DNA of 64,000 bases from the IMG/VR virus record IMGVR_UViG_3300011113_000415; one strand, 5' to 3'. The notes beneath the pieces were generated by a model, which was given only the letters and a program-made list of their open reading frames with translations, ran no database searches and was not told the origin of the DNA. This document shows positions 1 to 64,000 of this stretch, piece by piece. This DNA is from a virus (lineage: Duplodnaviria; Caudoviricetes). Numbering within the stretch: the stretch's first letter is position 1; each line of letters starts with the position of its first letter. The translations under genes and the position numbers were made by a program.

Positions 1-11
1 CACCCAAGTTT

Positions 12-476
12 GTGTTTAAAAAACAAAAACCTACCATACCAGGTTACTATAGTGTGAACTGGGGCGGTGGCAGTACATATGGTAGTCTGTATTGGAACGG
101 AGAAGCATTTGGCGAATGGGAATACGGCAAGTTTAATCCAGTAAGACAAGAGGGTGTAAAAACTTGGAGTGGTTACAACTGGGATACCAGCAGTTGGGTC
201 AATCAACCTCCTGAACCAGCGGACGTCATGTGCGACAATAAAAAATGTGGCTGGGTTGGTCGAAGTGAAGATCGTCGAGAGGATGATGACTACAACGACC
301 ATTGTCCTGCGTGTGATGGCACATCATTTACCTGGATTGATTACGACCCTAACACCAAAGAAGGTCGTAAAAATCGTGATAAGTATTGTTTAAAGTGGGA
401 TCCGGTAGTGGCACTAGAAAGAATTGTGGCACCGGTGGATGATACACAGGCCAAATGGCCAACTAATAGACCTTAA
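12..476 (+). CDS. Hypothetical protein with Cys-pair (Zn-ribbon-like) motif
   Basis: 154 aa ORF; CDNKKC...HCPACD cysteine pairs; start uncertain near window edge. Confidence 0.6.
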   Translation: MFKKQKPTIPGYYSVNWGGGSTYGSLYWNGEAFGEWEYGKFNPVRQEGVKTWSGYNWDTSSWVNQPPEPADVMCDNKKCGWVGRSEDRREDDDYNDHCPACDGTSFTWIDYDPNTKEGRKNRDKYCLKWDPVVALERIVAPVDDTQAKWPTNRP

Positions 477-487
477 AGGAGAAAACT

Positions 488-1171
488 ATGTTTACTACAA
501 CTTATAACGATACTTATCGTTCGGCAGAAGAAATCAATACTGCCATGGGCCGTGTTTACGGACACATGAGTCTAGCAGTGCTTGTGTCAATGCTTGTGAG
601 TTACTTGGTAGGTTCTAGTCCAGAGTTGCTACAGTTCTTTTTTACTGGCGTAATGAAATGGATTGTGATCTTTGCACCCTTGGCGGCCATATTTGGTGTG
701 AGCATGGTGCTGGGCAACAATCCAAGTAAACCAGTAGCACAGTTATGCCTACACGGCTTTGCGGCATTGATGGGACTGAGTTTCTCAATGATCTTTGCTG
801 TGTTTGCCATGGGATCGATTGTGAGTGCCTTCATGGGGTCAGCCATCTTGTTTGGTGTCATGAGTGGCTATGGATACTTTACCAAACGCAGTCTTGAGAG
901 TATGGGACAGTTTATGTTTATTGGTTTGATCGCCATCTGTATTGCCAGTATTGTGAACATCTTTATTGGCAGCACCGTGATGCAGATGGTGATCTCCGCA
1001 TTGGCTATCATTATCTTCTTGGGCCTTACTGCCTATGACACACAACAGATCCGCGAAGAACTCATGTACGAAACCAGCGATGCCGCGGAAGTGCGTGGTG
1101 CGCTAACGTTGTACATGGACTTTATCAACTTGTTCTTGAATTTGTTACAACTGTTCGGAGATAGGAAATAA
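488..1171 (+). CDS. Bax inhibitor-1/YccA family membrane protein
   Basis: About 7 hydrophobic segments; C-terminal GLTAYDTQ and ALTLYMDFINLFLNLL motifs; AAGGAG SD. Confidence 0.9.
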   Translation: MFTTTYNDTYRSAEEINTAMGRVYGHMSLAVLVSMLVSYLVGSSPELLQFFFTGVMKWIVIFAPLAAIFGVSMVLGNNPSKPVAQLCLHGFAALMGLSFSMIFAVFAMGSIVSAFMGSAILFGVMSGYGYFTKRSLESMGQFMFIGLIAICIASIVNIFIGSTVMQMVISALAIIIFLGLTAYDTQQIREELMYETSDAAEVRGALTLYMDFINLFLNLLQLFGDRK

Positions 1172-1173
1172 TC

Positions 1174-1557
1174 ATGGCAACTTGGGTACTAACAACACTG
1201 GAAAAGAAAAACGTCGTAGAGACTGAGTTCTGGAGCAAGGACGGAAAAACTATCAAACGCAGTACCGGCTTTCGTTGGGGCACAGTCTATTGTGAAAGCG
1301 ATGAACGGCCTGATATTGATTTAGAGAATCCTGATGGATTAGACGTATTCAATACTGACTATGACTTTGAACTAGACAACCTAGATGATGGTTGCTGGGT
1401 AGACGTTGAATATCCTGAAGACATGAGCGAAGAAGAACAAGAACGCATGGATGAACTCTGGGAAGAAGAAGGTTACGATGCCTGGGAAGGCGAAGGCTGG
1501 TCAAACGATGACACAGAGACTTGGTTCAATGGACCATTGGGATTGGAGGAGCAATGA
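1174..1557 (+). CDS. Highly acidic hypothetical protein
   Basis: 127 aa; 39 Asp/Glu by manual count. Confidence 0.75.
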   Translation: MATWVLTTLEKKNVVETEFWSKDGKTIKRSTGFRWGTVYCESDERPDIDLENPDGLDVFNTDYDFELDNLDDGCWVDVEYPEDMSEEEQERMDELWEEEGYDAWEGEGWSNDDTETWFNGPLGLEEQ

Positions 1558-1874
1558 AAACACTAAATGAAGTTTGGGCACTTGCGGAATCTTTAAACGA
1601 AGAAGCACACTCTGATGCATGGGATAGTTGGATAGCCGCCGATGAGATGGAAGAGTCGGAAGAAGATGAAGATGGCACTTCAGCAGAACAACTGCGCGAA
1701 GAAGCCAGTGATGAACAGGCTGGCTACTTTCGAGACTATTACTGGGATCTAAACGCGGAAGATCAAACAGCAATCAAGCATTGGCTTAAAGAGGATGAAT
1801 CGTTTCGAGATCAGTTTAGTACTTGGTTTGGCTACGATGCATTTGAAGAAGAGTTTGACGTAGAAGACAAATAA
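1554..1874 (+). CDS. Highly acidic hypothetical protein
   Basis: GGAGGAG SD then ATG at 1554 (ATGA overlap); 35 Asp/Glu in 106 aa. Confidence 0.75.
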   Translation: MKTLNEVWALAESLNEEAHSDAWDSWIAADEMEESEEDEDGTSAEQLREEASDEQAGYFRDYYWDLNAEDQTAIKHWLKEDESFRDQFSTWFGYDAFEEEFDVEDK

Positions 1875-1878
1875 ATTA

Positions 1879-1908
1879 TTGACACAGCCACCACTTTCCT
1901 TGTATAAT
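1879..1908 (+). promoter_or_regulatory. Sigma70-like promoter
   Basis: TTGACA (1879-84), 18 nt, TATAAT (1903-08). Confidence 0.8.
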
Positions 1909-1914
1909 GTCTAT

Positions 1915-2096
1915 GTGCATGAGCAAGGAGATTGGTGGCGATCTAATGGTGTGAGCGGGGTGATTCGATAACCCGGGCCCGACACAACCGTGGCAGGTAG
2001 ATATAATGCCCACAAGGTTGAGACACTGTCCAAGACTTAGAAATAGGTCAAAACCGACTGATACTCGGTGTATGCTCAAGTTGGAAATCACAGTGA
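1915..2096 (+). ncRNA. Candidate structured non-coding RNA or long 5' leader (family unassigned)
   Basis: Longest ORF-free gap after a consensus promoter; several complementary segments, a GAAA tetraloop hairpin and a possible pseudoknot (see findings). Confidence 0.55.
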
Positions 2097-2108
2097 AAGG
2101 AACGTTAA

Positions 2109-2435
2109 ATGTCTGTTAAAATAGAAGCCACTGATTCCATGCTTCAATCCCTTGACTCTCTTAGAACAACGGCCTTGCCCATGCACAAATTATATTTCGA
2201 ACTGTCAAGTGTTGACGCATGGTATGCCATCATGCGTGAAGCACGAGCACAGTTCGGGCAGAACTGGCGTTGTCAACGTCATGTCAAACGCAGATTGGAA
2301 CGTGCGCATATCTGGAATCCACCAGGCACCGCAGAGCGTGTTTGGTTTGAAGTGCCAGATCCTGCTTTTGGCACCTGGGTAGCCATTAAACATGCTGTAC
2401 GGGTAGTGGGTGCCCCAATAAATAAAGATCTATGA
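2109..2435 (+). CDS. Hypothetical protein (divergent member of small paralogue family)
   Basis: AAAGGA SD; C-terminal WFEVPDPAFGTWVAIKH resembles WFDIDDSAETTWLTLKY at 32227. Confidence 0.7.
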   Translation: MSVKIEATDSMLQSLDSLRTTALPMHKLYFELSSVDAWYAIMREARAQFGQNWRCQRHVKRRLERAHIWNPPGTAERVWFEVPDPAFGTWVAIKHAVRVVGAPINKDL

Positions 2436-4063
2436 TATTTGGTTTAGGTATCTTGGCCACTGCACTATTACTGAGTGTGGTGGCCGCTTACTACTCGGTA
2501 GCAGGTTTGACTGCTATCTTCTCAGCGGCCACGATACCAGTTATCATCATGGGTGCCAGTTTGGAACTAGGCAAAATTGTGGCCACAGTATGGTTGCACA
2601 ACAACTGGAAACGTGCCGGCATCATATTCAAACTGTATCTCATACCCGCGGTAGCATTTCTCATGCTACTGACTTCCATGGGTATCTTTGGATATCTCTC
2701 CAAAGCACACTCAGACCAAAGCCTGGTGTCGGGTGATGCTGTGGCCAAGGTTGCCATCTATGATGAAAAGATCAAGATATCCAAAGAAAACATAGATGCC
2801 AACCGTCGCGCTCTCAAACAAATGGACGAAGCCGTTGATCAGGTCATGGGCCGATCAACTGATGAAAAAGGTGCCGACAAGGCCGTGGCCATTCGCAGAA
2901 GCCAGCAACGCGAACGTGCCAGAATGTTGGCCGAAATTGAAACTGAACAGAAAAAGATAACCAGCCTAAACGAAGAACGAGCACCACTTGCGGCCGAATT
3001 CCGCAAGGTTGAGTCGGAAGTGGGTCCAATCAAATACATTGCGGCCTTGGTTTATGGCGACAATCCAGATCAAAACATACTTGAACGAGCGGTACGACTG
3101 GTCATCATCATGATTGTGCTGGTGTTTGATCCACTGGCCCTGACTCTGATTTTGGCTGCCAACAAACAGTTTGAGTGGGCACGACAAGGCACAGGAGGGT
3201 TCATACACGATGATCCCCCACCCCAGTATCCACCAGATGATGGCCCACTCACTGAAGATCAACTAGATCAAATACAAGCCAGTGCGGATCCACATCCACC
3301 CGGTTGGATGTTTAGAGATGATGCGGTCCAACCCGAGCCACCACCACCGCCCGACGATCCTATACCTTGTTACAAATGTGGCACACCTTTGGTAGACGCT
3401 CCCGGCATAGGCCTGTTCTGCCCTAACAAATCCTGTGATGTGATTGACAATGTGTCAGGAGAAGAGCCTGTTGAATTAACGGCACCAGTTAACTATCAAT
3501 TTTTGGATGAGCATCATGAACCAGACCTTCATGTGTATAATGACGAACGCTTGGTCAGTCGCTTTGACAAAATTCAAAGCGCGGAACGTCCAGGCGATTA
3601 TTTGACACCACCTGATGAAGAAACTGATGCTGAAAAAGAAGCCAAACGTCAATGGAAAAGTAAACATCCTGGCGAGACTGTGAAAGAACAAAGACGACTG
3701 CATGAAACAGGTGCAATCAACAGTTTGCCTTGGCAGGACTATATAAATCTGCAGGCCGACAATGACGGCATGCTGTTGAAGACGGGTCAATTGAAAGGCT
3801 TTGGAATTCGTTTCCCTGACAATCCTGTCAAGGGAGATTCATTCATTAGAGTGGATCAATTGCCCAGTGCTTTGTACAAGTACAATGGCATGAAATGGAT
3901 TGAAGTTGACAAAGGTCTCAGTGATCAATATGCCTATGACACAGCCTATATAGATCACTTAATTGACAAACTAACAACAGGCGAGTACGATCCTGAATTG
4001 CTGAATGACGCAGAAAGAGAACAAGTGGCACAACGCTTACAAAACAATACCAAGGGTGCATGA
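2432..4063 (+). CDS. Membrane-anchored coiled-coil protein with Zn-ribbon
   Basis: 3-4 N-terminal TM segments, coiled coil, further TM, Pro-rich linker, CYKC...CPNKSC. Confidence 0.75.
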
Positions 4064-5271
4064 TGGCATCTGATTTGCACAACACCTGCAGTTTTTGCGG
4101 CAAACACAAAGACTCAGTCAAAAAACTCATAGTAGGCGAAAAAGTAGGCATCTGCAATGAGTGTGTGGATTTTTGTCAAGGTTTGTTGATTGATGATTCT
4201 CCAAGATCCACAGATGCTGAACAGACACAACCAAGAAAACTGGACCCCATAGCACTCAAACAATATCTAGATCAGTATGTGATTGGCCAAGATTCAGCCA
4301 AGATCATGTTGAGTGTGGCCATTGTAAATCACTACAAGCGCATCAACAAAACTACTACAGAACCCGAACTGGAAAAGGCCAATGTGCTCATGTTGGGCCC
4401 CACAGGTTCAGGCAAGACCTTGTTGGCCAAATCAGTGGCACGCTATCTCGATGTGCCGTTTGCCATTGCTGATGCCACCAGCATAACCGAAGCAGGTTAT
4501 GTGGGCGACGATGTAGAAAGTTTGATCACCAGATTGTACACAGCCGCTGATGGAGATGTAAACAGAACACAACGTGGCATTGTGTTTGTGGACGAAATTG
4601 ACAAGATTGCTCGCAAAGGTGAAAGCACTTCAATCACAAGAGATGTATCAGGAGAAGGTGTACAACAAGCCTTGCTGAAAATGGTGGAAGGCACTGTGTG
4701 TCGCATACCAGCCGGAGGTGGCCGCAAACACCCATCCGGAGACATGATTGAAATTGATACTAGAAATATCTTGTTCATTGCCGGCGGTGCGTTTGTAGGC
4801 TTGGACTCAATTGTTAAGAATCGTGTGCAAGGAACTTCAATTGGATTTGGTGCTCGAGTAGAAAGTGATTCAAATGCTGACCTTGTGTTGACCACGCCTG
4901 ATGACTTGGTCAAGTATGGCATGATTCCCGAGTTCGTGGGACGTTTTCCCAACTGGGTCAGTTTGCAAGAACTCACCAAACAGGATCTTGTACACATTTT
5001 AACTGAGGTCAAAAACAACTATATCGAGCAGTACCAATGGCTATTTGCTGAAGATGGCGTCGAATTGCAATTCTCAAACGATGCTTTAGATACCATTGCT
5101 GAACGCACACTTGAAAGCCGAACAGGTGCTCGAGGACTACACAGCGAACTGGAACGTGTGCTGATGCCACACATGTACAATCTCAAACGCTATTCTGGAA
5201 TGGGAATAAAGTGCGTACAAATTGATCCTGTTTTGGTAAATATTCCTACAGCACTAGAAGGAACAAATTGA
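4060..5271 (+). CDS. clpX: ATP-dependent Clp protease ATP-binding subunit ClpX
   Basis: CSFCGK...CNECV zinc domain; GPTGSGKT Walker A; FVDEIDK Walker B; [14 protein letters not shown]. Confidence 0.97.
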
Positions 5272-5489
5272 AACTACACGGAAGATCAGTACTGGTACAA
5301 GATGGCAACGTTGAGCGAGCCCTGCGTAAATTCAAAAAGAAAATTGCAGAATCCAATCTCATAAACGATCTGCGCGACAGAGAATTTTACGAAAAACCCA
5401 CTACCACACGCAAACGCAAAAAGTCAGCGGCTCGAAATCGCTGGCGCAAAAAACTGGCAGAGCAACAACTGCCCCGAAAACTCTACTGA
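5268..5489 (+). CDS. rpsU: Ribosomal protein bS21
   Basis: [12 protein letters not shown]...[21 protein letters not shown]; TTG start. Confidence 0.92.
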
Positions 5490-5746
5490 TGTTTATCGAA
5501 TTCCAACTGCCCACTGGTTCTGCCGGTATGGCAGCAGGGATGGCCCTACAAAGAATACGTCGAGAACTCAAGTCCTGGAGTGATCGCTACGATATTGCCT
5601 ACACCAGCAAAACCGTAAAATACACACATCGAGTGTGTTTTGATTCGGACAGCCTGTACGATTTTTTTGTAATGAGTTGGAATCCCAAAGGCATTGATTA
5701 TTTGAATAGATATGTGGTTGTATCTGACCGAAATAATAGACCATAA
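5489..5746 (+). CDS. Small hypothetical protein (F-x-M-x-W paralogue family)
   Basis: RVCFDSDSLYDFFVMSW motif. Confidence 0.65.
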   Translation: MFIEFQLPTGSAGMAAGMALQRIRRELKSWSDRYDIAYTSKTVKYTHRVCFDSDSLYDFFVMSWNPKGIDYLNRYVVVSDRNNRP

Positions 5747-5759
5747 ATGAGATTTCGTG

Positions 5760-5767
5760 TATAAATA
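5760..5767 (+). promoter_or_regulatory. T4-type late promoter
   Basis: TATAAATA upstream of the hsp20 leader. Confidence 0.7.
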
Positions 5768-5771
5768 ACAT

Positions 5772-5823
5772 TGTAAGACGCCGATGGTCGGGTTTTACAT
5801 AGTCATAACTTGCTTAATAGGAG
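5772..5823 (+). promoter_or_regulatory. ROSE-like RNA thermometer leader
   Basis: Bulged-G hairpin (5772-5799), then CTTGCT-TAAT-AGGAG: U(U/C)GCU motif pairing with the SD. Confidence 0.6.
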
Positions 5824-5829
5824 AAAAAC

Positions 5830-6261
5830 ATGACAAAAATCACATCTTTAGATCTCACCCCTTTCTACCGTAACACAATTGGCATGGACCGCCTGTTTGA
5901 CAGGATTGTCAGTCAATTTGATCATGCTACGCAGACCAACTATCCACCCTATGACATTGTCAAAACAGGGGACGACAGTTATGAAATTCGTGTGGCAGTG
6001 GCCGGCTTTGGCCAAGGTGAAGTTGACGTGACTTTCCATGAAGGTCAGTTGGTTATCACTGGCGAAAAGCGCACGGAAGAAAATGTCAACTATCTACATC
6101 ACGGCATCAGTGCTAGAAAATTTACACGCAGTTTTCAACTGGCAGAGTATGTGGAAGTTAAATCAGCAATTGCCCAGGATGGCATTCTCACAGTGTGTTT
6201 AGAACGCACGGTGCCCGAAACAGCCAAGCCTAAAACTATTGCTATCACCTACACTTCCTAA
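5830..6261 (+). CDS. ibpA: Small heat shock protein Hsp20 (IbpA-like)
   Basis: TNYPPYDIVK, EIRVAVAGF, YLHHGISARKFTRSFQLAEYVEV, DGIL. Confidence 0.95.
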   Translation: MTKITSLDLTPFYRNTIGMDRLFDRIVSQFDHATQTNYPPYDIVKTGDDSYEIRVAVAGFGQGEVDVTFHEGQLVITGEKRTEENVNYLHHGISARKFTRSFQLAEYVEVKSAIAQDGILTVCLERTVPETAKPKTIAITYTS

Positions 6262-6320
6262 TATAATTGTGTAAATACAGTAGCGGGACTGTCCCGCTAC
6301 TGAATCAACAAGGATCATTT

Positions 6321-6629
6321 ATGTCGCAAGCAGAAACAGTTGTAGCCACAAGAACACGAACTTCAGTTAAAGAACCCTGTTTATATCGGGTTATCTATCT
6401 CAATGACAACACAACCACCATGGAATTTGTGGTAGAAACCTTGATAGAATTCTTTGGATACACAGAAGAAACAGCCGCACAGATCACAGTTGACATACAC
6501 GATGCAGGATCAGCCACTGTGGCAGTGTTGCCATATGAGATTGCCGAACAAAAAGGTGGAGAAGTTACACTCAGTGCTAGATCACAGAACTTTCCGCTTC
6601 AGGTCAGAATCGAGCCCGACACAGCCTAG
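6321..6629 (+). CDS. clpS: Clp protease adaptor ClpS
   Basis: YRVIYLNDNTTTMEFVVETL...VDIHDAGSATV...YEIAE; AAGGA SD before ATG 6321. Confidence 0.93.
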   Translation: MSQAETVVATRTRTSVKEPCLYRVIYLNDNTTTMEFVVETLIEFFGYTEETAAQITVDIHDAGSATVAVLPYEIAEQKGGEVTLSARSQNFPLQVRIEPDTA

Positions 6630-7433
6630 TCACCAGGCAATTTCAATGCGTTTGGGGTAGTACACATGGTTGCGATGCGGAGTGTCTCCGCGACCGCGAC
6701 AGTTGTTCACGTAACGTATGTTGTTCAGAACTCGATCCACGGAACCATGATAATGTCCAAAACACCAGGTATGAATTTTGCGTTCTGTATCATTGGTATG
6801 CACCATGTGCATGAGTCTGTTGCCCATGGCGTTGAAATGATAATTTCCTGCTAGATCTATATCATGCTGTATCAACTGGGCTTCAGGTACTGTATGAGTC
6901 ACAATTACAATTTTTTTCACATCTTGATGAGTTTGTAGTCTTTGCACACTGCTTACCAAATAAGCCGCATCTGTTCTACTGGCATCGAGAATCCTTTGTG
7001 TATCTACTGTGATCTCAGGGTGATGTGCTTCATAACGATTTTTCATCCATTGTTGTGAACCTTCCAGATCTAAATTTTCGTCTAGATCAAAACCCCACCA
7101 GCCATTGGTTCCCAGAATAGCCACACCATCAATCACAACAACATTTTCTTGTAGATAAGTTACTCTTGGTATTCTGCGTATGGCCTGATTCAATCGTGCA
7201 TAACTGGCGCCAAGATCGTCCAGTTGAAACCGATGCTCATCGTTGCCATCTATGTAAAATACTGCGGCATAACACTCAGAAACATGTTTCAGAAACTTCC
7301 TCACTTGAGCATGATCTCGGGCAATATCCCCGGCTACCACGCACACAGGACTGGTGGCCTGACCAGAAAAGTTCAGTTCATCGTTCCAGGTTTCCAAATG
7401 CAAATCGGAAATTAAATCAAATGCCATTGTCAT
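6630..7433 (-). CDS. Calcineurin-like metallophosphoesterase
   Basis: ISDLHLE, AGDI, GNDEH, THT, FGHYH motifs. Confidence 0.85.
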   Translation of the reverse strand: MTMAFDLISDLHLETWNDELNFSGQATSPVCVVAGDIARDHAQVRKFLKHVSECYAAVFYIDGNDEHRFQLDDLGASYARLNQAIRRIPRVTYLQENVVVIDGVAILGTNGWWGFDLDENLDLEGSQQWMKNRYEAHHPEITVDTQRILDASRTDAAYLVSSVQRLQTHQDVKKIVIVTHTVPEAQLIQHDIDLAGNYHFNAMGNRLMHMVHTNDTERKIHTWCFGHYHGSVDRVLNNIRYVNNCRGRGDTPHRNHVYYPKRIEIAW

Positions 7434-7457
7434 GATACATATTTAAAAGGAAATGCA

Positions 7458-7826
7458 ATGAACATAATATTTGGATTAGATTCGGTAAAGCCGCTCGAAG
7501 AACGTTACACTGTACTGGAATTAGACACCTTTAATTTACTGCCAACCAATGAGGTAATCACTGCCTACTGTCTGGTAGAAACAATACCCTTAGAAGAAAT
7601 GCCGGCGATTGAGAGTCTCAAACAACAACATCAAAATCTCATGGCCGAATACAAAAAACAGAACTGGCGCTACTGTGAAGATGCCATTGCACATTTAACT
7701 GGCAAATGGGGCGGTGAAGTAAACAGTTTTTACGCTGAATTGTATCAGCGTATACAAACTCTCAAACAAGAGAATCTTCCCGAGAACTGGACTGGTCGTG
7801 TTGATAAGATTGTCGAAGTTGTCTAG
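7458..7826 (+). CDS. Hypothetical protein
   Basis: 122 aa ORF with AAAGGA SD. Confidence 0.7.
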   Translation: MNIIFGLDSVKPLEERYTVLELDTFNLLPTNEVITAYCLVETIPLEEMPAIESLKQQHQNLMAEYKKQNWRYCEDAIAHLTGKWGGEVNSFYAELYQRIQTLKQENLPENWTGRVDKIVEVV

Positions 7827-9087
7827 CAAATTTGGTATACTCACGCCGTAGTTTGATTTTATCTGTCAATTTGTATTTTTTTACAAGTTTTAAAAATTCA
7901 AAATAATGTTTACATCGAGATTTTGTCACTTGATTATATGCGGCGTGCAAGTTATTTTTTAACTCACAGTCAATAGAATCCCAAAACTTTTGACTGAAAA
8001 AATGTTTTTTATTAAAGTCGGCAATCTTTTTTGTGTTTTGATAAAAGTTTTCGGCCTGTCTTCCTTGTAAATTTTGTATCTGTTTCATAGCATTTAGGAT
8101 TTTTCCTAGACGTTCAAAAGAATTTTGTTCCAAGTCATAAGATTCGTCTATCCAAGGAGCAAATGTTTTGAATCCGTAATCTCTAAGATATTGCAATGAT
8201 CCAGGACCTGCGGCTAGAATAAAAGGATGACCGCAGGCAATGGCCCTTAACGTTTTTTCAGTAAGGTGCACTCTGCTATCATCAAATACTGTTTCTAAAA
8301 TTACACTTATCTCGGTTGAAATGTAATCACTATAAACATACTCAGAACTTTGAGTACTTGAATACTGATTGTTTGGAATTTTGTCAATTAATTCGGGCTG
8401 TGTTAGATTAAAGGCAGCATTTGCAAATTTGTGCTGAGTGTAATGCACATTATCACTATTAGTGTGCATAATGCTGGTCTGACTTTGAGTATCAAGGCCA
8501 TTGGCTACCAACATCTCTAAAAATTTTAATCTATATTCTCTACGATGACTCCAATCTCTGCAATATATTAAAAATTTCTTTTTTGGAGTACATCTGATGT
8601 TTAATCTAAGGTCATGTTCGGCAAATCTATACCAGTCTCTTGCAATTATTGCATGAGCCCAATAGTACACATCAATAAATCCGTGTTTTTGATATTGAAT
8701 CAAGTCATTTGAATTTTTTTCTGAATGAATAATAATAGCATTATCATAATGTGCGCTGTAAGCCAATAATCTAGATAGCAAATTAAAACTTGCGCTGTAT
8801 TTTAATTTTATTTCGTAAATCGGTGAATCTTTCCAGTCTTTCCAGGGATTTTTCCATTTTTTTGATTCTAAATATATCTGCGGATCATTGTAAAAATTCC
8901 AATCCAATGGTTCTTGATCATGGGCAATTATACCTGGATACTGCCAGTATGCACTAAGGTCATAATCATATAACCAATCTAAATTAGAAATTTTTTTACT
9001 TCCGTGTGGAGAGAATACATAAACTAATGCTGGACCGGGCAACATGTTTGAAATCCAGTGGTATAGATTATCTAAAGGAACGCTCAT
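7762..9087 (-). CDS. Putative glycosyltransferase-like protein (paralogue of 23984 and 25012)
   Basis: ETVF...HLTEKTLRAIACGHPFIL...GFKTF..WIDESYD motif; AT-rich; start MSVPLD at 9087 inferred. Confidence 0.6.
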   Translation of the reverse strand: MSVPLDNLYHWISNMLPGPALVYVFSPHGSKKISNLDWLYDYDLSAYWQYPGIIAHDQEPLDWNFYNDPQIYLESKKWKNPWKDWKDSPIYEIKLKYSASFNLLSRLLAYSAHYDNAIIIHSEKNSNDLIQYQKHGFIDVYYWAHAIIARDWYRFAEHDLRLNIRCTPKKKFLIYCRDWSHRREYRLKFLEMLVANGLDTQSQTSIMHTNSDNVHYTQHKFANAAFNLTQPELIDKIPNNQYSSTQSSEYVYSDYISTEISVILETVFDDSRVHLTEKTLRAIACGHPFILAAGPGSLQYLRDYGFKTFAPWIDESYDLEQNSFERLGKILNAMKQIQNLQGRQAENFYQNTKKIADFNKKHFFSQKFWDSIDCELKNNLHAAYNQVTKSRCKHYFEFLKLVKKYKLTDKIKLRREYTKFARQLRQSYQHDQSSSREDSLV

Positions 9088-10326
9088 ATGGAAAAAATTG
9101 GATTTATTGGGATTGGCAAATTGGGTCTCGATTGTGCCGAAGTCATGGCAGAAAAGCATGAAGTCAGAGGCTACGATATTTACCCACGAGTCAGTGACTC
9201 AGTAAAAGTTTGTGACATTGACGAATTGGTCAACGAAAGCGAATGGATTTTTATCGCTGTACCAACGCCACATGCAGAAGGCTATGATGGATCGGTTCCA
9301 TCAAGTCACATGGAACCTAGAGACTTTGGACACGACGCTGTGATTGACGCCATCAACAAAGTGAATACACATGCTTGTTCACCCAAAAAGGTTGTGTTGA
9401 TTTCCACAGTTCTGCCAGGAACCACACGCCGCAAGTTTTTTCCACTATTAGATCCTCAACATCAATTTTTGTACAATCCTTATCTTATTGCCATGGGATC
9501 GGTCAAATGGGACATGGTCAATCCCGAAATGATCATGATTGGCACAGAAGACGGTGCCTGGAACGGCGTGGCTGGCGAACTTAAAGATTTGTATGACACA
9601 GTGATGCAAAACAATCCACGTTATGAAATTGGCACCTGGGACGAGTGCGAATCAGTAAAGATATTCTATAACACATTTATTTCGGCCAAAGTTGGCCTGG
9701 TAAACATGATTCAAGACTTTGCATTACGTATTGGTAATATTGATGTTGATGTGGTCACAAATGCACTGGCACGAAGCACCATGCGTATCATGGGCCCCAA
9801 GTACATGACAGCCGGCATGGGCGATGCAGGTGCTTGTCATCCTAGAGACAACATTGCCTTGCGCTGGTTGGCAGAAGAATATGACATTGGTTATGATTTG
9901 TTTGACACCATCATGTATGCTAGAGAAATACAAGCAAAGAATCTTGCTCACTTTTTGGTTGATCAAGCCAAAGAACGCGGCATGAGTATTGTGATTCACG
10001 GCAAAGCCTACAAGCCCGATGTACCTTATTGTATTGGATCTTATTCTACCTTGGTTGGACACTATGTTAAAGAAGCAGGGTTTGGTGTGCGATATCTCGA
10101 TCCATTAGCAGATGATCCTACAGAAGTTATTTCTGAATTGGTTGGACCAGTTGTTATACTGTGGGCACACAATCGTAAAATCACGTATGAATACACCGGT
10201 GATCAACCTGATACACTGCCTTATTGTGCTATTCCTCAAGGTTGTGTGATTGTTGATCCATGGCGTAAACTTCCCCAGATTGAAGGACTGACTGTGGTCC
10301 ACTATGGCAACACCCGTAAAAAATAA
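9088..10326 (+). CDS. ugd: UDP-glucose/GDP-mannose dehydrogenase family protein
   Basis: GIGKLG Rossmann motif, IAVPTP, NPYLI, catalytic-type GACHPRD, GKAYKP. Confidence 0.88.
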   Translation: MEKIGFIGIGKLGLDCAEVMAEKHEVRGYDIYPRVSDSVKVCDIDELVNESEWIFIAVPTPHAEGYDGSVPSSHMEPRDFGHDAVIDAINKVNTHACSPKKVVLISTVLPGTTRRKFFPLLDPQHQFLYNPYLIAMGSVKWDMVNPEMIMIGTEDGAWNGVAGELKDLYDTVMQNNPRYEIGTWDECESVKIFYNTFISAKVGLVNMIQDFALRIGNIDVDVVTNALARSTMRIMGPKYMTAGMGDAGACHPRDNIALRWLAEEYDIGYDLFDTIMYAREIQAKNLAHFLVDQAKERGMSIVIHGKAYKPDVPYCIGSYSTLVGHYVKEAGFGVRYLDPLADDPTEVISELVGPVVILWAHNRKITYEYTGDQPDTLPYCAIPQGCVIVDPWRKLPQIEGLTVVHYGNTRKK

Positions 10327-10825
10327 TACCTGGGCCCGCGGGCATGTGGCACCTTGGTGGGGGTTACGTCATCGCGAGTTGGCCTATTTCAACGAAGCAT
10401 TTAATGATCCTGTGAGTCTCAGTGAATGGCGCAGTCTAGGTTATACGCAAAAGAAATTCACAGGGGATATGTACGACATGCGCATGCCCGAGCCCGAATG
10501 GATGCGACAGTTCTCAGATATTTTTCCATTTCAACATCTCAGTTGGAGCGTGTATCGCATGACACCAGGTTGTGTGTTGCCCACGCACAGCGACACTTAC
10601 ACTAGGTTCAAAGAAATATATGCTGTGCCACCTTCAGTCACAGTGGTGCGTACTATTGTGTATCTTGAAGACTGGGCAAGCGGTCACTACGGGGAAATGG
10701 CTGGAGAGCCCATCACAGGATGGCGTGCTGGGGATTGGGTAAGTTGGCATGATGACTTTCCGCACTTGGCAGCCAACATGGGCCGAACAGATCGTTATAC
10801 ATTGCAATTAACAGGAATATTATGA
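10304..10825 (+). CDS. Cupin or 2OG-Fe(II) oxygenase-like protein
   Basis: PTHSD (HxD) and distal HLAAN. Confidence 0.6.
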   Translation: MATPVKNNTWARGHVAPWWGLRHRELAYFNEAFNDPVSLSEWRSLGYTQKKFTGDMYDMRMPEPEWMRQFSDIFPFQHLSWSVYRMTPGCVLPTHSDTYTRFKEIYAVPPSVTVVRTIVYLEDWASGHYGEMAGEPITGWRAGDWVSWHDDFPHLAANMGRTDRYTLQLTGIL

Positions 10826-11733
10826 TATCAAGTGTCAACGAATGGAGTCCATTAAAAAAGATTGTAGTAGGCTCAGCCACTGATGCCAACTGGCCTGTTA
10901 ACGATCCTGTGTTCGCCAAAGAAAGTGAAAAAACAACCTGGAAAGAATCGCCTGTGCCACGTGGACCAGTTCCACAGCGTATAATTGAAGAAACCAATGA
11001 AGATCTAGATGTATTAACCACGACCTTGATGAGTCTAGGCGTCGAAGTTGTACGCCCAGATCCACTCAATTTTCAAGTTCACGATGGCATGTACAATTAT
11101 TGCCCACGTGACAGGCTGCTGGTGTATGGATCCACAGTGATCGATACCGCCATGATGTATCCTTGTAGAGACATGGAATTGCAATGTTATCATGACTTGA
11201 TACAAAATGCTGACGTTGTCCGCATGCCACGTGATCAAGGCATGGTGTTGGATGCAGCCAATGTATGCAGATTGGGCGATCGCATGTTGTTCTTGGAATC
11301 AGCGTCAGGAAATCGTAAAGCATACCAATGGTTGTGTGATAAGTTTCCTGATGTAAGCATAGAACTCTGCAATTTCTATGCTGGGGTGCATATTGATTCA
11401 ACCATTGTTCCGTTACGTGAAGGCCTGGTCATGCTGAATTCTAGCCGTGTGACGTTTGACAATGTACCACATGTGTTTGATGGTTGGCACAAGATCTGGG
11501 TCAACGACGTGGTAGCACAGGACTTCTATAAATATCCTTATGCATCAAAATGGATAGCCATGAACATGTTGGTAGTTGACCCCCACACTGTTATTTGTGA
11601 TCGGAACCAAACTGAATTGATTAAAACTTTACGGAGTTATCGATTTGAAGTCATTCCTCTTGAATTACGTCACAGTCGCACACTAGGCGGCGGATTTCAT
11701 TGTGTTACATTAGACCTGCATCGTGAGTCATGA
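10822..11733 (+). CDS. Amidinotransferase (glycine/inosamine-phosphate amidinotransferase family)
   Basis: NEWSPL, YCPRD, HIDST, GGGFHCVTLD catalytic motifs. Confidence 0.9.
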   Translation: MISSVNEWSPLKKIVVGSATDANWPVNDPVFAKESEKTTWKESPVPRGPVPQRIIEETNEDLDVLTTTLMSLGVEVVRPDPLNFQVHDGMYNYCPRDRLLVYGSTVIDTAMMYPCRDMELQCYHDLIQNADVVRMPRDQGMVLDAANVCRLGDRMLFLESASGNRKAYQWLCDKFPDVSIELCNFYAGVHIDSTIVPLREGLVMLNSSRVTFDNVPHVFDGWHKIWVNDVVAQDFYKYPYASKWIAMNMLVVDPHTVICDRNQTELIKTLRSYRFEVIPLELRHSRTLGGGFHCVTLDLHRES

Positions 11734-12284
11734 ACATCGCATGGTTGTTTGCTGAAAACACCCTGCTACCTCCTGCCACAGACGTACAGGCCATAAAGAA
11801 TGTGGCACCCATATGGGGATCCTGGCGCACACAACGTGGCTATCAGACAGACAATGTGATCTGCTGGGACTCCGAACAAGCCACCCAGTTGGTGTCACAA
11901 GGTTACGGTGCTATCTGCAATCTGTTCATACACCAGACGGTTTATGATAAATTAGGCAAACCGAACAATGTACGTGTGTTTGGTGGAGAATTTGTGCATG
12001 AGGTAGATTCTCACGATGATGTTGTGGGCATGCACTTGGTGGCCAGCGCCGCAGATGTCATACTCATGGTGGGATTCGACTTTACCGAACCAAAGAATCT
12101 CACAGAATCCCGAACCAATTATCTGGGTCTGGCAGCACAAGTGGTACAAGATCACCCGCGACAGCAGTGGGTCATGATTGATCATCCAACCGAATTAGCC
12201 AAACCGTTCGTAGGGCTGGAAAATATCACTTGCGATTCAATGAAAAATGTGTTACAATTACTGATGTTAAACACAACCGAATAA
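11730..12284 (+). CDS. Hypothetical protein
   Basis: 184 aa ORF with ATGA overlap; ILMVGFDF segment. Confidence 0.7.
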   Translation: MNIAWLFAENTLLPPATDVQAIKNVAPIWGSWRTQRGYQTDNVICWDSEQATQLVSQGYGAICNLFIHQTVYDKLGKPNNVRVFGGEFVHEVDSHDDVVGMHLVASAADVILMVGFDFTEPKNLTESRTNYLGLAAQVVQDHPRQQWVMIDHPTELAKPFVGLENITCDSMKNVLQLLMLNTTE

Positions 12285-12287
12285 TGT

Positions 12288-13316
12288 ATGACTGCTAGAA
12301 TTGGTTTTTGTTGTAAATGGCTCAATGATCCTTCAGAATGCGGGGGCATGAAAGTCAATGCAAAAGATCGTGATCTCAACGGCAGATCAACTACCATGCG
12401 TTGGCTTCGTGAGCACCCTGAAGATGCTGATCAGCGCCAATGGGATATTATGAACCACAATGCCTCAGCCGCGGTGCGATTGATTGAGCGTGTGGCTACC
12501 TTGCCCGAGGGTCGTAGAATGGTACGACTTGGTAGTGAGATGCTACAAGGCTACACTGAACCCAATTGGATTGACTGGTGGCAACGCACAGAAATACAAG
12601 ATCATTGTGCAAAAATTTTTGCACCTGTTGGCGAGGCCGCTAGACGGCTGGGTGTGCGACTGAGTTTTCATCCTGGACAGTTTTGTGTACTGGCCTCAGA
12701 ATCGGACGAAATCGTAGAACGATCAATCTTGGAATTTGAATATCATGTGGACATGGCTCGTTGGATGGGCTATGGTAAGACCTGGCATGATTCGGGATTC
12801 AAGATCAATGTGCATTTATCGGGCAAAGGTGGTCCCGCTAAATTCTTGCAGACACTAGGGCGACTCACGCCTGAAGCAAGAAACTTGATAACCATCGAGA
12901 ATGACGAGATGACAAATGGATTGGACACTACTTTGGCTGTGGCTCAGCATGTGGCTCTTGTGTTGGATTTGCATCATCATTTTATCATGACTGGGGAATA
13001 TATTTCGTCAGATGATGATCGAATTTCTTATATTGTTGACTCTTGGCGCGGTGTCCGTCCTGCACTTCATTACTCACTGAGCCGAGAAGATGAGTTGATT
13101 GACCATGATTCTAAAATTCGACCGAATCTTTCTGAACTTCTGGCCATTGGTCATAAGAAGCAAAAACTTCGAGCACATTCAGACTTTATGTGGAACAATG
13201 CATGCAACGAATGGGCCCTTACTCATTTAGATTGGGCAGATATCCAAGTTGAAGCAAAAGGAAAAAATCTAGCGAGTCAACAATTATTTGAGTTCTGGAA
13301 AGGCCTTGAAAAATAA
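12288..13316 (+). CDS. uvsE: UV damage endonuclease UvsE/UVDE
   Basis: RLSFHPGQF, NVHLSG, IENDE, LDLHHH, HYS, RAHSD, VEAKGK. Confidence 0.92.
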   Translation: MTARIGFCCKWLNDPSECGGMKVNAKDRDLNGRSTTMRWLREHPEDADQRQWDIMNHNASAAVRLIERVATLPEGRRMVRLGSEMLQGYTEPNWIDWWQRTEIQDHCAKIFAPVGEAARRLGVRLSFHPGQFCVLASESDEIVERSILEFEYHVDMARWMGYGKTWHDSGFKINVHLSGKGGPAKFLQTLGRLTPEARNLITIENDEMTNGLDTTLAVAQHVALVLDLHHHFIMTGEYISSDDDRISYIVDSWRGVRPALHYSLSREDELIDHDSKIRPNLSELLAIGHKKQKLRAHSDFMWNNACNEWALTHLDWADIQVEAKGKNLASQQLFEFWKGLEK

Positions 13317-13451
13317 ATGTGTTCGATTTTTCAACTTGAAGCAGACTCCTCTACCAACACCTAACTGAATAGATACTTGGTCTGCTGAAATTCCTTTGTT
13401 AAAATAACCTGGCCAGCCAACAGTTGTACGACCAAGCCAATAAATAATCAT
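13284..13451 (-). CDS. Possible small protein (55 aa)
   Basis: Manually translated MIIYWLGRTTVGWPGYFNKG...; fills an otherwise empty gap; no SD. Confidence 0.3.
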   Translation of the reverse strand: MIIYWLGRTTVGWPGYFNKGISADQVSIQLGVGRGVCFKLKNRTHLFFKAFPELK

Positions 13452-13464
13452 TTAAGGAGCCAGC

Positions 13465-13761
13465 ATGCGTGAATTTGCGCTGGCGTTCCTATTTTGCTTG
13501 ATCAGCACCATAGCCAACGCTCAAATCAACCTAGACAAACCAGTATACTGTGATTCTGCCACAACAATATTGCAGATAATAAAAGACCGATACCGAGAAA
13601 CACCAGTCTGGATAGGCAGTCAAAGCAGTGGTATCATAATGTTGACCTTGAACGAAACCACACAGTCCTGGACCTTGCTGGAACTCTATGATGAATTGGC
13701 CTGCATACTTGGCACAGGAAAAGCATTCAACACTATGCAAAAAACACGCCCTGTTCTGTAA
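13465..13761 (+). CDS. Secreted hypothetical protein
   Basis: AAGGAG SD, signal peptide, two Cys. Confidence 0.75.
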   Translation: MREFALAFLFCLISTIANAQINLDKPVYCDSATTILQIIKDRYRETPVWIGSQSSGIIMLTLNETTQSWTLLELYDELACILGTGKAFNTMQKTRPVL

Positions 13762-13790
13762 CAAAATTGTAACACACTTTGGCCTAAATA
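13756..13790 (+). promoter_or_regulatory. Pho box plus late-type -10 upstream of pstS
   Basis: CTGTAAC-AAAA-TTGTAAC (11 bp period), then 11 nt, then TAAATA (13785-90). Confidence 0.75.
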
Positions 13791-13812
13791 ATTGTCTAAC
13801 AAGGAGATTCTA

Positions 13813-14814
13813 GTGAAACAATTATTTGCAATCGTATTAGCGGCATTGACATTATCAGCGTCAGCACAGATCACAGGTGCTGGTGCAACATTTCCATACC
13901 CCATCTACTCAAAGTGGGCAGAACTTTATAACCGGGAAACTGGCGTAACACTCAACTATCAATCCATTGGATCCAGTGGCGGCATTCGTCAAATTGATGC
14001 TAAAACAGTCACCTTTGGTGCCAGTGATGCACCTGTTGCCGGAGACAAGTTGGCCGCAAACGGTCAAGTACAATTTCCAGCAATCATTGGTGGTACAGTT
14101 GCTATTGTTAATTTGGATGGTTTCAAACCAGGCGAACTACGTATCACAGGGCCTGTATTAGCAGAAGTATTTTTAGGCGAAATCTCTAAATGGAATGACC
14201 CAAAGTTAACAGCACTTAACCCGGGTAAAAAATTACCTGACTTGGAAATTACTATTGTGCATCGTGCAGACGGGTCTGGAACAACATTCAACTGGACAGA
14301 TTATTTAACAGCAGTAAGTACCAAGTGGGCTGAGAAGGTAGGTAAAGGTGCCGCAGTCAAATGGCCAGCAGCCTCATCAGTGGGTGGCAAAGGCAACGAA
14401 GGCGTGGCCGCCAACGTACAACGTGTTAAAGGCTCAATCGGCTATGTTGAATATGCTTATGTTAAAAAGAACAACTTGACTTTCTTGCAATTGCAAAATA
14501 AGTCAGGCAAGTATGTTAGTCCAGATGACCTAACATTTGCTGCCGCGGCAGCAGGTGCTGATTGGTTCTCAGTCCCTGGTATGGGCGTGAGTATTGTGGA
14601 TCAAAAGGGCGATACTGTATGGCCCATAAGCACAGCCAGTTTCATCATCATGTACCGAGATCCCGCAGACAAAAAAGCCAGCCAGGACGCACTAAAATTC
14701 TTTGACTGGGCATTCAAGAATGGTAAGAAAGCCGCAGAGGAATTGGATTATGTAGCATTACCTGATAGCCTGACCCGACAAATTCGCGAGCGGGTTTGGA
14801 GTCAGATTAAATAA
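13813..14814 (+). CDS. pstS: Phosphate ABC transporter substrate-binding protein PstS
   Basis: ITGAGATFPYPIY, YQSIGSSGG, HRADGSGTT, IGYVEY; GTG start after AAGGAG. Confidence 0.97.
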   Translation: MKQLFAIVLAALTLSASAQITGAGATFPYPIYSKWAELYNRETGVTLNYQSIGSSGGIRQIDAKTVTFGASDAPVAGDKLAANGQVQFPAIIGGTVAIVNLDGFKPGELRITGPVLAEVFLGEISKWNDPKLTALNPGKKLPDLEITIVHRADGSGTTFNWTDYLTAVSTKWAEKVGKGAAVKWPAASSVGGKGNEGVAANVQRVKGSIGYVEYAYVKKNNLTFLQLQNKSGKYVSPDDLTFAAAAAGADWFSVPGMGVSIVDQKGDTVWPISTASFIIMYRDPADKKASQDALKFFDWAFKNGKKAAEELDYVALPDSLTRQIRERVWSQIK

Positions 14815-14860
14815 ACAAACCGAGTGCAACGATAGAGTACTGCTGGAACTCGTAACCAGC

Positions 14861-14892
14861 AAATACCCCATTTTTTTTGGGGTATTTTTTTT
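14861..14892 (+). terminator. Intrinsic terminator after pstS
   Basis: AAATACCCCA/TGGGGTATTT stem followed by T-run. Confidence 0.75.
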
Positions 14893-14917
14893 GTACGTAA
14901 CGATTATAAATATCTGT

Positions 14918-15082
14918 ATGAGTTGGTTCAAAAGAATACCGCACAGATATCCACCCACAACTGCCGCACCCACACCCTATAGGTCCAGCCCTGCTACAGA
15001 TCTAGCACTGGAACAAGCCAAAGCGACCCGCCCAAAATCTCGTAAAAAATCAGTCAAAAAACACCCACTAAATAAGGGATGA
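14918..15082 (+). CDS. Small basic hypothetical protein
   Basis: ATG 5 nt after TATAAATA (14905-12). Confidence 0.55.
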   Translation: MSWFKRIPHRYPPTTAAPTPYRSSPATDLALEQAKATRPKSRKKSVKKHPLNKG

Positions 15083-15723
15083 AACCCACTATAGCACTGT
15101 TCCTACATCATCCTAGGACTTCGGTGCAGAGTGGAAACGCTGTAATGCAAGCCTTGCGTGAGCATTATCATTTCAAAATATTCACACGCCACGAACTCGA
15201 ATCCGAGTTCTTCAATGATGTAGACTGTGTGGCCTTTCCAGGCGGCATAGGCGATTCAGATTCCTATGACTGGTTGTTCAGAGTCAACGGCCCTGTGATA
15301 CGTAACTACATGGCTCGGGGTGGTAGATATCTTGGCATCTGTATGGGTGCTTACTGGGCAGACGCAGACTACTTTGACATACTAGATGGAGTGCGGGCAG
15401 AACAGTATATTCGAAGACCCGGCACAGACACACGTCGTCCACATGCCAAAGCAGCCAGCATAACTTGGCAAGGCAACCCTGAGCGCATGTATTTTTATGA
15501 TGGCTGTGCCTTGGTGGGTGACGAATCTAGATTTGAAACTGTGGCCAGATATGCCAATGGTGATGCCATGGCCATCATACAAAATCGTGTGGGCCTGATT
15601 GGTTGCCATCCTGAAAGTGTTGAGTTTTGGTACGACAAGAGATATTTAAAACAACATTGGCATCATGGTCGCCATCATCAATTGTTACTAAATTTTGTAA
15701 ATCGATTATTTGTAACAAAATAG
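15079..15723 (+). CDS. Class I glutamine-amidotransferase-like (BPL_N-type) protein
   Basis: FPGGIG, GGRYLGICMGAY, CHPE. Confidence 0.8.
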   Translation: MKPTIALFLHHPRTSVQSGNAVMQALREHYHFKIFTRHELESEFFNDVDCVAFPGGIGDSDSYDWLFRVNGPVIRNYMARGGRYLGICMGAYWADADYFDILDGVRAEQYIRRPGTDTRRPHAKAASITWQGNPERMYFYDGCALVGDESRFETVARYANGDAMAIIQNRVGLIGCHPESVEFWYDKRYLKQHWHHGRHHQLLLNFVNRLFVTK

Positions 15724-15744
15724 TCACATGATTTTGCCTAAATA
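15710..15744 (+). promoter_or_regulatory. Pho box plus late-type -10 upstream of plcP-like gene
   Basis: TTGTAAC-AAAA-TAGTCAC, then 11 nt, then TAAATA (15739-44); same geometry as pstS. Confidence 0.65.
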
Positions 15745-15748
15745 CAGC

Positions 15749-16534
15749 ATGCTGAAAACGTATCGCAGTATTTTTATCAGTGACGTACATCTAGGCACAA
15801 GAGATTGCAAGGCAGAAGAACTCAACAACTTTCTAAAACACAACTCATGCGATACCTTGTATCTTGTGGGTGACATTATAGATGCCTGGAAAATTCAACA
15901 AAACAAATGGCGATGGAAACAAACCCACACCAATGTTGTCCGTCGTGTGCTAGGTCATGCCAAGCGCGGTACTCGTGTGGTATTCATAGCAGGCAATCAC
16001 GACGAGTTTTTAAGACCAATGATACCATATGGATTCAGTTTTGGCTTGATAGAAATTGTCAATCAAACTGAACACATAGGTGTAGATGGTCGGCACTATC
16101 TTGTGGTGCATGGTGACCTGTTTGATGGTATCACAAGACTAGCACCGTGGATTTCATTCTTAGGAGATCGAGCATATGACTTTATTCTTGCGCTTAATAG
16201 CCGATTCAATTGGCTACTGCATCGTTTTGGTATTGGGTACTTTAGTCTTAGCCAGTACCTTAAAAAGCGAGTGAAAAAAGCAGTAGACTTTATTTTTCAC
16301 TTTGAAAAAAATCTAGCCAGTTACTGTCGAAAGCGTGGCTACGATGGTGTTATATGTGGACACATACACCACGCAGAAATAAAAGAAATAGATGGCGTGG
16401 TCTACATGAATGACGGAGACTGGGTAGAGTCATGCACTGCCCTGGTAGAACATCACGATGGACGATGGGAGATTGTAACATGGACACGAAGAAATGACAA
16501 AGAAGATATTAATGGTCACGGACAATGTTCCTGA
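15749..16534 (+). CDS. plcP: PlcP-like phospholipase C (LpxH-like metallophosphoesterase)
   Basis: FISDVHLG, LVGDIID, AGNHDEF (His-type, unlike GNRD of E. coli LpxH), HGDLFD, CGHIH, YMNDGDWVESCTAL; next to a GT4 gene. Confidence 0.75.
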   Translation: MLKTYRSIFISDVHLGTRDCKAEELNNFLKHNSCDTLYLVGDIIDAWKIQQNKWRWKQTHTNVVRRVLGHAKRGTRVVFIAGNHDEFLRPMIPYGFSFGLIEIVNQTEHIGVDGRHYLVVHGDLFDGITRLAPWISFLGDRAYDFILALNSRFNWLLHRFGIGYFSLSQYLKKRVKKAVDFIFHFEKNLASYCRKRGYDGVICGHIHHAEIKEIDGVVYMNDGDWVESCTALVEHHDGRWEIVTWTRRNDKEDINGHGQCS

Positions 16535-17501
16535 TCAAATAAATGGTGTCAACACAACTTATCAAAATATCGAGAAGTATGCAATTTTGGATGATTATAT
16601 TATCCATACTCTTCATCCCGGGTGCTTCCGCTACATTGATTGTCCTAAATATAACGAAGTCAAACTTGCCATTCCAAGCAAGATGGGACAGAAGATTGAG
16701 GAGATATCTCCGGATTATATACACATCCAAACAGAAGGTCCTCTTGGTCTGTGGGCTAGAAAGTATCTTTCAATATGTGGTTATAGGTACAACACCGCTT
16801 ATCATACTAAGTTTCCTGAAGGGCTAAAGAAACTGTTTGGTATTCCTGAATTGGTGACATGGCCTCTAGTGCGTTGGTTTCACAAACACTCAGGCAAAGT
16901 GTTGACCACAACTGATAGCATGGTAGCGGAATTGCGCTCACATGGATTCCGGGGCGAAATTGTGTCATGGACACGTGGAGTTGATCGTGAGATATTTCGA
17001 CCCGAACTCAGACAAAACTTTCCTGCCAAGTATTTACTGTGCGTAAGTCGTGTGAGCAAGGAAAAAAATCTAGAAGCATTCTTGGACCTGGACTATCCTG
17101 GCTATCAAAAAATCATGGTAGGTGATGGCCCCATGTTGGAAACATATCGCGAACAGTATCCCGATGTCACATTCTCCGGATTCAAAACAGGTACGGAACT
17201 TGCTAGATATTATGCCAATGCTGAAGTATTTGTATTTCCCAGTCAATGGGAAACATTTGGTATTGTCATGATCGAAGCCATGGCCTGCGGAACTCCAGTG
17301 GCTGCTTATCCCGTTCAAGGTCCGGAGGATGTTGTAGATGAAGGCGTGACAGGTTGTTTGAATTCCAATCTCAAGCAGGCAGTTACTGATTGTTTGTTTT
17401 TAAATAGACAACAGGTATGGTCTGGCAGCCAACGTTGGTCATGGCAACGTGCGTGGGAAATATTCAGAGACAACCTAGTTCCAGCAAAGCCACAAAAATA
17501 A
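16494..17501 (+). CDS. GT4 glycosyltransferase (Agt-like glycolipid synthase)
   Basis: VTDNVPDQINGV, HIQTEGPLG, YHTKFPE, RVSKEKN, ETFGIVMIEAMACG. Confidence 0.8.
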   Translation: MTKKILMVTDNVPDQINGVNTTYQNIEKYAILDDYIIHTLHPGCFRYIDCPKYNEVKLAIPSKMGQKIEEISPDYIHIQTEGPLGLWARKYLSICGYRYNTAYHTKFPEGLKKLFGIPELVTWPLVRWFHKHSGKVLTTTDSMVAELRSHGFRGEIVSWTRGVDREIFRPELRQNFPAKYLLCVSRVSKEKNLEAFLDLDYPGYQKIMVGDGPMLETYREQYPDVTFSGFKTGTELARYYANAEVFVFPSQWETFGIVMIEAMACGTPVAAYPVQGPEDVVDEGVTGCLNSNLKQAVTDCLFLNRQQVWSGSQRWSWQRAWEIFRDNLVPAKPQK

Positions 17502-17555
17502 ATTACTCATATTGTGTGTGCTTTTATTTTTAGCACCCAAGTTTAAATACTGTCT

Positions 17556-17696
17556 ATGAGCAGTATTTTTGAAGAACTGAATGATCTTATAACTAAGTCA
17601 TCAGTAGGCAAGGTATTGGGAGTCACTTTGATGGTCCTTGTTTTCTCTGGAGCCGTTGCTCTTGGTTTTGCCTATTGGATAACCCACAGGCATTGA
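17556..17696 (+). CDS. Small membrane protein (46 aa)
   Basis: Manual translation; one TM helix; ATG 6 nt after TAAATA. Confidence 0.5.
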   Translation: MSSIFEELNDLITKSSVGKVLGVTLMVLVFSGAVALGFAYWITHRH

Positions 17697-18476
17697 TCAT
17701 CGGCCGGTATAACGTTTGGGTTCTGCTTCATATCTACGTTGTGCTTCAGTCTTGGGAATGATACCAGTGCCCAATTGAGGATACTTTTCGATTCTATCTT
17801 GTATAATAAACGCAAACATCAGACCAATGCTTGCCGCAATAATTATGCCCATTACTCCCCATATGGCATTGGCCCAGATTGCATCTAGTCGACGACGTTT
17901 CCTAACCGCACGAACGTGATCTTGTTGCATTTGCTTGGCCACAAGTAATTTTTGTTGCTTGCCCATGACCTTCATCATCTCTTCCACTTCTGAATGCAAT
18001 GCACCCAGTTCAGGAGGCGATTGATATACCATTATCTCACGCAGTTCAGTGCCCATCTGTTCCAGTTGCTTGCGCATGAGCACACGTTGTAAGGCACGTT
18101 TGCCCAGACTGGCATCACCTTGATAGATTTCGTGTTGGCTGTGCTTTTCTTCTTCTTCAAAGATGGCCATGCACTTGTAGTAGTTGTCATAGTAGGCGCC
18201 CAAGTGCTCACCAAGTTCAGTATAGATACCTGTTGTTTCACCATCACGTTTGTTCAGTTCAATGATGCGATTTTTTTCTTCTACAAATTGTTTCCTGGCT
18301 TCAGGGCTGGGTGTTTTGCCCTTGGCCTCGTATGCGCCATGAAACTGCTCGTCGAGATCCTTGAGCACGGCTTTGACATCTCCGGCAGCACCTTTGATGT
18401 CTTTGTAGAGTTGGCAACCTTTTTTGACAGCAGCCACAGCACCATTGGCCAGGGCAAATAACGTTAACGGATCCAT
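17697..18476 (-). CDS. Coiled-coil protein with C-terminal TM helix
   Basis: MDPLTLFALANGAV start; TAATG coupling to the upstream ORF. Confidence 0.7.
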   Translation of the reverse strand: MDPLTLFALANGAVAAVKKGCQLYKDIKGAAGDVKAVLKDLDEQFHGAYEAKGKTPSPEARKQFVEEKNRIIELNKRDGETTGIYTELGEHLGAYYDNYYKCMAIFEEEEKHSQHEIYQGDASLGKRALQRVLMRKQLEQMGTELREIMVYQSPPELGALHSEVEEMMKVMGKQQKLLVAKQMQQDHVRAVRKRRRLDAIWANAIWGVMGIIIAASIGLMFAFIIQDRIEKYPQLGTGIIPKTEAQRRYEAEPKRYTGR

Positions 18477-18724
18477 TATTTTGCCCCCTTGAGCATGCGC
18501 CACTCCTTACAGATTAAAGTTCTGTTATTGATATCTCCGATCCAGGCTGTTCTAACACATTCAGCCGCGCCTGCAGACAGTTGTACTTGTTTGGGTTTGA
18601 ATTCTTTTGCCACACTTGACTGATTGCCACCGTACAAGGGACTAGATGACACAATCGCAGAACCACATAGTATTAACAATAATACTAGGATTACAGTTCT
18701 GTAGATAGCCCCATATTTTTTCAT
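18476..18724 (-). CDS. Small secreted or membrane hypothetical protein
   Basis: N-terminal hydrophobic segment; two distal Cys. Confidence 0.6.
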   Translation of the reverse strand: MKKYGAIYRTVILVLLLILCGSAIVSSSPLYGGNQSSVAKEFKPKQVQLSAGAAECVRTAWIGDINNRTLICKEWRMLKGAK

Positions 18725-18812
18725 TGTACTCTGTGCCCTTGTTGATCAGGACTTAAAGTATTTAAACCAATGTTTGTTCTAGATTAAACAGCGGTTAATT
18801 ATTTTGACCAAT

Positions 18813-18832
18813 AAAAAAGCCCCTTGCGGGGC
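18813..18832 (-). terminator. Intrinsic terminator
   Basis: Minus strand GCCCC-GCAA-GGGGC-TTTTTT. Confidence 0.85.
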
Positions 18833-18836
18833 GGTG

Positions 18837-19157
18837 TTAGTTGGCAGGAGTTTTTTTGACTCTGGGCTTTTTAAGCACAACTGGTTTTTCAACAGGTGCT
18901 TTTCTAGCACGAGGCTTTTTGGGTTTGGCAGGATTGTCTGCATGATTGGCCCATTCTTCAGGGGTCAGCGAGTGAAGGCCAACACAGAATCCTGTTTGGC
19001 TACGCCCACAACCGCATTTGGTCTGGGTACTTGCTTGAGCAGCCACATCTGGTCTGGGGAATGGCCAATTGGTTGTGGACGCCTCAACTTTGTATGGTGC
19101 TTGGGGTGCGGCCTCTTTTGGTCGGCCAAAAAAGAATTCTTTGAACTTGTTAAACAT
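18837..19157 (-). CDS. CDGSH-like iron-sulfur finger protein
   Basis: CGCGRSQTGFCVGLH resembles C-x-C-x2-S-x3-P-x-C-D-G-S-H; AAGGAG SD; TATAAATA upstream. Confidence 0.6.
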   Translation of the reverse strand: MFNKFKEFFFGRPKEAAPQAPYKVEASTTNWPFPRPDVAAQASTQTKCGCGRSQTGFCVGLHSLTPEEWANHADNPAKPKKPRARKAPVEKPVVLKKPRVKKTPAN

Positions 19158-19246
19158 TGTGTTCTCCTTGAAGTATTTATATTCTAGTGATCGCTCACTA
19201 GTAAAAACCATTGATTTGCACTTGCAATATCATATATAATAGTACA

Positions 19247-19294
19247 TAGGACGCTGGATAGGCCGGGTCCTACAGTAAACTCGCTTTATAGGAG
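19247..19294 (+). promoter_or_regulatory. ROSE-like leader of phasin-like gene
   Basis: TAGGAC-G-CTGG/CCGG-GTCCTA hairpin, then CTCGCT-TTAT-AGGAG. Confidence 0.55.
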
Positions 19295-19300
19295 AACATT

Positions 19301-19576
19301 ATGTTTACAGCAGACGCAATTATCGACACAGTTCAAACTGGTAAAAAAACCATTGTTAACACATTCGTCACAAACGAATCAGTTAAAGAAGCAATGATCA
19401 AGTTCATTGACACACAAGCAGACTATACCAAAAAAGCCACCAAGGTTGGTATGGATACCATGACCACAATTTCAAGCGAATTGGTCAAGCAGATGGAAGC
19501 CGCGGCAAAATTTGATTATGCCAAAGCCGGCCAGGAGTTTTTAAAGCCATTCCAGCCAGCAACTTCTAAAAAGTAA
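19301..19576 (+). CDS. Phasin-like helical protein
   Basis: 91 aa, Ala/Thr/Lys-rich amphipathic helices; family assignment tentative. Confidence 0.45.
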   Translation: MFTADAIIDTVQTGKKTIVNTFVTNESVKEAMIKFIDTQADYTKKATKVGMDTMTTISSELVKQMEAAAKFDYAKAGQEFLKPFQPATSKK

Positions 19577-19653
19577 TACCTTAGTATTACCATTTGCAAG
19601 CCCTGTTCAATGCAGGGCTTTCTCTTGACCAATAAAGGTCATTCTGCTATACT
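19573..19653 (+). promoter_or_regulatory. Palindrome, terminator and sigma70-like promoter cassette
   Basis: GTAATAC-CTTA-GTATTAC; AAGCCCTG/CAGGGCTT hairpin; TTGACC-17-TATACT. Confidence 0.75.
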
Positions 19654-19659
19654 TGCCAC

Positions 19660-19896
19660 ATGAGATACTTAATACCGTTGATGGTTGTGATAGCAGGCTG
19701 TGCCAATGTTCGCCCACCTGTGGACGTCACGCTCATACCCAATGACTGTGCCAACCAAACTGCTATTGTCAACTGGTTGGAAGAACAAAGTAAAATCTCT
19801 CCTTCAACGTTTTCAGACAAGGATCAATATGCGAGACACCGTGCCTCGATTCGCCAGCGTGTATGGAATATGCGTTATACTTGCAATCCTGTGTAA
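19660..19896 (+). CDS. Small lipoprotein
   Basis: VIAGC lipobox; ATG 6 nt after -10. Confidence 0.7.
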   Translation: MRYLIPLMVVIAGCANVRPPVDVTLIPNDCANQTAIVNWLEEQSKISPSTFSDKDQYARHRASIRQRVWNMRYTCNPV

Positions 19897-20170
19897 TGCA
19901 GGTTGCTCAACTGTACAGCAAACCCCAATGGGATTCCAGGACCTTGACCACTTTAAGATCAATTGCAAGAAAAAAGGTGAACAAATCGCATTCTTACAAA
20001 GTATGCGACCCACTCGAGATGAAAAATTACTTGCAGGGTTCAGTGCTATGTTCCAACCCTGGACCTACATCACAAATCCTTATGAGCATGACAGCAACCG
20101 GGCAGTATCAACAGGAAGATCAGAATGGGTAATAAATCAATTGTTAATGGAACTTCGCGACAACTGCTGA
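19829..20170 (+). CDS. Lipoprotein
   Basis: NAGC lipobox; AAGGA SD before 19829. Confidence 0.6.
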   Translation: MRDTVPRFASVYGICVILAILCNAGCSTVQQTPMGFQDLDHFKINCKKKGEQIAFLQSMRPTRDEKLLAGFSAMFQPWTYITNPYEHDSNRAVSTGRSEWVINQLLMELRDNC

Positions 20171-20718
20171 TTGTGAGTTTGTTGGCACCTGTCATGGCCT
20201 TGGCCCAACAGTGTGTGATGCAGACCAAAACAGTTATTCAGAGCCAAGTTCAAATCGAAGAACGTAGTCAAATTACCGCACAGATAGTACCAGTTCCTGG
20301 CGGCGACCAACGATGCATGATCACCATGCGCGGTCGTGTAGGGGCCACGTGGTATACTGGTTTTGGCGATTTTGTTTTTACCAGAACAGGTGTTCCCGAA
20401 CAGGCCTGTGCTTATGCTCGCTCGCGGGCCGAGGCCAGCATTGTGTCACAAGCAGGACCCAAGCAGGTAGCAACAGATAATACTTTGGTTTGCCGGGAAG
20501 ACCCCACACTAGATACAATACGTAAAACGGATCCAGGTACGGTGGCCAAATTGGCACAGTACCGCCCACATCCGGATTACCCGCGAGAATTCCACTACAA
20601 CGGATCACGGTGCCGTTGGTTTTTGGATCCTGCTTGGACCGGACGTGATCTGCGTACAGGACAGGGCATAATTTGTAACCTACAAGAAAACAATTGGGTT
20701 GTGGTTGACAAATTTTAA
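20125..20718 (+). CDS. Secreted Cys-containing hypothetical protein
   Basis: Signal-like segment ending ALA-QQC; six Cys. Confidence 0.7.
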   Translation: MGNKSIVNGTSRQLLIVSLLAPVMALAQQCVMQTKTVIQSQVQIEERSQITAQIVPVPGGDQRCMITMRGRVGATWYTGFGDFVFTRTGVPEQACAYARSRAEASIVSQAGPKQVATDNTLVCREDPTLDTIRKTDPGTVAKLAQYRPHPDYPREFHYNGSRCRWFLDPAWTGRDLRTGQGIICNLQENNWVVVDKF

Positions 20719-20764
20719 CAGATCGGTTATACTACAAACATCGTTAATCACCAAAGAGGTAGAT

Positions 20765-21514
20765 ATGAAACTTTCAGTAATAGCACTAGCACTTGTTGCC
20801 AGTATCGGAGCCGCCCGGGCTCAAACACAACCGCATCCTTATGCGATGAATCAAGCACCTGTGGTGGCACCACCTGCCGCACCTACCTGGTTCACAAGAC
20901 TGCCTGAGGACACTCCGGACATGATCTTTTCAGCCGCAGTAGGTTCCAGTGTGGACGAACAGATGGCCTATGACAAGGCTCGTATGCAAGCCGAACGCAA
21001 ACTGGTTGAACTCATGAGTTCTAGAGTTCGCAGTAATGTTAAAAGTTACCGCAATGACCGTGGCGACTCCATGCAAGAAAGCACAGAGATCACTATCAAC
21101 AAAACAGCCGATGGCGAGTTGATTGGGGCACAACGTGTGGACAGTCAAGCCACGTTTGACGGTCGTGTGTATCGCGTTTATGTGTTGCTACGCTACCCGC
21201 TGGCACAGAACAACACCTTGCGTAAAGAACGTGAGGGTGCTCAAAGCAAACGTGAAGCAGACTTAAGAGCCGCACGGGCACAACAAGATCTTGAGCGTGA
21301 AACTCAACGTCAGCGTACAGACTCAGAAGCCGCAGATCGTAGACTCCGAGAGGAAATTGGACCACGCTCTGATGCTCCGACATCTGCTACTACAGTAAAC
21401 ACCACTGAAGGGCCGGTAAAGTTGCTGGATGTGGACAATGCTGAGTACAAGCAAAAACGTGCTGACGCACTAGCCAAACCTGGCGCAGTGATTGGACAAA
21501 CAGTCGTCCGATAA
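20765..21514 (+). CDS. Secreted LPP20-like protein
   Basis: Signal peptide; PTWF...AVGSS...AYDKARMQA...VYRVYVLL pattern; sigma70-like promoter upstream. Confidence 0.6.
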   Translation: MKLSVIALALVASIGAARAQTQPHPYAMNQAPVVAPPAAPTWFTRLPEDTPDMIFSAAVGSSVDEQMAYDKARMQAERKLVELMSSRVRSNVKSYRNDRGDSMQESTEITINKTADGELIGAQRVDSQATFDGRVYRVYVLLRYPLAQNNTLRKEREGAQSKREADLRAARAQQDLERETQRQRTDSEAADRRLREEIGPRSDAPTSATTVNTTEGPVKLLDVDNAEYKQKRADALAKPGAVIGQTVVR

Positions 21515-21520
21515 ACGGCG

Positions 21521-21555
21521 TATAAATAGAAGCGGTGCCAACAACACCGCTTTTT
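21521..21555 (+). terminator. Late promoter abutting a terminator-like hairpin
   Basis: TATAAATA, then AAGCGGTG/CACCGCTT plus T-run. Confidence 0.65.
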
Positions 21556-21563
21556 CTCTTTTG

Positions 21564-22148
21564 ATGAACATGCCCACACAAGAAATCATCACTACTGATA
21601 AAAACCACACTGACTCCCTGGCCGACTCTGGCATGTATGTTTTCATGGGTGACGTGGATGACGAAAACATCCGACCTGTTATCGAGTGGATGTTGTATGA
21701 AAACTATGTGACTAAGAAAAAGAAAAAAGAACTGCTACTAATGATCTGCTCCAGTGGAGGAGACATGGGTGCGGCCTTTGCACTTATTGACGTCATGATG
21801 AGTAGCCAGATCCCTGTGAAAACTGTGGGGCTGGGTACTATTGCGTCAGCAGGCCTACTAATCTTCATAAGTGGCACTCCGGGCCGTAGAGTACTCACGC
21901 CCAATACATCAATCCTAAGCCATCAGTTCTCCTGGTACAACGAAGGTAAGGTGCATGAGTTGTTTGCCACAATGAAAGAGTTTGAACTTACACAGGCTCG
22001 TATGTTGGCACACTATGAATTGTGTACCGGGCTGGGTAGAGAAGAGATACGCAACAATCTACTACCAGCACAGGATGTTTGGTTATCAGCATCAGAGGCA
22101 CTGGCCCTGGGCGTGTGCGATGATATCAGCGTTTTGAATAGAACTTAG
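21564..22148 (+). CDS. clpP: ClpP-like protease (divergent paralogue)
   Basis: ICSSGG, IASAG (Ser), SHQFS (His), QDVWLSASEA. Confidence 0.85.
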   Translation: MNMPTQEIITTDKNHTDSLADSGMYVFMGDVDDENIRPVIEWMLYENYVTKKKKKELLLMICSSGGDMGAAFALIDVMMSSQIPVKTVGLGTIASAGLLIFISGTPGRRVLTPNTSILSHQFSWYNEGKVHELFATMKEFELTQARMLAHYELCTGLGREEIRNNLLPAQDVWLSASEALALGVCDDISVLNRT

Positions 22149-22321
22149 CCGCCACGTGCGCTTCGTCGGGTGACATTGGCACCACCAAAGCCTTTAGTGT
22201 TTGCTTTGGGACCTTGCTTTTTAGGTGCCCGACCCAGACCAGGATGCAATTCCTGGTTTTTCTTTTTGGCATCCATGGCCATGTTGATAAATGGATTGGA
22301 ACTTTTCTTTGGTTCTGTCAT
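22145..22321 (-). CDS. Small basic protein (58 aa)
   Basis: Manual translation MTEPKKSSNPF...RRSARGG; AAGGAG SD. Confidence 0.65.
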   Translation of the reverse strand: MTEPKKSSNPFINMAMDAKKKNQELHPGLGRAPKKQGPKANTKGFGGANVTRRSARGG

Positions 22322-22330
22322 GTCTACTCC

Positions 22331-23953
22331 TTAGCGTTTTCTTATACCACGACCCAGCACATCCTTGGTCTTCCTGGGTTCTTGTGCCTGTCTAGCGGCC
22401 TTGGCACCTGGGCCAGTCAAACGTTTTTTGTCAGTTTGTGCATCTAATTTGTCGGTGCCGACTCCAGGTCCCATGTAGTCCACAAGTTCTCCGGCTTGAC
22501 TAGGGCCAGGTGCATCTGTTGTAGCCGCCTTCTCAACGTTGTCTATCGCTCGAGGTTCTTTATTGATGTTGAATACCAGTTTACCGCTGGAACTTGAAGT
22601 TGAACTGTAACTCTTTTGTGCTTCCAGCGTGACTTGCGTAAACAACTTGCTGGGCCATATGGTTCTAAAGCCGTCAATCACAAACTCACCGTCTTTGGCT
22701 TTGCTGGCATCAGTGTACATTTGCACAAAGGCCGAGTGATTGAGAATGTCAGCGGCTGCTTCGGAGAAGTTGGTCTTCAAGTTGATTTCGTTGCAGACTT
22801 TGTAGGCAATCGAACTTACCAAGTGATTGAGTGGAACCACCTTTTTAGGATCTTCAGCGGTGCGATCGTGGTACAGTTGTTTGAGATTGTCTGACAACTT
22901 GGTTTTGTTGATATCAAACTTCGCATCACCTGCTGCCTGCTTGAGACTCATCACCTGTGGTATCTCGTCAGCAGTGATAATCCCCAACTGCACGGCCAAA
23001 TCCAGCGGGCCTGAATTGTGATCGCCCCGGTCAATGGTCTTGAGAATCTCAACCACCTCAGGATAATTCTGTGCAAACTCAGGCATGCCGGCGGCTTCAA
23101 GTTCACGCAAGGCAACCAACAAATTCACACTGCTGGCCATGGCACCTTTTGCGCCCTTGCTCGAAAGTTTGATTTGCTTGCCTTCAGGACTGACCAACAA
23201 GGAATCGTATAGGCCACCACTTACATTGGTGTTGAAACTAACAGTGCAACCTGCAAATCCGTTTCGTCCCATGAACAAAGCAGCCGCTTCGCCTGCATTG
23301 CCTTGAACTTTGCCACCATTGATCAGCACACAGGGCTGTAGCATTTCGCAGAAGTAATCGCGGAAACCTTTGAAGTCCATACCTGTACCATCTACTGCTA
23401 CAGGAAATGTAGGTGAGTTCATTATGGTTTTGGCTGCTCTGTATTCAGCACTGTCTGTAGTAAACTTGGCACCAATCTGTGCCAGGATACTTGCAGGTGT
23501 TTGTTTTTTGAGATCGCTCAATACATCACTGGGCTTGTAACCGGCTTTTTCCTTGCTACCTCGAGCATCTGCTTGGCTGAACCCTCCGGGTATGTCTTTG
23601 GTTTGAAAAAATTTGTTAGCATCAAACACAGGTTTGATTTCAGAAGTAAATTTGGCCAGGTATCTTGTGCCCACAGCAGTGTCAAATGCGGCAATACCAA
23701 ATGCTCGTGTGGCGGCAGTGGGTTGATTGACCTTTTCAATTGGGTGGTCAAGTGATTGCTCTGCGGACATCCAAGCATCCATAAAATCGTGAGCATCTTT
23801 ATATTTGCCAACTTTAGGATAAAATGTTAGGGATTTAAACACAATTTTGTCATCGTCGGTGTCTCCTCGAGAGTACACAGCACCGGGTTTTCTACCGCTG
23901 AGTCCACGGCTTTCTGCAATTGAGTCTAGTAAGTTGATTAAATCTCTCATCAT
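22331..23953 (-). CDS. Putative virion (internal head) protein
   Basis: 540 aa; TAAGTA directly upstream; N-terminus MMRDLINLLDSIAE. Confidence 0.55.
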   Translation of the reverse strand: MMRDLINLLDSIAESRGLSGRKPGAVYSRGDTDDDKIVFKSLTFYPKVGKYKDAHDFMDAWMSAEQSLDHPIEKVNQPTAATRAFGIAAFDTAVGTRYLAKFTSEIKPVFDANKFFQTKDIPGGFSQADARGSKEKAGYKPSDVLSDLKKQTPASILAQIGAKFTTDSAEYRAAKTIMNSPTFPVAVDGTGMDFKGFRDYFCEMLQPCVLINGGKVQGNAGEAAALFMGRNGFAGCTVSFNTNVSGGLYDSLLVSPEGKQIKLSSKGAKGAMASSVNLLVALRELEAAGMPEFAQNYPEVVEILKTIDRGDHNSGPLDLAVQLGIITADEIPQVMSLKQAAGDAKFDINKTKLSDNLKQLYHDRTAEDPKKVVPLNHLVSSIAYKVCNEINLKTNFSEAAADILNHSAFVQMYTDASKAKDGEFVIDGFRTIWPSKLFTQVTLEAQKSYSSTSSSSGKLVFNINKEPRAIDNVEKAATTDAPGPSQAGELVDYMGPGVGTDKLDAQTDKKRLTGPGAKAARQAQEPRKTKDVLGRGIRKR

Positions 23954-23983
23954 GTACTTATCTTCACACTAAGTAAACTCACA

Positions 23984-25015
23984 ATGAATGTCACAATACC
24001 CATAGAAGTCAGCGGAGATATATGGTACAACGAGCAGGCAGTACGACAACAGTTACAAGAGTTAGACGGTTCCACCACGATAACACTAGATCTACGCAGT
24101 GAAGGACCCAGCCTGCATCGCCTGGGTATAGTGGCTGTGATAGATGCTTGGCTAACCCAACACAGTTTGCCTGCGGACACTGTCACAGTCACACGGTGGA
24201 GTAATGCTGTAGAAACAGTTGATTATAAAAAATACCAGTGTAGTGTACCCAGCCACTTTTGGTACTTTGCCCAACAATATCAACGGCCACCGGCACACAA
24301 TTTTGATGGCCCAAGGTCTCAATTGTTTGGCATGTTCTTGGGGCGGGCCACAATACATCGCAATGTAATTCTATACGAAGTATCACAAAGATGGCTAGAT
24401 AGATTTTTAATCAGTCGATTGCCAGCATTCACGCCCGAAGGAACACCTGTGCCAGAACCCTGGCACATAAAAAACATCATGGAATGGCGTCTTCCAGAAA
24501 AACTAGAGGATTGGACATCGACTCCGCAATCTATTGTTGATTGGTTTGATTGTCAAACATTTGCCAGTTTGGATTCTAGAACAGTTAGAGATCAGTATGG
24601 GGACCCGTACAATCATTTTGTACACAACAGCAGTATATTAGAACACTATGATAAGTTTTCAATAGAACTTGTGTGCGAAAGTTACACGCTTGGCCAAACC
24701 TTTTTCCCCACCGAAAAAACTGCCAGACCCATAGCAGGAACTCGACCCTGGTTGATATATGCGGCATCGGGCTATATTCAAAATTTACGTCGCATGGGTT
24801 TTCGCAGTTTTGATTCATTATGGGATGAATCATACGATCAACTGGAAGGACCTGGTAGATGGCGGGCCATGAAAAAAGTAATACAAAATTTGATTGATTT
24901 AGATGCTAGTACATTATATGATGTATTGGTACAAGCACATAAAATTGCCATACATAATCACATGCATCTTGACAATATCAATCCTAACATGAAGATTCAA
25001 TTTCAATTTCAATGA
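23984..25015 (+). CDS. Putative glycosyltransferase-like protein
   Basis: CESY...FFPTEKTARPI...GFRSFDSLWDESYD. Confidence 0.6.
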   Translation: MNVTIPIEVSGDIWYNEQAVRQQLQELDGSTTITLDLRSEGPSLHRLGIVAVIDAWLTQHSLPADTVTVTRWSNAVETVDYKKYQCSVPSHFWYFAQQYQRPPAHNFDGPRSQLFGMFLGRATIHRNVILYEVSQRWLDRFLISRLPAFTPEGTPVPEPWHIKNIMEWRLPEKLEDWTSTPQSIVDWFDCQTFASLDSRTVRDQYGDPYNHFVHNSSILEHYDKFSIELVCESYTLGQTFFPTEKTARPIAGTRPWLIYAASGYIQNLRRMGFRSFDSLWDESYDQLEGPGRWRAMKKVIQNLIDLDASTLYDVLVQAHKIAIHNHMHLDNINPNMKIQFQFQ

Positions 25016-26001
25016 TAACAAAAACATTTGATCAAGGTTGGGGCCAACAATGGCCACTCAAACAATTTGAACAAAGTGTGGTGCAAGATGCGATAAAATA
25101 TTTTGCGGCCAGCAACCAACGTGTGGTCATTATCAACAGCGTATGGTATTCACAGCAGGTGCATGAACAAGTCATGGCATGGTTACGCAACAACGATTGG
25201 GATCAAATTGTGCTGGTGGCCATGTTAGATGCTGCCATACCCCGTGCTGATCAATATGCAGAATTTGACCGTCCTATAACAGGTATAGGCTATTATCCAG
25301 GCGCAGGAAAGGTTGACTTTTGTGCCATGTTTGTTGATCATTTTTTCCAACCACCAGACCAGGACGTTTTACAAAATGCCAGCACTATCGACACTGCCTA
25401 CATGTGTTTGAATCGCAAACCTCATTGGCATAGAAAACAATTGTATGCAAGATTACAGGCGGCAAATCTACTAGACAAAGGTATTGTGAGCATGGGAGGT
25501 GATGGTAAAGCAGTAAAGGCATTGACACAAGACCGTGACCATGACAATTTGGCTCCCAATGCCACACGAGATCACTATGGCATTCCCAACGACATTGTGA
25601 GTCTGGGTCATCCGGGCAATTGGTCTAGACATTTGGTAAACATAGTTACTGAAACCTTTTATGATATCAATCACACAGGATTTGTGAGTGAAAAAATCTA
25701 CAAACCCATTGTGGGGTGCAGACCGTTTTTGGTCTATGATCCTGATGGCGGTACAAAGTGGTTGCAGGATCGAGGGTTTGAACCTTACACGCAAGACTTC
25801 AGCGACATTTCGGATCTAGATCTAGCCTTGCCGCATAACATACCACGATTTCTCAGTGTGCTGTGTGAACAAACTCCTGCTTATTGGCAGAAGAAATTTG
25901 TTGACTTGCAGGAAAAAATCCAGTACAATAAGGCTCATTTTGCTGATTACGTTGCTCAGCAGAACCACATAGTCAAACAAGGAATACCATGCCCAATTTA
26001 G
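25012..26001 (+). CDS. Putative glycosyltransferase-like protein
   Basis: [15 protein letters not shown]...[14 protein letters not shown]. Confidence 0.6.
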
Positions 26002-26585
26002 TGCCAATCGTGCTTGAACAAACAGCCAAAGGCGAACGCAGTTACGACATCTACAGTCGCTTGTTAAAAGACCGTGTGATCATGCTGGACACAGAAGTGT
26101 CAGAACACACAGCCAGTCTGTTGGTGGCACAGATGCTGTTTTTGGAAAGTGAAAACCCAGACAAAGACATAGCCTTGTATATCAATTCGCCAGGCGGAAG
26201 TGTAACAGCAGGCATGGCCATCTATGACACTATGCAGTTTATCAAATGTGATGTGCAAACCATTGTGATGGGTCAGGCCTGCTCCATGGGATCATTGTTG
26301 GCACAAGCAGGTGTCGCAGGCAAGCGCATGATCTTGCCCCATGCTAGACACATGATTCACCAACCTTCGGGTGGTGCTTCAGGCCAGGCCACAGACATTC
26401 AAATTCAAGCCCGTGAGATTCAAAAAATGAAACAGTATCTAACTGAAATCTATGTGCAACACAATACGGCCGGTAAAGACTTTGAAGTTTTAAGTGCAGA
26501 CATGGAACGTGATTTTTTCATGAGTGCTCAAGAAGCCGTGGACTATGGACTGGCGGACAGGATTATTGCAAAACGTGACCTCTAA
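25989..26585 (+). CDS. clpP: ATP-dependent Clp protease proteolytic subunit ClpP
   Basis: [42 protein letters not shown]. Confidence 0.97.
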
Positions 26586-27846
26586 CTTACAAAAATATTT
26601 TTGCCCAAGTCCTTGGTTTCACATGCGTATCTTTAATGATGGTGGTATGAATTACTGTCGTTGGGCTGTTAAAGATCAAATACAAACAAACATGCGAGAT
26701 GTTGATCCCAAAATTTTTTTCCAGCAACACATGGAGCACATTAGAACCAGTATGTTACAAGGACATGCTGTTTTGGGTTGCAAAAAATGCTATCAAATGG
26801 ATCAACATCACAAGATCAGTGGCAGACAAAAACAGTTATTGAAAATTGGTGTGCGCACGGAGCATTTTGAAAAATCATTGGCCAGCAGTCCTTGGGTCAA
26901 TACATTTCGATCAGAAAAATTTACACAACTACCGCAAGACTGGCAAATTGATTTGGGAAACTTTTGCAATAGTGCTTGTGTATTTTGCAATCCAAGTGCC
27001 AGTTCGAGACTGGCAAGCGAATGGAAGCAAATTGGTTTCATTGATAAATTGCCCAATGCCAATTGGACTGACGATCCAGAACTGGTGGACAGATTTTTGG
27101 TTATGCTTGAGGCAAGTGCTAACATTCAGTATCTACATTTTATTGGTGGGGAAACACTGATTACTCCTGCTTTTCATACCATTTTAAAAGCATTGATAAA
27201 ATCGGGTCTGAATCGTACTGCTACAATTGGATTCACTACAAATTTAATATCTTGGAATCAACAGGTAGTTGATTTACTGAAACAATTTGCAGGTGTAAAT
27301 CTTGGTATGAGCATTGAAACATTTGATAATATTAATGATTATGTGCGTTGGCCAGCCACAATGTCAAAAATTTATGAAATTCTGGAAAAATGGCTATCAA
27401 TTGCCAAGTCCCACAATTGGCTCATGCAGTTTCGTACCACTCCCACTGTATTGACTATACATAATTTGTTGAGCGTCTACAAATATGCTTGGGACAGGTC
27501 AATTGCTATTGAAAGTTGCGATTTTCTAAATGAACCTGCATTCATGCGCCCATCAGTTTTGCCCATGCTGTATCGAGAACCAATCATTAAATCAATGACT
27601 GCATGGATTGATAAACACAACGCCAGTGATCCACTTATTGTTAATACTCGTAATCCTGGTGTAGCACAACAACAAATAGTGCAAGATTTGCAAAGTTATG
27701 TTAACTATTTACAAACCCAACCAGATGAAAGTTGTAGATTACCAGATCTTGTTTCGTATCTAAAACGACTTGAAAGCAATCGTGGCAATAGCATTTTAAG
27801 TTATCTACCGCAATATGAAGAACTTTTCAGAACTGCTGGCTACTGA
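26575..27846 (+). CDS. Radical SAM protein
   Basis: CNSACVFC (CxxxCxxC), GGET; N-terminal Cys cluster; GTG start inferred (ORF open from 26524). Confidence 0.85.
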
Positions 27847-28063
27847 CCTAAAATTAACCATTCAAGTAAATGGCTGTATCAGAGTGTGTGATTTGCATGA
27901 GCCTTTGTGCTTTAACCATGACGACCATGTGTTAATTGATGGCATTGAAGTTTTGCCAAGATACAGTCACCTAGTAATCAATGGTACTTTACGAATATCT
28001 GCGCCATTTTATCAATGGCTTCACCATGCGTCAGATCAAGGTTGGTTGCTGTTGCCACATTAG
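27815..28063 (+). CDS. Hypothetical protein
   Basis: 82 aa ORF overlapping the radical SAM gene end. Confidence 0.6.
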   Translation: MKNFSELLATDLKLTIQVNGCIRVCDLHEPLCFNHDDHVLIDGIEVLPRYSHLVINGTLRISAPFYQWLHHASDQGWLLLPH

Positions 28064-28155
28064 TACATGCCATAACCACGACGTTTGGTCATTTGATAAC
28101 GATACTCGCCTACTGCTTTGAAAAATTTCCAAATTGCGCCAAAAACTTTTTTCAT
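28060..28155 (-). CDS. Small peptide (31 aa)
   Basis: MKKVFGAIWKFFKAVGEYRYQMTKRRGYGMY; ATGA-coupled. Confidence 0.55.
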   Translation of the reverse strand: MKKVFGAIWKFFKAVGEYRYQMTKRRGYGMY

Positions 28156-28316
28156 AGATAAACCCCCTGCTTGTTTTTTTGATGATATTCACGTTCATAA
28201 TATTCCACGTCGGCGGCTGACTTGGGATATCGGCTGGAGATGTAGCGTTCTAAACGGGATTGATAATTCTGTCGGGGAAACATCTCAGCCAACCTTTTTA
28301 ATATTTCTGCTAACAT
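28152..28316 (-). CDS. Small protein (54 aa)
   Basis: MLAEILKRLAEMFP...SAADVEYYERE; AAGGAG SD; TAAATA upstream. Confidence 0.65.
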   Translation of the reverse strand: MLAEILKRLAEMFPRQNYQSRLERYISSRYPKSAADVEYYEREYHQKNKQGVYL

Positions 28317-28405
28317 AATGGTTTCTCCTTCTCAGTATTTACCACGAGATATCAGTGATTGTACAAATTTTTTACAAATTAGTACATGAGTACTAATTTT
28401 ATAGT

Positions 28406-28435
28406 TTGACCAAAAAATACTCAAAGTGTTATAAT
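28406..28435 (+). promoter_or_regulatory. Sigma70-like promoter
   Basis: TTGACC-18-TATAAT. Confidence 0.65.
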
Positions 28436-28469
28436 GTAGATATCGATAGTACACCTAAGGTATTCAACA

Positions 28470-29684
28470 ATGAAAATTTGGTCTATATGTGTATGTTTAG
28501 CATTAGTGGCATGCGGAGGAGGTGGAGGAAGTGGCGGGTCAGGAACTCCTGCAAATTCAGCGTCCTTAGGAACCAGGGTGATTAATCAAACTTCTGGTGT
28601 GCATAAGAATACGGTTAAAAATTATGCGGTAGGCGATCTCAATAATGACGGACTGGATGATGTGGTTATAGGAGGATGGAGCGGCACCGGAACATCATAT
28701 TTGGCCTTACTAATACAAAATTCAGACGGAACACTTGTTGATAAAACAACAGAGTTATTAGCAAGCAACACATACCCGGGCAGTGGTCATATTTTTATTT
28801 GGGATTTTGATAACGATGGCCGTGCAGATATTTGGCTGCCAGGCGCTGATGATCATGTTGCTAGTTCTAATAGTGTAATGCTTTGGGGCAGTGGCACCGG
28901 AACCTTTAGTCCACAAATTTTTCCAGAATCAATGGCCAGTGCAGGCGCTTGTGTTTTTGATATCAACAACGACGGTCGTATGGATATGTTGGTGAGAGGT
29001 ACCTATGTGCAGGCAATCAATACTTATGGATATTATCTAAATAACGGAAACAGAACTTTTACATTTGTTGCTGACCAATACGTTAATGGTGCAAGTGCGT
29101 GTGCTGTAATCCGTGATTCTGCCACTGGCCATTTGGCTGTAATGCAAGGAGGCAATAACCAGGCCAGCACTTCAGATACAATTAGCATTGTAGATGCTAA
29201 TCTTAATTTAATTAAGTTAATAGCCATGCCCAAACAAGATTCTAATTTGGCAGGTATGATAGGAGCGACCACAGCGGATGTCAACAACGATGGACTGTTA
29301 GATTTTATCATTGTGTATGAGTCTTATGTGCCAGGATCTCCAGGTCGTAAAGAAGTTTGGTTAAATCAAGGCACAGATAACTTTGAATATGCTTATGCTG
29401 TAGATACCACATACAATAGTACAGGCGATATTGTAAACTTTCGGTATCAAGGTGTTCAATACTGTTTCTTTGATGGTCCCAATGGAGATGCAACATTATA
29501 TCAATTGGCCAATGCCTCGTTGAGTTTATATAAACATGAAGATTTTTTAAGTATGGGTCGATTGTTAGGTGGTAAACCGGACGTCAAAGATTGGAGTATA
29601 ATGAGTGCTACAGTATATCGTGGCAGTAAGGGAATTTACATGCTTCAAGATATCAATGGTACACTCTATACTCAGAAACTTTGA
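28470..29684 (+). CDS. FG-GAP/VCBS-repeat (beta-propeller) lipoprotein
   Basis: LVAC lipobox with Gly linker; GDLNNDGLDD, DFDNDGRAD, DINNDGRMD, DVNNDGLLD repeats. Confidence 0.85.
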   Translation: MKIWSICVCLALVACGGGGGSGGSGTPANSASLGTRVINQTSGVHKNTVKNYAVGDLNNDGLDDVVIGGWSGTGTSYLALLIQNSDGTLVDKTTELLASNTYPGSGHIFIWDFDNDGRADIWLPGADDHVASSNSVMLWGSGTGTFSPQIFPESMASAGACVFDINNDGRMDMLVRGTYVQAINTYGYYLNNGNRTFTFVADQYVNGASACAVIRDSATGHLAVMQGGNNQASTSDTISIVDANLNLIKLIAMPKQDSNLAGMIGATTADVNNDGLLDFIIVYESYVPGSPGRKEVWLNQGTDNFEYAYAVDTTYNSTGDIVNFRYQGVQYCFFDGPNGDATLYQLANASLSLYKHEDFLSMGRLLGGKPDVKDWSIMSATVYRGSKGIYMLQDINGTLYTQKL

Positions 29685-29747
29685 TCAACTGCGTTGACAA
29701 ATCAATGAAACCTGTGCTAAATTGTTGTAAAATTTGAAAGGATTATC

Positions 29748-29972
29748 ATGAACAATTGGGACCGAGGAAATTTGGACTTTATTTTAAATTCCACCGAGGA
29801 AGACCTAGCAGACTTTTTGTCCTGGGCCACAGATGAAGACCTAGCGTATGCACTGGAACTGCTTCAAACAGCCCGTGCAGAACTCACAACCAAGGAACTT
29901 GAACTGCTAGACAGCGAAACAGTAGAAGATCTATCACAAGCAAGAGCCATACTAGAAAGATTTCGTCTATGA
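29748..29972 (+). CDS. Hypothetical protein
   Basis: 74 aa; AAAGGA SD; upstream TTGACA. Confidence 0.7.
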   Translation: MNNWDRGNLDFILNSTEEDLADFLSWATDEDLAYALELLQTARAELTTKELELLDSETVEDLSQARAILERFRL

Positions 29973-31042
29973 AAATACGACTGATAGGCAAACGCAACAA
30001 TTTGGGTATTGGTACCCATTTTGCCGCTTTTGCAGACGCCCTCAAGCGAATCAGCCACTGGGGTGCCTGTGTTGAAGAGTTTGATTGCGAGGATCCTGCA
30101 AGACTTCAAGCAGAGGCTCAGGTCAGCAAGTCCGGTGACATCAACATCTGCTTTGTAAGCATACCCTTGCAGGATCATTTTCAGGGCACCAATATTCAAT
30201 GGGTGGTGTTTGAAAGTACTCTAGTGCCGCCCACAGTGATGAGCACCATGATAACCGCAGATCAAGTGTGGGTGCCCAGTTCATGGGGACGACACACATT
30301 GATCGCCAACGGACTGGACCCGGCACGTTGTGAGATCATACCAGAAGGTGTTGATGCTGATCAGTATCATCCTTATGCACCCAGAGTTGACAGTCCGGTC
30401 ATGACCTATCTAATTACTGGCAAGTACGAACTGCGGAAAAGTATCATTGAAACTGTGCTGGCCTGGAGCCAAGAGTTTGGTAATGATCCTGATGTGGAAC
30501 TGGTGATCAAGACCAATCACTTTTGGCACCAAGAAGCCAAGTACAACGAACTGGCCAACTACATTGGTCAACTGGGCTTGACCAATGTGCGAGTGATCTG
30601 GGGTAGCACTGCTCCTGAAGACATGGTCAATCTCTATCAGCAGAGTCATGTGTTTGTGTTGCCCACCAAAGGTGAAGGTTGGGGACTGCCACTTATCGAA
30701 GCCGCGGCTGTGGGTCTACCCATTATCACAACCTGGCACAGTGCTCACACAGAATTTTTACAACACATACAATCCAGTGTGGTGGTAGTGGAGCATGATA
30801 TGACTCCAGTCAACTGTCAAGAGTATCAGTTGTTTTATCCCACAACAGATGGCAATTGGGGTTCCTGGGCACAACCCAGAATTGACAGCATTAGGGCGGC
30901 CTTGAGATCCAGTCGTCAAAATTACACATACCTGCACCGAAGAGCCAAAGAAAATAGTGTGATCATACGCCGGACATTTTCCTGGGCCCAAAGTGCTGAT
31001 CGTGCCCTGCAAACCCTGCAAAAGCATGGGTTACTAAAGTAA
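29969..31042 (+). CDS. GT4-family glycosyltransferase
   Basis: GKYELRKS, FVLPTKGEGWGLPLIEAAAVG. Confidence 0.88.
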   Translation: MKIRLIGKRNNLGIGTHFAAFADALKRISHWGACVEEFDCEDPARLQAEAQVSKSGDINICFVSIPLQDHFQGTNIQWVVFESTLVPPTVMSTMITADQVWVPSSWGRHTLIANGLDPARCEIIPEGVDADQYHPYAPRVDSPVMTYLITGKYELRKSIIETVLAWSQEFGNDPDVELVIKTNHFWHQEAKYNELANYIGQLGLTNVRVIWGSTAPEDMVNLYQQSHVFVLPTKGEGWGLPLIEAAAVGLPIITTWHSAHTEFLQHIQSSVVVVEHDMTPVNCQEYQLFYPTTDGNWGSWAQPRIDSIRAALRSSRQNYTYLHRRAKENSVIIRRTFSWAQSADRALQTLQKHGLLK

Positions 31043-31118
31043 TACTCTAGTACTACTTTTTGACCCTGAAAAGATCAGGGTTATTTTGGTTGACTCAAAA
31101 TCGTCCATTTGCTATAAT
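31039..31118 (+). promoter_or_regulatory. Palindrome, hairpin and early promoter cassette
   Basis: GTAATAC-TCTA-GTACTAC; ACCCTGA/TCAGGGT; TTGACT-17-TATAAT. Confidence 0.75.
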
Positions 31119-31148
31119 AATGACATGTTAAGCAAAAAGGAGTTCCAA

Positions 31149-31400
31149 ATGCGTCATGTATCAGGTTTTAGTAATAGCACAAAGATTCGCTATATCGTCA
31201 ACGGTTTTGGCATGTACGGCACCATCAACGACATCTATACAAAAACAGCCACGGTGAGTCATGGTGAGGCTCTACGCCTTGCAATCCAAAAATTGGCTTA
31301 CGATCGCCGTCACAGTAGTTTCAAGGACGAAGGTCGTCCAGTTGGTGTCAGCATCACTCACGAAGGCATTCAAGTGCAGATTGATTTGATGGCCAACTGA
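31149..31400 (+). CDS. Early hypothetical protein
   Basis: AAGGAG SD. Confidence 0.7.
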   Translation: MRHVSGFSNSTKIRYIVNGFGMYGTINDIYTKTATVSHGEALRLAIQKLAYDRRHSSFKDEGRPVGVSITHEGIQVQIDLMAN

Positions 31401-31402
31401 AA

Positions 31403-31458
31403 GTAATACTTGAGTATTACATTTTTTGGTTGACCCAAAATTACCCATTTGTTATAAT
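31403..31458 (+). promoter_or_regulatory. Palindrome and early promoter cassette
   Basis: GTAATAC-TTGA-GTATTAC; TTGACC-17-TATAAT. Confidence 0.8.
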
Positions 31459-31488
31459 ATACACATAGACATACAAAAGGAGCCCACT

Positions 31489-31764
31489 ATGTTTTACATT
31501 ATTGCTCGAGGTACTGGACTTATTGTTAGCGACGGCCCCAATCGCAGTCGTGCCTACAAAACTTGGGGCGCCGCTAGAGCCACTCGCACTCGACTCTGCA
31601 ACAAGGCAGGTTATAGTGCCAGTGATCTCAGCATCATTGATACCAAATACCACAAACCAAAAATGGTTACACGTACCAATCTTATGACTGGGCAAGAATA
31701 TCAAGAGGACGTTAATACTCCTAGATCTTGTTCGCCAGCCTCAGAACTTTTTTGGAGCATGTGA
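31489..31764 (+). CDS. Early hypothetical protein
   Basis: AAGGAG SD. Confidence 0.7.
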   Translation: MFYIIARGTGLIVSDGPNRSRAYKTWGAARATRTRLCNKAGYSASDLSIIDTKYHKPKMVTRTNLMTGQEYQEDVNTPRSCSPASELFWSM

Positions 31765-31886
31765 TGAATCACACTGTTTGGATCTTGCGTTGGAGCCAGC
31801 CTTATACCAATTGGCAACCCTTTGAATTGCCCATTACAGATTTCACTCAAGCCCGTGAAGTACTTGCAAGGATCATGGCAAAATGA
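31764..31886 (+). CDS. Small protein (40 aa)
   Basis: Coupled to neighbours on both sides; manual translation. Confidence 0.55.
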   Translation: MNHTVWILRWSQPYTNWQPFELPITDFTQAREVLARIMAK

Positions 31887-32230
31887 AATGGTTTGCCGAA
31901 ACAACTGACTATCAAGACTCAGTGCCCAACGGTATCTACTTGTTGGATGACGCCAAGAGCCGAATGTATGCATTCACTCCTGGTGGTGCCAAACAAATCA
32001 AAATATTCAAAAACCCAATCCGCATTGATGTGCGTGGGCGTCGGTTTGCAATCAACTCTGTGCAGTTCAAGACACAGTTAAAGGAAGAAGAACCTGAGGG
32101 TCGTGTGTGGGAAGTAAAAGGCTCAAAAGGTGATATCTACAAGGTGTCAGAACTCAATGGCAATCTCTCTTGCACTTGCTCAGGATTCCGTTTCCGCGGT
32201 GACTGCAAACACGTAAAAAGCGTGGCATGA
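31883..32230 (+). CDS. SWIM zinc-finger protein
   Basis: CTCSGFRFRGDCKH (CxC...CxH). Confidence 0.75.
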   Translation: MKWFAETTDYQDSVPNGIYLLDDAKSRMYAFTPGGAKQIKIFKNPIRIDVRGRRFAINSVQFKTQLKEEEPEGRVWEVKGSKGDIYKVSELNGNLSCTCSGFRFRGDCKHVKSVA

Positions 32231-32475
32231 AATTTTGTTTTAGAGACGCTCCTGCATGGTTTACCAACTATGTGTGTGAAATTTATTTGGATGAGTTTCA
32301 CACCTCGGTGCGAGATAAGTTTCAAGGCTCAGGTTTCGATCCTCAACTGCTGGATGCGGCTGTGGAATTTTTCAGCCAAAAAGGTTTTAGAGTGTGCTGT
32401 ATCAATAGACAACTTTGGTTTGATATAGACGACTCAGCCGAAACCACTTGGCTCACGCTCAAGTACCAAGACTAA
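32227..32475 (+). CDS. Small hypothetical protein (paralogue family)
   Basis: WFDIDDSAETTWLTLKY C-terminus. Confidence 0.65.
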   Translation: MKFCFRDAPAWFTNYVCEIYLDEFHTSVRDKFQGSGFDPQLLDAAVEFFSQKGFRVCCINRQLWFDIDDSAETTWLTLKYQD

Positions 32476-32476
32476 C

Positions 32477-32908
32477 TTACTTGTAGATGTAGTTGATGGT
32501 GTCAGGATTTTCTCTGTAGACACCAGCACCATTTTTTAAATGAAAGCGTCGAGCCATTTCGGTCTTGGGGCTTAGTGTAACATAAGTGTCAATGCCGGGG
32601 AACTCTTGCTTGATACTTTTTTGTGTTTCCACAATCAACTCACGCCCTGCCCCTGCTGTGTAACTCCAAATGGTGTAAAATACTGCGGTAGTAGCACTCC
32701 CTACCAACTCGGCTAAGTCATCCACCGCCTCAGGAATAGACTGCAAGAACTTGACACAGGTCACTGCTTGGGTTTGGTCCCCATCCTTCAACATATAGAT
32801 TCTGCTGTTCTCGTTCACACGTCGGGCCACAGGGATTTCAGGACGTACGGGATCGTCCTTGATCAGGGTTTCTAAATCCTCGGTGATGGTGGTGATGGTG
32901 TGTAACAT
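32477..32908 (-). CDS. Hypothetical protein, possibly GNAT-like
   Basis: AVFYTIWSY..GAGRELI...TLSP...RRFHLKNGA pattern. Confidence 0.6.
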   Translation of the reverse strand: MLHTITTITEDLETLIKDDPVRPEIPVARRVNENSRIYMLKDGDQTQAVTCVKFLQSIPEAVDDLAELVGSATTAVFYTIWSYTAGAGRELIVETQKSIKQEFPGIDTYVTLSPKTEMARRFHLKNGAGVYRENPDTINYIYK

Positions 32909-32976
32909 AATCTACGCCGTTAATGTTTATGCAAAGGTATTTATCACGACCTTTGTTACACTAAAATTACAGAGGT

Positions 32977-33318
32977 TTAGGCGTGGAGTTCTCGGTACCG
33001 AGCCATGGCTCTTGCTCGAGCCACTGCCAGTCTCACTTGAACATATTCAGACAACTCGTCATCGACTGAGTCGGTTGGTGGTGCTACCTTGGGACGTCGA
33101 CTCGAACTGGAACACAGAAAATCATCATCCGGTGCATCATAAGGATTGGTACCTTGCAATCGAATGGCAGTGAATCTGTGTGGATTACTACGTAATAGTT
33201 TGACTCTTGGCACTCGCGGAAGATGCGCCCGAACCGAGTGATCAGCACTTGCATGAACAGGCACCTGGGCCCAAGCGGTGACGGATACTATTGCGGCAAT
33301 GATCAAGAAGTGTTTCAT
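32977..33318 (-). CDS. Secreted hypothetical protein
   Basis: MKHFLIIAAIVSVTAWA signal peptide. Confidence 0.6.
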   Translation of the reverse strand: MKHFLIIAAIVSVTAWAQVPVHASADHSVRAHLPRVPRVKLLRSNPHRFTAIRLQGTNPYDAPDDDFLCSSSSRRPKVAPPTDSVDDELSEYVQVRLAVARARAMARYRELHA

Positions 33319-33370
33319 GTGTATATATAACGCCTTGGCACCAGGAATGGTTGACTGATTTGGTAGTATC

Positions 33371-33440
33371 GCCAAACACAATTGTTTTGGCAAATGTTGT
33401 TCTAAAAAGCCTTGCTATTGCCAGCAAGATGCCTTATACT
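33371..33440 (+). promoter_or_regulatory. Inverted repeat plus sigma70-like promoter
   Basis: GCCAAAC-ACAATT-GTTTTGGC; TTGCTA-17-TATACT. Confidence 0.55.
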
Positions 33441-33487
33441 TGTTGAATGCTGTACGCAACGGCTATTTTACATGAAAGGTAATTTAT

Positions 33488-33757
33488 ATGCGTTTTAATC
33501 CAGAAAGCAAAAGTTTCCGACTTTTCCAAGCACTCCGTAAAGGTGAAGCACTCACCGAAGCCCAAATCGCTCAGCGTTTTGGTTTGAAGAACCCAACTGC
33601 AACTATCTCTAGTTTGCGTTTGAACCATGGCGTCTGTATCTATGCTGATGAGCATTTTGATACACACAACCGTCGTACCGTCAAGTACGCAATTGGTAAG
33701 CCATCGAGAAAACTCATTGCCGCTGGATATCGCGCAATGACACTTGGCTTGGTTTAA
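33488..33757 (+). CDS. Putative winged-helix DNA-binding protein
   Basis: ALTEAQIAQRFGLKNPTATISSLR helix-turn-helix pattern; basic. Confidence 0.6.
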   Translation: MRFNPESKSFRLFQALRKGEALTEAQIAQRFGLKNPTATISSLRLNHGVCIYADEHFDTHNRRTVKYAIGKPSRKLIAAGYRAMTLGLV

Positions 33758-33775
33758 ACCGGTCTTGCTTTGAAC

Positions 33776-33804
33776 AAAACCCTGCTGACAGCAGGGTTTT
33801 TTTT
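33776..33804 (+). terminator. Intrinsic terminator
   Basis: AAAACCCTGCT/AGCAGGGTTTT plus T-run. Confidence 0.85.
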
Positions 33805-33837
33805 GACCGATATTGACTTTTGCTGTATAATAACCAT

Positions 33838-34290
33838 ATGCTTAAAAAACTTTTTGAACGCTTGGGTCGGTACCGTGTGATCATGGACCGAGTGGACAAT
33901 GAACCTTATCTGGAACGCTACTATGTGTTTCTTAAGGATCGAGAACGATTCCCGTTCAACGTGTTTGTACACAAGTTTTTGAAATCAGACCCAGATGAGG
34001 TGCATGATCATCCTTGGTCATTCTTTACATTTATCTTGAAAGGTGGCTACTGGGAGTGGCGACCACAGTTCAATTCCAAGGGCCAAAAGGTCGGAGAGAT
34101 TGCCAAGTGGTGCGGCCCGGGAAGTTTCCGTTGGGCTCGAGCCACCAGTTATCACCGCATAGAATTGGATCCAGATGTGACCTGTTGGACCTTGTTCATG
34201 CCCGGACCAAAGCAACGTGACTGGGGATTTTTGGTCCAGAACCAATGGATACAGTGGCAACAATATCTAGCCAATCGTGCAAGTAAATAA
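33838..34290 (+). CDS. Cupin-like protein
   Basis: HDHPW, GGYWE, YHRIE; ATG 6 nt after TTGACC-17-TATAAT. Confidence 0.75.
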   Translation: MLKKLFERLGRYRVIMDRVDNEPYLERYYVFLKDRERFPFNVFVHKFLKSDPDEVHDHPWSFFTFILKGGYWEWRPQFNSKGQKVGEIAKWCGPGSFRWARATSYHRIELDPDVTCWTLFMPGPKQRDWGFLVQNQWIQWQQYLANRASK

Positions 34291-34308
34291 ACACAAGGAA
34301 TTAAAATT

Positions 34309-34695
34309 ATGAATTTGGAAACCGTCATTGCTACTCTGTTCACAGGATTGGGAGTTGGTGTTATATTATTCCTGCTGTTTGTTTGGGCAGTGGCCCGCAG
34401 ACTTCAGTTCCGAATGGACTCAGAAGTATCTGATATCATGGAAAAATTGGCCCAGGATCGCTTGATAGCCCTCACAGTAGAGGTTGACCAAAATCAGTAT
34501 TTTTGTTATAATAAGATTACCAAAGCATTTGTATGCCAAGGCCACAATTTGAAAGAAATCGTAGAAAGGTTTAGACTGCGTTATCCCAACAAAGCCGCTG
34601 CCATATATGACGGTGACGAAACAGCAGTTCAAACACTTAGAGCACAATTGAAAGACCTAGATGAAAATCTCAGTAGCATCAGACATCCATCTTGA
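34309..34695 (+). CDS. Membrane-anchored hypothetical protein
   Basis: N-terminal TM; AAGGA SD. Confidence 0.7.
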   Translation: MNLETVIATLFTGLGVGVILFLLFVWAVARRLQFRMDSEVSDIMEKLAQDRLIALTVEVDQNQYFCYNKITKAFVCQGHNLKEIVERFRLRYPNKAAAIYDGDETAVQTLRAQLKDLDENLSSIRHPS

Positions 34696-35506
34696 ATTTG
34701 GAGACTTGAACATCCGCAATGAACATAACGCTGATGTTCTGCTCCTGTCAGGAGACATTTGTGTTGCGGCCGACATTGGTCGCCCAGATCCACACGGCTT
34801 CATGGAAGGTGCTAGAAGCAATAGAATCACTGACTTTTTCAAACGATGCAGTTTTCAGTTTCCGCACACCATCTATATCTTGGGCAACCATGAACACTAT
34901 CACGGTAACTTTGCAACCTCTTACAACATTATCAAGAGCATGCTGGAGTCAAACCAGTTGAGCAATGTTCACCTGTTGGAAAAGGAAATTCGCGTGATAG
35001 ATGGTGTTACCTTTATTGGTGGCACGCTGTGGACTGACATGAATGCAGGTGATGAACTTACCTTGTATCACATGAAAAGCATGATGAACGATTTTAGAAT
35101 CATCAAAAACAGTGGTCATAGTTTTGCCTACGAGAACTACAGTAGCCGGCGGCCCACCTTCACACCCCAAGATGCCGCCGAAGACTTTGCAAAAATGAAA
35201 GGCTACATCCAAACTGTTGTTGAAGGTAACGCAGATAAAAAGTTTGTGGTTGTGGGACACCATGCACCCAGTCGTCAGAGTACTCATGAAATGTATAGAG
35301 ATGATACCATCATGAACGGTGGTTACAGTAGCGACATGGACGAGTTTATTGAGGCGCATCCACAGATTCGTCTGTGGACACATGGACACACTCATCACCC
35401 GTTTGACTACCAAATTGGTGAGACCCGTGTGTTGTGTAATCCACGTGGCTATGCAGGACACGAAGCAAGGGCAGACGAATGGCAACTGATAACCGTGGAT
35501 ATCTAA
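34661..35506 (+). CDS. Calcineurin-like metallophosphoesterase
   Basis: SDIHLE, SGDI, GNHEHY, GHHAP, HGHTH, CNPRGY. Confidence 0.9.
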   Translation: MKISVASDIHLEFGDLNIRNEHNADVLLLSGDICVAADIGRPDPHGFMEGARSNRITDFFKRCSFQFPHTIYILGNHEHYHGNFATSYNIIKSMLESNQLSNVHLLEKEIRVIDGVTFIGGTLWTDMNAGDELTLYHMKSMMNDFRIIKNSGHSFAYENYSSRRPTFTPQDAAEDFAKMKGYIQTVVEGNADKKFVVVGHHAPSRQSTHEMYRDDTIMNGGYSSDMDEFIEAHPQIRLWTHGHTHHPFDYQIGETRVLCNPRGYAGHEARADEWQLITVDI

Positions 35507-35685
35507 AATGGTTGCGTTACAGTGGTGTCAGCATCATTGTAACGCTTAATCCCTTGCATTGGCGATGGATGCCACAAGCACGTCGCGAACACAATACAGA
35601 GTGGCCCAGTCCCAACGAAGTCACTTACATGGCCAGTTGGTTGTTCGTGACCATTCGAGGTTGGGTGGATGATGGATCGTGGTAA
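35479..35685 (+). CDS. Hypothetical protein
   Basis: 68 aa, Trp-rich. Confidence 0.6.
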   Translation: MATDNRGYLKWLRYSGVSIIVTLNPLHWRWMPQARREHNTEWPSPNEVTYMASWLFVTIRGWVDDGSW

Positions 35686-35837
35686 TGCGAGAGCATGCGA
35701 GTTACATTGTAATCGCTATAATGGTTGTGGTGTTGTACATCAACAACTCTGTAATGGGGGAAGATGGTGAACGTGCGGCCCTGGATCGAGTATGTAATTC
35801 AAGTGGATACTTAATCAAATATGAACAAGCAAACTAA
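35685..35837 (+). CDS. Small membrane protein (50 aa)
   Basis: TAATG coupling; one TM; manual translation. Confidence 0.5.
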   Translation: MREHASYIVIAIMVVVLYINNSVMGEDGERAALDRVCNSSGYLIKYEQAN

Positions 35838-36093
35838 AGAGTTGGCCGAACAAGCAGGATTTGTTCTGGACGAGTTGCCAGACACAGTACTCCTACCTTT
35901 GGAAACATTTGCTGATCTACTTATAGCCGCTAATACTCGTGAAGTGGTTGCATTGTGTGCCAACACCATCAACCTCAACCTCAACGAACAAAAACAAAAA
36001 ACAAAACGCCGTTGGGATATTATAGAAGCCATAGTGATAATATTATTATTGATAGTCTGGGGCGCCTGGTGGTATTTCCGTTTGCACACGTAA
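35821..36093 (+). CDS. Hypothetical protein with C-terminal TM
   Basis: 90 aa. Confidence 0.6.
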   Translation: MNKQTKELAEQAGFVLDELPDTVLLPLETFADLLIAANTREVVALCANTINLNLNEQKQKTKRRWDIIEAIVIILLLIVWGAWWYFRLHT

Positions 36094-36103
36094 AGGATAA
36101 GAC

Positions 36104-36817
36104 ATGAAAGTATACATTTCGAAATATCGAGATCACTGGATCTCACCTTACACCATATTAGACTATGCGTTCTTCTGGACTGACTGGTCAAAGTGCAGTC
36201 GCGACCGGCGCATTCGCAGTCTTGAAGAAGAACGCAATTACGTGGAACATCCAGCATGGGTAGAACGCTGGAGCGACCGCCTTGAACCCGTCAGTCGAGC
36301 AATTCAATGGGTGCTAGATCGTATCCATCCCCCTATCAATTATGTGAAGATTGATCGTTGGGACACCTGGAGCATGGACCATACATTGAGTCCAATTATC
36401 CTTCCCATGCTCAAGCAATTGAAAACAACTCAGCACGGTGCAGGATTTGTTGACGATGAAGATGTGCCTGAGGAACTAAAAAGTACCAGCGCACCTGCCA
36501 AAGAAAACGAGTGGGACACTGATGCCAATCACTTTGCTCGTTGGGAATATGTGCTGGATGAAATGATCTTTGCGTTTGAATGCAAAGTAGACGATTCATG
36601 GGAAGAGGCTTTCCGTTCGGGCGAACATGATATTCTTTGGGTTCCTGTGGACAAGGATGGTAATGAAGTGCCCAAGGGCGAACACAAATTCTCCGAAATG
36701 AGACGTGGTCCCAACGACACATACAAGTGCGACTACGAAGGCATGCGAGTGGTTGAGGCACGTATACAAAACGGCTTCCGACTATTTGGCAAGTACTATC
36801 AAAATCTCTGGGACTGA
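36104..36817 (+). CDS. Conserved phage hypothetical protein
   Basis: 237 aa; AAGGA SD; DTWSMDHTL...GFRLFGKYYQNLWD. Confidence 0.75.
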   Translation: MKVYISKYRDHWISPYTILDYAFFWTDWSKCSRDRRIRSLEEERNYVEHPAWVERWSDRLEPVSRAIQWVLDRIHPPINYVKIDRWDTWSMDHTLSPIILPMLKQLKTTQHGAGFVDDEDVPEELKSTSAPAKENEWDTDANHFARWEYVLDEMIFAFECKVDDSWEEAFRSGEHDILWVPVDKDGNEVPKGEHKFSEMRRGPNDTYKCDYEGMRVVEARIQNGFRLFGKYYQNLWD

Positions 36818-37293
36818 TGGCAGAAGAATCTAACAGTGCCAAGGGTAGAGACAGTTTTGATATCGCTACCGGTAACACGTTGGTGCATTTCTTTAACCGT
36901 AATGTTACACCTTACGCCACCAGTACTCTAGGTCCGACATTTGATCTAGTGCCTGTTGAAAAACAAAAAGATCTCATGATCAACCATGCTAGGATGTATG
37001 CCCAGCAGGAATATGATCGTATTATGGAATTGGTTGCAGTGCTACAAAAGCAAGCCGAAGATATCCGACGTAGACTAGAAGTTACTGACATGGTACATGC
37101 CGCAGAATATCAGTTTCAAGTGGTTATGGGCAACTGCTATTGGTTGGTATGGCATCGGAGATTTGAGAAAACTTTGTTGGTTGTGACCGGTCCTACGGAA
37201 TGGAATACTGGTACACCTGAAGATTATGAATACATAACGCAGGTCAAATACATGGGAGACCATACCTGGTTAGAGATTGACTCCGAATCCTAA
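36817..37293 (+). CDS. Hypothetical protein
   Basis: 158 aa; TGATG coupling. Confidence 0.7.
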   Translation: MAEESNSAKGRDSFDIATGNTLVHFFNRNVTPYATSTLGPTFDLVPVEKQKDLMINHARMYAQQEYDRIMELVAVLQKQAEDIRRRLEVTDMVHAAEYQFQVVMGNCYWLVWHRRFEKTLLVVTGPTEWNTGTPEDYEYITQVKYMGDHTWLEIDSES

Positions 37294-37310
37294 TCGTGTT
37301 ACAATACGAT

Positions 37311-37490
37311 ATGACTACCATAACTGTTGAAGGTGCCGATCGAGCAATCGATGCGGGCATATGGCTTAATGAACGACGTATAGACTATCAAATTGACATG
37401 GAGCAAGTTTGGACTAACACCGAGCCTCGATATCAATTTCAGTTTTCTAACACTAAAGACGCAACACACTTTGCACTACGCTGGCGATAA
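37311..37490 (+). CDS. Small F-x-L-R-W family protein
   Basis: YQFQFSNTKDATHFALRWR; ATG 5 nt after TTGACT-17-TACAAT. Confidence 0.7.
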   Translation: MTTITVEGADRAIDAGIWLNERRIDYQIDMEQVWTNTEPRYQFQFSNTKDATHFALRWR

Positions 37491-37493
37491 GGT

Positions 37494-37718
37494 ATGTTCG
37501 AGCATGAACTGCGCATAGAACAGGCCAGTCCTGACGATGGCATACGTTGGAACAGAGATCTAATGGCTGCCGGTCTAACACCCGAACAAGATTATGTGTG
37601 GCGATACCAGCCCAGCCAGTATGATAACTTTGGACTATATAATTCAGCGCCGAGAGCAGTGGTGTTTGAATTTCGAGATCCTGCCTTAGCGACCTTCTAC
37701 AGGTTGAAGTGGCAGTGA
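37494..37718 (+). CDS. Small F/Y-x-L-K-W family protein
   Basis: VVFEFRDPALATFYRLKWQ. Confidence 0.7.
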   Translation: MFEHELRIEQASPDDGIRWNRDLMAAGLTPEQDYVWRYQPSQYDNFGLYNSAPRAVVFEFRDPALATFYRLKWQ

Positions 37719-38536
37719 TACGAACAGCAATAGTCATAATATTTTTTCTAACCAGTTTCGCAACACAGGCTCGACCTAGACCACCAGAGCCTGAACCCAG
37801 TGTATGGTTGTACAATCAAACACAAGATCAAGTGGTGGTTGAACGCAACGCCTACCAAGTCAGGCCATTTGCCAGCATCACCAAACTGATGACAGCCATG
37901 ATTGTGATTGATCAAGACTGGAACTGGGAACGTAGGTTACCACTCAGCAGATTGGCCAGCAGTAGACTACCACCAGGCACATACACCAGACGAGAACTGC
38001 TGAATGCTCTCTTGGTCAACAGTGACAATGCGGCCGCCGAAACATTTGCCGCTGACTATCCAGGAGGTAGATCAGCATTTTTACACGCCATGAATCAACG
38101 TGCCTGGAACCTGGGTATGTATAGCACACAGTTTCAAGACCCCAGTGGACTCAGTTCGGCCAATGTTAGCAACGCAGGAGATTTAGGTACCATGATTCGT
38201 GCCGCAGGCGAGTACTCGATCATACGAGATATCAGCACACAATCGCACGTGGCAGTGGAAACTCACAGCCGAAAACGCACTAGAATGAGGGAACTCAACA
38301 ACACCAATGGTCGTGCATTGGGCATGATTGAAAATATTCAAGTGGGCAAGACAGGATTTACCAATCCAGCCGGATTCTGCATGGCCCTGCAGGTGGAACA
38401 GCAAGGCGAAACCTACGTGGTTGTGATTTTGGGTGCTCGAAATTCTGCCAAACGTCTTGACCTTGTGAAAAATTTGCTTTACAATCACACAGCGGAGTTG
38501 GTAGAAACTCCACCCAAACGACGTCGACAACGATGA
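37709..38536 (+). CDS. Peptidase S11 (D-Ala-D-Ala carboxy/endopeptidase, PBP7-like)
   Basis: ASITKLMT (SxxK), SDN (SxN), KTG; signal peptide. Confidence 0.92.
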   Translation: MAVIRTAIVIIFFLTSFATQARPRPPEPEPSVWLYNQTQDQVVVERNAYQVRPFASITKLMTAMIVIDQDWNWERRLPLSRLASSRLPPGTYTRRELLNALLVNSDNAAAETFAADYPGGRSAFLHAMNQRAWNLGMYSTQFQDPSGLSSANVSNAGDLGTMIRAAGEYSIIRDISTQSHVAVETHSRKRTRMRELNNTNGRALGMIENIQVGKTGFTNPAGFCMALQVEQQGETYVVVILGARNSAKRLDLVKNLLYNHTAELVETPPKRRRQR

Positions 38537-38751
38537 AACAACACATGTTGCCCGAAACTGCCAGGATGTTTGCCCAGTGTGTGCATCGAGTGGTAGCCAG
38601 TAATGACACTTTTGGTCTTGATACTATGCGTTGGCTCTATGATAACATACCCAAAACTGACGCAGGATTTAGACCCTGGATTAGAATAGGTAGAGAATTC
38701 AAGTTTGTCCACGAGCGTGATGCCGTGGCGTTTGCACTCAGATGGTCATGA
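38533..38751 (+). CDS. Small F-x-L-R-W family protein
   Basis: EFKFVHERDAVAFALRWS. Confidence 0.7.
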   Translation: MKQHMLPETARMFAQCVHRVVASNDTFGLDTMRWLYDNIPKTDAGFRPWIRIGREFKFVHERDAVAFALRWS

Positions 38752-38939
38752 CTCACACAGTAAGAATACCCTGGCGTAGGGGCGATACCATTTCCAAGTG
38801 GGACGAGGTATGCATCTGGGCCATTGAAGAATTTGGCTTGCCTGGTGATCGATACACCACGCATCCCACAGCAGATCACATGGATTTTGTGTTTCATGAC
38901 AGCCGAGACGCTATATACTTCAAACTACGATGGCTATAA
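38748..38939 (+). CDS. Small F-x-L-R-W family protein
   Basis: DFVFHDSRDAIYFKLRWL; ATGA overlap. Confidence 0.7.
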   Translation: MTHTVRIPWRRGDTISKWDEVCIWAIEEFGLPGDRYTTHPTADHMDFVFHDSRDAIYFKLRWL

Positions 38940-39166
38940 CCTCTGTTGAAGACACAATACGACTGGGCGACAGTTTTGATCATGCCTGCAGAATTCAAAA
39001 ACGCTATGGCATACTAGAAGATATACTGGCCTGGTCTAAAGAAAATCTAGTGGCCGAATGGCGATGGCAATTGGTCAGTGTGAGTTCAGATGTCAGACCA
39101 GGTGATTATATTTTCTACTTTGACAGCGAGCGTGACTACTTGGCCTTTGTGATGAAATGGAAATAA
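38930..39166 (+). CDS. Small F-x-M-K-W family protein
   Basis: IFYFDSERDYLAFVMKWK. Confidence 0.7.
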   Translation: MAITSVEDTIRLGDSFDHACRIQKRYGILEDILAWSKENLVAEWRWQLVSVSSDVRPGDYIFYFDSERDYLAFVMKWK

Positions 39167-39174
39167 GTAAAAAC

Positions 39175-39477
39175 ATGAGCAATGAAACAGCAAAATTTTT
39201 GAATTCACGACGTAGACACAAAAATGACGTGGCAATTGCACGACAGGTCAAGATTGCTAGATCGCACAGCACCTACAATCAAACCAGTATCAGACAAACA
39301 CACAGATTGGCCAAACATCATGCCATGGACTGTGGCAATCCTAGATGTTATCTTTGTGGCAACCCACGCAAAACACACAAAGATCGACTCACAGCACAAG
39401 AAAAACGACTGTTTCAAGATCTAGAACACCCTTCAGACCGACACTCTAATGGTCTAGCCAAGGCACAAGATGATTGA
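39175..39477 (+). CDS. Basic Cys/His hypothetical protein
   Basis: HHAMDCGNPRCYLCGNPRK. Confidence 0.7.
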   Translation: MSNETAKFLNSRRRHKNDVAIARQVKIARSHSTYNQTSIRQTHRLAKHHAMDCGNPRCYLCGNPRKTHKDRLTAQEKRLFQDLEHPSDRHSNGLAKAQDD

Positions 39478-39679
39478 CATTGACACTGCCATGCAACGAA
39501 TCAAGGCCTTGAGCGAGTACGAGGTTCAAGTCACAGTGCCTGAAACATTTAGTTTTCGAGGTGCGATTCCTTGGGACATGCAGATCCTGGGCAATCAGGC
39601 CTTTGTCACAGTGATAGCACCCAGTTTGGATGAAGCACGTGACCGAGTGCAAGAATATTTCTATCGCAAGGAACAATAA
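39470..39679 (+). CDS. Hypothetical protein
   Basis: 69 aa overlapping ORF. Confidence 0.65.
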   Translation: MIDIDTAMQRIKALSEYEVQVTVPETFSFRGAIPWDMQILGNQAFVTVIAPSLDEARDRVQEYFYRKEQ

Positions 39680-39681
39680 CA

Positions 39682-39927
39682 ATGGACATGGATCAAGCGG
39701 CTGTATTTTTAGCCGGAAGTATACTAACAGCACTGGGATTTGTTGTATTTGTTGTTGCTATTGTCATAGTCAACAACATCATACATCGTTGGTGGAAACC
39801 ATTGGGTTGGACATTTGGATGGATAAGTGCGCCCACAAGATTTGCCACACCAGAAGAACTGGAACAAGCCCCAAAAATAGAACCTGTAATTGATAAGAAA
39901 AATGAACCGAAAGCAAAAACTAATTGA
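39682..39927 (+). CDS. Small membrane protein
   Basis: One TM; AAGGA SD. Confidence 0.65.
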   Translation: MDMDQAAVFLAGSILTALGFVVFVVAIVIVNNIIHRWWKPLGWTFGWISAPTRFATPEELEQAPKIEPVIDKKNEPKAKTN

Positions 39928-40114
39928 ACAGGCCGGCTTCAGTCGAACATTTGAAGCAGATAGATTGAATCACCTGATTGACCTCACAGTGAATCAATGT
40001 ATCATTGCCATCACCAACTCTTCACGAGATCACTGCCCCACAACCTACGATCAGGATCAATGGGCCAGTACCATTGAACGGTGCGTTCGCAGTGTAAAAC
40101 AACAATTTCGGTAA
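39902..40114 (+). CDS. Hypothetical protein
   Basis: 70 aa. Confidence 0.6.
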   Translation: MNRKQKLIEQAGFSRTFEADRLNHLIDLTVNQCIIAITNSSRDHCPTTYDQDQWASTIERCVRSVKQQFR

Positions 40115-40164
40115 GATTGACAACATAATCCCATGGTGTTATACTATGACCAAAGGAGCAGGTC

Positions 40165-40500
40165 ATGGGCACAAGTACTTTTGTGGTGGTATGGGACAAT
40201 ACCGGTTTGGAATATGTGGGCAATGTCACTGAGGACGAGCAACGCCGTATGTGGGGCAAACTCAACGGCAAGCCTGTGTCCAGCCAACTGCCCAACGTAA
40301 ATCATCTCCTGCTCAGGGCTAGATACAACAGTCAACGTCATTATGAAATCTATTTGATCGCGGCCACAGATGGAATAACTACAGATGACATACGTAATAT
40401 GTTTGAGGCCAGCCCACAAACTGCCGCAGACACAATCCGCAGACTTGGTCATTGCTATTTTAGCGACCGAGTTCAAGAAGACCGTATGGTAATACGTTAA
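40165..40500 (+). CDS. Early hypothetical protein
   Basis: TTGACA-17-TATACT and AAGGAG upstream. Confidence 0.75.
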   Translation: MGTSTFVVVWDNTGLEYVGNVTEDEQRRMWGKLNGKPVSSQLPNVNHLLLRARYNSQRHYEIYLIAATDGITTDDIRNMFEASPQTAADTIRRLGHCYFSDRVQEDRMVIR

Positions 40501-40505
40501 ACAAA

Positions 40506-41150
40506 ATGCCAACTCTACAACAAGTTTGTGATTATAATCAGGCCCATGTAAATTGGATCAAGATGTATTCAATGATTGATACTCTTGGTAAAACCATGAA
40601 CGGGCAAAAAGATCGTTTTGATAAAAGTGATCTCATTGAAATGGGTCTGGAGGTCTATAGCAATGGACAAATTAAACATGTAGATCGTGATGGAGTGGAT
40701 CACGAACTGGTGAACTTGTTGAATACAAAGGGCCTACCAACCACACAAGAAATGAAGTTTGTTAGCAGACTTTTTTACAAAGAGGTTGTGATCGAACGTG
40801 CTAACCGGCGTCGAGGAATTGAAGGCCGTAAAGAATTGCAACGATCAAGTGAACCTATTAACCTAAGATTGGTCAACTCGCGGGGAGAAAATACTCATAC
40901 AGCGTTGCCCGATACATACGCAGAATTTTTACTAGCGGCTGACAACAATAGTGTTCACGCAATTGAGGTTGCTACACTACTGCCGTATTTGGAATTTCCT
41001 GGTGATGGAATTGTAGCAGTCAACGTTCCATCAAACTTGTTTACACAGGTGATTGGCCCAGACGATATCACTGCCAGGCAGCCATTGGCGAATTTCAACT
41101 ACAAACAAGAGAAGTTGGCATTTCAAAGAAACTTTTTAAACAAGTTCTAA
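40506..41150 (+). CDS. Putative PD-(D/E)xK nuclease-like protein
   Basis: E...GVD-x16-EMK arrangement; tentative. Confidence 0.45.
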   Translation: MPTLQQVCDYNQAHVNWIKMYSMIDTLGKTMNGQKDRFDKSDLIEMGLEVYSNGQIKHVDRDGVDHELVNLLNTKGLPTTQEMKFVSRLFYKEVVIERANRRRGIEGRKELQRSSEPINLRLVNSRGENTHTALPDTYAEFLLAADNNSVHAIEVATLLPYLEFPGDGIVAVNVPSNLFTQVIGPDDITARQPLANFNYKQEKLAFQRNFLNKF

Positions 41151-41151
41151 G

Positions 41152-41199
41152 GTAACACTTTAGCATTAGGTTGACAGGAACGGCCCAATTTGCTATACT
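41152..41199 (+). promoter_or_regulatory. Degenerate palindrome plus early promoter
   Basis: GTAACAC-TTTA-GCATTAG; TTGACA-17-TATACT. Confidence 0.7.
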
Positions 41200-41231
41200 A
41201 TACCCATGTTTAATTATTTGGAGTACAAGAT

Positions 41232-42365
41232 ATGGCCAAGGCCAATGTGTCTAATCTGATGGTGAATCCTTTTGCACCACCGCCTAAAACTGTTCAAACC
41301 CCATTGGTATCAGATGGCAACATATATGATCCTTTGATTCCTCGAGCATTAGCAATTGCCAATGAAGATGTAATCCAAGAAGCCATAGAAAATCTTCGAA
41401 CACGTTTGCAAGGTACTCCATATAAACAAGAGCATTTTGGACGACTTGAAGAATTAGAATCAAATTTGATTGATATCAATGTTGATATTCAACGGGTATT
41501 AGAGACTCCGCATATTGCCAAAAATATCATTGAACTGTTTGATCCTCGTATCATGCAACCACTCAATGTTATCTATATCAAAGAAACTGGTCGTTATAGT
41601 GCCTGGGAGGGTCAACAAAGCGGCACTGCCTTTGCTTTGATGATGCATTTTGGACTAATTGAACCCGGTACTTTGATTCAGTGCAAAGTGGTAGATGATG
41701 ATCTTGCTGTACCTGGATCAACTCTAACTGGTGAGGCAGTTGGTAATTATGGATTTCGTTGCATCAACTACAAAGGCCGCAAAGCACCTGACTTATTTTG
41801 GATTTTACGAAGCATGGTCAATGGAGTTCGTCTTTACAATAGTACATTGATAGAGGATGAGCAGGCCAATGAAATACAGAACATATTACAGAAAAATAAT
41901 ATGTTTGCGGCACCAAAGATAGAGGCTCAAGGCAACAAGGCCAAACCTGGTATGGTTACGCACATTAGCAGTATCTTGAACATGGCAGGACACGGTACCG
42001 AACACGAAAACTTCAATATTACTAAAGAAGATTTAGATTGGGTCCTCGCCTGGCACAATAAGTTTTATGCCAGTGAAAAAGGCGTAGACGGTGGCTACTT
42101 GATTCTATTTGGGCGATTTGCCGCATTATGCCGCGAACAAGAAATTGAAATTACCAAAGAACATGAGTTAGAGTTTTATCAACATATGAAACGATATGGG
42201 TCGCCAAAGGCATTCCATCAAGACTGTCAAACACGATACAAACGAGTATTTGGTGGGTGGTCGGATGCTTGTCTATTACCAATTTGGCAAAAAGATTATA
42301 TGAAACGTGGCGGTACCTTGTCATTACCAACTATTAAGAATTACAATGAATACAAATCTCTCTGA
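41232..42365 (+). CDS. ParB/Srx-like domain protein
   Basis: PLNV...YSAWEGQQ resembles the ParB DGxH/Q motif; tentative. Confidence 0.5.
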   Translation: MAKANVSNLMVNPFAPPPKTVQTPLVSDGNIYDPLIPRALAIANEDVIQEAIENLRTRLQGTPYKQEHFGRLEELESNLIDINVDIQRVLETPHIAKNIIELFDPRIMQPLNVIYIKETGRYSAWEGQQSGTAFALMMHFGLIEPGTLIQCKVVDDDLAVPGSTLTGEAVGNYGFRCINYKGRKAPDLFWILRSMVNGVRLYNSTLIEDEQANEIQNILQKNNMFAAPKIEAQGNKAKPGMVTHISSILNMAGHGTEHENFNITKEDLDWVLAWHNKFYASEKGVDGGYLILFGRFAALCREQEIEITKEHELEFYQHMKRYGSPKAFHQDCQTRYKRVFGGWSDACLLPIWQKDYMKRGGTLSLPTIKNYNEYKSL

Positions 42366-42708
42366 TCAATATCACTTTTATCTTTGGCGTCATCGCTATG
42401 TGGATGACGATACTGATGCTGTAGTTACTCGAACTTGTTTTGGAATAACTTCCAATCTTGATAAAAGACAAAACGGATATGAAGGCCATGTGGGGCATCC
42501 TATTCACTGGAAGGCAGTTTGGCAAGGACCCGAAAGGCAAATACGTGAACTAGAACATCGTCTCAAAGATGCTTTTAGAGATTACCTGTTTGCTGGTCAT
42601 AACGATTATGTTTATGAATGGGTAGATGAAACTGTGCCATATGAAAACATAACGAATTGGATAGAATGGGAAATTCAAAATACATTTGTTGATATAGTAA
42701 AACTATGA
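42346..42708 (+). CDS. GIY-YIG-like protein
   Basis: FYLW...CFGITSNLDKRQ..Y...RELEHRLK pattern. Confidence 0.5.
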   Translation: MNTNLSDQYHFYLWRHRYVDDDTDAVVTRTCFGITSNLDKRQNGYEGHVGHPIHWKAVWQGPERQIRELEHRLKDAFRDYLFAGHNDYVYEWVDETVPYENITNWIEWEIQNTFVDIVKL

Positions 42709-42917
42709 GCGTACTACATTTCAAATCCCGTCCTTGGACTGTGTTTGATCCTGCCAACAAAGAACACCGACGTTGGTACAACCAGTTTGTCACACATGGT
42801 GGTTGGGGAAAGTGTCCGTATCGATTCATTGTGCCTGAAGATCACGGGGATTTGATTACCATGTGCCAACGTGCTCTTGTGCGTTATTATGTGGAACACG
42901 AGTTTAGAAAACGGTAA
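42705..42917 (+). CDS. Hypothetical protein
   Basis: FDPANKEHR...WGKCPYRF. Confidence 0.7.
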   Translation: MSVLHFKSRPWTVFDPANKEHRRWYNQFVTHGGWGKCPYRFIVPEDHGDLITMCQRALVRYYVEHEFRKR

Positions 42918-42971
42918 TACTCAAGTACTACTTTTTGCTTGGTTGACCGATATCTGCCCTAATGCTATAAT
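42914..42971 (+). promoter_or_regulatory. Palindrome plus early promoter
   Basis: GTAATAC-TCAA-GTACTAC; TTGACC-17-TATAAT. Confidence 0.8.
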
Positions 42972-43000
42972 ATGGCATGTTCAGCAAAAAGGAGCCCCGA

Positions 43001-43231
43001 ATGGGATACAAGGTAATTGCAGACCGTTTCGAAACAGACATGATGCGCCAAAAATATGGCCCACGCAAAGGCCTGGAAGGGCCATTCATGTATGCGTCGG
43101 GTCGTGTGTTATACTACGATCCCAGAGAGGGCCGGTATTGGGATCCTCGCACTGACTTCTATGTCAGCCACGAAGAAATGGCAGCCGAGCACGGCATTCT
43201 TGTGCAACGTCTTGTAGATTTTCAGAGGTAA
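43001..43231 (+). CDS. Early hypothetical protein
   Basis: AAGGAG SD; LYYDPREGRYWDP. Confidence 0.75.
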   Translation: MGYKVIADRFETDMMRQKYGPRKGLEGPFMYASGRVLYYDPREGRYWDPRTDFYVSHEEMAAEHGILVQRLVDFQR

Positions 43232-43236
43232 TACTT

Positions 43237-43662
43237 TTGCTTTACTTTGCTTATGGCATGAACACCAACCGGTCAGGTATGGCTCAGCGATGCCCTGGTG
43301 CTAAGAGTCTGGGTCATGCTCGCTTGATTGATTACTCATTTAGATTTGCCACTCATGCCGACGTGGTCAAGTGCCGCGGTTCCTATGTGGATGGTGTGCT
43401 GTGGAACATTGATCAAACGCACCTGAGCAATTTGGATCTCTTGGAAGGGTATCCTTACTACTACAATCGCAGACGTCTTCGTGTGGCCCATGAAGATCGC
43501 ATTGTTCTGGCAGAAACCTACTATATGCAACCCGGCAACTTGGATGCCTTGCCCAGCCGACACTATTTTGACATGGTCACTGAGGGCTACAAGGAACATC
43601 AAGTGCCCACAGAGCAACTGTTTAATAATGTATACGAAAGTATTACATTTTCAAGAGGTTGA
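43237..43662 (+). CDS. Gamma-glutamylcyclotransferase (AIG2-like)
   Basis: YFAYGMN, LDLLEGYP. Confidence 0.85.
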   Translation: MLYFAYGMNTNRSGMAQRCPGAKSLGHARLIDYSFRFATHADVVKCRGSYVDGVLWNIDQTHLSNLDLLEGYPYYYNRRRLRVAHEDRIVLAETYYMQPGNLDALPSRHYFDMVTEGYKEHQVPTEQLFNNVYESITFSRG

Positions 43663-43687
43663 CCAATAATCACCGAAATGCTATAAT
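43629..43687 (+). promoter_or_regulatory. Palindrome plus early promoter
   Basis: TGTATAC-GAAA-GTATTAC; TTGACC-17-TATAAT. Confidence 0.7.
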
Positions 43688-43717
43688 ACGGACATGTTCA
43701 GCAAAAAGGAGATTGGA

Positions 43718-44029
43718 ATGCAACAACTCACAGACATTCAGCAAGTAAATCGTGCCATTATGTTTGGCACATGGACTGATGTAGAACTTCGTAGCATGGC
43801 TGATGCCATTCGCTTCAATCAAGCCAGTATTCGCAAGCAGGTCAAACGTAGTTTAGACGTGGGTGTTCAAGTGCGTTGGACCAGTCCCAAAAATCCCGCA
43901 GGTGCCACAGGCGTCGTTAAAAAGATTGCCATTAAATACGTCACAGTCAAGCATGATCGTGATGGTACACTTTGGAAAATACCTGCCAACATGTTGGAAA
44001 TTGTTCCTGGTCAAGTGGTGACAGCATGA
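43718..44029 (+). CDS. Early protein with SH3-like C-terminus
   Basis: GVQVRW...GVVKKI...WKIPANMLE. Confidence 0.7.
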   Translation: MQQLTDIQQVNRAIMFGTWTDVELRSMADAIRFNQASIRKQVKRSLDVGVQVRWTSPKNPAGATGVVKKIAIKYVTVKHDRDGTLWKIPANMLEIVPGQVVTA

Positions 44030-44283
44030 CAGTAGAAATCGAATACAATTTGACAACTGATTCGGTGCCGGACTATGCCATGTTCAGTGAAGTTGGCAAT
44101 GCTGGTGTTCATGGCGTGGTCACAGCCGCCAAAATCAACAACTGGTCCTGGGCTGAAACTTATCGTGCCCTGGCTCAATTGAGCGAGCACAAGTTGTTCG
44201 CAGAAGCCATGGACACCATGGTGCGTGAAATAGTGTTCAGCCGCATTGGTGCGGCCGAGCGTGGTGAAAGTTTTTGGGCCTAA
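44026..44283 (+). CDS. Hypothetical protein
   Basis: ATGA overlap. Confidence 0.65.
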   Translation: MTVEIEYNLTTDSVPDYAMFSEVGNAGVHGVVTAAKINNWSWAETYRALAQLSEHKLFAEAMDTMVREIVFSRIGAAERGESFWA

Positions 44284-44292
44284 GGAGATAAC

Positions 44293-45075
44293 ATGCCTGG
44301 TTTTGTAGACGTATCCAATATGACAGCCCGTGAAATTCGCATGATGGATCATGCGGCTGATTATGATGCACCTGTTCAGTTTCAACCACGCCGTACCTGG
44401 AAGCCACGTGTGCAACCTCAAGGTAACCGGTACGGTGTAGACTTGGTATGGGGTGCGGCCTGTGCGGCACAACGCATCAATGGTGCCTATGTGAAAGAAA
44501 CTCAATATAGTTTTGATGAGGCTCGCAACACCACGGTCGCAACTGTGCAACGCAATCGCAATATCATGGAAGAAATTCTTGACAATCCCGCCGTGCTCAC
44601 CGCCGAGGATATTGCAAAAGGTCAAGAGTGCCGTAAGTTCTTGCAAAATGACATTACCTTCCGTGCTCTCAAAGGCAAGTTGACCGACTTTGACAGTGCC
44701 ACCAGCCGAGTGATCGCTGTAGAGGGTGAATTTGACTCAGTAAAACACAAATATGAATTGGCTGTGGTTGCTAGTTTACCTGCCAGCCATCAACGTGCCC
44801 TGGAGCGTGAAGCCACACAGGAACGAGTGCGTCAAACCACAGGTGATTATGTGGGCCAACCTGGCGACAAAGTTCGACTCACTGTGGAGATTGTTAAATC
44901 CAACTATAGCCAGCAATGGAACACTTGGTATGCCACTGGCATCACCTCCAACAATCAGGCTGTGTTTTTTGCCTACAGGTCAGAACTGGCCAAAGGCACC
45001 ACAGTAGACATTCAGGGCACCGTCAAGGCTCACAAAGACGGTTCAACCCAACTCAACCGTGTGAGCATAATGTAA
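44293..45075 (+). CDS. Protein with C-terminal OB-fold-like domain
   Basis: YVGQPGDKVRLTVEI...IQGTVKAH...TQLNRV; AAGGAG SD. Confidence 0.7.
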   Translation: MPGFVDVSNMTAREIRMMDHAADYDAPVQFQPRRTWKPRVQPQGNRYGVDLVWGAACAAQRINGAYVKETQYSFDEARNTTVATVQRNRNIMEEILDNPAVLTAEDIAKGQECRKFLQNDITFRALKGKLTDFDSATSRVIAVEGEFDSVKHKYELAVVASLPASHQRALEREATQERVRQTTGDYVGQPGDKVRLTVEIVKSNYSQQWNTWYATGITSNNQAVFFAYRSELAKGTTVDIQGTVKAHKDGSTQLNRVSIM

Positions 45076-45084
45076 GGAAAAGAT

Positions 45085-45213
45085 ATGCGTAATTTTGTAA
45101 TTGGCGCTATTTTTGGTCTGGTCATAGCCACTGTGGGCTTCTCTGGACTGGCACGTATGTTCGACAAGGGCGTACACACAATTCAACAAACTTCAAAGGA
45201 ACTGGCACAATGA
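45085..45213 (+). CDS. Small membrane protein (42 aa)
   Basis: AAGGA SD; one TM; manual translation. Confidence 0.6.
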   Translation: MRNFVIGAIFGLVIATVGFSGLARMFDKGVHTIQQTSKELAQ

Positions 45214-45419
45214 TCAAAGCCCCTGAAACCAAAACACGAGATCGATTTGATCTCGAACAAGAAATCTTGGAATGCTGGAAAATAACCCAAGATATCACCA
45301 TGTTCATCGAACAAGGTGCTGTAGCAGAACAATTTCAAGTGTTGGCCGAGTACTACGAACACAAGTTCGATCGCCTCTGGAACACATTTGAAAGCATGGT
45401 TCACGAAAGAAAAATGTGA
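45210..45419 (+). CDS. Hypothetical protein
   Basis: DRFDLEQEILECW. Confidence 0.7.
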   Translation: MIKAPETKTRDRFDLEQEILECWKITQDITMFIEQGAVAEQFQVLAEYYEHKFDRLWNTFESMVHERKM

Positions 45420-45598
45420 GCGATATTCAACGCCGCATGGCCGAACTCATGGAACCTGTTGATCAACAGATCATGATGTGCGATGACGGCAGAGATTTGC
45501 TACTGATGGCCTGTGCTATGTTGCAACGTACCAAAGAATTATTTGACCAAACCCTGGGCGAAGACGGTCGAAAACAAATGTTTAAGGAATTGATATGA
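45416..45598 (+). CDS. Hypothetical protein
   Basis: GTGA overlap; 60 aa. Confidence 0.6.
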   Translation: MSDIQRRMAELMEPVDQQIMMCDDGRDLLLMACAMLQRTKELFDQTLGEDGRKQMFKELI

Positions 45599-45631
45599 TC
45601 TTTGAGTGTAATTTTCCAAACAACGTCTTGA

Positions 45632-45711
45632 GCCAAAACAATAATTTTGGCAAAACTACCCAATCTTTTGTGGCAGATTTGGTTGACTCAAATCACTGAT
45701 TTTGCTACAAT
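45632..45711 (+). promoter_or_regulatory. Inverted repeat plus sigma70-like promoter
   Basis: GCCAAAAC-AATAA-TTTTGGC; TTGACT-17-TACAAT. Confidence 0.6.
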
Positions 45712-45771
45712 AAGGTATGTTGTGAACAACAGCATTTTTTTAACTCTCTAAGCATTTTGAAAGGCATAGAA

Positions 45772-46107
45772 ATGGCATCAGAAAAACTTTTTACAGTGGC
45801 GGGCACTGCAACAAACCCGGATGGTACTACCAAGGCTCGTTTTGCAAACGACCTAGTCGCTCGTGTCAAGATCTTGACCAAGAACAACTGTACCAACATC
45901 AACTTGGTTGAGTTGCCACGTGCAATGAGCAAGTTGGAAGCCTTGCAGTATCTGCAAGAAACAGGCGTCACAGCCGGTGATGCGGGCTTTGCGGTTGCCA
46001 ACAAGTTAGCCGAGAAGAGCAAGATCGCCAAGAAGGGCGAGGTACGAGTAAAGGCCACCAAGGCCACAGTGGCTACCAAATCGGTAGACACCAAAGTCAC
46101 TGCCTAA
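45772..46107 (+). CDS. Basic hypothetical protein
   Basis: KARFANDLVARVKIL; Lys/Ala-rich tail. Confidence 0.75.
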   Translation: MASEKLFTVAGTATNPDGTTKARFANDLVARVKILTKNNCTNINLVELPRAMSKLEALQYLQETGVTAGDAGFAVANKLAEKSKIAKKGEVRVKATKATVATKSVDTKVTA

Positions 46108-46126
46108 GCAATCGACTCCCAAAAGC

Positions 46127-46151
46127 AACGGCCTCCAAGGCCGTTTCTTTT
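46127..46151 (+). terminator. Intrinsic terminator
   Basis: AACGGCC/GGCCGTT plus TCTTTT. Confidence 0.75.
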
Positions 46152-46208
46152 TGACAGTAAAGACACAATTGGTGTAAATAATATCGGGTCCACTAACTGC
46201 GACCCCTC

Positions 46209-46457
46209 TTGATGGCAAAACACAATAAGAACGAGGGCGAGGCTCTCTACATCGTGGTACTCCACGAATCACAAGCCGAACAAAGACTCAAGGATTGGCA
46301 AAAACGAAATCCCACTGCTTCAGCCTCCATAGCAGGCGGCCGCATGCGATTGTTTGACCAACGTAGCCTCAGTCTGTTTCAAATCAGTTGGCGCGGCTCA
46401 TGGGATCAAATTACCATATGGGACACATGGCAACGTCGCCATATTTCCATAGAATAA
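46209..46457 (+). CDS. Hypothetical protein
   Basis: 82 aa. Confidence 0.65.
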   Translation: MMAKHNKNEGEALYIVVLHESQAEQRLKDWQKRNPTASASIAGGRMRLFDQRSLSLFQISWRGSWDQITIWDTWQRRHISIE

Positions 46458-46537
46458 TGTTGACAGACCGTGTGTAGGCGTATATAATAGTCACAGTGCC
46501 TAGTCAATAGGTATTGTCATAATCAAGGAGAAAACCA

Positions 46538-46723
46538 ATGACCAATCACGAACAAATCGTAGCCGCCTACGAAACCTACATTGCTGAAAACGAAAAATTC
46601 ACTGGCAAAGGCGTCAAAGCCGCAGCCGCTCGTGCCCGTAAAGCCCTGCAAGAAATGAGCAAAGGTATCAAAGAGCGTCGCAAAGAAATTACTGCTGAAA
46701 AAGAAGCCTTGGCTGCAAAGTAA
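46538..46723 (+). CDS. Histone H1-like (Hc1-type) small basic protein
   Basis: KFTGKGVKAAAARARKALQEM...RKEI; AAGGAG SD. Confidence 0.7.
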   Translation: MTNHEQIVAAYETYIAENEKFTGKGVKAAAARARKALQEMSKGIKERRKEITAEKEALAAK

Positions 46724-46899
46724 TGCCTGTAGCACAAGTGGTTGAAGACCCAGACCATCCAGGTGAACTGTTGTTGGAACTGGGTGATGAATTGTGTGCT
46801 AAACTTGGTTGGCAAGTGGGCGACACCGTTCAATGGATACAAAACAAGGATGGTTCATGGCTTCTGACCAAATCAGTCTTGAAGAATACCTCGCAGTAA
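46723..46899 (+). CDS. AbrB/MazE-like small protein (58 aa)
   Basis: GELLLELGDELCAKLGWQVGDTVQW; manual translation. Confidence 0.6.
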   Translation: MPVAQVVEDPDHPGELLLELGDELCAKLGWQVGDTVQWIQNKDGSWLLTKSVLKNTSQ

Positions 46900-47354
46900 A
46901 TCAAAAAACAACGCAATACCAAGCACCCGTATCATCTGGTTTGGGAAGTATCAGCGTTACACCTATTCCTTCACTTTACAGTGGTAGTGGAACTCTGCAT
47001 CCCACCTATGGTGCTGTGCCCAATGTCACAATTGGCACAAGTGCAGTAGGAGTAAATGTGGGGCCAGCAGGTATGTGGACTACCACTGGTACTGGCACCA
47101 GTTATTCTCTCAATCATAAAACAGTATCGGGCGGCAAGGTTCATATCATGGGCGAGGATGCTGATCTTGTGATAGGTGACAAGAGCATGCGAACTTGGAT
47201 GGAGAAGGTAGAAGAACGACTCAACATACTCACACCCAATCCTGAAATGGAAAAAGAATGGGATGATTTACGCAAGTTAGGTGAGAGATATCGTAAGTTA
47301 GAAAAGAAATGCAAGGAAAAATCTGAAGTATGGAAAAGACTAAAAGCAACCTAG
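46857..47354 (+). CDS. Hypothetical protein
   Basis: Low-complexity N-half; ERLNILTPNPEMEKEWDDL. Confidence 0.65.
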   Translation: MASDQISLEEYLAVNQKTTQYQAPVSSGLGSISVTPIPSLYSGSGTLHPTYGAVPNVTIGTSAVGVNVGPAGMWTTTGTGTSYSLNHKTVSGGKVHIMGEDADLVIGDKSMRTWMEKVEERLNILTPNPEMEKEWDDLRKLGERYRKLEKKCKEKSEVWKRLKAT

Positions 47355-48157
47355 TGCCATCAGAATTGATAACACCGCGTGAGCGAATCCGCCACATAGT
47401 CAAGTGGATCCGTGCCTACGCCCGGAGTGCCAAAATCAGCACTTTGGTGGTGGGAATTTCTGGGGGCATTGATTCTTCAGTAGTTTCTACTTTGTGTGCT
47501 GAGACAGGGCTTGATACCATTGTGGTTCAAATGCCCATTCGTCAAAATCGCCGACTGGACAATCGCAGTAGTATGCAGGCTGGATGGTTGCTGGAACGCT
47601 ACAAAAACGTTAGGCACATGAGCATGGACTTGACCCCGGTGTTTACTGCCTTTGAAAAAAAGGTTGGACCGTTTTGTAGCCTAGAGCAAGAGCCCAATGC
47701 AAACGAACAACTGGCATTTGCCAACTCACGTGCTAGACTACGCATGATGACCCTGTACCAAATTGCTCAAAGTCATGGCGGTATTGTTGTGGGCACAGGC
47801 AACCGGGTAGAAGACTTTGGTGTGGGCTTTTTTACCAAGTACGGTGACGGTGGCGTGGACATCAGCCCTATAGGCGATTGCTTAAAAACCGATGTGTGGG
47901 CTATGGGCCGTGAACTGGGTTTAAATCGAGAAATCATTGATGCTGAACCCACTGACGGACTTTGGGATGATGGTCGTACCGATGAGGGGCAACTGGGCAT
48001 GACCTATCCAGAACTAGAAGCAGCCATGGTCATGGATACTGGCCTCGCCGAAGCCATTACCAAGCAACAAAAGGCCAATCTCAAACACTATCAAAAAATA
48101 CGTGCTCGGAATCTGCACAAAATGGAACCTATTCCGGTTTGTAAATTTGACTGGTAA
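47330..48157 (+). CDS. nadE: NH3-dependent NAD+ synthetase
   Basis: GISGGIDS, NSRARLRM, GTGN, FTKYGDGG, PTDGLW. Confidence 0.95.
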   Translation: MEKTKSNLVPSELITPRERIRHIVKWIRAYARSAKISTLVVGISGGIDSSVVSTLCAETGLDTIVVQMPIRQNRRLDNRSSMQAGWLLERYKNVRHMSMDLTPVFTAFEKKVGPFCSLEQEPNANEQLAFANSRARLRMMTLYQIAQSHGGIVVGTGNRVEDFGVGFFTKYGDGGVDISPIGDCLKTDVWAMGRELGLNREIIDAEPTDGLWDDGRTDEGQLGMTYPELEAAMVMDTGLAEAITKQQKANLKHYQKIRARNLHKMEPIPVCKFDW

Positions 48158-48238
48158 ACTACGCCGTTTACTCAAAAATGGCACCTTTTTTGCCCGGTCT
48201 TCGGCGGGTTTGCAATATAGTGAGTAAGTAAAACTACC

Positions 48239-48814
48239 ATGAAAGCACAAGTAAACTATATCAGCGATCAATTGGTGATTTGGAGTTCGCGAGCCTTTAG
48301 ACTGGCAGGACTTTGGATTGTGGCCCTGGCGGTAATTGCTGTTTGCAATCATCGCCTGAGTCAACTGCGATCGGGTGTGGAAGCCATGCCAGCAGGATAT
48401 GTCACAGCCGCAGAAAAAATTCGCCAACTGGATTGTCTCACACGCAACATCTACTGGGAAGCCGCATCAGAGCCTTTTGAGGGCAAAGTTGCTGTGGCCC
48501 AGGTCACAATGAATAGACTGGCCACTGGACGCTTTGGCGATTCAGTGTGCGGTGTAATCTATCAAAAAAACATATTCTATGAACGAGTAATCTGCCAGTT
48601 TTCGTGGGTGTGCGAGAACACACACCGTATCAAACCTGTGTATGCTCCACTGTGGGCTGAATCAGAACTGGTAGCCAAAAAAGTCTTGTTGGAAAACTTC
48701 CGTTTACCCGGACTCAAAGAAGCACTTTACTATCACGCAGAATATGTTACCCCGGGCTGGAAGAAGCCCCGAATCGATAAAATTGGTCATCACATCTTTT
48801 ACGGAGAGCGTTAA
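48239..48814 (+). CDS. Cell wall hydrolase (SleB/Hydrolase_2)
   Basis: CLTRNIYWEA, VAQVTMNR, CQFSW, ALYYHA, IGHHIFY. Confidence 0.92.
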   Translation: MKAQVNYISDQLVIWSSRAFRLAGLWIVALAVIAVCNHRLSQLRSGVEAMPAGYVTAAEKIRQLDCLTRNIYWEAASEPFEGKVAVAQVTMNRLATGRFGDSVCGVIYQKNIFYERVICQFSWVCENTHRIKPVYAPLWAESELVAKKVLLENFRLPGLKEALYYHAEYVTPGWKKPRIDKIGHHIFYGER

Positions 48815-49128
48815 TGCCTTTCAAATTTCCGGTCACCATAGTAGCCATACGGGATTATCTCAACAACAGCCTGGCTCGACTTTCAGCAGATACCTTGGGT
48901 TGGCTGGCAGCCATTGTGTTGCATTGTGCAACTTTGCCGGCTTTTTTGGCCTTGATGACCGGACTAAGCGATCGCACTCCCAGTCTTGATGTCATACTGT
49001 TTCTTTGGTCGGGCCTGGTTCTCTTGTTTCTGCGGGCAGTGGTACTCCGAGACATCCTGAACATTGTGACCATTGGATTTGGATTCATATTGCAGTCAGG
49101 ATTCATGGCTCTAATCTTGTTCAAATAA
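48814..49128 (+). CDS. Membrane protein
   Basis: Three hydrophobic segments. Confidence 0.7.
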   Translation: MPFKFPVTIVAIRDYLNNSLARLSADTLGWLAAIVLHCATLPAFLALMTGLSDRTPSLDVILFLWSGLVLLFLRAVVLRDILNIVTIGFGFILQSGFMALILFK

Positions 49129-49647
49129 ATGATACCCGAAGAAATTGAAAAGGTGTTGACTGATTGGATGTTCAACTTTGTAGAACAACCCCATCCTGGC
49201 TTGGGCAACTGGCCACCATGTCCATATGCGCGACAGGCAAGAATCAACAATCAAATCAAAATTGTTCACAGTGATCCTGAAAAATTGATAGCCACAGTTG
49301 AACAACAATTGCCCGAGTTGGAACAAAAAGAAGTTGTGGTCGTTTGTTTTGATCACACAAAAATTTCTGCTGAGTACTTGGAAAAACTAATTAAAGAGTA
49401 TAACCAACAAGTGTTGATGGTCCAAAACTATGTGATACTTGAAGATCATCCGGATGCAAAAGAATATGTAAATGGTGTTCATATGAACTTTGGCCATTGC
49501 GGATTACTGATCATACAAAAACTAGATCGACTAACACAAGCAAGTGAACAACTCAAATCAAAAGGTTATTATTATACATGGAACCAGAGTGAACTGGATC
49601 AGGTGGTAACATGGCGAAGTCAATTAAATTTTGCAGAATTGATTTAG
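49129..49647 (+). CDS. DUF1415-like protein
   Basis: W..NFV...LG..PPCPYAR, LEDHP, GYY..W. Confidence 0.55.
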   Translation: MIPEEIEKVLTDWMFNFVEQPHPGLGNWPPCPYARQARINNQIKIVHSDPEKLIATVEQQLPELEQKEVVVVCFDHTKISAEYLEKLIKEYNQQVLMVQNYVILEDHPDAKEYVNGVHMNFGHCGLLIIQKLDRLTQASEQLKSKGYYYTWNQSELDQVVTWRSQLNFAELI

Positions 49648-50051
49648 CAAAAACCAATTATGATCTGTATCCTGATACTGAACAATGGTACTGGGCTAGT
49701 GGGCTAGATCTTTATCAAAAAATATACAAGCAATACTGTGATTATAAAAATTTTCAAAGTGTAATGCCATTGTTTTTGCAACAGTTTCAAGATTCTCGCA
49801 ATGATACACATGTGTATTACAACAATCAAGAAATTGTGGCCTGGAGCCTGTGTCGACGCTGGGACAATTGCAATGCAGAAAGTTTACAGTTTGCTTGGAA
49901 TTATCGAGAGCCTGAACTAGAACTAGGCCGCCGCAGTCTTGAACACGAATGTGCTTACTACAAAAAAATGGGTTATGAGTACCTGTATCTAGGTCAAGTG
50001 GCCGAATACAAAACAAATTTTGATGGCTACGAAGAACTGGGGACACTGTAA
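49611..50051 (+). CDS. Arg/Leu-tRNA-protein transferase C-terminal-like (ATE/Bpt) GNAT protein
   Basis: LYQKIYKQY, AWNY...LG..SL..E...GYEYLYLG...YK..F..YEEL. Confidence 0.6.
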   Translation: MAKSIKFCRIDLAKTNYDLYPDTEQWYWASGLDLYQKIYKQYCDYKNFQSVMPLFLQQFQDSRNDTHVYYNNQEIVAWSLCRRWDNCNAESLQFAWNYREPELELGRRSLEHECAYYKKMGYEYLYLGQVAEYKTNFDGYEELGTL

Positions 50052-50383
50052 TGGATTTATACACAATTTGGGCGGACAAACAAGGTGACATCTCTGACTT
50101 TGAATGGGTCAACGGCATGAAGAGTTTCTTTGACCACCTAATCTTAGAAGGTCGAATGGAGTCATATAGAATCACTAGATGCAAGATGGGATTCCGTTCA
50201 ATAGCCGACATGCCTGAGTGGATGATTATTATGGAGTTTAAAGACATGGGCCAAATGGATTCGGCATTCCGTAGAGTGGCCCCGCTGGAAGGCGAATTGG
50301 AAGAGAAACACCGTAGTTTCAACCAGTTTGTGTCGGGCAACATACAACACGCTCTATTCAGAGATTGGCCCGATCAGTTCTAA
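50051..50383 (+). CDS. DUF6614-like small protein
   Basis: YTIW...FFDHL...RCKMGFRS..MPEW.IIMEF; tentative. Confidence 0.55.
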   Translation: MDLYTIWADKQGDISDFEWVNGMKSFFDHLILEGRMESYRITRCKMGFRSIADMPEWMIIMEFKDMGQMDSAFRRVAPLEGELEEKHRSFNQFVSGNIQHALFRDWPDQF

Positions 50384-50426
50384 TACCATAGTATTACTTG
50401 ACTACAAAAGCCCAATGTGCTATAAT
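50380..50426 (+). promoter_or_regulatory. Palindrome plus early promoter
   Basis: CTAATAC-CATA-GTATTAC; TTGACT-17-TATAAT. Confidence 0.8.
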
Positions 50427-50431
50427 AAGGC

Positions 50432-50659
50432 ATGTTTAAGACAACCAAACACACATACAAAACTTTGCGTCCGCGAGACCCAGGTTTTGCTTTTACCCTA
50501 AATGGCGTCTCTGTAGTGCCACGTGCTGGCTTTGAAATCTCTTCGGCATGTCCTCAAAATTATCGTGAGATAATCGCCGAGTGCATCAATCACGGCTGGC
50601 TCAAGCCAGTTGCCCACATGCGAGACACTGAATATACCATGGAATTACTGTGCCGATGA
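50432..50659 (+). CDS. Hypothetical protein
   Basis: ATG 5 nt after -10. Confidence 0.7.
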   Translation: MFKTTKHTYKTLRPRDPGFAFTLNGVSVVPRAGFEISSACPQNYREIIAECINHGWLKPVAHMRDTEYTMELLCR

Positions 50660-50877
50660 AACTGTGCCCTGACTGTGACGAGCGAGCCCTGTGCTGTGAT
50701 CACTGTGCATACTTCAACTTCAATGGAGATAGTGACGGTGCCTACACTGGCAACGGCTGGTGTCGCTTGCACAAACGAGCAGAAGACCCGGCCAGTCTAT
50801 GTGACGAGTATTTTTGTTTCCAACTGTTAGCAAAGGACGCACCCAATGAGCATGCATCTACACCATCCCAGTCTTAG
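50656..50877 (+). CDS. Cys-rich small protein
   Basis: CPDC, CCDHC, WC, LCDEYFC. Confidence 0.6.
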   Translation: MKLCPDCDERALCCDHCAYFNFNGDSDGAYTGNGWCRLHKRAEDPASLCDEYFCFQLLAKDAPNEHASTPSQS

Positions 50878-51235
50878 TCTCAACGGTCGTAAAAAAGGCA
50901 AGGTCAAGTTTCGTAATGCAGACGAGGCTCGCAAGGCACGTGAACTAGATACCTCGTGGAAAGAATTAAAAAAGAAGTGGGACGTGGACGCTGAAGAAAA
51001 GCGCCGCAGTCGTGCTATGAAGGCAGAGCCGCTGAGTTACAAATTGACCACTCCTGTTGGTCGTAGCACCGCGCACATTCCCAGCCTGTCAACTCCAGGC
51101 GGATCCACTGCACCTGTCTACAAAGTGTATACAGGTACCAAGGTCAAAGGTATTGCTACCATGCACAAGTCAAATGCTGTGCCTGTGTTCTCAGACGAAG
51201 AAGCAGTAGAAATTTCCAGAATGCGTCGTGGATAA
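50846..51235 (+). CDS. Basic hypothetical protein
   Basis: YTGTKVKGIATMHKSNAVPVF. Confidence 0.75.
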   Translation: MSMHLHHPSLSLNGRKKGKVKFRNADEARKARELDTSWKELKKKWDVDAEEKRRSRAMKAEPLSYKLTTPVGRSTAHIPSLSTPGGSTAPVYKVYTGTKVKGIATMHKSNAVPVFSDEEAVEISRMRRG

Positions 51236-51237
51236 TT

Positions 51238-51462
51238 ATGATCTCTGCCAGCGTTCAACTAAATCATCCAAAACAACGCAACAAGTGGATTGACGAAAGT
51301 CCAATAAATCGGTGGTTGGTAGACAATGTTGGCGTTCATGCTGAATTTAGAGACCTAGTAGATGAATCGCGTCCTTGGCATGTGGATCATGAACAAGATT
51401 ATCTTAAGTATCATTTTGCTAGAGAGCAAGATGCCATGATGTTTGCACTTAAATGGAAATGA
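51238..51462 (+). CDS. Small F-x-L-K-W family protein
   Basis: YHFAREQDAMMFALKWK. Confidence 0.7.
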   Translation: MISASVQLNHPKQRNKWIDESPINRWLVDNVGVHAEFRDLVDESRPWHVDHEQDYLKYHFAREQDAMMFALKWK

Positions 51463-51719
51463 AAAACTTGTACTCCGCACCCGAAGCCAGACTGGACACT
51501 ATACTAGGCGAGGTCTCTTTTTGGGCACAGATGCAACGATGCAGAACATCCGAAGAGGGTGAGAAGAATTGTACCACAGGCGCAGACACAATCACATGGT
51601 TTAGGGACACTTGGGGAATACAACTGCTACCCTCGGATGATACCATATTTGGATTCCAGCGTGGAGTCAACATTGTGGATGAGCAGAAGTACATGATATT
51701 TTTATTAAAGTGGGCATGA
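51459..51719 (+). CDS. Small F-x-L-K-W family protein
   Basis: IVDEQKYMIFLLKWA. Confidence 0.7.
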   Translation: MKNLYSAPEARLDTILGEVSFWAQMQRCRTSEEGEKNCTTGADTITWFRDTWGIQLLPSDDTIFGFQRGVNIVDEQKYMIFLLKWA

Positions 51720-51937
51720 CAGATTTTGAACAACGATTTCCCTTTAAGGGTAAAACCTTATGTCTGCATGAAGATGTAGTTTCATGGTTAGAAACCCACG
51801 TAGGCAAGTTTGATCATGATTGGTATCGATATGGAACAGACATAGCAATGGGTATTGTTGCCGGTGCACCTCTGTGTGATTACTATAGATTTCGCACTGA
51901 GGAGTCGGCTGTATTGTTTGCCTTGAAGTGGTCATGA
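51716..51937 (+). CDS. Small F-x-L-K-W family protein
   Basis: YRFRTEESAVLFALKWS. Confidence 0.7.
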   Translation: MTDFEQRFPFKGKTLCLHEDVVSWLETHVGKFDHDWYRYGTDIAMGIVAGAPLCDYYRFRTEESAVLFALKWS

Positions 51938-53079
51938 ACAATTGGTATTGTCCTTTACCATTTAAACATGCCTTTGTTGACAGCACCGGGGTGGCTGTGT
52001 GTTGCAAAGCGCCAAGGCAATCAATTGATTTAGATCAATGGGCTAATAGCGAACATGTCAAAAACATACAACGACAAATGCTTAGTGGACAGATACCACC
52101 GATATGCCAAAGTTGCGTAAACGAAGAAAAAATAACCGGACGAAGTTTGAGAACTGACAGTCAGCAAGATTACAACTATGAAAGATTTGTTGAAACTGCC
52201 ATTGATTTTGTTGACTATCGAGCCAACAACATCTGCAATTTCAAATGCCGAAGTTGCTTTCCTAAATTCAGTCATGGCATTGACAACGAAACAAAAAATA
52301 GTACTGTGCTTCAAAAATTTTATCAACCCACCAGCACAAAGATTGTCACAGTCAATGATGCTAATACTGAATGGATTGCCGACAACTTGCATCAAATCAA
52401 ACGCCTGATGCTGACCGGTGGTGAACCCACACGCATGCCCAAGATCAAAAGTATTGTGGAACAGATTGTGTACGACAAATTGGATACTCAAATCTTAATC
52501 ACTACCAATGGCAGTTTTGAAGATGACTTTTGGTATGAACTCACTAGACTGCATGACAATCTGCACTGGACTGTGAGTTTGGATGCAGTGGGATCTGCAG
52601 CCGAAATCATTCGGCATGGAACTGATTGGAAGATTGTAGAAGCCAATGCTAAATGGTTGGCTTCGCATTCGTCCAGCATGAATGTCAATACAACTGTGAC
52701 TCATTTGAATATCTTACAACTTGGATCATTGTTAAAATTTGTAAAAGAACTTCAAAAGGAAAGCATATATCCAAGAGGCCGACATGGTGCTAATGGTATA
52801 AGGCATCAGTTTGCTATAACACCGAATCCACCCCAGTTATCGATAGATTGCTTGCCAGCAGATCTTAAAGCCAAAGCAATCATTCATTTAGAAAATTGCC
52901 TTGCACTGGATCTTGACGCCGAGCAAAAACAAACCATTAAAGGATTATTGACACATTTGAAACAAGTGAACTTTAATTCATTGTATTGGCAACGCAGTTC
53001 GGAATTCAATCAAGAGTTAGATCGTATTCGAGGAGAAAACTACATGGAATTGTATGAAGAAAAAACGTTTATTAACTGA
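51934..53079 (+). CDS. Radical SAM protein
   Basis: CNFKCRSC, TGGEP; N-terminal CPLPF Cys cluster. Confidence 0.88.
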   Translation: MNNWYCPLPFKHAFVDSTGVAVCCKAPRQSIDLDQWANSEHVKNIQRQMLSGQIPPICQSCVNEEKITGRSLRTDSQQDYNYERFVETAIDFVDYRANNICNFKCRSCFPKFSHGIDNETKNSTVLQKFYQPTSTKIVTVNDANTEWIADNLHQIKRLMLTGGEPTRMPKIKSIVEQIVYDKLDTQILITTNGSFEDDFWYELTRLHDNLHWTVSLDAVGSAAEIIRHGTDWKIVEANAKWLASHSSSMNVNTTVTHLNILQLGSLLKFVKELQKESIYPRGRHGANGIRHQFAITPNPPQLSIDCLPADLKAKAIIHLENCLALDLDAEQKQTIKGLLTHLKQVNFNSLYWQRSSEFNQELDRIRGENYMELYEEKTFIN

Positions 53080-53092
53080 TAGAGGAGCAGGA

Positions 53093-53515
53093 ATGCAATT
53101 AAGTAACGATCCATTTGAACCATTCAATCCCGACCTGTGGGAAAAACAAGAAGTTGTGCGACTGTTGAAAGGCGCACCAGGTACCCAGTATCAAGAAGCC
53201 AATGACACAGAAAAAACTGTGATTCGAGATTGGGTGCGTAGTCTTTTGCAGAATGGCCGAATCACAGTGACCTTTGTCAAATCAGACGGTTCAGTGAGAG
53301 ACATGCTGTGTACTCTGGATCACAATTTGATCCCGCCAAGACCGGTTGTACCGCAAAGAGCCGACAGCGTGGATGGCATTGTACGTGAAAGTCGAAAACC
53401 GCGTAAAGAACCAGATCCGCATAGCCTGCGAGTGTTTGATTTGGAAAAGCAAGAGTGGCGCAGTTTCCGTTTTGATCGCCTGCAAAAGGTTACTGCTACC
53501 TTGGATTTCCAATAA
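53093..53515 (+). CDS. WYL-like/SH3-fold phage protein
   Basis: [17 protein letters not shown]...[15 protein letters not shown]. Confidence 0.75.
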
Positions 53516-53525
53516 GTACTTGCTT

Positions 53526-53744
53526 ATGGCCAAAGAGGATATTATCAACATGGAAGGACGAGTAGAAGAAGTGCTACCCGCCGCCATGTTTCGTGTAAAA
53601 TTAGATAATCTTGAAAAACTAGTTCTAGCGCATCTTTCGGGCCGTATGAGAAAAAACAATATCAAAGTTCTTTTGGGTGACAGAGTTGAAATGGAATTTT
53701 CACCCTATGACTTGACCAAAGGGCGTATAGTTCGTAGAAAATAA
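53526..53744 (+). CDS. infA: Translation initiation factor IF-1
   Basis: [18 protein letters not shown]...[12 protein letters not shown]...GDRV...[10 protein letters not shown]. Confidence 0.97.
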
Positions 53745-53751
53745 ATACAAC

Positions 53752-54294
53752 ATGCGTGAACATATCAACCTCGTGGAAGCAACAACTCGTCCGGCCAAAC
53801 TGGAAACAACTCCTTTGCCCTATGGACAGGATGATCTAAACCCTGTGCTGAGTAGGGAAAGCATAAACTATCACTATGAGCACCTGGCCAAAGGCTATGC
53901 CAAAAGATATAATGAAGGCGAAGGCGATGCAGATTTCAATCGCGCCGGCAGTTTCTTACACAATAAGTTTTTCCCACAACTACAACCCCCAAAGGGAACC
54001 AATCGCCCACGTGGCGCAGTACTGGAACTGATTGAGCGCAAATTCAAAAGTTACGAAAACTTCCAGGACGAAGTCAAAAAAACAGCCATGAAGATCCAAG
54101 GCTCAGGCTGGGTATATTTGAGTACTGGCGGCGAAATCAAAACCATCCGGAACCATGCAGTACGTACAGATATATGCGTACTTATTGACTGGTGGGAACA
54201 TGTTTGGGCAACAGATTACCAGTGGGACAAAGAAAAGTATCTGGACAACATCTGGCGCATCATCAACTGGGACGTTTGTTCTGATAGATTATAA
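53752..54294 (+). CDS. sod: Fe/Mn superoxide dismutase
   Basis: LPY, YHY..H, HN.FF, GSGW, DWWEH ligand motifs. Confidence 0.9.
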   Translation: MREHINLVEATTRPAKLETTPLPYGQDDLNPVLSRESINYHYEHLAKGYAKRYNEGEGDADFNRAGSFLHNKFFPQLQPPKGTNRPRGAVLELIERKFKSYENFQDEVKKTAMKIQGSGWVYLSTGGEIKTIRNHAVRTDICVLIDWWEHVWATDYQWDKEKYLDNIWRIINWDVCSDRL

Positions 54295-54306
54295 ACTGGG
54301 TATATT

Positions 54307-54627
54307 ATGAAACTGGAATCTGGAGCAGTAGAAAAACTACGCGAATTAATTGCCGAAGAAGGCAATCCTGATCTCATGCTGAGAGTGTTTGTGCAAGGTG
54401 GCGGATGCTCGGGCATGCAGTATGGATTTACTTTTGATGAAGTCAAGAACGAAGATGACTTTGATTTTGCCTACGATGAAGTAAAAGTCCTAGTTGATTC
54501 CATGAGCATGCAGTATCTGCAAGGCGCTAGTATTAACTATAAAGATGATATCATGGGATCAAGTTTTGTAATTAACAATCCCAATGCGCAAACCTCGTGC
54601 GGTTGCGGATCCAGTTTCTCCATTTAA
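54307..54627 (+). CDS. erpA: A-type Fe-S carrier (ErpA/IscA/HesB)
   Basis: [30 protein letters not shown]. Confidence 0.92.
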
Positions 54628-54681
54628 CACCCAAACACATAGACCTGCTCTGCCGCTAAATACAGCAGAGGACACAGATCT

Positions 54682-56370
54682 ATGGCTCAAGAAATAATCA
54701 ACGTAGGACCCGCCCCTAATGACGGCTTGGGCGACCCGTTACGCACAGCGTTTATCAAAACCAACAACAATTTCAATCAACTTTTTGCCACAGCAGGTAT
54801 CACAGGCATTGCCAATGGCACCAGTAATATACAAATTCCTGTGGCAAACGGCAACGTAAACATTTCTTCAGCAGGTGCCTCAAATGTACTGATAGTATCG
54901 GGTACAGGTATTTACAGTACTGGCACGCTTAATGCCACGGGTTTGGCCACACTCAGCAACCTCAGCGTAACAGGCACTGTGATTAGCACAGGAACCATTC
55001 AAGGTCTAGGAGATGTTACTGCGGTAAATGTTACAGGTACTGGAAATTTGACTGGTGCATATATCATAGGTGACGGTGGTTATTTGAGCAACATAACTGC
55101 TGTCAGCAATCTGGCGGTAACACTTATTGCAAATGGCACAACCAGTATCAGTATAGATGGATCCGGTGGCAATGGTATTGTTAGTGTAGGCGGTGTGGCC
55201 AACATAGCAGTGTTTAGAACCACAGGTGAATATATCACAGGTGTGTTGAGTGCTAGTGGCAATGTCACAGGTGGTAATTTACGCACAGGTGGATTGATCA
55301 GCGCAACTGGTTCAATAGGTACTGATGCCACACTCAGCGCCACCGGCAACATTACCGGCGGCAATGTAGTTGTAAATGGATTGATAACAGCCACAGGCAA
55401 CGTATCAGGCGGCAACATACTTACTGCTGGATTAATTTCTGCCGCTGGCAATGTATCGGGCAATTATTTCATAGGCAACGGTAGTCAACTCACAGGTATC
55501 GCCAGTCCTTATGGTAACTCAAATGTGGCTGCCTTTTTGGCAGCATTTGGTTCCAATACTGTTAGTACCACTGGCACTGTTACAACAGGCAACATCACTA
55601 GTGGTAATATACTGACTGGTGGCTTGATTTCGGCCACCGGCAATATTACAGGTGGTAATATAACTTTAGACACATCGGTGGGTAACATGTATGGACATGA
55701 CGTGTCAGCCACAGGTGGAATTTACACAGGCGGAGTTGTAAGTGCCACAGGCAATGTGCGAGGTGGTAATGTAAACACTGGAGGTCTGGTAACTGCCACT
55801 GGTAACATTACAGGTGGGAACATTGTCACAGCAGGTGTGGTCAGTGCCACAGGCAATTTGTTTGGTAATGTATTGAGTGTAAATTCTGGCAACACTGCCA
55901 CAGCCATTGTCAATGCTGGCGGTAATGCTGTGGGCAATATTGGATCTTCCAGCAACTATTTCAACCAAGTTTTTGCTCAGGCCACCACAGCACTCTACGC
56001 TGACTTGGCCGAAATGTATTCAGCAGATGCTGACTACGCTCCAGGCACTGTTGTGAGTTTTGGCGGCGAAAAAGAAATCACAAGATCCTCACTAGAGGGT
56101 GATCCAAGAGTGGCTGGTGTCATATCAGAAAAGCCCAGTTACTTGATGAATTCAGGACTTGAAGCAGAACATCCAGCCGCAGTGGCCTTGACTGGTCGCG
56201 TGCCTACACTGGTAATAGGCCCTGTGGCCAAAGGTGACATGATGATCAGTGCCGGTAACGGTTGGGCACGAGCCAGCGCAACACCTGCAATAGGCACTGT
56301 AATTGGCAAGGCACTAAAAAACTTTGATGGTGATTCAGGCATAATTGAAATTGTTGTAGGAAGACAGTAA
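54682..56370 (+). CDS. Tail fibre/baseplate-attached protein with degenerate repeats and C-terminal Peptidase_G2-like domain
   Basis: N-terminal NDGLGDPLRTAF (gp9/10-like); ~17 aa SATGN(I/V)TGGN repeats; ADLAEMY...VALTGRVP...GTVIGKAL. Confidence 0.8.
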   Translation: MAQEIINVGPAPNDGLGDPLRTAFIKTNNNFNQLFATAGITGIANGTSNIQIPVANGNVNISSAGASNVLIVSGTGIYSTGTLNATGLATLSNLSVTGTVISTGTIQGLGDVTAVNVTGTGNLTGAYIIGDGGYLSNITAVSNLAVTLIANGTTSISIDGSGGNGIVSVGGVANIAVFRTTGEYITGVLSASGNVTGGNLRTGGLISATGSIGTDATLSATGNITGGNVVVNGLITATGNVSGGNILTAGLISAAGNVSGNYFIGNGSQLTGIASPYGNSNVAAFLAAFGSNTVSTTGTVTTGNITSGNILTGGLISATGNITGGNITLDTSVGNMYGHDVSATGGIYTGGVVSATGNVRGGNVNTGGLVTATGNITGGNIVTAGVVSATGNLFGNVLSVNSGNTATAIVNAGGNAVGNIGSSSNYFNQVFAQATTALYADLAEMYSADADYAPGTVVSFGGEKEITRSSLEGDPRVAGVISEKPSYLMNSGLEAEHPAAVALTGRVPTLVIGPVAKGDMMISAGNGWARASATPAIGTVIGKALKNFDGDSGIIEIVVGRQ

Positions 56371-58940
56371 TGGCACAACCGCAGTGGCAAACTGACGCAG
56401 GTCATTTGGCAACCATACCCGAAGGTCAATACTACCAGGTTCAACTGGAGGCCTCTGACCCGGATCATCCACTGGATCCTACCGCAGTGACCTATCGAGT
56501 GATTGCCGGCGCACTGCCCTTGGGCATACAATGCACCACCACAGGTTCTTTACAGGGCGTGCCATATGTGATCAACAGTATCAACAATGTGGACAGCAAG
56601 TTTGTTGTGAGAGCCAGTACTGGAACTATACCACCCCGTTTTACCGACAGAACTTTTGATTTCACTGTAATCAGCCAAGTACCACCAACATTTGTGACCC
56701 CAGCCGGCAACGTTGGCACCTTCTATGATGGTGCTCCTATCGCTCCCATACAAATAGAAATCTCCGATCCCAATCCTGGAGACAATGTGATAATTTCTTT
56801 GGCAGCAGGCAGTTTGCCCCCTGGCCTAAGCCTAAGTACAACTGGCTTGATTTCGGGATACATCATACCCTTGGTGCCCGTAAATCAAACTCCGGGTTAT
56901 GATACAACACCTTTTGATCAATACGCCTTTGATTTTTATCCCAACAGTCTCAGTACCAATTATCAGTTTACTCTAGAAGTCAATGACGGCAGAGAAACCA
57001 GTTTGAGGACGTTTGAAATCTATGTATACAGTCGCAGTAGTCTCACAGCAGACACCATTGAATTTACTGCCGACAATACATTTATCACTGCTGACGAAAC
57101 TCCTTTCTATACACCGTTCTTGGTCAATGCCGAACCCAGCAACCTAGGCCGTGTGCGCAGTGACAATTTTTGGGCCTATCAATTTGTTGGATTGGATTTC
57201 GATGACGATGTAATGGAATATATTGAATATCCTATAGATGGTAGTACCAGTACACTTCCACCTGGAACCACGCTGGATCTTCAAACTGGGTGGTTGTATG
57301 GTTATTTGCCATATCAAGGAGCCACTGAAATAACCTACAACTTTGATATAGTTGTACGAAAGGCCTATAACACACAATACAGCAGTGATCCTTATCCTTT
57401 TTCTTTGACTGTGGTAGGTCAAGTCAACACTGATGTCACTTGGTTGACTGACAGCGACCTTGGTGTGATAGAGAACGGTAGTACCAGTACACTTTATGTG
57501 GCTGCTGTAAACACACTGGGCGACCGGGTATTACAATATAGACTGCTACCAGGATCTTACCCCACACCCAACATTGGTGTATACAATAAATTACCGCAAG
57601 GTCTTGAATTGTTGTCATCTGGTGACATTGCAGGGCGTGTGAGTTTCAATACCTTTGCACTAGATCTTGGAACAACCACATTTGATTCTGGCTCCACAAC
57701 ATTTGATAGCAAGTATATATTCACAGTTAATGCTTACAGTCAGGATGGTCTAGTGAGCGTGTTCAAAACATTCTCGGTCACTGTGGCACGTGTGTACAAT
57801 GAACCTTATGAAAATCTCTACATCAAGTGCATGCCACCGCAAGCCGACCGAGACTTGATCAATCAACTTATACAAAATCAAGACATTATTCCTGTGGATT
57901 TGGTTTATCGGGCCGACGATCCTAACTTTGGTGTTGCTCGAAATGTGATCTATCAACATGCTTATGGACTCACGGCTGCCACCTACGCAGAATATGTCGG
58001 CAGTCTTTACATCAATCACTATTGGAAAAATCTTGTGCTGGGGTCCATCAAAACAGCCCAGGCCTTGGATAATGCAGGCAACGTGATCTACGAAGTGGTC
58101 TACAGTCAAGTGGTTGACAATCTAGTGAATGATTTGGGCCAAAGTGTGAGCAAGAGCGTTACCTTGCCTTATCCCATCAATCAATTTGATTCAACAGAGA
58201 TTGACACAGTGTATCCAAACAGTCTAATCAACATGAGGAATCAAGTGATTGATACAGTAGGACAAGTTGCTAATGTATTGCCACGCTGGATGCTCAGCAA
58301 ACAGGCCAATGGTCATGTGTTAGGTTTTATACCTGCTTGGGTAATCTGTTATTGCAAACCAGGAACATCAGGACGCATAGCCTATAATATTGCTCAACAG
58401 TATGGAGATCAACTTAACCGGGTAGACTTCGAAGTTGATCGTTATGAACTGGACCGACTTCTCAGTCATAATTGGGATCCTGTGGCTGACAGCACTCACG
58501 GTGCCTGGGTACCTACCCCAGCCGAAACCACATTTGATTTGAATCTACATTATGAAGTCACTGCCATTGGTGGTGGCGGAGGGTCAGGCTACGCAATTGG
58601 CAACAAGATTTCAATCCAGGGCAGTCAGTTAGGCGGTCTAGATGGTGTCAATAACGTTGTGATTACTGTTCAGGATACAGGTGTTGGGGGAAGTATAACT
58701 TTGATAAACCTACAGGGAACAGCCCCGCTATTTTCCAGTGGTAGTACCTACAACGGCATTGCCGGTACCAATATCACAGGATCGGGCACAGGTGCTACAT
58801 TTGACTTTGTGGTGGCCAGTGGCGAAATCACAACGTTTGATGCCACCAGCATGAGATTTGAGGCACCAGTAGATATGTACTCCAGTACAGACGTTTACGA
58901 TAAATATCTTGTGTTTCCCAGACGGAATATATTAGTGTAA
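56370..58940 (+). CDS. Ig/cadherin-like repeat virion protein
   Basis: Repeated GSLPPGLSL, LPQGLEL, YQFT/YNF.I beta-sandwich units. Confidence 0.75.
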   Translation: MAQPQWQTDAGHLATIPEGQYYQVQLEASDPDHPLDPTAVTYRVIAGALPLGIQCTTTGSLQGVPYVINSINNVDSKFVVRASTGTIPPRFTDRTFDFTVISQVPPTFVTPAGNVGTFYDGAPIAPIQIEISDPNPGDNVIISLAAGSLPPGLSLSTTGLISGYIIPLVPVNQTPGYDTTPFDQYAFDFYPNSLSTNYQFTLEVNDGRETSLRTFEIYVYSRSSLTADTIEFTADNTFITADETPFYTPFLVNAEPSNLGRVRSDNFWAYQFVGLDFDDDVMEYIEYPIDGSTSTLPPGTTLDLQTGWLYGYLPYQGATEITYNFDIVVRKAYNTQYSSDPYPFSLTVVGQVNTDVTWLTDSDLGVIENGSTSTLYVAAVNTLGDRVLQYRLLPGSYPTPNIGVYNKLPQGLELLSSGDIAGRVSFNTFALDLGTTTFDSGSTTFDSKYIFTVNAYSQDGLVSVFKTFSVTVARVYNEPYENLYIKCMPPQADRDLINQLIQNQDIIPVDLVYRADDPNFGVARNVIYQHAYGLTAATYAEYVGSLYINHYWKNLVLGSIKTAQALDNAGNVIYEVVYSQVVDNLVNDLGQSVSKSVTLPYPINQFDSTEIDTVYPNSLINMRNQVIDTVGQVANVLPRWMLSKQANGHVLGFIPAWVICYCKPGTSGRIAYNIAQQYGDQLNRVDFEVDRYELDRLLSHNWDPVADSTHGAWVPTPAETTFDLNLHYEVTAIGGGGGSGYAIGNKISIQGSQLGGLDGVNNVVITVQDTGVGGSITLINLQGTAPLFSSGSTYNGIAGTNITGSGTGATFDFVVASGEITTFDATSMRFEAPVDMYSSTDVYDKYLVFPRRNILV

Positions 58941-58952
58941 CAAGGACAAAAA

Positions 58953-59837
58953 ATGACCAGTGCAATTAACCCAAACGATATTGACGGCGCTTATCCAGTG
59001 GCCGGACAAGACAACGACAGCCAAGGCTTTCGTGACAATTTTACCAACACAGCAACCAATTTCCAGTACGCGGCTGATGAAATCACTGACCTGCAGAACA
59101 AGGTAGTGCTAAAGGCTGCCCTGACCGGCACATCTTTAGACAATGACATGAATGGCAGTTTGTTGTACAATTTTGAAGCCGGTCAAGTTTCTGGCACGCT
59201 GAATTTAATTGGTACTACATCAGGCACTGTGACACTGGATTGGACCAACGGCTCCTATCAAACCTTGACCACATCAGGTTCAGTCACACTGGGATTTACC
59301 AACTTCCCTGCCGCAGGTGTAAGCGCAAGTATTGTGTTGCAGATCACAGTGTCAAGCATAGCACATACCCTTACACTACCAGCCGCAGTGTCAATCGGAA
59401 CTGCAAACCTACAAGGTTATGCTGCCAATGTAATTACGTTTAACAAGACTGGCACTTATACATTTGAATTCTCGACTGTAAATGGTGGAAGCACAGTGAC
59501 CGTTATTGATTTGAATCGCAACCGAGATCCAATCTATCTGCCCAGTTCTGAAGACTTGGCAGCATCAGCGGCTGCCAATTTGAGTTTGACTACCAGTTAC
59601 TTTACCACTGCGGCTGCCGAAACTGCTACATTGGCAGCCGGTGCCAATGGACAGGTCAAGGTGTTTGCGGCCGCCAACGTGGCCGCTGGCAACATGGTTG
59701 TGACAGTTAGCAATGCGGGCTGGAAAACGTCTGGTACAGGAACTGCCACATTCAGTGCCATAGGCCAGGCTTGTACCTTTTTGTATGTCAACTCCAAATG
59801 GTACTGTATTGGCAACAACGGCGTGACATTTGCCTAA
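58953..59837 (+). CDS. Putative virion structural protein
   Basis: YPVAGQDNDSQGFRDNF; beta-rich, Thr/Ala/Gly-rich. Confidence 0.7.
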   Translation: MTSAINPNDIDGAYPVAGQDNDSQGFRDNFTNTATNFQYAADEITDLQNKVVLKAALTGTSLDNDMNGSLLYNFEAGQVSGTLNLIGTTSGTVTLDWTNGSYQTLTTSGSVTLGFTNFPAAGVSASIVLQITVSSIAHTLTLPAAVSIGTANLQGYAANVITFNKTGTYTFEFSTVNGGSTVTVIDLNRNRDPIYLPSSEDLAASAAANLSLTTSYFTTAAAETATLAAGANGQVKVFAAANVAAGNMVVTVSNAGWKTSGTGTATFSAIGQACTFLYVNSKWYCIGNNGVTFA

Positions 59838-59889
59838 TCAGCATTGACAACACATTAAAATTCCTGTATACTCTACACAAAGGAGTAAC

Positions 59890-60126
59890 ATGGAACATCC
59901 GTTCATAAACGATCTAGATGGCTTGACTCTGGAGCAACTGGGGTCCAAGATCACCGAACTCAACAAGAAACTGGGCATTGCCATGAGATCTGGCAATCCC
60001 TATCTGTGCGATCAAATTCGCATGGCACTCAACAGTTATGTCTCAAAACAACAACAAAAGATGCAGGAACTGTATAGACCCAAAGATGGTGAAGACACTT
60101 TTGAAGGCAAGATCGACATATCATGA
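59890..60126 (+). CDS. Hypothetical protein
   Basis: TTGACA-17/18-TATACT and AAGGAG upstream. Confidence 0.75.
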   Translation: MEHPFINDLDGLTLEQLGSKITELNKKLGIAMRSGNPYLCDQIRMALNSYVSKQQQKMQELYRPKDGEDTFEGKIDIS

Positions 60127-60728
60127 ACGTTAGATTAGAATATGACATGCACTGGCGTGCAGGCATTTGGTTTGAAAATTATCTGCAAATGAACAACTAT
60201 CACATAGAATTGGCCATCACAACCAACACAGCCAATGCCGAAGATCATGTTACCAGTTTGAATCGACTTAACCACTTTATCTACAACGAAATGGCCAATA
60301 CTGTGTACATTCATCAAGATGACACACAACAGATTCAAGCACTCACAGCCGCTGGGGTCAAGATTACCACCATGCCCGAACAGCCCATTGACCAAATCAT
60401 TGGTATTGCGTTATACTGCAAATTAAATGCTATCTTGCAGGCTCGCATGTTTGTGAACGGGGTGACCATACAGAGTGATCTTGGGGACAATGTGCGCTAC
60501 TTACACAATGATCATGAAAGTGTGGGACCACTAGGTCAAGAAGGTTGGTGGCAGGATGCATCACCTGCGCACTCCAATGTCAAAAACACTGCCAGCCGCA
60601 AACATGTGGTTCGCCTCAATAGAACCATGACCTGGCAGGATCTTGAAATGGAATGGTCAGATGTAGAACCACAAGACAACACCGGTAACACCGTGGTATT
60701 TGCCAAGTTTGGACCCGATGAAGACTGA
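60123..60728 (+). CDS. Hypothetical protein
   Basis: 201 aa; ATGA overlap. Confidence 0.75.
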   Translation: MNVRLEYDMHWRAGIWFENYLQMNNYHIELAITTNTANAEDHVTSLNRLNHFIYNEMANTVYIHQDDTQQIQALTAAGVKITTMPEQPIDQIIGIALYCKLNAILQARMFVNGVTIQSDLGDNVRYLHNDHESVGPLGQEGWWQDASPAHSNVKNTASRKHVVRLNRTMTWQDLEMEWSDVEPQDNTGNTVVFAKFGPDED

Positions 60729-61227
60729 CTCAGTAGGACAGATCATACTCAATGAAGCCGATCTAATCGACTTGATCATGCAAGGGCGTGATCTTGAAAG
60801 TGTGAGTGGTGCATTGGTAAATGACTCTGTGGACATAGAAGCCGCAGCCTTTTGGCTAGAGTATGTGCCTAATTTTGCACACTGGACAGAACCTGATGCT
60901 CAGGCAGTGTTTGATCACATACAACAAAGCACCTGGCACATGCCCGAAGAATACAAGAATTTAGACATTGCTGAGTACATATTGAGCCGGTGTGATACTG
61001 AAGCCCGACTGCAACGTGCAGGTGAAGAATTGCTGTTGTATCAAGAGCGTGGCCTATTTGACTTACTACGTTATCTAAAGTATCTAGTGGATGTCATGCG
61101 TGACAATCAAGTGATCTGGGGTGTGGGTCGCGGATCTAGCGTGGCAAGTTATGTGTTGTACCTGTTGGGGGTACACAGAATTGATTCAATGTACTACGAA
61201 TTAGATCCCACAGAGTTCCTGCGTTAA
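60718..61227 (+). CDS. dnaE: Stand-alone fragment of DNA polymerase III alpha
   Basis: RAGEEL...LVDVMR...WGVGRGSSVASYVLYLLGVHRID...EFLR equals the DnaE GRGS region; stops before the catalytic PDIDxD. Confidence 0.8.
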   Translation: MKTDSVGQIILNEADLIDLIMQGRDLESVSGALVNDSVDIEAAAFWLEYVPNFAHWTEPDAQAVFDHIQQSTWHMPEEYKNLDIAEYILSRCDTEARLQRAGEELLLYQERGLFDLLRYLKYLVDVMRDNQVIWGVGRGSSVASYVLYLLGVHRIDSMYYELDPTEFLR

Positions 61228-61249
61228 ATAAAATTCAAGGAGAACCGCA

Positions 61250-61651
61250 ATGACAAAAAAAACTTATCGAACTGCACAAGGTCGAGTGGTAGACCTAGGT
61301 GCCATGATGGTGCAAAACGAAACTGTTCGTGCTGTAGGCAATATGAGCGTGAATGCTCGTGGTGATATCATTGACTCACAAGACCGTGTGTTGGCCACAC
61401 GTGGCGAACAGGTAAACAGAAATCTCAATCGCCAAACCAATGCCAACCCAGGGCCTGTGCCATCCAGCAATCGTGTACCAGAAGCACCCAAATTAAGCGA
61501 AGCCGAACTGTTGGAATTGGCCCGGAAAGAACGTCAGGACAAACGTGAAGCCGTGGCACGTGGAGAAAAAGTAGAAATGAAAGGTGACCGGCCCACACAA
61601 GGACTGGCTGCCGCAATGGCCCGAGCAGAAAAACTCAAGGATCAAGAATGA
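61250..61651 (+). CDS. Hypothetical protein
   Basis: RAVGNMSVNARGD; TAAATA and AAGGAG upstream. Confidence 0.75.
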   Translation: MTKKTYRTAQGRVVDLGAMMVQNETVRAVGNMSVNARGDIIDSQDRVLATRGEQVNRNLNRQTNANPGPVPSSNRVPEAPKLSEAELLELARKERQDKREAVARGEKVEMKGDRPTQGLAAAMARAEKLKDQE

Positions 61652-62049
61652 CAAAACTGGCATATCAAGCACATCAACTGCGTCGAAAACAACTGAGACC
61701 TTTAAATGATTCAGTGATAGTGGACGAAATGGTTTTTGATGAGCGAATCACCACAGGCGGCATTGTATTGCTCAACGACAACGGCAAAAGCACAGGCATA
61801 AGACCAAGATGGGGTAAAGTATATGCTGTGGGTCCTGAGCAACAAGATGTTGCTGTAGGCGACTGGGTATGTGTAGCACATGGTCGCTGGACACGTGGTA
61901 TTGACATTGAAGATGAATCCGGTAAACACACATTGCGACGTGTGGATCCCAAAGATATCCTAATACAAACAGATGAGCAGCCTAATGACGAAACGTTCTC
62001 AACAGCCATTCATGTAGAAGCCAAACCCGATTGGATGCAACACAATTGA
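61648..62049 (+). CDS. groES: Co-chaperonin GroES-like
   Basis: LRPLNDSVIV...TTGGIVL...GKVYAVGP...VAVGDWV. Confidence 0.85.
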   Translation: MTKLAYQAHQLRRKQLRPLNDSVIVDEMVFDERITTGGIVLLNDNGKSTGIRPRWGKVYAVGPEQQDVAVGDWVCVAHGRWTRGIDIEDESGKHTLRRVDPKDILIQTDEQPNDETFSTAIHVEAKPDWMQHN

Positions 62050-62050
62050 T

Positions 62051-62287
62051 ATGAAGATAGACTGGAATGTGAATTCAGTTATCTATGAGTGCCAAAAAAT
62101 GTACCAGGGTGCTACGGATCCTTATGTGACAGGTTGGAACAATTGGCCTTGCAAACAAGATCTATATCGTGTAAAATTTGCTGTGGACGAGATGTTGCGG
62201 AATACCGGAACATTTAGTGGCGAAGCAGAATGGCTGGAAGAACAGGAAAAACAACGCATGTGGAAGGTGTTGAATGGAACCAATTAG
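62051..62287 (+). CDS. Hypothetical protein
   Basis: 78 aa. Confidence 0.7.
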   Translation: MKIDWNVNSVIYECQKMYQGATDPYVTGWNNWPCKQDLYRVKFAVDEMLRNTGTFSGEAEWLEEQEKQRMWKVLNGTN

Positions 62288-62525
62288 GCCTCCTAGAACA
62301 GTGAAGTTTTATCAATTGTTGCGAATGGCAACCAAGACCGGCTTGAATATTTCGAGTGTTGGGCAAATCAGCAATGGTTACAACTATGTGGGCACAGGTA
62401 TCTATAGTACTTTGCCAGAAGCCGAGCACCAGCGTACCTTGGAAACTCTCAAAGACACCGACGGTGGCACCAACTCCTATCACATTTTTGAACTAGAATT
62501 TCCTAACCCTGTATACCGAGAATGA
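62274..62525 (+). CDS. Hypothetical protein
   Basis: 83 aa; AAGG SD. Confidence 0.7.
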   Translation: MEPIRPPRTVKFYQLLRMATKTGLNISSVGQISNGYNYVGTGIYSTLPEAEHQRTLETLKDTDGGTNSYHIFELEFPNPVYRE

Positions 62526-62998
62526 TATTCAATCACATCAAACGACTTAAACAAGAAGGCAAACGAATTGGCATCACATTCTCCACCTTTGATCTTGGCC
62601 CCCATGCAGGGCACATTGCTATGCTGTCGGAGGCCAAGAATCACTGTGACTACCTCATCTGTGGGTTGCAAACAGATCCAACTATCGATAGACCTAAAAC
62701 TAAAAATCGCCCTATACAATCTATTGTGGAGCGACAGATACAGTTGGCCGCTTGCCGTTACGTTGATGAAGTTGTTGTATATCAAACCGAACAAGATCTT
62801 GTTGACCTCTTGCTAATTCTACCAGTTGATGTTAGAATCTTGGGTGTAGAGTACGAAGGTAAATCATTCTCAGGTGACGAGGCTTGCTGGAAACGCAATA
62901 TTGAAATTGTATTCAACAGCAGAGACCATTCATTTTCCAGTTCAAGTCTACGCAAACGTGTGGCACACGCAGAAACAGAAAAGTTATTAAAATCATGA
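62522..62998 (+). CDS. Cytidylyltransferase (TagD/glycerol-3-phosphate cytidylyltransferase-like)
   Basis: TFDLGPHAGH (HxGH), CGLQTDP, ACRYVDEV, HSFSSSSLR. Confidence 0.88.
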   Translation: MIFNHIKRLKQEGKRIGITFSTFDLGPHAGHIAMLSEAKNHCDYLICGLQTDPTIDRPKTKNRPIQSIVERQIQLAACRYVDEVVVYQTEQDLVDLLLILPVDVRILGVEYEGKSFSGDEACWKRNIEIVFNSRDHSFSSSSLRKRVAHAETEKLLKS

Positions 62999-63120
62999 GC
63001 AAAGGATCAAGACCTAGACCATTTTCAGTGGAGCAACAAGAAGAGCAAACGGGCATTATCGAAAACTTGCTAAAACCATGCAAGAACATTGGGATAAAAA
63101 TCCATGGCAGAATAATTTAG
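62995..63120 (+). CDS. Small peptide (41 aa), possibly chimeric
   Basis: MSKGSRPRPFSV...; ATGA-coupled; manual translation. Confidence 0.45.
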   Translation: MSKGSRPRPFSVEQQEEQTGIIENLLKPCKNIGIKIHGRII

Positions 63121-63482
63121 AATGTCCTATACTTCCGTTTAAAAACACACAACTGACTTATCAAGAGACATACGAGTTTGAGTTCCTTGAGGAACTTGAA
63201 TTTGATAACGGAATTGAATGGGTAGTATCAAATGTAAAACGAGGACCATCTGTATGGTATATCGATCCCACTAACAACGCCGAAAGATTGTATATTAGCG
63301 ATTTCATTATCGATAACACAGTTTATGAAATTAAGTCAAATTGGACCTGGAACAAACATGGTAAAGATTTGGTGCTAGAAGAAAAGAACAAAGCAAAGTT
63401 GACAGCCTGTATCAATCAAGGCTATAATGTAGTATTAGTTTTAAATCAAAAAAGGATATCATATGAAGGAATTATGGGTTGA
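63078..63482 (+). pseudogene. Endonuclease-like (PD-(D/E)xK) fragment, possible homing endonuclease remnant
   Basis: YISDFIIDNTVYEIKS; AT-rich; frame open upstream of ATG but closed by TAG at 63015-17. Confidence 0.55.
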
Positions 63483-64000
63483 GAAATGGAGGCCCAAAAC
63501 TGTGGACGGCTATGTGTTTGTGGACGATGCACAGCGTGAGCAAGTGGAGCAATGGATACGAGACGGTACCATCCCGCATTTGATGTTGTCAGGCCCAGCA
63601 GGCACAGGCAAAACCACCTTGGCCAAGATGCTGATCCATGAACTGGGCGTGGATGAATATGACGTCTTGTATGCCAATGGATCCAAAGAAGCACGTAAGA
63701 TCAACTGGGTTGATCAGTTGATATCGTTCTGTCAGACCATGCCTTTTGGTAACTTCAAGGTTGTACTGATTGACGAAGCAGATTATATGAACCCACAAAG
63801 TGTACAACCAGCCCTGCGCAACTTGATGGAAGACTACAGTCACTCGGTGAGATTCATTCTCACTTGTAACTATCCCAGCAAGATCATTCCTCCATTGCAT
63901 TCACGTTGCCAAACATTTCAAATACACAAGACAGATCACACAGAGTTTACTGCCAGAGCCGCAACTGTGTTGGTTTCAGAAGGGGTGGAGTTTGATTTGG
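63463..64000 (+). CDS. Clamp loader AAA+ subunit (gp44/RFC-like), 3' truncated by window
   Basis: LWVEKWRP, GPAGTGKT, LIDEAD, FILTCNY, SRC. Confidence 0.93.
   Translation, partial: MKELWVEKWRPKTVDGYVFVDDAQREQVEQWIRDGTIPHLMLSGPAGTGKTTLAKMLIHELGVDEYDVLYANGSKEARKINWVDQLISFCQTMPFGNFKVVLIDEADYMNPQSVQPALRNLMEDYSHSVRFILTCNYPSKIIPPLHSRCQTFQIHKTDHTEFTARAATVLVSEGVEFDL

Follow-up and report, generated by a model that had tools for sequence, protein, structure and literature searches.

Leaders of ribosomal protein operons represent a well-described form of translational control, in which the 30S subunit is blocked or trapped by a factor bound to structure next to the ribosome binding site (RBS), and the downstream genes of the coupled operon are repressed in turn. 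Those of E. coli (L4/S10, S4/alpha, L20, and L1) are structured, lack a terminator platform, and directly adjoin the RBS of the leading gene in a coupled operon encoding a ribosomal protein. Large riboswitch aptamers (cobalamin, lysine, M-box, and glmS) are 5' UTR elements of ~160-200 nt combining multi-helix junctions and invariant junction nucleotides with a pseudoknot or long-range tertiary pairing. Pairing between RNA molecules characterizes the HIV-1 DIS kissing loop, a 6-nt GC-rich palindrome in an apical loop whose palindromy is kept while its sequence changes, as well as the phage- or prophage-linked phi29 pRNA, ROOL, GOLLD, and manA motif, which have junctions and intermolecular loop contacts. 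Riboswitches, ribozymes, ROOL, GOLLD, OLE, and raiA each opened new biology.

The RNA described here is a non-coding element of ~180 nt with two domains, encoded in a 64,000-nt stretch of phage DNA (IMG/VR record IMGVR_UViG_3300011113_000415; hereafter the window), and few RNA classes this large, conserved, and complex remain to be found. It has all of the above-mentioned traits of the E. coli leaders, with the ribosomal protein gene (bS21) of the operon lying further downstream, but is without sequence or Rfam relationship to them, and the first genes of its operon encode phage proteins without assigned function. Size, multi-helix junctions, invariant junction nucleotides, a proposed pseudoknot, and location in a 5' UTR are shared with the large aptamers and, as a covarying conserved 5' UTR element, it corresponds to riboswitches in general; unlike these it has no covariance-model match, no expression platform was found, and it occurs in one non-metabolic gene context. 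The likeness to the DIS lies in the apical palindrome and its self-complementarity kept by covariation. In contrast to the DIS, which sits in a packaged genome, the phage palindrome is part of a predicted mRNA leader and a candidate dimer site only, and the purines flanking the DIS are not conserved. Some relatives of the phage RNA carry a 9-nt apical loop (GUUCCUAGG). Similar to phi29 pRNA (~120-174 nt), it contains a three-way junction, whereas the loop pairs of pRNA are non-palindromic and its phages are small and phi29-like. Furthermore, pRNA, ROOL, GOLLD, and manA are free transcripts, while the phage element is fused to an ORF and has no Rfam match.

We interpret it as a previously unclassified structured RNA, being the 5' leader of the gp108-gp543-ClpX-bS21 operon in uncultured freshwater jumbo phages and acting as a protein-bound cis operator, a statement which, taken as a whole, stands in even balance between right and wrong. 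The RNA family, its fold, and its palindrome-bearing arm are new, while structured 5' leaders as such are already known.

Genomic context and boundaries

The RNA is located in a 234-nt gap (1875-2108) between the stop codon of a 117-aa ORF (1874) and the ATG of a 108-aa ORF (2109). The locus comprises the following features:

1879-1908, + strand: sigma70-type promoter (TTGACA 1879-1884, N18, TATAAT 1903-1908), matching the consensus at 12/12 positions
1915-2096, + strand: structured RNA, probable operon 5' leader, defined by covariance model and 107 distinct homologues
2097-2111, + strand: Shine-Dalgarno sequence (SD) AAGGA (2097-2101) and ATG (2109-2111) of the 108-aa gene, from the sequence
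2109-2435, + strand: gp108, virus-only protein of 108 aa, always 3' of the RNA
2432-4063, + strand: gp543, overlapping operon gene
4060-5271, + strand: ClpX-like ATPase with ClpX domains
5268-5489, + strand: ribosomal protein bS21 (TIGR00030, E 1.1e-18)
5489-5746, + strand: gp85, overlapping operon gene

The original prediction had placed the RNA behind a consensus promoter of its own in a region without plausible gene, and both observations hold. All inspected homologues have a TTGACA/TATAAT-like promoter at the same distance 5' of the RNA, and the promoter in the window predicts a transcription start near G1915 by a host-type RNA polymerase. No conserved ORF was found in the gap, the longest ORFs of the homologues differing in frame and strand; close relatives differ by 1-nt indels across the RNA region, and column variability shows no 3-nt periodicity (0.18/0.23/0.25 by phase). 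An internal promoter-like sequence, CCGACA-N17-TATAAT (1979-2007), is not conserved in other clades and was discarded.

At its 3' side, the last helix was correctly predicted to end at the SD of the next gene: the final base of the RNA lies one position before AAGGA and, throughout the main family, AAAGGA follows one base after this helix (Px). In a distant subfamily (loci L041, L051-L053, L057, and L059), a further conserved 30-45 nt separates the fold from the start codon, hence direct SD abutment is not universal. The fold adjoins the SD, which itself remains outside. By sequence inspection, the window RNA holds no complement able to sequester the SD (AAAGGA), and the fold thus looks constitutive. 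No terminator-like site between RNA and ORF was seen in 1900-2110.

The operon genes (2109-5746) overlap by 4 nt. Next after gp85, hsp20 and clpS are encoded. gp108 has no match in Pfam, PHROG, or NCBIfam, and its relatives in the ESM Atlas are exclusively viral hypothetical proteins. Its AF2 model (pLDDT 80.5) shows a small beta-alpha-beta fold preceded by an N-terminus that is disordered but conserved, and the comparison of this model with PDB and AFDB clusters gave no significant structural match.

Regarding transcription, a freshwater RNA-seq library (X1) contained a 243-nt contig with 100% identity covering 1928-2170 and bridging RNA and ORF. DNA 5' of the promoter was uncovered in the same library, the uncovered parts of which prove nothing. 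As a single low-depth contig from a library possibly containing DNA, this is a weak hint of a co-transcribed leader. Three further runs (X2, X3, and X8) yielded only diverged fragments, probably DNA, from which no conclusion was drawn.

Distribution of the RNA family

A blastn search of 1400-2700 against 50,697 GenBank phage records gave no match, so that no cultured relative is available. The 108-aa protein, on the other hand, led to 62 IMG/VR loci (protein identity 37-83%), of which several lie on contigs 320-343 kb long. Intergenic DNA identity reached 83-92% in close relatives and still ~70% where the protein was only ~47% identical; the RNA is more conserved than the flanking protein gp108. 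The relatives' alignments displayed the promoter, invariant blocks, and obvious compensatory changes. A covariance model (R1) built from 35 sequences matched the window once (1915-2111, 207.8 bits, E 1.8e-52) and each related locus once, and a second model (R2) extended to the distant subfamily (L041, L043, L051-53, L057, and L059). A loose DNA pattern scan of IMG/VR yielded mostly chance matches; a stricter motif filter left 13 of 119 loci, ten of them being new family members. In JGI metagenomes, a protein-guided scan delivered ~250 relatives of the gp108 gene and, among the best 80 of these loci, the RNA was present in 76/76 with enough upstream DNA. Successive sets with 51, 58, and 76 model matches resulted in 107 distinct full-length sequences. 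Conservation and covariation among relatives, named as a check in the original prediction, are both present.

The homologues come from freshwater phage contigs, and the RNA is limited to a single widespread group of freshwater phages with genomes of 320-350 kb, with one copy in each of three near-complete genomes (3/3; 320-343 kb). Within the collected homologues it was never found away from the gp108 gene: a gp108 homologue follows 3' of the RNA in all RNA loci, while the gene 5' of the promoter varies. In nearly every relative with a sufficiently long locus, gp108, gp543, and clpX follow one another in this order and, as in the window, the S21 gene lies ~3.1 kb downstream on the same strand in 6/6 RNA-bearing records of relatives reaching that far. 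The reverse does not apply, since three distant gp108 homologues (L039, L058, and L062) lack the RNA. L058 and L062 keep gp108-gp543 and S21, L058 additionally clpX; the RNA is consequently dispensable for the operon, as an accessory rather than an obligatory partner. In a genome collection, the sole matches were two contigs of a Haliscomenobacter metagenome-assembled genome. We did not base a host assignment on them, considering that these contigs may be mis-binned phage DNA and that the phage has E. coli-type promoters and strong SDs.

The original prediction did not match the RNA to any known family, and searches with 4227 Rfam 15 models agreed with this: the whole window gave 0 matches at gathering thresholds, and permissive filters for 1800-2200, up to an E value of 10, returned only a meaningless 7.4-bit match to Dictyostelium SRP (gathering score 90). 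ARAGORN detected no tRNA or tmRNA gene in the window. Full-text literature searches found no published description of the motif, and a paper on freshwater bS21 phages mentions neither UTRs nor non-coding RNA (PMC9723584).

Covariation evidence for the fold

The single sequence folds no better than chance. The + strand has a minimum free energy (MFE) of -47.8 kcal/mol compared with a shuffle mean of -49.2 (z +0.35; 127/200 dinucleotide shuffles fold as well), and the - strand is also no better than its shuffles (z -0.37). Helices drawn by hand on one sequence could therefore be chance, and the proof lies in homologue comparison; folding-energy z-scores would miss this RNA.

In a neutral MAFFT alignment, 92.1% of the cells of eight helices pair, compared with 82.8% in column shuffles and 28-39% when the 3' partners were slid by 1-3 columns; double changes occur in 23 pairs vs 5-9 when slid. 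The wider model-guided alignment reached 93.0% paired cells vs 36-38% slid, with 32 vs 11-17 double-change pairs. APC-corrected mutual information over all column pairs, calculated without assuming any structure, placed the top 14 pairs all within proposed helices, the highest falling in domain 1. The functional strand is the + strand, as seen from G-U pairs, whose counterparts on the opposite one would be A-C, e.g., pair 1947:1990, which is U-G in 37/44 sequences. Taken together, the structured RNA is real with practical certainty. Its parts are as follows:

1917-1932, + strand: 5' tail, with near-invariant GCAUG (1917-21) and purine-rich, SD-like AAGGAGAU (1925-32)
1937-2010, + strand: domain 1, a long irregular arm of helices Hb', Hb, Hc, and Hd
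1937-39/2008-10, + strand: Hb'; pair 1937:2010 is GC in 81, UA in 18, and AU in 8 sequences
1941-45/1998-2002, + strand: Hb, compensatory changes in 5/5 pairs
1946-53/1983-91, + strand: Hc, covarying helix
1956-59/1978-81, + strand: Hd, covarying helix
1972-1977, + strand: self-complementary hexamer CCCGGG at the domain 1 apex, candidate kissing-loop dimerisation site (covariation)
1988-1995, + strand: near-invariant CCGUGGCA, of which CCGU closes Hc and GGCA (1992-95) provides the 5' side of the proposed pseudoknot
1992-95/2073-76, + strand: proposed pseudoknot GGCA/UGCU (covariation)
2011-2023, + strand: interdomain linker with conserved AGG (2015-17) and UGAGAC/UGCGAC (2019-24)
2024-2095, + strand: domain 2, a three-way junction of helices Px, Py, Pz, and Pw
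2024-29/2090-95, + strand: Px, CACUGU/ACAGUG; 2029:2090 is UA/AU and 2027:2092 UA/CG/GU/AU
2030-33/2081-84, + strand: Py, CCAA/UUGG; 2032:2082 and 2033:2081 with 4-5 pair types apiece
2034-39/2044-49, + strand: Pz hairpin with GAAA loop, compensatory changes in 5/6 pairs
2053-57/2065-69, + strand: Pw hairpin, ACCGA/TCGGT, with the 7-nt loop CUGAUAC (CUGRUAC in the consensus) and compensatory changes

Helix Hb illustrates the extent of exchange, as it exists in four versions (AUCUA/UAGAU, GUUCA/UGAAC, UUUCG/CGAAU, and GCUUA/UAAGC). Hairpin loops vary as well: that of Pz is GNRA or UUCG and of variable length in relatives, and CUGAUAC of Pw is replaced by other loops in relatives such as L045. 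Positions conserved to at least 97% in the 107 sequences are mostly unpaired (GCA 1917-19, GUGGC 1990-94, UG 2019-20, AAA 2050-52, GUA 2070-72, and GC 2074-75). At the same level, U2019, G2020, G2022, and C2024 are conserved in the linker region; the 5' tail, with its GCA, otherwise varies only among the SD-like forms CAAGGAGAU, CAAAGAGAU, and CAGGGAGG. The junction strands CAAAAC (2049-54) and GUAUGC (2070-75) are near-invariant.

The four 3'-domain helices of the original prediction proved to be real and covarying, but with a slightly shifted register, as U2029 pairs with A2090 and not with A2085. In contrast, its 5' helices AGATTG/CGATCT (1929-44), GGGT/ACCC (1958-74), and CAACC/GGTTG enclosing GTGG/CCAC (1985-2020) are broken in many cells and have hardly any compensatory changes, this region instead forming the one long arm 1937-2010. 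The observation is thus partly confirmed and its interpretation partly supported, the pseudoknot and roughly half of the helices drawn by hand being unsupported.

As to this pseudoknot (TGAGCA/TGCTCA), pair 1923:2075 is unpaired in 17/35 sequences, because 1923 takes all four bases opposite the invariant C2075. The segment UAUGC 2071-75 has two other possible partners, GCAUG 1917-21 in the 5' tail or GGCA 1992-95, which belongs to the domain 1 internal loop. Pairing with GCAUG was proposed by a first RNAalifold consensus, which missed the whole 3' domain, and was rejected, as A1919 is constant while 2073 takes all four bases. For the GGCA partner, the 107 sequences show pair 1992:2076 as GC (65), GU (38), and AU (3), and pair 1995:2073 as AU (99), GC (2), UA (1), UG (1), or purine-purine (4). 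Position 2073 is U in 99/107; among the eight changed sequences, 1995 also changes in six (G-C 2, U-A 1, U-G 1, G-A mismatch 2) and the remaining two keep A1995 opposite a purine. Position 1995 changes almost only where 2073 does. From these exchanges we propose, with moderate confidence, a pseudoknot 1992-95/2073-76, which fits better than the one drawn originally. Together with the near-invariant junction nucleotides it probably ties domains 1 and 2 together.

A palindromic apex suggests dimerisation

The apical hexamer of domain 1 is conserved in its symmetry rather than in its letters. Aligned over the 107 distinct RNAs, CCCGGG (51), CCUGGG (16), CCUAGG (13), and ACCGGU (8) are its main forms, and 1972-77 is self-complementary in 88/107 if G-U is allowed. 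Exchanges lead from CG to AU at 1972:1977 and from CG via UG to UA at 1974:1975, thus with U-G intermediates. Diverged members have other palindromes at the same spot (GACCGGUC, CACCGGUG, UCCGGA, and UCUCGAGA). Since such a palindrome cannot fold on itself, selection for palindromy is a signature of pairing between two RNA copies, and the alignment suggests kissing-loop dimerisation of the leader via its apex. A minority reading explains the hexamer covariation by the 5' strand of Hd alternating between two tandem CCCG copies; the alternative hairpin, in which this strand pairs with the first CCCG, is compatible with many sequences but does not hold for the ACCGGU clade. The palindromic apex provides a specific, falsifiable prediction of dimerisation.

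Possible functions of the probable leader

The original prediction offered a riboswitch-like leader, a ribozyme, or a phage sRNA. Among these, the leader fits best, as the same gene invariably follows the RNA without a terminator and a contig bridges RNA and ORF; the riboswitch platform, the ribozyme, and the free sRNA found no support. We consider a cis-acting leader role likely. Heading an operon with phage clpX and S21, the RNA likely gates the takeover of protein quality control and translation.

The mechanism we favor, tentatively and ahead of each of its rivals, is a translational operator acting in cis, to which a protein of the operon itself (gp108 or bS21) would bind. The leader would act on gp108 translation initiation, and the effect would spread to the whole operon through its overlapping, translationally coupled genes. 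The fold would serve as docking platform beside the RBS for a trans-acting factor, for which gp108 or bS21 would be first choice as in ribosomal protein leaders, and whose occupancy would hinder or trap the 30S subunit. If two leaders paired via the palindromic apex, the response could depend on transcript concentration. With neither terminator nor SD-masking sequence, the two standard riboswitch platforms are missing, and structure beside the RBS of a coupled operon encoding a ribosomal protein favors a translational operator; the position upstream of a bS21-encoding operon is that of ribosomal protein leaders. Against it stand the higher conservation of the RNA compared with gp108, the L058 and L062 operons without RNA, the SD abutment being not universal (distant subfamily), and the size, junction conservation, and pseudoknot, which recall a metabolite aptamer or RNA machine rather than a typical protein operator. 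To our knowledge, bS21 has been described neither as a specific leader-RNA binder nor as a leader autoregulator. A by-eye comparison with the 16S 3' region showed only short resemblances, not conserved across the family and none convincing.

Somewhat less probable, though still a possibility to be taken seriously, is that the palindrome itself is the key: a new phage RNA class self-pairing via its palindromic loop and controlling the ClpX/bS21 operon, either as a concentration- or ligand-sensing switch or through RNA-only or RNP assembly. If true, this would represent an mRNA leader in which RNA-RNA dimerisation determines the regulatory state, in front of an operon remodeling host proteostasis (ClpX) and ribosomes (bS21).

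RNA size, invariant junctions, and the pseudoknot also make a metabolite- or ion-sensing riboswitch a serious rival, although we regard it as rather unlikely. Here, the two domains would form an aptamer whose ligand alters translation or Rho-dependent read-through. The complex ~180-nt fold with a pseudoknot and its 5' UTR position close to the RBS are in line with this, as are the near-invariant nucleotides concentrating in the junctions (AAUGG, CCGUGGCA, UGAGAC, CAAAAC, and GUAUGC). Moreover, the pairings of UAUGC with GCAUG 1917-21 or GGCA 1992-95 are mutually exclusive and could form a switch, but the GCAUG alternative is without covariation, A1919 staying constant when 2073 changes. An intrinsic terminator or a conserved SD-sequestering sequence is likewise missing, no Rfam aptamer matched even at E 10, and the single gene context (unknown proteins, ClpX, and bS21) points to no ligand.

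Less probable again is a free RNA that is stable, processed or prematurely ended, dimerizes or oligomerizes via its apex, and binds or titrates a component of the host (ribosome, RNA polymerase, or a defence protein), in the manner of other ornate RNAs associated with phages. Such a role would agree with the palindromy of the hexamer, kept in 88/107 and by other palindromes in divergent members, and with the abundance implied by a strong consensus promoter; RNA-only homo-oligomers of bacterial and phage-associated RNAs serve as precedent (PMC12286853; bioRxiv 10.64898/2026.07.01.735769). It conflicts with the lack of a terminator or conserved processing site before the ORF, with the RNA-library contig continuing into the ORF, and with the element never occurring away from the gp108 gene. 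For a free RNA, the linkage to gp108 would be only positional, or RNA and gp108 would form an RNP.

We judge as improbable an RNA modifying the polymerase (put- or EAR-like processive antitermination) or stabilizing the operon mRNA at its 5' end. The element always starts at most a few nt from the start site of a strong promoter, heads at least 3.8 kb of tightly packed operon, and has a seemingly constitutive fold, yet put RNAs are much smaller and less conserved, and the element has no Rfam EAR match and is followed in 2109-5746 by no internal terminators except weak consensus matches; nothing speaks specifically for this role. A self-cleaving or otherwise catalytic RNA is very improbable: invariant unpaired nucleotides and a compact pseudoknotted fold would be compatible with an active site, but Rfam models of known ribozyme families (hammerhead, twister, pistol, hatchet, HDV, glmS, and group I) did not match, and the RNA-library contig runs unbroken over 1928-2170.

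Beyond these readings, the RNA is small and complete, with an E. coli-like promoter, a fold resolved to base pairs, and >100 natural variants, and is thereby directly testable. That the region encodes small peptides (micro-ORFs) or that its structure is a chance product has a negligible probability, for which an open + frame across the region in some relatives, a mini-ORF (AUG GUG UGA) at 1946-1954, and the single-sequence z of +0.35 could be cited; ORF frames and strands, however, differ among homologues with 1-nt indels and no codon periodicity, and the compensatory base-pair changes are far above both controls.

Occurrence of the leader RNA

Three distant loci with gp108 homologues (L039:2965, L058:2986, and L062:2983) lack the leader RNA found at 1915-2096 (+), 5' of gp108. 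In L058, a promoter (TTGACA...TAGTAT) is located a few nucleotides 5' of the ATG. The homologues of L058 and L062 are also devoid of a conserved disordered N-terminal segment, MSV.IE.S..SM..SLDSLK.T, which is present in the RNA-bearing lineages included in the protein alignment.

In a single Haliscomenobacter sp. MAG, two contigs each carry a different version of the RNA together with its gene.
NZ_JBBAKG010000057.1 (L182): gene product with 81% protein identity to that of the window
Accession ending in 31.1 of the same series (L183): 44% protein identity

Either binning brought two related jumbo phages together in this bacterial MAG, or the contigs hint at a Saprospiraceae host; a Bacteroidota host is disfavored by the E. 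coli-type promoters and strong SDs of the phage. RNA and gene were furthermore detected in two AACY records, AACY023431673.1 (L184) and AACY023291992.1 (L252). We take this prefix to denote the Global Ocean Sampling, in which case the RNA would have been publicly deposited for many years, yet undescribed.

Conserved elements within and behind the RNA

In a distant subfamily of diverged RNA-bearing loci, an additional conserved segment of 30-45 nt lies between the RNA and the start codon.
L041:2974-3003
L052:2995-3027
L057:1064-1097
L059:2970-3003

The segment comprises a small hairpin that covaries between CAG/CUG and CAU/AUG, followed on its 3' side by (A/G)CUGUAUC...CGGAGAUCUCUAA. Herein, GGAGAUCUC is a palindrome, and its AUCUCU is a potential pairing partner of the GGAGAU motif in the 5' tail of the RNA, which would create a possible long-range 5'-3' contact around the RBS.

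Two further elements lie within the RNA.
1925-1932 (+): SD-like run of purines, AAGGAGAU, close to the 5' end
1946-1954 (+): mini-ORF AUG GUG UGA, overlapping the invariant AAUGG of helix Hc (1946-53/1983-91)

The SD-like character of the purine run is kept family-wide (GGAGAU, GGAGGU, AGAGAU), with the real SD being located 170 nt downstream. No pairing partner was found for this run; it might serve ribosome standby or act as a strand in a tertiary contact. As the stop codon of the mini-ORF is not conserved in other clades, its AUG is probably retained for structure rather than for translation.

Gene neighborhood

Many proteostasis and translation genes surround the RNA (488-1171 and 4060-6629).
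488-1171: Bax-inhibitor-1 family membrane protein
4060-5271: ClpX
5268-5489: bS21
5830-6261: Hsp20
6267-6629: ClpS

Follow-up and report, generated by a model that had tools for sequence, protein, structure and literature searches.

In the 64,000-nt stretch of DNA analysed here (hereafter the window), which derives from a freshwater jumbo phage of roughly 335 kb, a gene for a phosphate-binding protein is followed by a pair of genes assigned to the PlcP and Agt families, the two enzymes of the bacterial pathway that swaps membrane phospholipids for sugar lipids, and both units lie behind phosphate-starvation (Pho) boxes. A phage origin is supported by relatives in IMG/VR, by virus-fraction metagenomes that hold the stretch, and by the 334,901-bp contig. 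Every element listed in the preliminary description, namely pstS, an LpxH-like phosphoesterase with a GNHD motif overlapping a GT4 glycosyltransferase, and Pho-box-like repeats with an 11-bp period before each unit, was found to be present.

Two transcription units behind Pho boxes

The first unit encodes PstS, the periplasmic phosphate-binding protein of the PstSCAB transporter, in an ORF at 13792/13813-14814 (+), where the likely start is the GTG at 13813 with an AAGGAG Shine-Dalgarno sequence 7 nt upstream. The product scores 403.9 bits against the NCBIfam PstS equivalog NF008171 (cut-off 339) and 366 bits against TIGR00975, matches PHROG 5385 ('phosphate transporter subunit') with an E value of 7e-64, and carries a hydrophobic N-terminal signal peptide ending in an Ala-x-Ala site (…LTLSASA/QITGAGATF). 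An intrinsic-terminator-like hairpin with a 10-pair stem (14861-14887), followed by a T-run (TTTTTTG) that extends the element to 14895, closes the pstS unit. Between pstS and the esterase lies a 214-aa BPL_N/class-I glutamine-amidotransferase-like ORF of unknown role (15079-15723, +; Pfam BPL_N, 35.4 bits), whose Atlas clusters are 100% viral. In many IMG/VR loci it lies 650-680 nt upstream of plcP, while no tblastn hits to it were obtained in the 80 bacterial plcP loci compared. With this ORF and the hairpin, neither of which was mentioned in the preliminary description, pstS and plcP-agt are separate transcription units.

The second unit begins 935 nt after the pstS stop with a metallophosphoesterase ORF at 15728/15749-16534 (+; Pfam Metallophos), whose start was set at 15749 by alignment with relatives. 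It is overlapped by a GT4 ORF at 16494-17501 (+), which hits Pfam Glycos_transf_1 and Glyco_transf_4; the overlap is 41 nt, or 23 nt if the start is 16512 as in the database record P0125.

Each unit is preceded by an 18-nt Pho box of the TGTAAC-N5-TGTAAC type. Box 1 (TGTAACAAAATTGTAACA, 13757-13774, +), with two TGTAACA half-sites 11 bp apart, lies before pstS and is followed by a 10-nt spacer and TAAATA at 13785-13790, while box 2 (TGTAACAAAATAGTCACA, 15711-15728, +) lies before plcP-agt, overlaps the stop codon of the upstream ORF, and is followed by a 10-nt spacer and TAAATA at 15739-15744. These are the only exact matches to the shared 18-mer pattern in 64 kb on both strands. With a looser pattern, only three hits were obtained in the window, all of them just upstream of a gene start; the third (box 3, 32971-32954 on the minus strand, with TAAATA at 32943-32938 after the same 10-nt spacer) precedes an ORF at 32477-32908 (-). 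This ORF encodes a 143-aa GNAT-like protein of the malonyl-CoA decarboxylase C-terminal domain type (Pfam PF05292, 29.1 bits; Atlas clusters all viral and carrying MCD/Acetyltransf_1), which is a candidate third member of the phage's Pho regulon with unknown function. Together, the three sites fit TGTAA(C/T)-N5-(T/A)GT(A/C)AC with exactly 10 nt to TAAATA, which is consistent with the PhoB consensus of two 7-bp direct repeats resembling CTGTCAT with an 11-bp period (PMC8528852), placed as a Pho box appears to be in E. coli pho promoters, in place of the -35 element and about 10 bp upstream of the -10 element. The geometry is identical in three of the loci compared (L001, L004 and L006), and the box upstream of plcP has the same spacing in 25 of 80 IMG/VR loci. 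In addition, 22 of 80 bacterial plcP loci have such a box within 200 nt upstream, against a background of 0.008 per 230 nt.

Assignment of the esterase and the glycosyltransferase

While JGI and GenBank records name homologues of the esterase UDP-2,3-diacylglucosamine hydrolase, and virome surveys list viral 'lpxH' under LPS biosynthesis, several lines of evidence place it with PlcP rather than LpxH. The best NCBIfam match is indeed LpxH, but the score is 50.8 bits against a cut-off of 134 for NF003743, and 38 bits against 190 for TIGR01854. The esterase is 58% identical (E 3e-93) to the protein encoded at the P. aeruginosa PA3219 locus, whereas identity to E. coli LpxH is 24% over 125 aa in the N-terminal half only (E 7e-7). 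For comparison, characterised PlcPs share only 46-47% identity with each other (PMC8528852). In a maximum-likelihood tree, LpxH is separated from the clade that holds the phage protein with 100% SH-aLRT support; clustering with LpxH, which the preliminary description had named as a refutation of its reading, was thereby tested and did not refute it. Interestingly, one Pseudomonas genome holds a true LpxH (333 bits) and, separately, this paralogue (53.6 bits), while the Bradyrhizobium genome searched has the paralogue but no match reaching the LpxH cut-off.

The metal-ligand motifs (DxH, GD, GNHD, H, GHxH) are all present, and D19, H21, D49, N90, H91, D92, H128, H212 and H214 are invariant in 28 family members, as is the G89-N90-H91-D92 motif as a whole. 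LpxH structures show GNRD at the aligned position, whereas P. aeruginosa PlcP has GNHDEFLR, as the phage protein does. An AF2 model (pLDDT 87) has LpxH with its helical lipid-binding cap as its nearest solved fold in all 25 best PDB matches, indicating the same superfamily and predicted fold, a calcineurin-like metallophosphoesterase core plus this cap. As far as sequence can go, the reading of the module as an LPS/lipid A biosynthesis auxiliary is refuted and is regarded as very unlikely; the esterase is assigned to the PlcP (phospholipase C) family and is presumably Mn-dependent.

The 335-aa GT4 is 39% identical to P. aeruginosa Agt1, and 35-44% identical, over its full length, to the GT4 that lies directly downstream of the plcP homologue in 55 of the 80 closest bacterial loci retrieved. 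Members of this clade have been reported to share less than 25% identity with other GT4 enzymes (10.1101/2021.03.25.437072), and the window's other GT4 lies on a branch of length 10. The catalytic His104 of GTcp corresponds to H104 in AYHTKFPE, its DAG-binding Thr162-Arg163 to T160-R161 in SWTRGVD, and Trp residues occur in RWSWQRAW near position 316-322, where GTcp has Trp320; these motifs are conserved across the bacterial and phage homologues. The EKN motif is also kept (VSRVSKEKN), with Ser-Arg-Val-Ser instead of Gly-Arg-Val-Ala. However, the phage clade has FPSQWETFG or FPSKWETFG, with Glu in place of the catalytic Asp256 found in FPSxTDTFG, and the D256E change lowered GTcp activity by more than 90% (10.1101/2021.03.25.437072). 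Most bacterial plcP-linked GT4s have Asp at this position, but about a dozen in the alignment also carry Glu.

It is also possible that the esterase and the glycosyltransferase act on non-lipid substrates, for example by hydrolysing a nucleotide-sugar or a nucleic-acid-linked phosphate and glycosylating phage DNA or virion proteins. Phage glycosyltransferases often modify DNA or the O-antigen (PMC7029224), the GT4 also hits Pfam 'GT4-conflict' at 26.3 bits, and an alternative GT2 found in relatives has no known lipid role. This reading is considered improbable given the full-length identity to the plcP-linked Agt clade and the conservation of the residues equivalent to the DAG-binding His104 and Thr162-Arg163.

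Distribution in phages and relation to known systems

At least 593 IMG/VR contigs carry an 81-93% identical PlcP. Of the 80 best loci, 76 carry a glycosyltransferase directly downstream of plcP, 2 more have a GT4 one gene away, and 2 are too short to tell. In 42 of the 80, however, a 239-aa GT2 takes the place of the GT4, and it has no counterpart in the 80 bacterial plcP loci. The phage clades of both proteins are monophyletic, with 100% support for that of the GT4, and are not nested in any one bacterial group. A recognisable Pho box lies upstream of plcP in only 32 of the 80 related loci, and in many relatives the pair may therefore be expressed regardless of phosphate status.

These observations raise the alternative that the pair remodels the host membrane in every infection for a purpose other than phosphorus economy, such as superinfection exclusion, resistance to membrane-active agents, stabilising the envelope of the infected cell, or supplying lipid for a phage compartment, with phosphate release as a by-product. 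The presence of PlcP next to a glycosyltransferase in essentially every informative locus looks like a lineage core function rather than a patchy auxiliary gene, and glycolipid formation has been shown to change polymyxin sensitivity in P. aeruginosa (PMC8528852). Against this, both units in this phage carry Pho boxes of identical geometry, pstS is adjacent here, in 8 of 80 relatives and in Pelagibacter phage Mosig, and the phage lives in lakes and rivers, waters that are probably often phosphorus-limited. This alternative is considered unlikely, although less so than the two above.

Among the closest known systems is the bacterial PlcP-Agt lipid renovation pathway (S. meliloti SMc00171; Phaeobacter MED193_17359; SAR11 PB7211_983/960; P. 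aeruginosa PA3219/PA3218), in which PA3219 and PA3218 have been shown experimentally to be PlcP and Agt1 (PMC8528852), and for which a plcP-agt operon with a Pho box has been described (PMC4796936). The phage shares the two protein families, their order and the upstream Pho box, and its identities to P. aeruginosa PlcP and Agt1 are within or above the range among the characterised members themselves; it differs in being phage-encoded, in the fusion of the Pho box to a phage TAAATA promoter element, and in the GT4 substitutions described above. The same PlcP-family gene is carried by isolated phages, as Mosig_00120 of Pelagibacter phage Mosig (47.5% identity), which is divergently adjacent to pstS with 11-bp-period TTAACA repeats between the two genes, and a 'UDP-2,3-diacylglucosamine diphosphatase' of Synechococcus phage S-SRM01 (38%). 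Both are T4-like Kyanoviridae, not members of this jumbo-phage lineage, and no glycosyltransferase is annotated next to the gene in either. As in the cyanophage pstS/phoA auxiliary genes under host PhoBR control, a phage-encoded PstS is preceded by a Pho box, and the inferred logic is the same, with the host's phosphate sensor driving phage genes for phosphorus acquisition. The host here, although unknown, is probably a heterotrophic freshwater betaproteobacterium rather than a cyanobacterium, with Burkholderiaceae suggested only by the 72% identity of PstS to that of a Burkholderiaceae MAG. No paper describing the phage-borne module was found.

A predicted phosphate-starvation module

The preliminary description had inferred that the phage both imports phosphate and mines the host membrane for it, and this interpretation is supported and is regarded as probable, although no activity data exist for any phage copy, and the enzyme activities, PhoB control, release of usable phosphate and any effect on superinfection are inferred. 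In this model, two transcription units each sit behind a hybrid promoter in which a PhoB-type Pho box lies 10 nt upstream of the phage's own TAAATA element. PstS would plug into the host PstCAB transporter to raise phosphate uptake. PlcP would cut the phospho-head group off PE, PG or PC to leave diacylglycerol, which the Agt-type GT4, a predicted diacylglycerol glycosyltransferase, would glycosylate with a UDP-sugar to give phosphorus-free glycolipid. No phage phosphatase that would free Pi from the head group was seen in this window, and host phosphatases would act at this step. The module would add an internal phosphorus source, membrane lipids, to the uptake function, and the net effect in the infected cell would be the replacement of membrane phospholipid by glycolipid, such that the membrane stays intact while head-group phosphorus becomes available for replicating a genome of about 335 kb.

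Gene content of the pstS-plcP region and its phage origin

The region holds, all on the + strand, a UvdE-like endonuclease gene (12288-13316), a small ORF (13465-13761), pstS, a terminator-like hairpin, a BPL_N/GATase-like ORF (15079-15723), a metallophosphoesterase gene (15749-16534) and an overlapping GT4 glycosyltransferase gene (16494-17501). The UvdE-type UV-damage endonuclease gene (Pfam UvdE, 99.8 bits; PHROG 8420) lies just upstream of the module. The pstS product scores 403.9 bits against the NCBIfam equivalog NF008171 (cut-off 339) and hits PHROG 5385, 'phosphate transporter subunit', and its most plausible start is GTG 13813, which lies 7 nt after AAGGAG and gives a product that begins with a typical signal peptide. 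The esterase has the Pfam Metallophos domain, and alignment with relatives puts its start at ATG 15749, as had been proposed in the preliminary description. The glycosyltransferase has Glycos_transf_1 and Glyco_transf_4 domains and its gene overlaps that of the esterase by 41 nt, or by 23 nt if it starts at 16512 as in the database record P0125. Interestingly, the BPL_N/class-I glutamine-amidotransferase-like ORF sits directly upstream of plcP here and in many related phages, while it is absent from the 80 bacterial plcP loci that were compared.

Several lines of evidence point to a freshwater jumbo phage. The window's own GT4 is on record on a 334,901-bp contig, and close relatives of the esterase lie on contigs of 348-385 kb, which are full of small unknown ORFs plus eIF-1a-like, Sod, NifU and LysM-GH19 genes. 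IMG/VR holds at least 593 contigs with an 81-93% identical copy of the esterase; virus-fraction, lake and river metagenomes from several studies contain the stretch, with two independent runs containing contigs identical to it; and Atlas clusters for neighbouring ORFs are 100% viral. The phage assignment rests on these relatives, metagenomes, viral-only clusters and contig size; PHROG and Pfam searches of large ORFs in the window gave only weak 'virion structural protein' hits, and a DNA search of the phage collection with 13400-17600 gave no match, relatives being found only at the protein level. One RNA library shares words with the stretch, but it contains only contigs about 88-92% identical, which come from relatives and do not prove transcription. 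The PstS is 72% identical to that of a Burkholderiaceae MAG, although this is only a hint at the host. Some MAG records that carry close relatives of these genes have implausible organism labels, namely P0138 (named Haliscomenobacter sp.) and L030 (named Klebsiella pneumoniae MAG); the 18.5-kb 'Haliscomenobacter' contig encodes an 80%-identical phage-type GT4 and is probably a phage contig binned into a MAG.

Family assignment of the esterase and the overlapping glycosyltransferase

While homologues of the esterase are named LpxH in databases, several lines of evidence argue against that name and place the protein in the PlcP family. The protein scores 50.8 bits against the LpxH equivalog (cut-off 134), matches LpxH structures only over its N-terminal half at E about 1e-5, and is 24% identical to E. 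coli LpxH over 125 residues. In one Pseudomonas genome, the true LpxH (333 bits) and the homologue of the phage protein (53.6 bits) are separate genes. In a P. aeruginosa record the homologue is flanked by a tRNA-binding protein gene, a GT family 1 gene and an adenylate cyclase gene, an arrangement that appears to correspond to the PA3221-PA3217 region of the PAO1 map (csaA, cyaB), and the phage protein is 58% identical to that PA3219-locus protein. PA3219 is the experimentally supported PlcP of P. aeruginosa, and shares only 46-47% identity with the PlcPs of Phaeobacter and S. meliloti (PMC8528852). In a maximum-likelihood tree, three LpxH sequences are separated from all PlcP-like sequences with 100% SH-aLRT support on a very long branch, and the jumbo-phage copies form one clade with 100% support inside the PlcP family, not nested in any single bacterial group. 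The motif G-N-H-D is invariant in 28 diverse family members, whereas LpxH has G-N-R-D. An AlphaFold model of the phage protein (pLDDT 87) has the metallophosphoesterase core plus a helical insertion at residues 129-202, and its 25 best PDB matches are all LpxH, the lipid-binding member of the superfamily, which fits a lipid substrate. As no PlcP structure appeared among these matches, the fold search could only show the LpxH-like architecture.

The overlapping GT4 is of the Agt type. A homologue was found in 59 of the 80 closest bacterial loci, and in 55 of them the match runs over more than 300 residues, at 35-44% identity, directly downstream of the plcP homologue, which is the 'type 2' plcP-agt operon of Sebastian et al. 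(PMC4796936). The phage GT4 is 39% identical to P. aeruginosa Agt1 over 327 residues, where Agt1 itself is 41% identical to the Phaeobacter Agt (PMC8528852), and members of this clade are reported to share less than 25% identity with other GT4 enzymes. The phage protein has 335 aa, against 334 for GTcp, and keeps the catalytic His104 (AYHTKFPE), the Thr-Arg of the DAG pocket (SWTRGVD) and the EKN motif. It differs at one point, in that the phage clade has Glu where GTcp has the catalytic Asp256 (FPSQWETFG against FPSxTDTFG). About a dozen bacterial plcP-linked GT4s in the alignment also have Glu, although D256E reduced GTcp activity by more than 90%, such that the sugar specificity and efficiency of the phage enzyme are open. 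The phage GT4 clade is monophyletic with 100% support, and the window's second GT4 (29969-31042) is very distant. A UDP-glucose dehydrogenase gene (9088-10326, + strand; PHROG 9148, E 1.5e-82), lying about 5 kb upstream, could supply UDP-glucuronate, one donor of Agt-type enzymes; however, it sits in another operon, together with an amidinotransferase-like gene.

Pho boxes and the TAAATA element

The 18-mer pattern shared by the boxes at 13757 and 15711 has exactly two perfect matches in the window, directly before pstS and plcP, the box before plcP overlapping the 3' end of the BPL_N-like ORF. A looser Pho-box pattern gives three hits on both strands of the 64 kb, the third being at 32971-32954 (minus strand), 46 nt before a 143-aa GNAT-like ORF of the malonyl-CoA decarboxylase C-terminal domain type (32477-32908, minus strand). 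This ORF is found only in viral clusters, and may be a further member of the phage's Pho regulon and perhaps an acyltransferase. In all three sites the second half-site is followed by exactly 10 nt and then TAAATA, a placement that would match that of the Pho box relative to the -10 element in E. coli pho promoters. The same box, spacing and TAAATA precede plcP in L001, L004 and L006, which are loci of related phages, and in 25 of 80 IMG/VR loci, while 32 of 80 have the box. Among the bacterial plcP loci, 22 of 80 have such a box within 200 nt upstream, against a background of 0.008 per 230 nt. In two relatives (L004:6990-7722 and L005:1651-2383), a further Pho-box-like repeat (TGTAACATTACCGTAAC) lies at the 3' end of the GT4 gene, just before a 231-aa ORF for which no family match was found.

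TAAATA by itself is strand-biased, with 24 copies on + and 11 on - (for example at 2419, 13441, 15069, 53742, 54657 and 61225). Of the 24 copies on +, 17 are followed within 45 nt by a possible start of an ORF of at least 50 aa, and several sit immediately before clear gene starts that have no Pho box, for example at 2419, 15069, 53742 and 54657. It therefore looks like the phage's general promoter element, similar to T4 late promoters, and the three sites are hybrids of a PhoB site, with PhoB binding inferred, and that element.

Distribution and proposed role of the module

Of the 80 best IMG/VR loci, 34 have the GT4 directly after plcP, 42 have a 239-aa GT2 there instead, 2 have the GT4 one gene further on, and 2 are too short to tell; PstS lies within 6 kb in 8 of the 80. 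The GT2, also seen at L001:6907-7626 (and, among the 42, in for example L114 and L122), hits Pfam Glycos_transf_2 and Glyco_transf_21 (27.0 bits, cut-off 21.7), while NCBIfam gives nothing specific and no homologue is present in the 80 bacterial plcP loci; it could be an alternative diacylglycerol glycosyltransferase or something else. Outside this lineage, Pelagibacter phage Mosig (MT647606; L008:3903-5738) has a 47.5%-identical copy, annotated as LpxH, divergently next to its pstS, with TTAACA-N5-TTAACA repeats of 11-bp period in the 150-nt spacer, a pairing that appears not to be discussed in the genome announcement (PMC7892664). Synechococcus phage S-SRM01 has a 38% copy, and a 595-kb uncultured phage has a 26% copy.

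In the best-supported reading, in which the activities, the regulation and the benefit to the phage are inferred from family assignments and architecture, the host PhoB activates the phage promoters under low phosphate, and PstS raises uptake through the host PstCAB transporter. PlcP would then remove phospho-head groups from membrane phospholipids and the GT4 would cap the resulting diacylglycerol with a sugar, so that the membrane stays intact while phosphorus is released for DNA synthesis. The main alternative is that the pair is a constitutive membrane-remodelling function of the lineage, which draws on the near-universal conservation of the pair and on the absence of a recognisable box in over half of the relatives.

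The enzymes and the pathway are known from bacteria, and phage pstS is also known, but no paper describing a phage PlcP-Agt was found among the open-access papers and bioRxiv preprints searched. Phage phosphorus genes known so far act on uptake and scavenging from outside the cell (pstS, phoA, phoH), and this module would add an internal source, the host's own membrane, using a pathway so far described only in bacteria. The hybrid promoter of Pho box plus TAAATA offers a clean, testable case of a host stress regulator grafted onto a phage promoter. The module is abundant, with at least 593 viral contigs plus isolated SAR11 and Synechococcus phages, and it is systematically mis-annotated as LpxH, such that virome studies list viral 'lpxH' under LPS biosynthesis.

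If the module is active, infected cells would change their membrane composition. A broader reading, which we consider about as likely as not, is that a whole lineage of freshwater jumbo phages, with hundreds of IMG/VR contigs, carries phospholipid-to-glycolipid conversion as a near-core function, where in each infection the host membrane is stripped of phosphorus to pay for a genome of 335-385 kb and expression is wired to the host's PhoB through the hybrid promoters. Many viral 'lpxH/LPS' auxiliary genes reported in virome surveys would then really be PlcP, and viral infection would be a driver of glycolipid formation in phosphorus-poor waters.

Follow-up and report, generated by a model that had tools for sequence, protein, structure and literature searches.

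The window is a stretch of 64,000 nt of DNA from an uncultured freshwater (lake) T4-like jumbo phage, analysed here as a whole. When it was compared with the cultured phage genomes of INPHARED by DNA similarity search, no match was found. A complete relative, G001, with which the window is collinear in gene order, was taken as a proxy for its whole genome. The features considered were the following:

13756-13773, plus strand: Pho box 1, CTGTAACAAAATTGTAAC, with 7-bp direct repeats CTGTAAC and TTGTAAC, a 4-bp A-tract between them and an 11-bp period
13785-13790, plus strand: TAAATA core 1, exactly 11 nt 3' of box 1
13813-14814, plus strand: pstS, periplasmic phosphate-binding protein, GTG start (NCBIfam NF008171, 403 bits with a cut-off of 339; TIGR00975; Pfam PBP_like_2)
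14861-14897, plus strand: intrinsic terminator closing the pstS unit, a 10-pair stem followed by a T-run
15710-15727, plus strand: Pho box 2, TTGTAACAAAATAGTCAC (TTGTAAC AAAA TAGTCAC), overlapping the stop codon of the ORF at 15079-15723
15739-15744, plus strand: TAAATA core 2, 11 nt 3' of box 2 and only 4 nt 5' of an ATG
15749-16534, plus strand: LpxH-like metallophosphoesterase, a PlcP-like candidate phospholipase C (Pfam Metallophos; weak LpxH-family matches)
16494-17501, plus strand: GT4-family glycosyltransferase, Agt-like (Pfam Glycos_transf_1 and Glyco_transf_4; NCBIfam matches of glycolipid-synthase type below cut-off)
32477-32908, minus strand: 143-aa protein of GNAT-like fold, resembling the C-terminal domain of malonyl-CoA decarboxylase (Pfam PF05292, E 9.7e-07)
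32938-32943, minus strand: TAAATA core 3 (GATAAATA), 11 nt 3' of box 3 and 29 nt 5' of the ATG at 32908
32955-32972, minus strand: Pho box 3, CTGTAATTTTAGTGTAAC (CTGTAAT TTTA GTGTAAC)

The PstS of the window is 75-77% identical to that of Limnohabitans and, from PstS similarity alone, the likely host relatives are Limnohabitans and other Comamonadaceae, the candidate host genomes of which encode PhoB. For the phosphoesterase gene we favoured the ATG at 15749, the start MxKTYRS being conserved among relatives, and rejected a start at 15728; the GT4 gene is probably co-transcribed with it. Both pstS and the PlcP-like/GT4 pair, the latter through its resemblance to PlcP-Agt, belong to the phosphate-starvation response, and pstS and the PlcP-type pair are classic PhoB targets (PMC4796936). 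The GNAT-like protein falls in Atlas clusters that are all viral, hence a viral family, and its gene is no recognised member of the Pho regulon.

An earlier note on this DNA had reported boxes 1 and 2, each followed after 11 nt by TAAATA in the context GCCTAAATA, with no good TANNNT at that position. The two composites are present at 13756-13773/13785-13790 and 15710-15727/15739-15744, both cores lie in that context, of which the window holds only these two copies, and a good TANNNT is indeed lacking at N10-N12 of all three sites (site 1 has AATAAT at N13, sites 2 and 3 do not). The further search for Pho box-N11-TAAATA that the note had suggested was run on the window, precisely with the pattern TGTMAY-N5-TGTMAY-N11-TAAATA and at most one mismatch. 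It found the third composite, on the minus strand and beyond the two sites already described, and gave 3 matches in the window against a mean of 0.00 in 100 dinucleotide-preserving shuffles. With spacings from 0 to 30 scanned, a Pho box (at most one mismatch) occurred 5' of TAAATA only at N11, in the window and in G001 alike.

Direct repeats of 7 + 4 + 7 bp with an 11-bp period are the anatomy of a Pho box, and 7-bp direct repeats (CTGTCAT-like) with this period and an A/T-rich 4-bp spacer were found at 3/3 sites of the window. The reading of the repeats as Pho boxes thus agrees both with proteobacterial Pho box anatomy and with their place ahead of Pho-regulon-type genes (pstS, PlcP-like/GT4). 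An orthologous box is kept at the position of box 1 in most PstS loci of related phages, orthologous boxes precede the plcP-like genes of relatives at the position of box 2, and the G001 orthologue of site 3 retains box-N11-TAAATA with one mismatch. The two bases before TAAATA are CC, CC and GA at sites 1, 2 and 3, respectively. At site 1 the 22-nt leader after TAAATA carries AAGGAG (13801-13806). Core 2 is only 4 nt from the ATG, the gap being 4-7 nt at the plcP-like loci of relatives, and a leaderless or near-leaderless mRNA is therefore predicted there.

A spacing histogram was taken over the fetched loci of relatives. At their PstS loci TAAATA stands at exactly N11 in 33 of 42 unique strict boxes, the 11-nt spacer being free to vary; when 612 unique TAAATA contexts were pooled, N11 was found 59 times, N21 19 times, N22 10 times and every other spacing at most twice. 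The logo of the 59 unique N11 sites reads TTGTAAY-A(A/T)(A/T)A-YTGTAAY, with TAAATA invariant and the spacer uninformative. Since N11 and TAAATA are fixed across relatives while the spacer varies, the composite is under selection. An IMG/VR-wide scan gave N11 in at least 119 stretches and the N12 control in 99, the first figure being a lower bound and the two hence not comparable. We rejected N22 as a separate class, as most of its members turned out to be N11 promoters that carry a third half-site farther upstream.

Among the 18 unique promoters of the N21 class, 14 have a sigma70-like -10 at N10/N11 (TATACT, GATACT, TAATAT, TACTAT), and TAAATA follows 4-5 nt past it, i.e. 10 nt downstream of its position in the N11 class; in three N21 promoters (L198, L228, L233) the slot holds no sigma70-like hexamer. 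On the PlcP tree the N11 and N21 layouts were interconverted at least 3-5 times, which suggests that they are functionally equivalent.

The pstS promoters of Limnohabitans, Hydrogenophaga, Rhodoferax and Polynucleobacter have the form box-N10-TA[AC]AGT, for which 201 Comamonadaceae genomes gave 61 matches (61/61 at N10) and the reversed control none. The strict phage composite was absent from the genomes of the two likely host families (0/201 and 0/121, 322 in total). The fixed N11 coupling, which the note had drawn from two sites, is conserved in many relatives and was not found in these genomes. The composite is real, selected and phage-specific. It departs from the PhoB promoter layout, in which the box lies 10 bp from a TANNNT -10, in that the spacing is 11 and TAAATA lacks the final T. 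Beside either plus-strand box we found no alternative full sigma70 promoter, only chance-level matches. A sigma70 -10 two bases on (AATAnT, N13) was rejected as the main -10, being absent at sites 2 and 3 of the window and too far from the box; the T at the end of the N13 hexamer is enriched (73%, as compared with 34% where TAAATA stands elsewhere).

Most half-sites of the phage boxes read TGTAAY and those of the host family TGTCAY (121/122 half-sites), so that the affinity of host PhoB for the phage boxes is assumed; some phage lineages carry TGTCAC/TGTCAT half-sites at the orthologous promoter. Four relatives, of which three are near-complete, encode no OmpR/PhoB-type DNA-binding domain (Trans_reg_C), and the reader of the box should therefore be host PhoB.

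Judging from its distribution, TAAATA is the -35-less late-type promoter core of this lineage. It is the most enriched intergenic hexamer of G001 (61 observed vs 10.9 expected). Of the 162 copies in that genome, 87 have a start codon no more than 60 nt downstream, and these show neither a -35 nor conserved flanks. This -35-less A/T box stands 5' of genes for baseplate wedge, tail sheath, tail fibre and virion proteins, and its position relative to the start site is deduced from gaps of 3-8 nt to the start codons. The full octamer TATAAATA, with its first TA conserved, was not found, the two bases before TAAATA being uninformative in the 87 G001 sites and in the 59 Pho-box sites. A gp55-like sigma (phrog_234, E 1.7e-24 to 2.2e-22) was detected in 4/5 related records, including 3/3 near-complete genomes; the gene was found in relatives, where it adjoins a gp47-like gene, and not in the 64-kb window, and the homologue that it encodes has an insertion of ~140 aa. 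The gp45 clamp (phrog_223) gave a single weak match (E 0.005) in one of three genomes. The phage's own sigma70 promoters read TTGACA-N17-TATAAT/TATACT/TACAAT, and none of the exact-TTGACA promoters of G001 uses TAAATA; in the window there is one possible TTGACA-N18-TAAATA, at 46151.

The gp55-like sigma and the bare TAAATA before virion genes thus bear out the note's assignment of TAAATA as a phage late-type element. Its proposal that PhoB gates the late promoter was too strong: at other places in these genomes TAAATA seems to be enough by itself, and late expression from the composites is hence probably not PhoB-dependent.

Host nutrient status and the phage programme seem to meet at one promoter, and the question is how. 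We tentatively prefer, with a confidence somewhat short of even, that these are dual-input phage-specific promoters in which TAAATA would be shared by PhoB/sigma70 in starved cells and by the gp55-like sigma late in infection. The Pho box would stand in for the -35, and the late core TAAATA would occupy the -10 slot in place of the host TANNNT. In a phosphate-starved cell, phosphorylated host PhoB would already be there when infection starts and would recruit the host sigma70 polymerase, with TAAATA used as a weak, activator-dependent -10; as a result, pstS, the PlcP-like/GT4 pair and the GNAT-like gene would be expressed early, on condition of starvation. Late in infection the same TAAATA would be read by the gp55-like phage sigma, with no need of PhoB. 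We propose that the phage sigma selects the invariance of TAAATA, and the PhoB/sigma70 geometry the fixed N11 spacing. The binding of PhoB is inferred, as are the timing and the assignment of the two polymerases.

PhoB works through region 4 of sigma70, and T4 gp55 is without region 4. The shared slot is favoured because PhoB needs this region, because the second class in relatives puts TATACT/TAATAT in the slot with TAAATA 10 nt downstream, and because early expression suits the biology better. Against it, sigma70 normally needs a T at -7, which TAAATA does not have. The phage N11 also lies 1 nt farther from the box than the N10 of every host promoter examined, and N21 promoters L198, L228 and L233 are without a sigma70-like hexamer.

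The closest competitor, unlikely in our view and yet deserving serious weight, is a true hybrid in which host PhoB at the box would directly stimulate the polymerase with the gp55-like sigma at TAAATA, so that phosphate status would modulate phage-sigma transcription. T4-type boxes put TAAATA at -11 to -6 (PMC1524935) and the host hexamer lies at -12 to -7, and N11-TAAATA thus gives PhoB the same distance to the start site as the host box-N10-hexamer. TAAATA is invariant at the Pho promoters, with no better sigma70 hexamer ever seen in the N11 class, and Pho boxes in phage loci are essentially always paired with TAAATA, at N11 or one helical turn on (N21), three N21 promoters having no sigma70-like hexamer in between. 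The ~140 aa insertion in the gp55 homologue points the same way, as does the barely detectable gp45 clamp, with which late activation may differ from that of T4. However, the region 4 that PhoB activation needs is absent in T4 gp55, bare TAAATA seems enough at ~80 other genes, the N21 class mostly has a proper sigma70 -10 in the slot, and a phosphate uptake protein made late only and in dependence on starvation makes less physiological sense than one made early. The literature searched gave no earlier case of a gp55-type holoenzyme activated by a response regulator, which also counts against the hybrid. When the gp55-like sigma and the DNA-binding domain of PhoB were predicted as a complex, the score was 0.00 in a run without controls, which speaks neither for nor against binding. 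That a response regulator was co-opted to activate the phage-sigma holoenzyme, perhaps via the ~140-aa insertion in gp55 and in replacement of clamp-dependent activation, appears to us doubtful to a marginally greater degree.

We hold it improbable that these are ordinary PhoB/sigma70 promoters, in which TAAATA would be no more than a poor -10 of the host type that resembles the late motif to no functional effect. Poor -10 hexamers are tolerated at PhoB-dependent promoters, the -10 of E. coli phoE being TAAAAA, and the ppx promoter of Polynucleobacter, with three half-sites, 11 nt and then TAAATAAATA, is a lone natural example on the host side. But drift would be expected of a weak sigma70 hexamer, and TAAATA is invariant in 59 unique promoters with a randomised spacer; the strict form is absent from both host families; and, if bare TAAATA is a late promoter genome-wide, these copies should be read by the phage sigma as well. 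Finally, a regulator encoded by the phage or a different OmpR-family protein of the host, rather than host PhoB, as reader of the repeats would account for the TGTAAY half-sites and for a GNAT-like target outside the recognised Pho regulon, but it is very improbable given the Pho box anatomy, the TGTCAC/TGTCAT half-sites of some phage lineages, the classic PhoB targets pstS and PlcP-like pair, and the lack of Trans_reg_C in the four relatives.

So far, host PhoBR is known to control auxiliary genes of phages only in marine cyanophages, with an ill-defined promoter architecture. The T4-like jumbo phages described here, a large uncultured clade from freshwater, have a sharply defined, conserved design that joins a site for a host nutrient sensor to a phage late core, and this makes testable the long-standing question of how a phage merges signals on the physiology of its host with the timing of its own genes. 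The genes behind the composites outline a small phage 'Pho regulon' of phosphate uptake, probable recycling of membrane-lipid phosphorus and an acyltransferase-like gene, which is relevant to the cycling of phosphorus in lakes. A PhoB that did work with the phage sigma would represent a novel way of activating transcription.

Compared with the PhoB promoters of E. coli pstS/phoA and Comamonadaceae pstS, the phage composites likewise have two 7-bp repeats with an 11-bp period that replace the -35 before pstS-type genes, the activator box lying at a fixed short distance from the hexamer in the -10 position; they differ in having N11 and an invariant TAAATA without T at -7, whereas the host promoters have N10-TA[AC]AGT, in which T occupies -7. 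The late promoters of T4, which gp55 reads, have TATAAATA at -13 to -6, with the variant CTAAATA in Aeh1 (PMC1524935), and jumbo phages CBB/GAP32 have an ATAAATA late-type motif (PMC5259590). The lineage shares with the T4 family a -35-less A/T box before virion genes and a gp55-like sigma of its own, and CTAAATA, as in Aeh1, occurs at 2/3 sites of the window; in contrast to T4, the 6-bp core alone is conserved and the first two bases of the octamer are not. In the literature searched, no T4-type late promoter with a host response-regulator box at a fixed distance was described.

In cyanophages, host PhoBR acts on pstS/phoA of P-SSM2 and on genes of S-PM2d for which there are PhoB gel shifts (PMC10976474, PMC3037559), and the genomes are said to have 'no single regulatory solution' (PMC3037559). 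The likeness is that the phosphate two-component system of the host is exploited to raise phage gene expression, and in the window, too, a host-type Pho box precedes a phage phosphate gene with no phage PhoB. The cyanophage boxes, however, are of cyanobacterial type and at variable positions, and a link to late promoters is not described for them. The regions upstream of pstS in cyanophages S-SM1, S-SSM5, SynMITS9220M01 and S-RIM12 hold no such composite, pstS abutting the preceding gene.

T4 middle promoters combine a MotA box at about -30 with a sigma70 -10, MotA acting together with AsiA in sigma appropriation. In layout they are alike, as the -35 gives way to an activator box whose short distance to a hexamer in the -10 position is fixed; they differ in that the T4 activator is phage-encoded and the -10 a normal sigma70 one, whereas the composites have a late-type core as hexamer and presumably take their activator from the host.

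The earlier note had described two 18-nt Pho boxes on the + strand (sites 1 and 2), each separated from TAAATA by exactly 11 nt (N11), and on re-reading both the coordinates and the spacing proved exact. Its common reading of the two hexamers, GCCTAAATA, also holds at both sites, and this 9-mer has no further copies in the window. When the search proposed there, for Pho box-N11-TAAATA, was run on the window with the pattern TGTMAY-N5-TGTMAY-N11-TAAATA and at most 1 mismatch, it returned 3 matches, against a mean of 0.00 in 100 dinucleotide-preserving shuffles. With spacings 0-30 scanned, a Pho box lay 5′ of TAAATA at spacing 11 only. The third composite and the genes behind the three sites are:

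13813, + strand: GTG start of pstS, preceded by AAGGAG, behind site 1; NCBIfam equivalog cut-off exceeded
15749-17501, + strand: LpxH-like metallophosphoesterase, then GT4 glycosyltransferase, behind site 2
32955-32972 (Pho box) and 32938-32943 (TAAATA), - strand: site 3, 29 nt 5′ of a 143-codon gene
Behind site 3, - strand: that 143-codon gene, for a small GNAT-fold-like protein of a purely viral family

At 28336-28390 (- strand), direct repeats TGTAAA-N5-TGTACA are followed by 18 nt, TAAATA, 19 nt and a start codon; they resemble a Pho box, but with 3 mismatches and another spacing.

A terminator lies 3′ of pstS. The Pho box of site 2 shares bases with the stop codon of the ORF upstream, and 4 nt separate its TAAATA from the ATG at 15749. 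The phosphoesterase and GT4 pair resembles the bacterial PlcP-Agt operon for lipid renovation, of which it is a candidate phage copy; PlcP-Agt exchanges membrane phospholipids for glycolipids under phosphorus stress (PMC4796936). More than 590 relatives are on viral contigs. Directly 3′ of the pstS terminator (14905-15082), 5 nt separate a full TATAAATA from the start of a 54-codon ORF, and a TAAATA at 15069 stands 4 nt 5′ of the ATG of a BPL_N/GATase-like gene (15079-15723), so that these two genes form consecutive single-gene units between Pho-box promoters 1 and 2.

The window matched no cultured phage. For PstS and for the phosphoesterase alike, relatives number in the hundreds, on IMG/VR contigs as long as 364 kb. 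One of the relatives, G001 (complete at 364 kb, our proxy for the whole genome), is collinear with the window over its 82-151 kb stretch, at 65-77% nucleotide identity. Matching DNA came from lake and river metagenomes. The bacterial PstS proteins closest to that of the phage belong to Limnohabitans, Hydrogenophaga and other Burkholderiales, which makes a freshwater betaproteobacterium the probable host.

The coupling is conserved in relatives. Of the 42 unique strict Pho boxes at their PstS loci, 33 are followed by TAAATA at exactly N11, with a spacer sequence free to vary, and their phosphoesterase promoters add 18 unique N11 cases, in each of which 4-7 nt lie between TAAATA and the ATG. Across 612 unique TAAATA contexts, Pho boxes occurred at N11 (59), at N21, where TAAATA is 10 nt further downstream (19), and at N22 (10, mostly N11 promoters with a third half-site upstream), other spacings having at most 2 each. 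The second base 3′ of TAAATA is T in 73% of Pho-box promoters vs 34% of other TAAATA sites. When positions 13791-13812 were compared with the pstS leaders of relatives (L001-L080), a TGTGTAAC / TGTCTAAC / TTGTCAC element 2-4 nt 3′ of TAAATA was kept in many divergent leaders; it could pair with ACA(C)A immediately 5′ of AAGGAG.

No other intergenic hexamer of G001 is as enriched as TAAATA (61 observed vs 10.9 expected), and 87 of its 162 copies there lie at most 60 nt 5′ of an in-frame start codon. Distances to that codon are bimodal: one group is at 3-8 nt (37 sites, mode 5), the other at 16-25 nt and provided with a Shine-Dalgarno sequence. The G001 flanks are uninformative, with no -35 and no conserved TA ahead of the core. 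Genes behind TAAATA include those for baseplate wedge, tail sheath, tail fibre and virion proteins. T4 late promoters read TATAAATA at positions -13 to -6, and Aeromonas phage Aeh1 uses the variant CTAAATA (PMC1524935); the jumbo phages CBB and GAP32 have ATAAATA together with a gp55-like sigma (PMC5259590). Textbook TTGACA-N17-TATAAT/TATACT/TACAAT promoters co-occur with TAAATA in genomes of the lineage; no exact-TTGACA promoter of G001 has TAAATA as its -10, and the window has one possible TTGACA-N18-TAAATA, at 46151. From its enrichment, its position at virion genes, its T4-family likeness and the separate TTGACA promoters, we therefore consider TAAATA the late-type, phage-sigma promoter core of the lineage. 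By analogy with the T4 family, its reader would be a gp55 homologue.

Near-consensus sigma70 promoters (TTGACA-N17/18-TATAAT or TATACT), presumably early, have their TTGACA starting at 1879, 20705, 40117, 41171, 46460, 59844 and 63399 on the + strand of the window, several only a few bases from a start codon. TAAATA stands 4-7 nt from a start, without Shine-Dalgarno, at 2419, 14907, 15069, 15739, 17544 and 53742 (+) and at 7440 (-); given this short distance and the absent Shine-Dalgarno, transcripts with little or no leader are expected there, as at the short-distance sites of G001.

A gp55-family sigma (phrog_234, E about 1e-24) is encoded in 4 of 5 large relatives, including all 3 near-complete ones:

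L082:1444-2340, - strand: gp55-like sigma gene of G001 (also in L083, L084 and L085)

The gene adjoins a gp47-like nuclease gene, the same neighbour as that of T4 gp55, and has its own consensus sigma70 promoter, TTGACA-N17-TACAAT. The protein is about 300 aa long, vs 185 aa in T4, with an insertion of about 140 aa, containing lysine-rich and acidic stretches, between the conserved N-terminal helix and the sigma-2-like core. The gp45 clamp is barely detectable in relatives.

On the host side, pstS promoters of Limnohabitans, Hydrogenophaga, Rhodoferax and Polynucleobacter read box-N10-TA[AC]AGT or a TANNNT like it. Across the Limnohabitans family (201 genomes), the host-type pattern had 61 matches (0 in the reversed control) and the phage composite 0. 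In 121 genomes of the Polynucleobacter family the composite had no exact match, and 14 one-mismatch matches vs 5 in the control. One of these 14 is the sole composite-like sequence found in hosts:

L499:520-600: promoter of a ppx-like gene, Polynucleobacter sp.; three Pho half-sites, 11 nt, TAAATAAATA

No OmpR/PhoB-type DNA-binding domain is encoded by any of four relatives, of which three are near-complete; the candidate hosts encode PhoB. Since N11 is conserved, host promoters differ, and PhoB is encoded by the hosts with no such domain in these four relatives, the composite is a design specific to the phages, with host PhoB as its presumed reader.

As to which polymerase answers to PhoB, we tentatively favour, at somewhat less than even confidence, a TAAATA that would serve twice in the -10 slot, with PhoB and sigma70 in starved cells and with the gp55-like sigma late. 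Direct activation by host PhoB of a polymerase carrying the phage sigma is rather unlikely. It would fit the geometry, since a TAAATA placed at -11 to -6, its T4 position, makes the distance from PhoB to the start equal to that of the host box-N10-hexamer. However, PhoB works through sigma70 region 4, which T4 gp55 lacks, about 80 other genes appear to need no more than a bare TAAATA, and the phage gains more from phosphate uptake early than late. Moreover, the N10/N11 slot is occupied by a sigma70-like -10 in 14 of 18 unique N21 promoters, with TAAATA 4-5 nt further: TATACT, GATACT or AATACT ahead of the phosphoesterase gene, and TAATAT, TACTAT or TAACAT ahead of pstS. Together with at least 3-5 interconversions of N11 and N21 on the PlcP tree, these hexamers suggest that N11 is a compressed tandem of a PhoB/sigma70 promoter and a late promoter, TAAATA taking both roles. 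Against this double use of TAAATA, the hexamer lacks the T at -7, the box-to-hexamer spacing exceeds that of hosts by 1 nt, the slot is without a sigma70-like hexamer in three N21 promoters, and the half-sites are mostly TGTAAY vs TGTCAY in the host family. A plain sigma70 promoter is improbable, and boxes read by another regulator more improbable still.

Our literature search on Pho box or PhoB together with late promoter or gp55 found no description of such a fusion, and four cyanophage pstS upstream regions held nothing comparable. Cyanophages provide demonstrated cases of phage genes under host PhoBR control (PMC10976474, PMC3037559); their boxes are of the cyanobacterial type, vary in position and have no described link to a late promoter, whereas here the box is fixed at N11 to a late-type core. 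The composite belongs, as a variant, with PhoB-type activated promoters and with host two-component control of phage genes.

Follow-up and report, generated by a model that had tools for sequence, protein, structure and literature searches.

Three overlapping genes in a giant lake phage

The window analyzed here is a 64,000-nucleotide stretch of DNA from an uncultured giant lake phage, and the locus within it comprises three translationally coupled open reading frames at 49129–50383 (identified from the ORF list and by direct reading of the sequence). ORF1 (49129–49647, + strand) encodes a 172-residue probable cysteine-ligated heme oxygenase, ORF2 (49611–50051, + strand) a 146-residue minimal ATE_C-type GNAT, and ORF3 (50051–50383, + strand) a 110-residue DUF6614 protein. 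The tight coupling proposed in the initial annotation can be read directly from the DNA: ORF1 extends 37 nt into ORF2 (the sequence AGGTGG lies 6 nt 5′ of the ORF2 ATG), ORF2 and ORF3 share the stop/start overlap TAATG, and the ATG of ORF1 is itself directly preceded by the TAA of the ORF upstream. We take all three to be real genes because each has many homologues in uncultured phages.

The trio is preceded by a cell-wall hydrolase gene of the Hydrolase_2 family (48239–48814, + strand; Pfam and PHROG endolysin matches) and by a gene for a hydrophobic 104-residue protein (48814–49128, + strand) that abuts or overlaps its neighbors, with a terminator-like site (48163–48182) 5′ of both. These two genes are probably co-transcribed with the trio, in this lineage only; among the 80 loci the hydrolase gene is found at 10 and the 104-residue gene at 6. 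Directly 3′ of ORF3, a promoter-like site (TTGACT-17-TATAAT, 50398–50426, + strand; 11/12 with TG, a consensus match only) likely marks the end of the transcription unit.

ORF2 resembles the catalytic half of an aminoacyl-tRNA transferase

ORF2 matches the Pfam ATE_C family (PF04377) with E = 1.4e-4 and 22.9 bits, just below the gathering cut-off of 25. The match is consistent across the family: all 22 members tested recover ATE_C (best E = 2e-7), some relatives pass the cut-off (25.4–26.2 bits), and longer relatives score 25.5–49 bits. A Pfam search found no ATE_N domain at E up to 1, and the entire 146 residues constitute a single GNAT domain, bearing out the initial description of an ATE/Bpt C-terminal-like protein devoid of the usual N-terminal domain. 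The same Pfam comparison of 22 members places the sequence affinity of ORF2 with ATE_C and not with DUF2156 or FemAB.

The predicted structure of ORF2 (pLDDT 96) superimposes over residues 1–146 with the C-terminal GNAT domains of MprF, L-PGS, and FemX (Z 14–15); the aminoacyl-tRNA transferases MprF, L-PGS, FemX, and Sba18 gave Z scores of 12.8–14.8 to the whole of ORF2, and the acyl-CoA GNATs VipF and NMT were level in Z with these tRNA-dependent enzymes.

To examine the active site, we used the match between the ORF2 family profile and Kluyveromyces lactis Ate1 (KlAte1, E = 3e-4), carrying the alignment onto the positions described for that enzyme, namely the catalytic pair Tyr303–Lys304 and an aminoacyl pocket of Ser255, Ser273, Glu277, and Tyr289 (PMC9351520), and counting each column over 55 family sequences. 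Tyr133–Lys134 of ORF2 corresponds to the catalytic Tyr303–Lys304 and is kept in 55/55 sequences; the counterpart of KlAte1 Lys304 in FemX is Lys305, and ORF2 thus has the aromatic-preceded catalytic lysine. Within the pocket, Ser109 (Ser273) and Glu113 (Glu277) are each invariant (55/55), Ser91 (Ser255) lies in a column of 34 Ser, 10 Ala, and 8 Cys, and Tyr289 is replaced by Leu125 (Leu in 47/55). Three of the four positions, the essential acidic residue among them, are therefore ATE1-like; Bpt has Ala, Ala, Gln, and Leu at these positions.

We considered whether ORF2 might instead work without tRNA, as an acyl-CoA-using GNAT or as a subunit with no catalytic role, in a module unrelated to arginine. 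The marginal ATE_C score of the window copy, the equal Z scores of VipF and NMT, and weak Acetyltransf_1 and Acetyltransf_6 matches in a few family members would all be compatible with such a protein. Against it, the Q/RxxGxG/A loop that follows strand 4 and holds the acetyl-CoA pyrophosphate is absent (the corresponding positions across 55 family sequences being Leu103 in 51/55, Gly106 in 55/55, and a variable Arg/Lys/Glu/Ala at 108), the Fem/ATE Tyr–Lys pair and the Glu277 equivalent are invariant, and ATE_C is matched family-wide with longer relatives above the cut-off. The prospect that the 146-residue protein is an ordinary acetyl-CoA GNAT was hence not borne out, and we judge a tRNA-independent role improbable. 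ORF2 is confidently a single GNAT domain akin to the ATE_C portion of ATE1/Bpt and probably an aminoacyl-tRNA transferase without ATE_N, and the three pocket residues suggest that its donor is most likely the arginyl group of a charged tRNA.

ORF1 is probably a cysteine-ligated heme protein

The best Pfam match of ORF1 is DUF6875 (PF21780; E = 8e-4, 19.9 bits, below the threshold of 24.5), confined to residues 10–55, a stretch that covers a Cys–Pro motif; 19 of 41 family members match the same model, every one sub-threshold. The initial assignment to DUF1415 (PF07209) proved weak, with E = 0.047 and 13.9 bits for the window copy (cut-off 26) and similarly weak matches in 7/41 members. Cys31 is invariant (41/41) and sits within the motif PCP(Y/F)A(R/K)xA, in which Cys31–Pro32 is invariant; the family alignment also reveals an invariant Leu-Glu-Asp-His at 104–107, Glu112, and Tyr147–Tyr148. 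Just the Cys–Pro of the P422 motif RxGxVCP is kept.

A fold search with the ORF1 model (pLDDT 93) returned AglA (9ub3_A; Z 7.4, rmsd 3.9, 150/172 residues aligned) as the sole chain of 48,161 with Z of 5 or above, the next match having Z 4.0. AglA is a small thiolate-heme enzyme of sandwich fold with Cys44 as axial ligand, from the argolaphos pathway of Streptomyces monomycini, in which tRNA, ArgRS, and AglC together yield AMPn-Arg, whose guanidine AglA then N-hydroxylates (PMC12866846, PMC8976061). Both AglA and the P422/DUF6875 enzymes combine a thiolate heme with a Cys–Pro-type motif. Other links were fainter: a search of PDB sequences with the ORF1 profile failed to recover AglA, Foldseek gave no match at E of 0.001 or better, and the YqcI_YcgG model (PF08892), absent from the Pfam matches of both the window copy and family members, matched nothing, even with E up to 10 allowed, in five phage records that carry ORF1 (control genomes were matched). 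When ORF1 was aligned by hhalign with six YqcI/YcgG proteins, Cys31 fell on their conserved cysteine (HPC), at a probability of only 9% (P = 0.0035). A scan of 401 Bacteroidota genomes did not turn up PF21780. Taking fold and motif together, ORF1 is probably a Cys31-ligated heme oxygenase of the “sandwich” fold shared by AglA/YqcI-YcgG and P422 (DUF6875).

Two other assignments were ruled out: that ORF1 is a CPYA protein akin to thioredoxin or glutaredoxin (no thioredoxin-fold protein came up in the fold search) and that it stands in for ATE_N (no ATE_N match in Pfam). Cyanophages and phage HMO-2011 have ORF1-like genes but no ORF2; those of cyanophage S-H9-2 and HMO-2011 lie amid hypothetical genes, a context that is uninformative.

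ORF3 is a strongly conserved DUF6614 protein

The third ORF had been described as DUF6614-like, and this is well founded: it matches DUF6614 (PF20319) over residues 1–109 with 75.2 bits (cut-off 25), as do 30/30 relatives. ORF3 is the most conserved of the trio, showing 87–94% identity where ORF2 shows 67–77%, and its alignment contains invariant Tyr4, Arg43, Lys45, GFRS at 47–50, His87, and His100. Its Atlas clusters are viral only. The profile recovered nothing among PDB sequences and other Pfam matches were marginal (DIMCO_N, Chlor_dismutase); ORF3 is possibly an EthD-like α+β barrel, with the link to EthD/DUF6974 serving as a lead. A mention of DUF6614 in an anti-Druantia screen was set aside, because there the name is a distant annotation given to a phage ORF that is unrelated.

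The trio is conserved together, usually with an amidinotransferase

Linkage was counted over 33 dereplicated viral locus groups with 3 kb or more of flanking sequence at each end, a gene being scored as linked when no more than 3 kb from ORF2. By this measure ORF1 is linked in 32/33 groups (where not adjacent, it is still elsewhere in the same record) and ORF3 in 26/33, so that the three genes are indeed conserved together, as the initial reading of a module implied. A fourth gene, a homologue of L-arginine amidinotransferase hereafter termed gene X, is likewise linked in 24/33 groups, and all four co-occur in 19/33; the module adopts at least five gene orders, convergent ones included. A radical SAM enzyme (51928–53079, + strand in our window; Pfam and PHROG matches) is a frequent but not obligate neighbor, such a gene being linked to ORF2 by the 3-kb measure in 15/33 groups.

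The gene X profile matches AGAT (4e-27) and also SxtG, HsvA, and StrB1; like these enzymes, gene X of the related phages keeps the fold and the catalytic Asp/His/Cys residues, but it differs in having no Pfam model at E of 0.01 or better and in not being adjacent to the trio here. It is absent from the 64-kb window, which is part of a 334.9-kb contig, and in the two closest relatives it lies ~30 kb from the module, which in our phage would be beyond the window's end.

A separate 303-residue protein of amidinotransferase fold (10822–11733, + strand; PRD, HID, and GGGFHC motifs, located by tblastn and sequence reading) lies 38 kb upstream of the module. It is a distant paralogue of gene X (21–24% identity) with a sub-threshold match to dimethylargininase (E = 1.4e-4), and is noted as context only, with no membership of the module implied.

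Clp genes and the fate of the trio's product

As initially annotated, the window also encodes ClpX (4060–5271), ClpS (about 6267–6629), and two ClpP proteins (21492–22148 and 25989–26585); no ClpA was found in it. Two readings had been offered, that the phage writes and reads its own degradation tags or that the trio makes a tRNA-dependent small metabolite. In the former, ORF2 would add a destabilizing residue from tRNA to protein N-termini, to be read by phage ClpS and passed to ClpAP or phage ClpXP for degradation. The relationship of ORF2 to ATE1/Bpt and the Clp genes themselves speak for this, ClpS being present in 10/30 ORF2-bearing viral records (the majority of which are fragments); moreover, in hosts with Aat, an N-terminal Arg could be converted to a Leu/Phe degron, as is established in N-degron biology. 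Several observations weigh the other way: Arg, for which the pocket looks suited, is not among the residues that ClpS recognizes; the ClpS gene is 43 kb from the module here and 13–58 kb from it in complete relatives, and is absent from a 98%-complete genome that has the whole trio; ClpA is wanting from the window; and the genes conserved beside ORF2 encode an oxygenase-like protein and, in most lineages, an amidinotransferase, not Clp proteins. In addition, ORF2 is missing the ATE_N domain that holds the Nt-Asp/Glu acceptor pocket of ATE1 (PMC9351520). We thus regard a degradation tagger as unlikely, while the second reading, a tRNA-dependent small product, fits the evidence of an ATE_C-type GNAT with its catalytic Tyr–Lys encoded among genes strongly conserved together.

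Least probable is that ORF2 aminoacylates a host peptidoglycan precursor or membrane lipid in the manner of FemX/MprF, acting with the upstream hydrolase and membrane protein: these enzymes are its top structural matches and the trio is seemingly co-transcribed here with the Hydrolase_2 and 104-residue genes, but the hydrolase is a neighbor at just the 10 of 80 loci, ORF2 has neither a membrane domain nor a first GNAT domain, its sequence affinity is to ATE_C, and the heme-like and amidinotransferase partners would be left unexplained.

A candidate pathway of arginine modification

We favor an as yet undescribed arginine/guanidine-modifying pathway over degradation tagging because the trio usually travels with an arginine amidinotransferase in related phages. 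Our principal reading, to which we assign a probability of about one half, is that ORF1–3 form the core of a jumbo-phage-specific cassette that builds or oxidizes an arginine-like (guanidino) group on some acceptor; behind it stand the homologies, the conserved residues, and the gene linkage. ORF2 would correspond to the GNAT half of an ATE1/Bpt/Fem-type enzyme, the half that binds the donor and carries out catalysis; charged tRNA would supply the aminoacyl group, arginyl in the likeliest case, which ORF2 would join to an amine acceptor as an amide. Because ORF2 has no acceptor-reading first domain, the acceptor site is probably either supplied in trans, with ORF1 as the candidate partner, or unlike that of ATE1. 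ORF1, judging by fold and motif, would then oxygenate the product, for instance by guanidine N-hydroxylation as performed by AglA on AMPn-Arg. Gene X sits inside the module in most lineages and ~30 kb off in the closest relatives, and ORF3 would act as an obligate-looking third component.

A more specific proposal is possible but tentative: that ORF1 and ORF2 constitute a two-protein enzyme that links arginine brought by tRNA to an acceptor and N-oxygenates the guanidine of that arginine; with the amidinotransferase and DUF6614 protein, this would be the first tRNA-dependent tailoring or secondary-metabolite pathway known from a virus. Were this so, hundreds of abundant jumbo phages of aquatic habitats might be making an N-hydroxyguanidine compound, for example, or modifying a macromolecule of the virion or the host.

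Few enzymes are known to divert aminoacyl-tRNA from translation (ATE1/Bpt/Aat, Fem, MprF, cyclodipeptide synthases, PEARLs, and some antibiotic ligases), and a literature search found no paper on one from a virus. As a single domain, ORF2 illustrates how small a predicted aminoacyl-tRNA transferase can be, and it provides a natural case in which to ask whether a separate protein can stand in for the acceptor-binding half. Its constant pairing with a putative member of the newly recognized thiolate-heme “sandwich” class, and usually with an amidinotransferase, points to arginine/guanidine chemistry, which jumbo phages abundant in fresh and marine waters would then carry out during infection.

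Relation to known systems

By analogy, the closest precedent is the argolaphos pair of AglC, an Arg-tRNA-dependent ligase of the GNAT superfamily whose product AMPn-Arg is an arginyl amide, and AglA, which is encoded in the same cluster. The phage pair comprises the same two predicted enzyme types, a GNAT-superfamily ligase and a sandwich-fold heme enzyme, encoded by adjacent genes. The systems differ in that the argolaphos GNATs are annotated as proteins of 342 and 356 residues of Acetyltransf_6/COG3146 type, whereas ORF2 is a 146-residue single domain of ATE_C type; in that ORF1 is 70–100 residues shorter than AglA and has no YqcI_YcgG HMM match; and in that the phage module has no phosphonate genes but adds DUF6614 and usually an amidinotransferase. 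With P422 (DUF6875) and YqcI/YcgG, the ORF1 model shares a four-stranded sheet between helices and a Cys–Pro near the N-terminus, although neither the substrate-binding motifs of P422 (Trp) nor those of AglA (Arg) can be recognized in it and the DUF6875 match is sub-threshold.

ORF2 shares with ATE1/Bpt the homologous ATE_C core, the Tyr–Lys pair, and the ATE1-like Ser/Ser/Glu side-chain pocket. It differs in lacking ATE_N and, with that domain, both the Cys cluster and the acceptor pocket for Nt-Asp/Glu, and is ~90 residues shorter than Bpt and ~360 shorter than ATE1. Cultured phages yielded no homologue of ORF2 or ORF3 and no similar DNA; in a further difference from ATE1/Bpt, the ORF2 family is confined to uncultured phages, where ORF1 invariably accompanies it.

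Organization and conservation of the ORF1–ORF3 module

ORF1 (49129-49647, 172 aa), ORF2 (49611-50051, 146 aa) and ORF3 (50051-50383, 110 aa) all lie on the plus strand. As read from the sequence, the ORF1 ATG is directly abutted by the TAA of an upstream ORF, the ORF2 start lies 37 nt within ORF1 with AGGTGG ahead of it, and a common TAATG joins the end of ORF2 to the start of ORF3. These junctions mark the genes as translationally coupled, and bear out the tightly coupled trio that the initial annotation had placed at 49129-50383. The exact ORF1–3 proteins are present on a 334,901-bp contig.

A terminator-like hairpin (48163-48182) and a near-consensus promoter-like site (50398-50426, plus strand), both identified by consensus match only, probably flank one transcription unit, which would span a Hydrolase_2 gene (from 48239), a 104-aa hydrophobic protein and the trio through to ORF3. 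In the region 48239-49128 (plus strand), the Hydrolase_2 product is a SleB-like cell-wall hydrolase whose N-terminus bears a hydrophobic segment, and the gene after it encodes the 104-aa multi-pass protein; the two resemble an endolysin/holin-like pair, apparently within the same unit as the trio. The hairpin follows a phage NAD synthetase gene, nadE (47330-48157, plus strand; Pfam 160 bits, PHROG 277 bits). Coding in the window is mostly on the plus strand and phage-like, and no tRNA genes were found in its 64 kb.

A search of IMG/VR yielded 92 viral stretches and 80 were retained; CheckV estimates mark almost all of them as pieces of very large phage genomes. Of these 80 loci, 75 have ORF1 adjoining ORF2; in three of the other five ORF1 lies elsewhere in the record, and the remaining two are fragments. 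At least five arrangements occur: ORF1>ORF2>ORF3, ORF1>ORF2>X>ORF3, ORF1>ORF2>ORF3>X, ORF2>ORF3>ORF1, and an opposite-strand ORF3-X-ORF1 operon that converges with ORF2 (X being the module's fourth gene in related phages, an L-arginine amidinotransferase homologue). Locus ORFs were clustered and the loci dereplicated at 90% ORF2 identity, and the 33 groups whose flanks reach 3 kb or more in both directions were counted. Up to 3 kb from ORF2, these carry ORF1 in 32/33, ORF3 in 26/33, X in 24/33 and a radical SAM gene in 15/33, with all four module genes together in 19. Conservation of the three genes as a group is therefore strong.

The module's surroundings repeatedly include diverged radical SAM enzymes (window 51928-53079, plus strand; L012:5070-6011 and L012:9851-10936 in a related phage locus), and in the convergent arrangement one such gene ends directly at the ORF2 start. 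The window ORF at 53752-54294 (plus strand) has a homologue in another related locus (L001:10873-11514) that Pfam assigns to Fe/Mn superoxide dismutase; in 13 of 42 locus groups this gene cluster occurs at a median distance of ~2.6 kb from ORF2, with six groups having it within 3 kb, and it could have a bearing on a haem enzyme that activates oxygen.

ORF2 is a probable single-domain transferase with an ATE1-like donor pocket

Against Pfam, ORF2 matches ATE_C alone, just below threshold (22.9 bits vs 25), and ATE_C is matched by all 22 of 22 diverse relatives (best E 2e-7); in a search of PDB sequences, the family profile matches K. lactis Ate1 (KlAte1) at E 3e-4. The AlphaFold model (pLDDT 96.3) is a single complete GNAT domain; its residues 1-146 superpose on the second GNAT domain of MprF, L-PGS, FemX and Sba18/Sbb17, which are aminoacyl-tRNA transferases (Z 12.2-14.8). 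Because VipF and NMT, which use acyl-CoA, score level with these tRNA-dependent enzymes in the structural search, the donor cannot be named from fold alone, and the residue evidence is more telling.

Residues were mapped by HMMER alignment of the ORF2 profile to KlAte1 (PDB chain index = residue number + 4, checked on five named residues) in conjunction with the K. lactis Ate1 paper (PMC9351520), columns being counted over 55 family sequences. The essential Tyr303-Lys304 of KlAte1 (FemX Lys305) corresponds to Y133-K134 (55/55). At the Arg pocket, Ser273 and Glu277 correspond to S109 and E113 (each 55/55), Ser255 to S91 (Ser in 34, Ala in 10, Cys in 8) and Tyr289 to L125 (47/55). At the same four positions Bpt, a Leu-transferase, carries Ala/Ala/Gln/Leu and ORF2 Ser/Ser/Glu/Leu; the ORF2 pocket thus resembles that of ATE1 at its three polar positions, among them the acidic residue whose charge ATE1 needs for arginylation (PMC9351520). 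The acetyl-CoA loop Q/RxxGxG/A is absent from the family alignment.

ATE1 and Bpt possess ATE_N, which holds the pocket for the substrate N-terminal Asp/Glu (PMC9351520), whereas ORF2 lacks it; what remains in ORF2 is just the half for donor binding and catalysis, consistent with its earlier description as a 146-aa ATE/Bpt C-terminal-like protein. The family is a small clade: among 1.84 billion representatives searched exhaustively with the profile, just 190 relatives turned up, and those of 225-270 aa likewise contain ATE_C only. Records that could be placed are viral or unassigned metagenome contigs, and one genome-contig match, a 6.3-kb contig of a Bacteroidetes MAG, bears the same phage module.

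ORF1 is a candidate haem protein

For ORF1, the Pfam signal behind the "DUF1415-like" label is weak (E 0.047, below threshold). The strongest Pfam match is DUF6875 (E 8e-4, residues 10-55, likewise sub-threshold), which 19 of 41 ORF1 relatives also match. DUF6875 has been described in a 2025 preprint as "cytochrome P422", a sandwich fold with Cys-ligated haem and the motif RxGxVCP. Foldseek returned nothing significant for the ORF1 model (pLDDT 93.2); in an exhaustive VIA search a single match stood out, that to AglA (9ub3_A; Z 7.4, rmsd 3.9, 150 residues aligned), the next chain scoring Z 4.0. AglA, from Streptomyces monomycini, is the prototypical YqcI/YcgG thiolate-haem guanidine N-hydroxylase, with a four-stranded sheet sandwiched by helices and Cys44 as haem ligand (PMC12866846). 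Among ORF1 relatives C31 is invariant, within PCP(Y/F)A(R/K)xA, as are L104, D106, H107, E112 and Y147-Y148. In hhalign, PPCPYARQA of ORF1 was laid on HPCxMAQ of six YqcI/YcgG proteins taken from Bacteroidota genomes, with a probability of only 9% (P 0.0035), and the YqcI_YcgG HMM had no match in the phage records searched. ORF1 is accordingly read as a probable, still putative, Cys-ligated haem oxygenase of the AglA/P422 fold class; it belongs to neither Pfam family (YqcI_YcgG or DUF6875).

ORF1-like proteins (21-31% identity) occur in cultured S-PM2, Syn1, S-RIM44, S-H9-2, HMO-2011 and CRP-345/810. These cyanophages and phages of marine alphaproteobacteria are without ORF2 or ORF3, so that the haem-like protein family extends far beyond the module.

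Gene X and ORF3

No Pfam model matches X (some 360-446 aa) at an E-value of 0.01 or below. Its profile matches L-arginine:glycine amidinotransferase (E 3.8e-27) as well as SxtG, HsvA and StrB1, and the catalytic motifs PRD, H-x-D and GG-x-HC are kept. X does not adjoin the trio in the lineage of the window; the two closest records have it 30-33 kb downstream of ORF2, and synteny would place that of the window's phage beyond the window end. A distant 303-aa paralogue within the window (10822-11733, plus strand) carries the amidinotransferase/DDAH-superfamily catalytic motifs PRD, HID and GGGFHC; an orthologue in locus L061 lies 2 kb upstream of ORF2.

ORF3 is, as first annotated, a clear DUF6614 protein (Pfam, 75 bits) and the most conserved of the trio (87-94% identity where ORF2 has 67-77%), and its Atlas neighbours are viral without exception. 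A feature-based comparison hints at an EthD-like barrel, a lead at most.

A proposed arginine-handling pathway

Three enzyme types for arginine or guanidino groups co-occur in the module: an ATE-type transferase whose pocket is Arg-like, a haem protein resembling AglA and an arginine amidinotransferase. The closest worked example for the ORF2–ORF1 pair is argolaphos biosynthesis, in which tRNA, ArgRS and AglC yield AMPn-Arg and AglA then hydroxylates the guanidine, GNAT-superfamily ligase genes lying beside the YqcI/YcgG gene (PMC12866846, PMC8976061). By analogy, ORF2 is proposed to pass the aminoacyl moiety of a charged tRNA, probably arginyl, to an amine acceptor (a small molecule, glycan or protein), and ORF1 would oxygenate the product; ORF1 may also provide the acceptor-binding surface missing from ORF2, and X and ORF3 would work on that substrate too. 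No paper describing a phage ATE_C-type enzyme or the ORF1–3 module came up in the literature search; the enzyme families are already known, and what is new is the single-domain transferase, the obligate pairing and the viral setting.

The initial annotation had offered two readings: that the trio makes a tRNA-dependent small metabolite, or that it is possibly a phage N-degron writer, with ORF2 tagging protein N-termini from tRNA and ClpS reading the tags. All four Clp genes that it named were located: ClpX (4060-5271), two ClpPs (25989-26585 and 21492-22148) and ClpS (about 6267-6629), the last by tblastn using ClpS genes from records of related phages. We nevertheless consider the N-degron reading improbable, as ORF2 is missing the acceptor-reading domain and an Arg-type donor yields no ClpS degron except indirectly, via host Aat. 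ClpS, moreover, is never near the module (43 kb off in the window, 13-58 kb in complete relatives) and is missing from a 98%-complete genome with ORF1, ORF2 and ORF3, and no ClpA-like ATPase occurs among the window ORFs scanned with Pfam.

Other genes of the window

Two ORFs near clpX have no Pfam match, one of 543 aa directly upstream of it (2432-4063, plus strand) and one of 108 aa (2109-2435). The window further encodes a Bax inhibitor-1 family membrane protein (488-1171, plus strand; 187 bits) and a homologue of the UV-damage endonuclease UvdE (12288-13316, plus strand; 99.8 bits).
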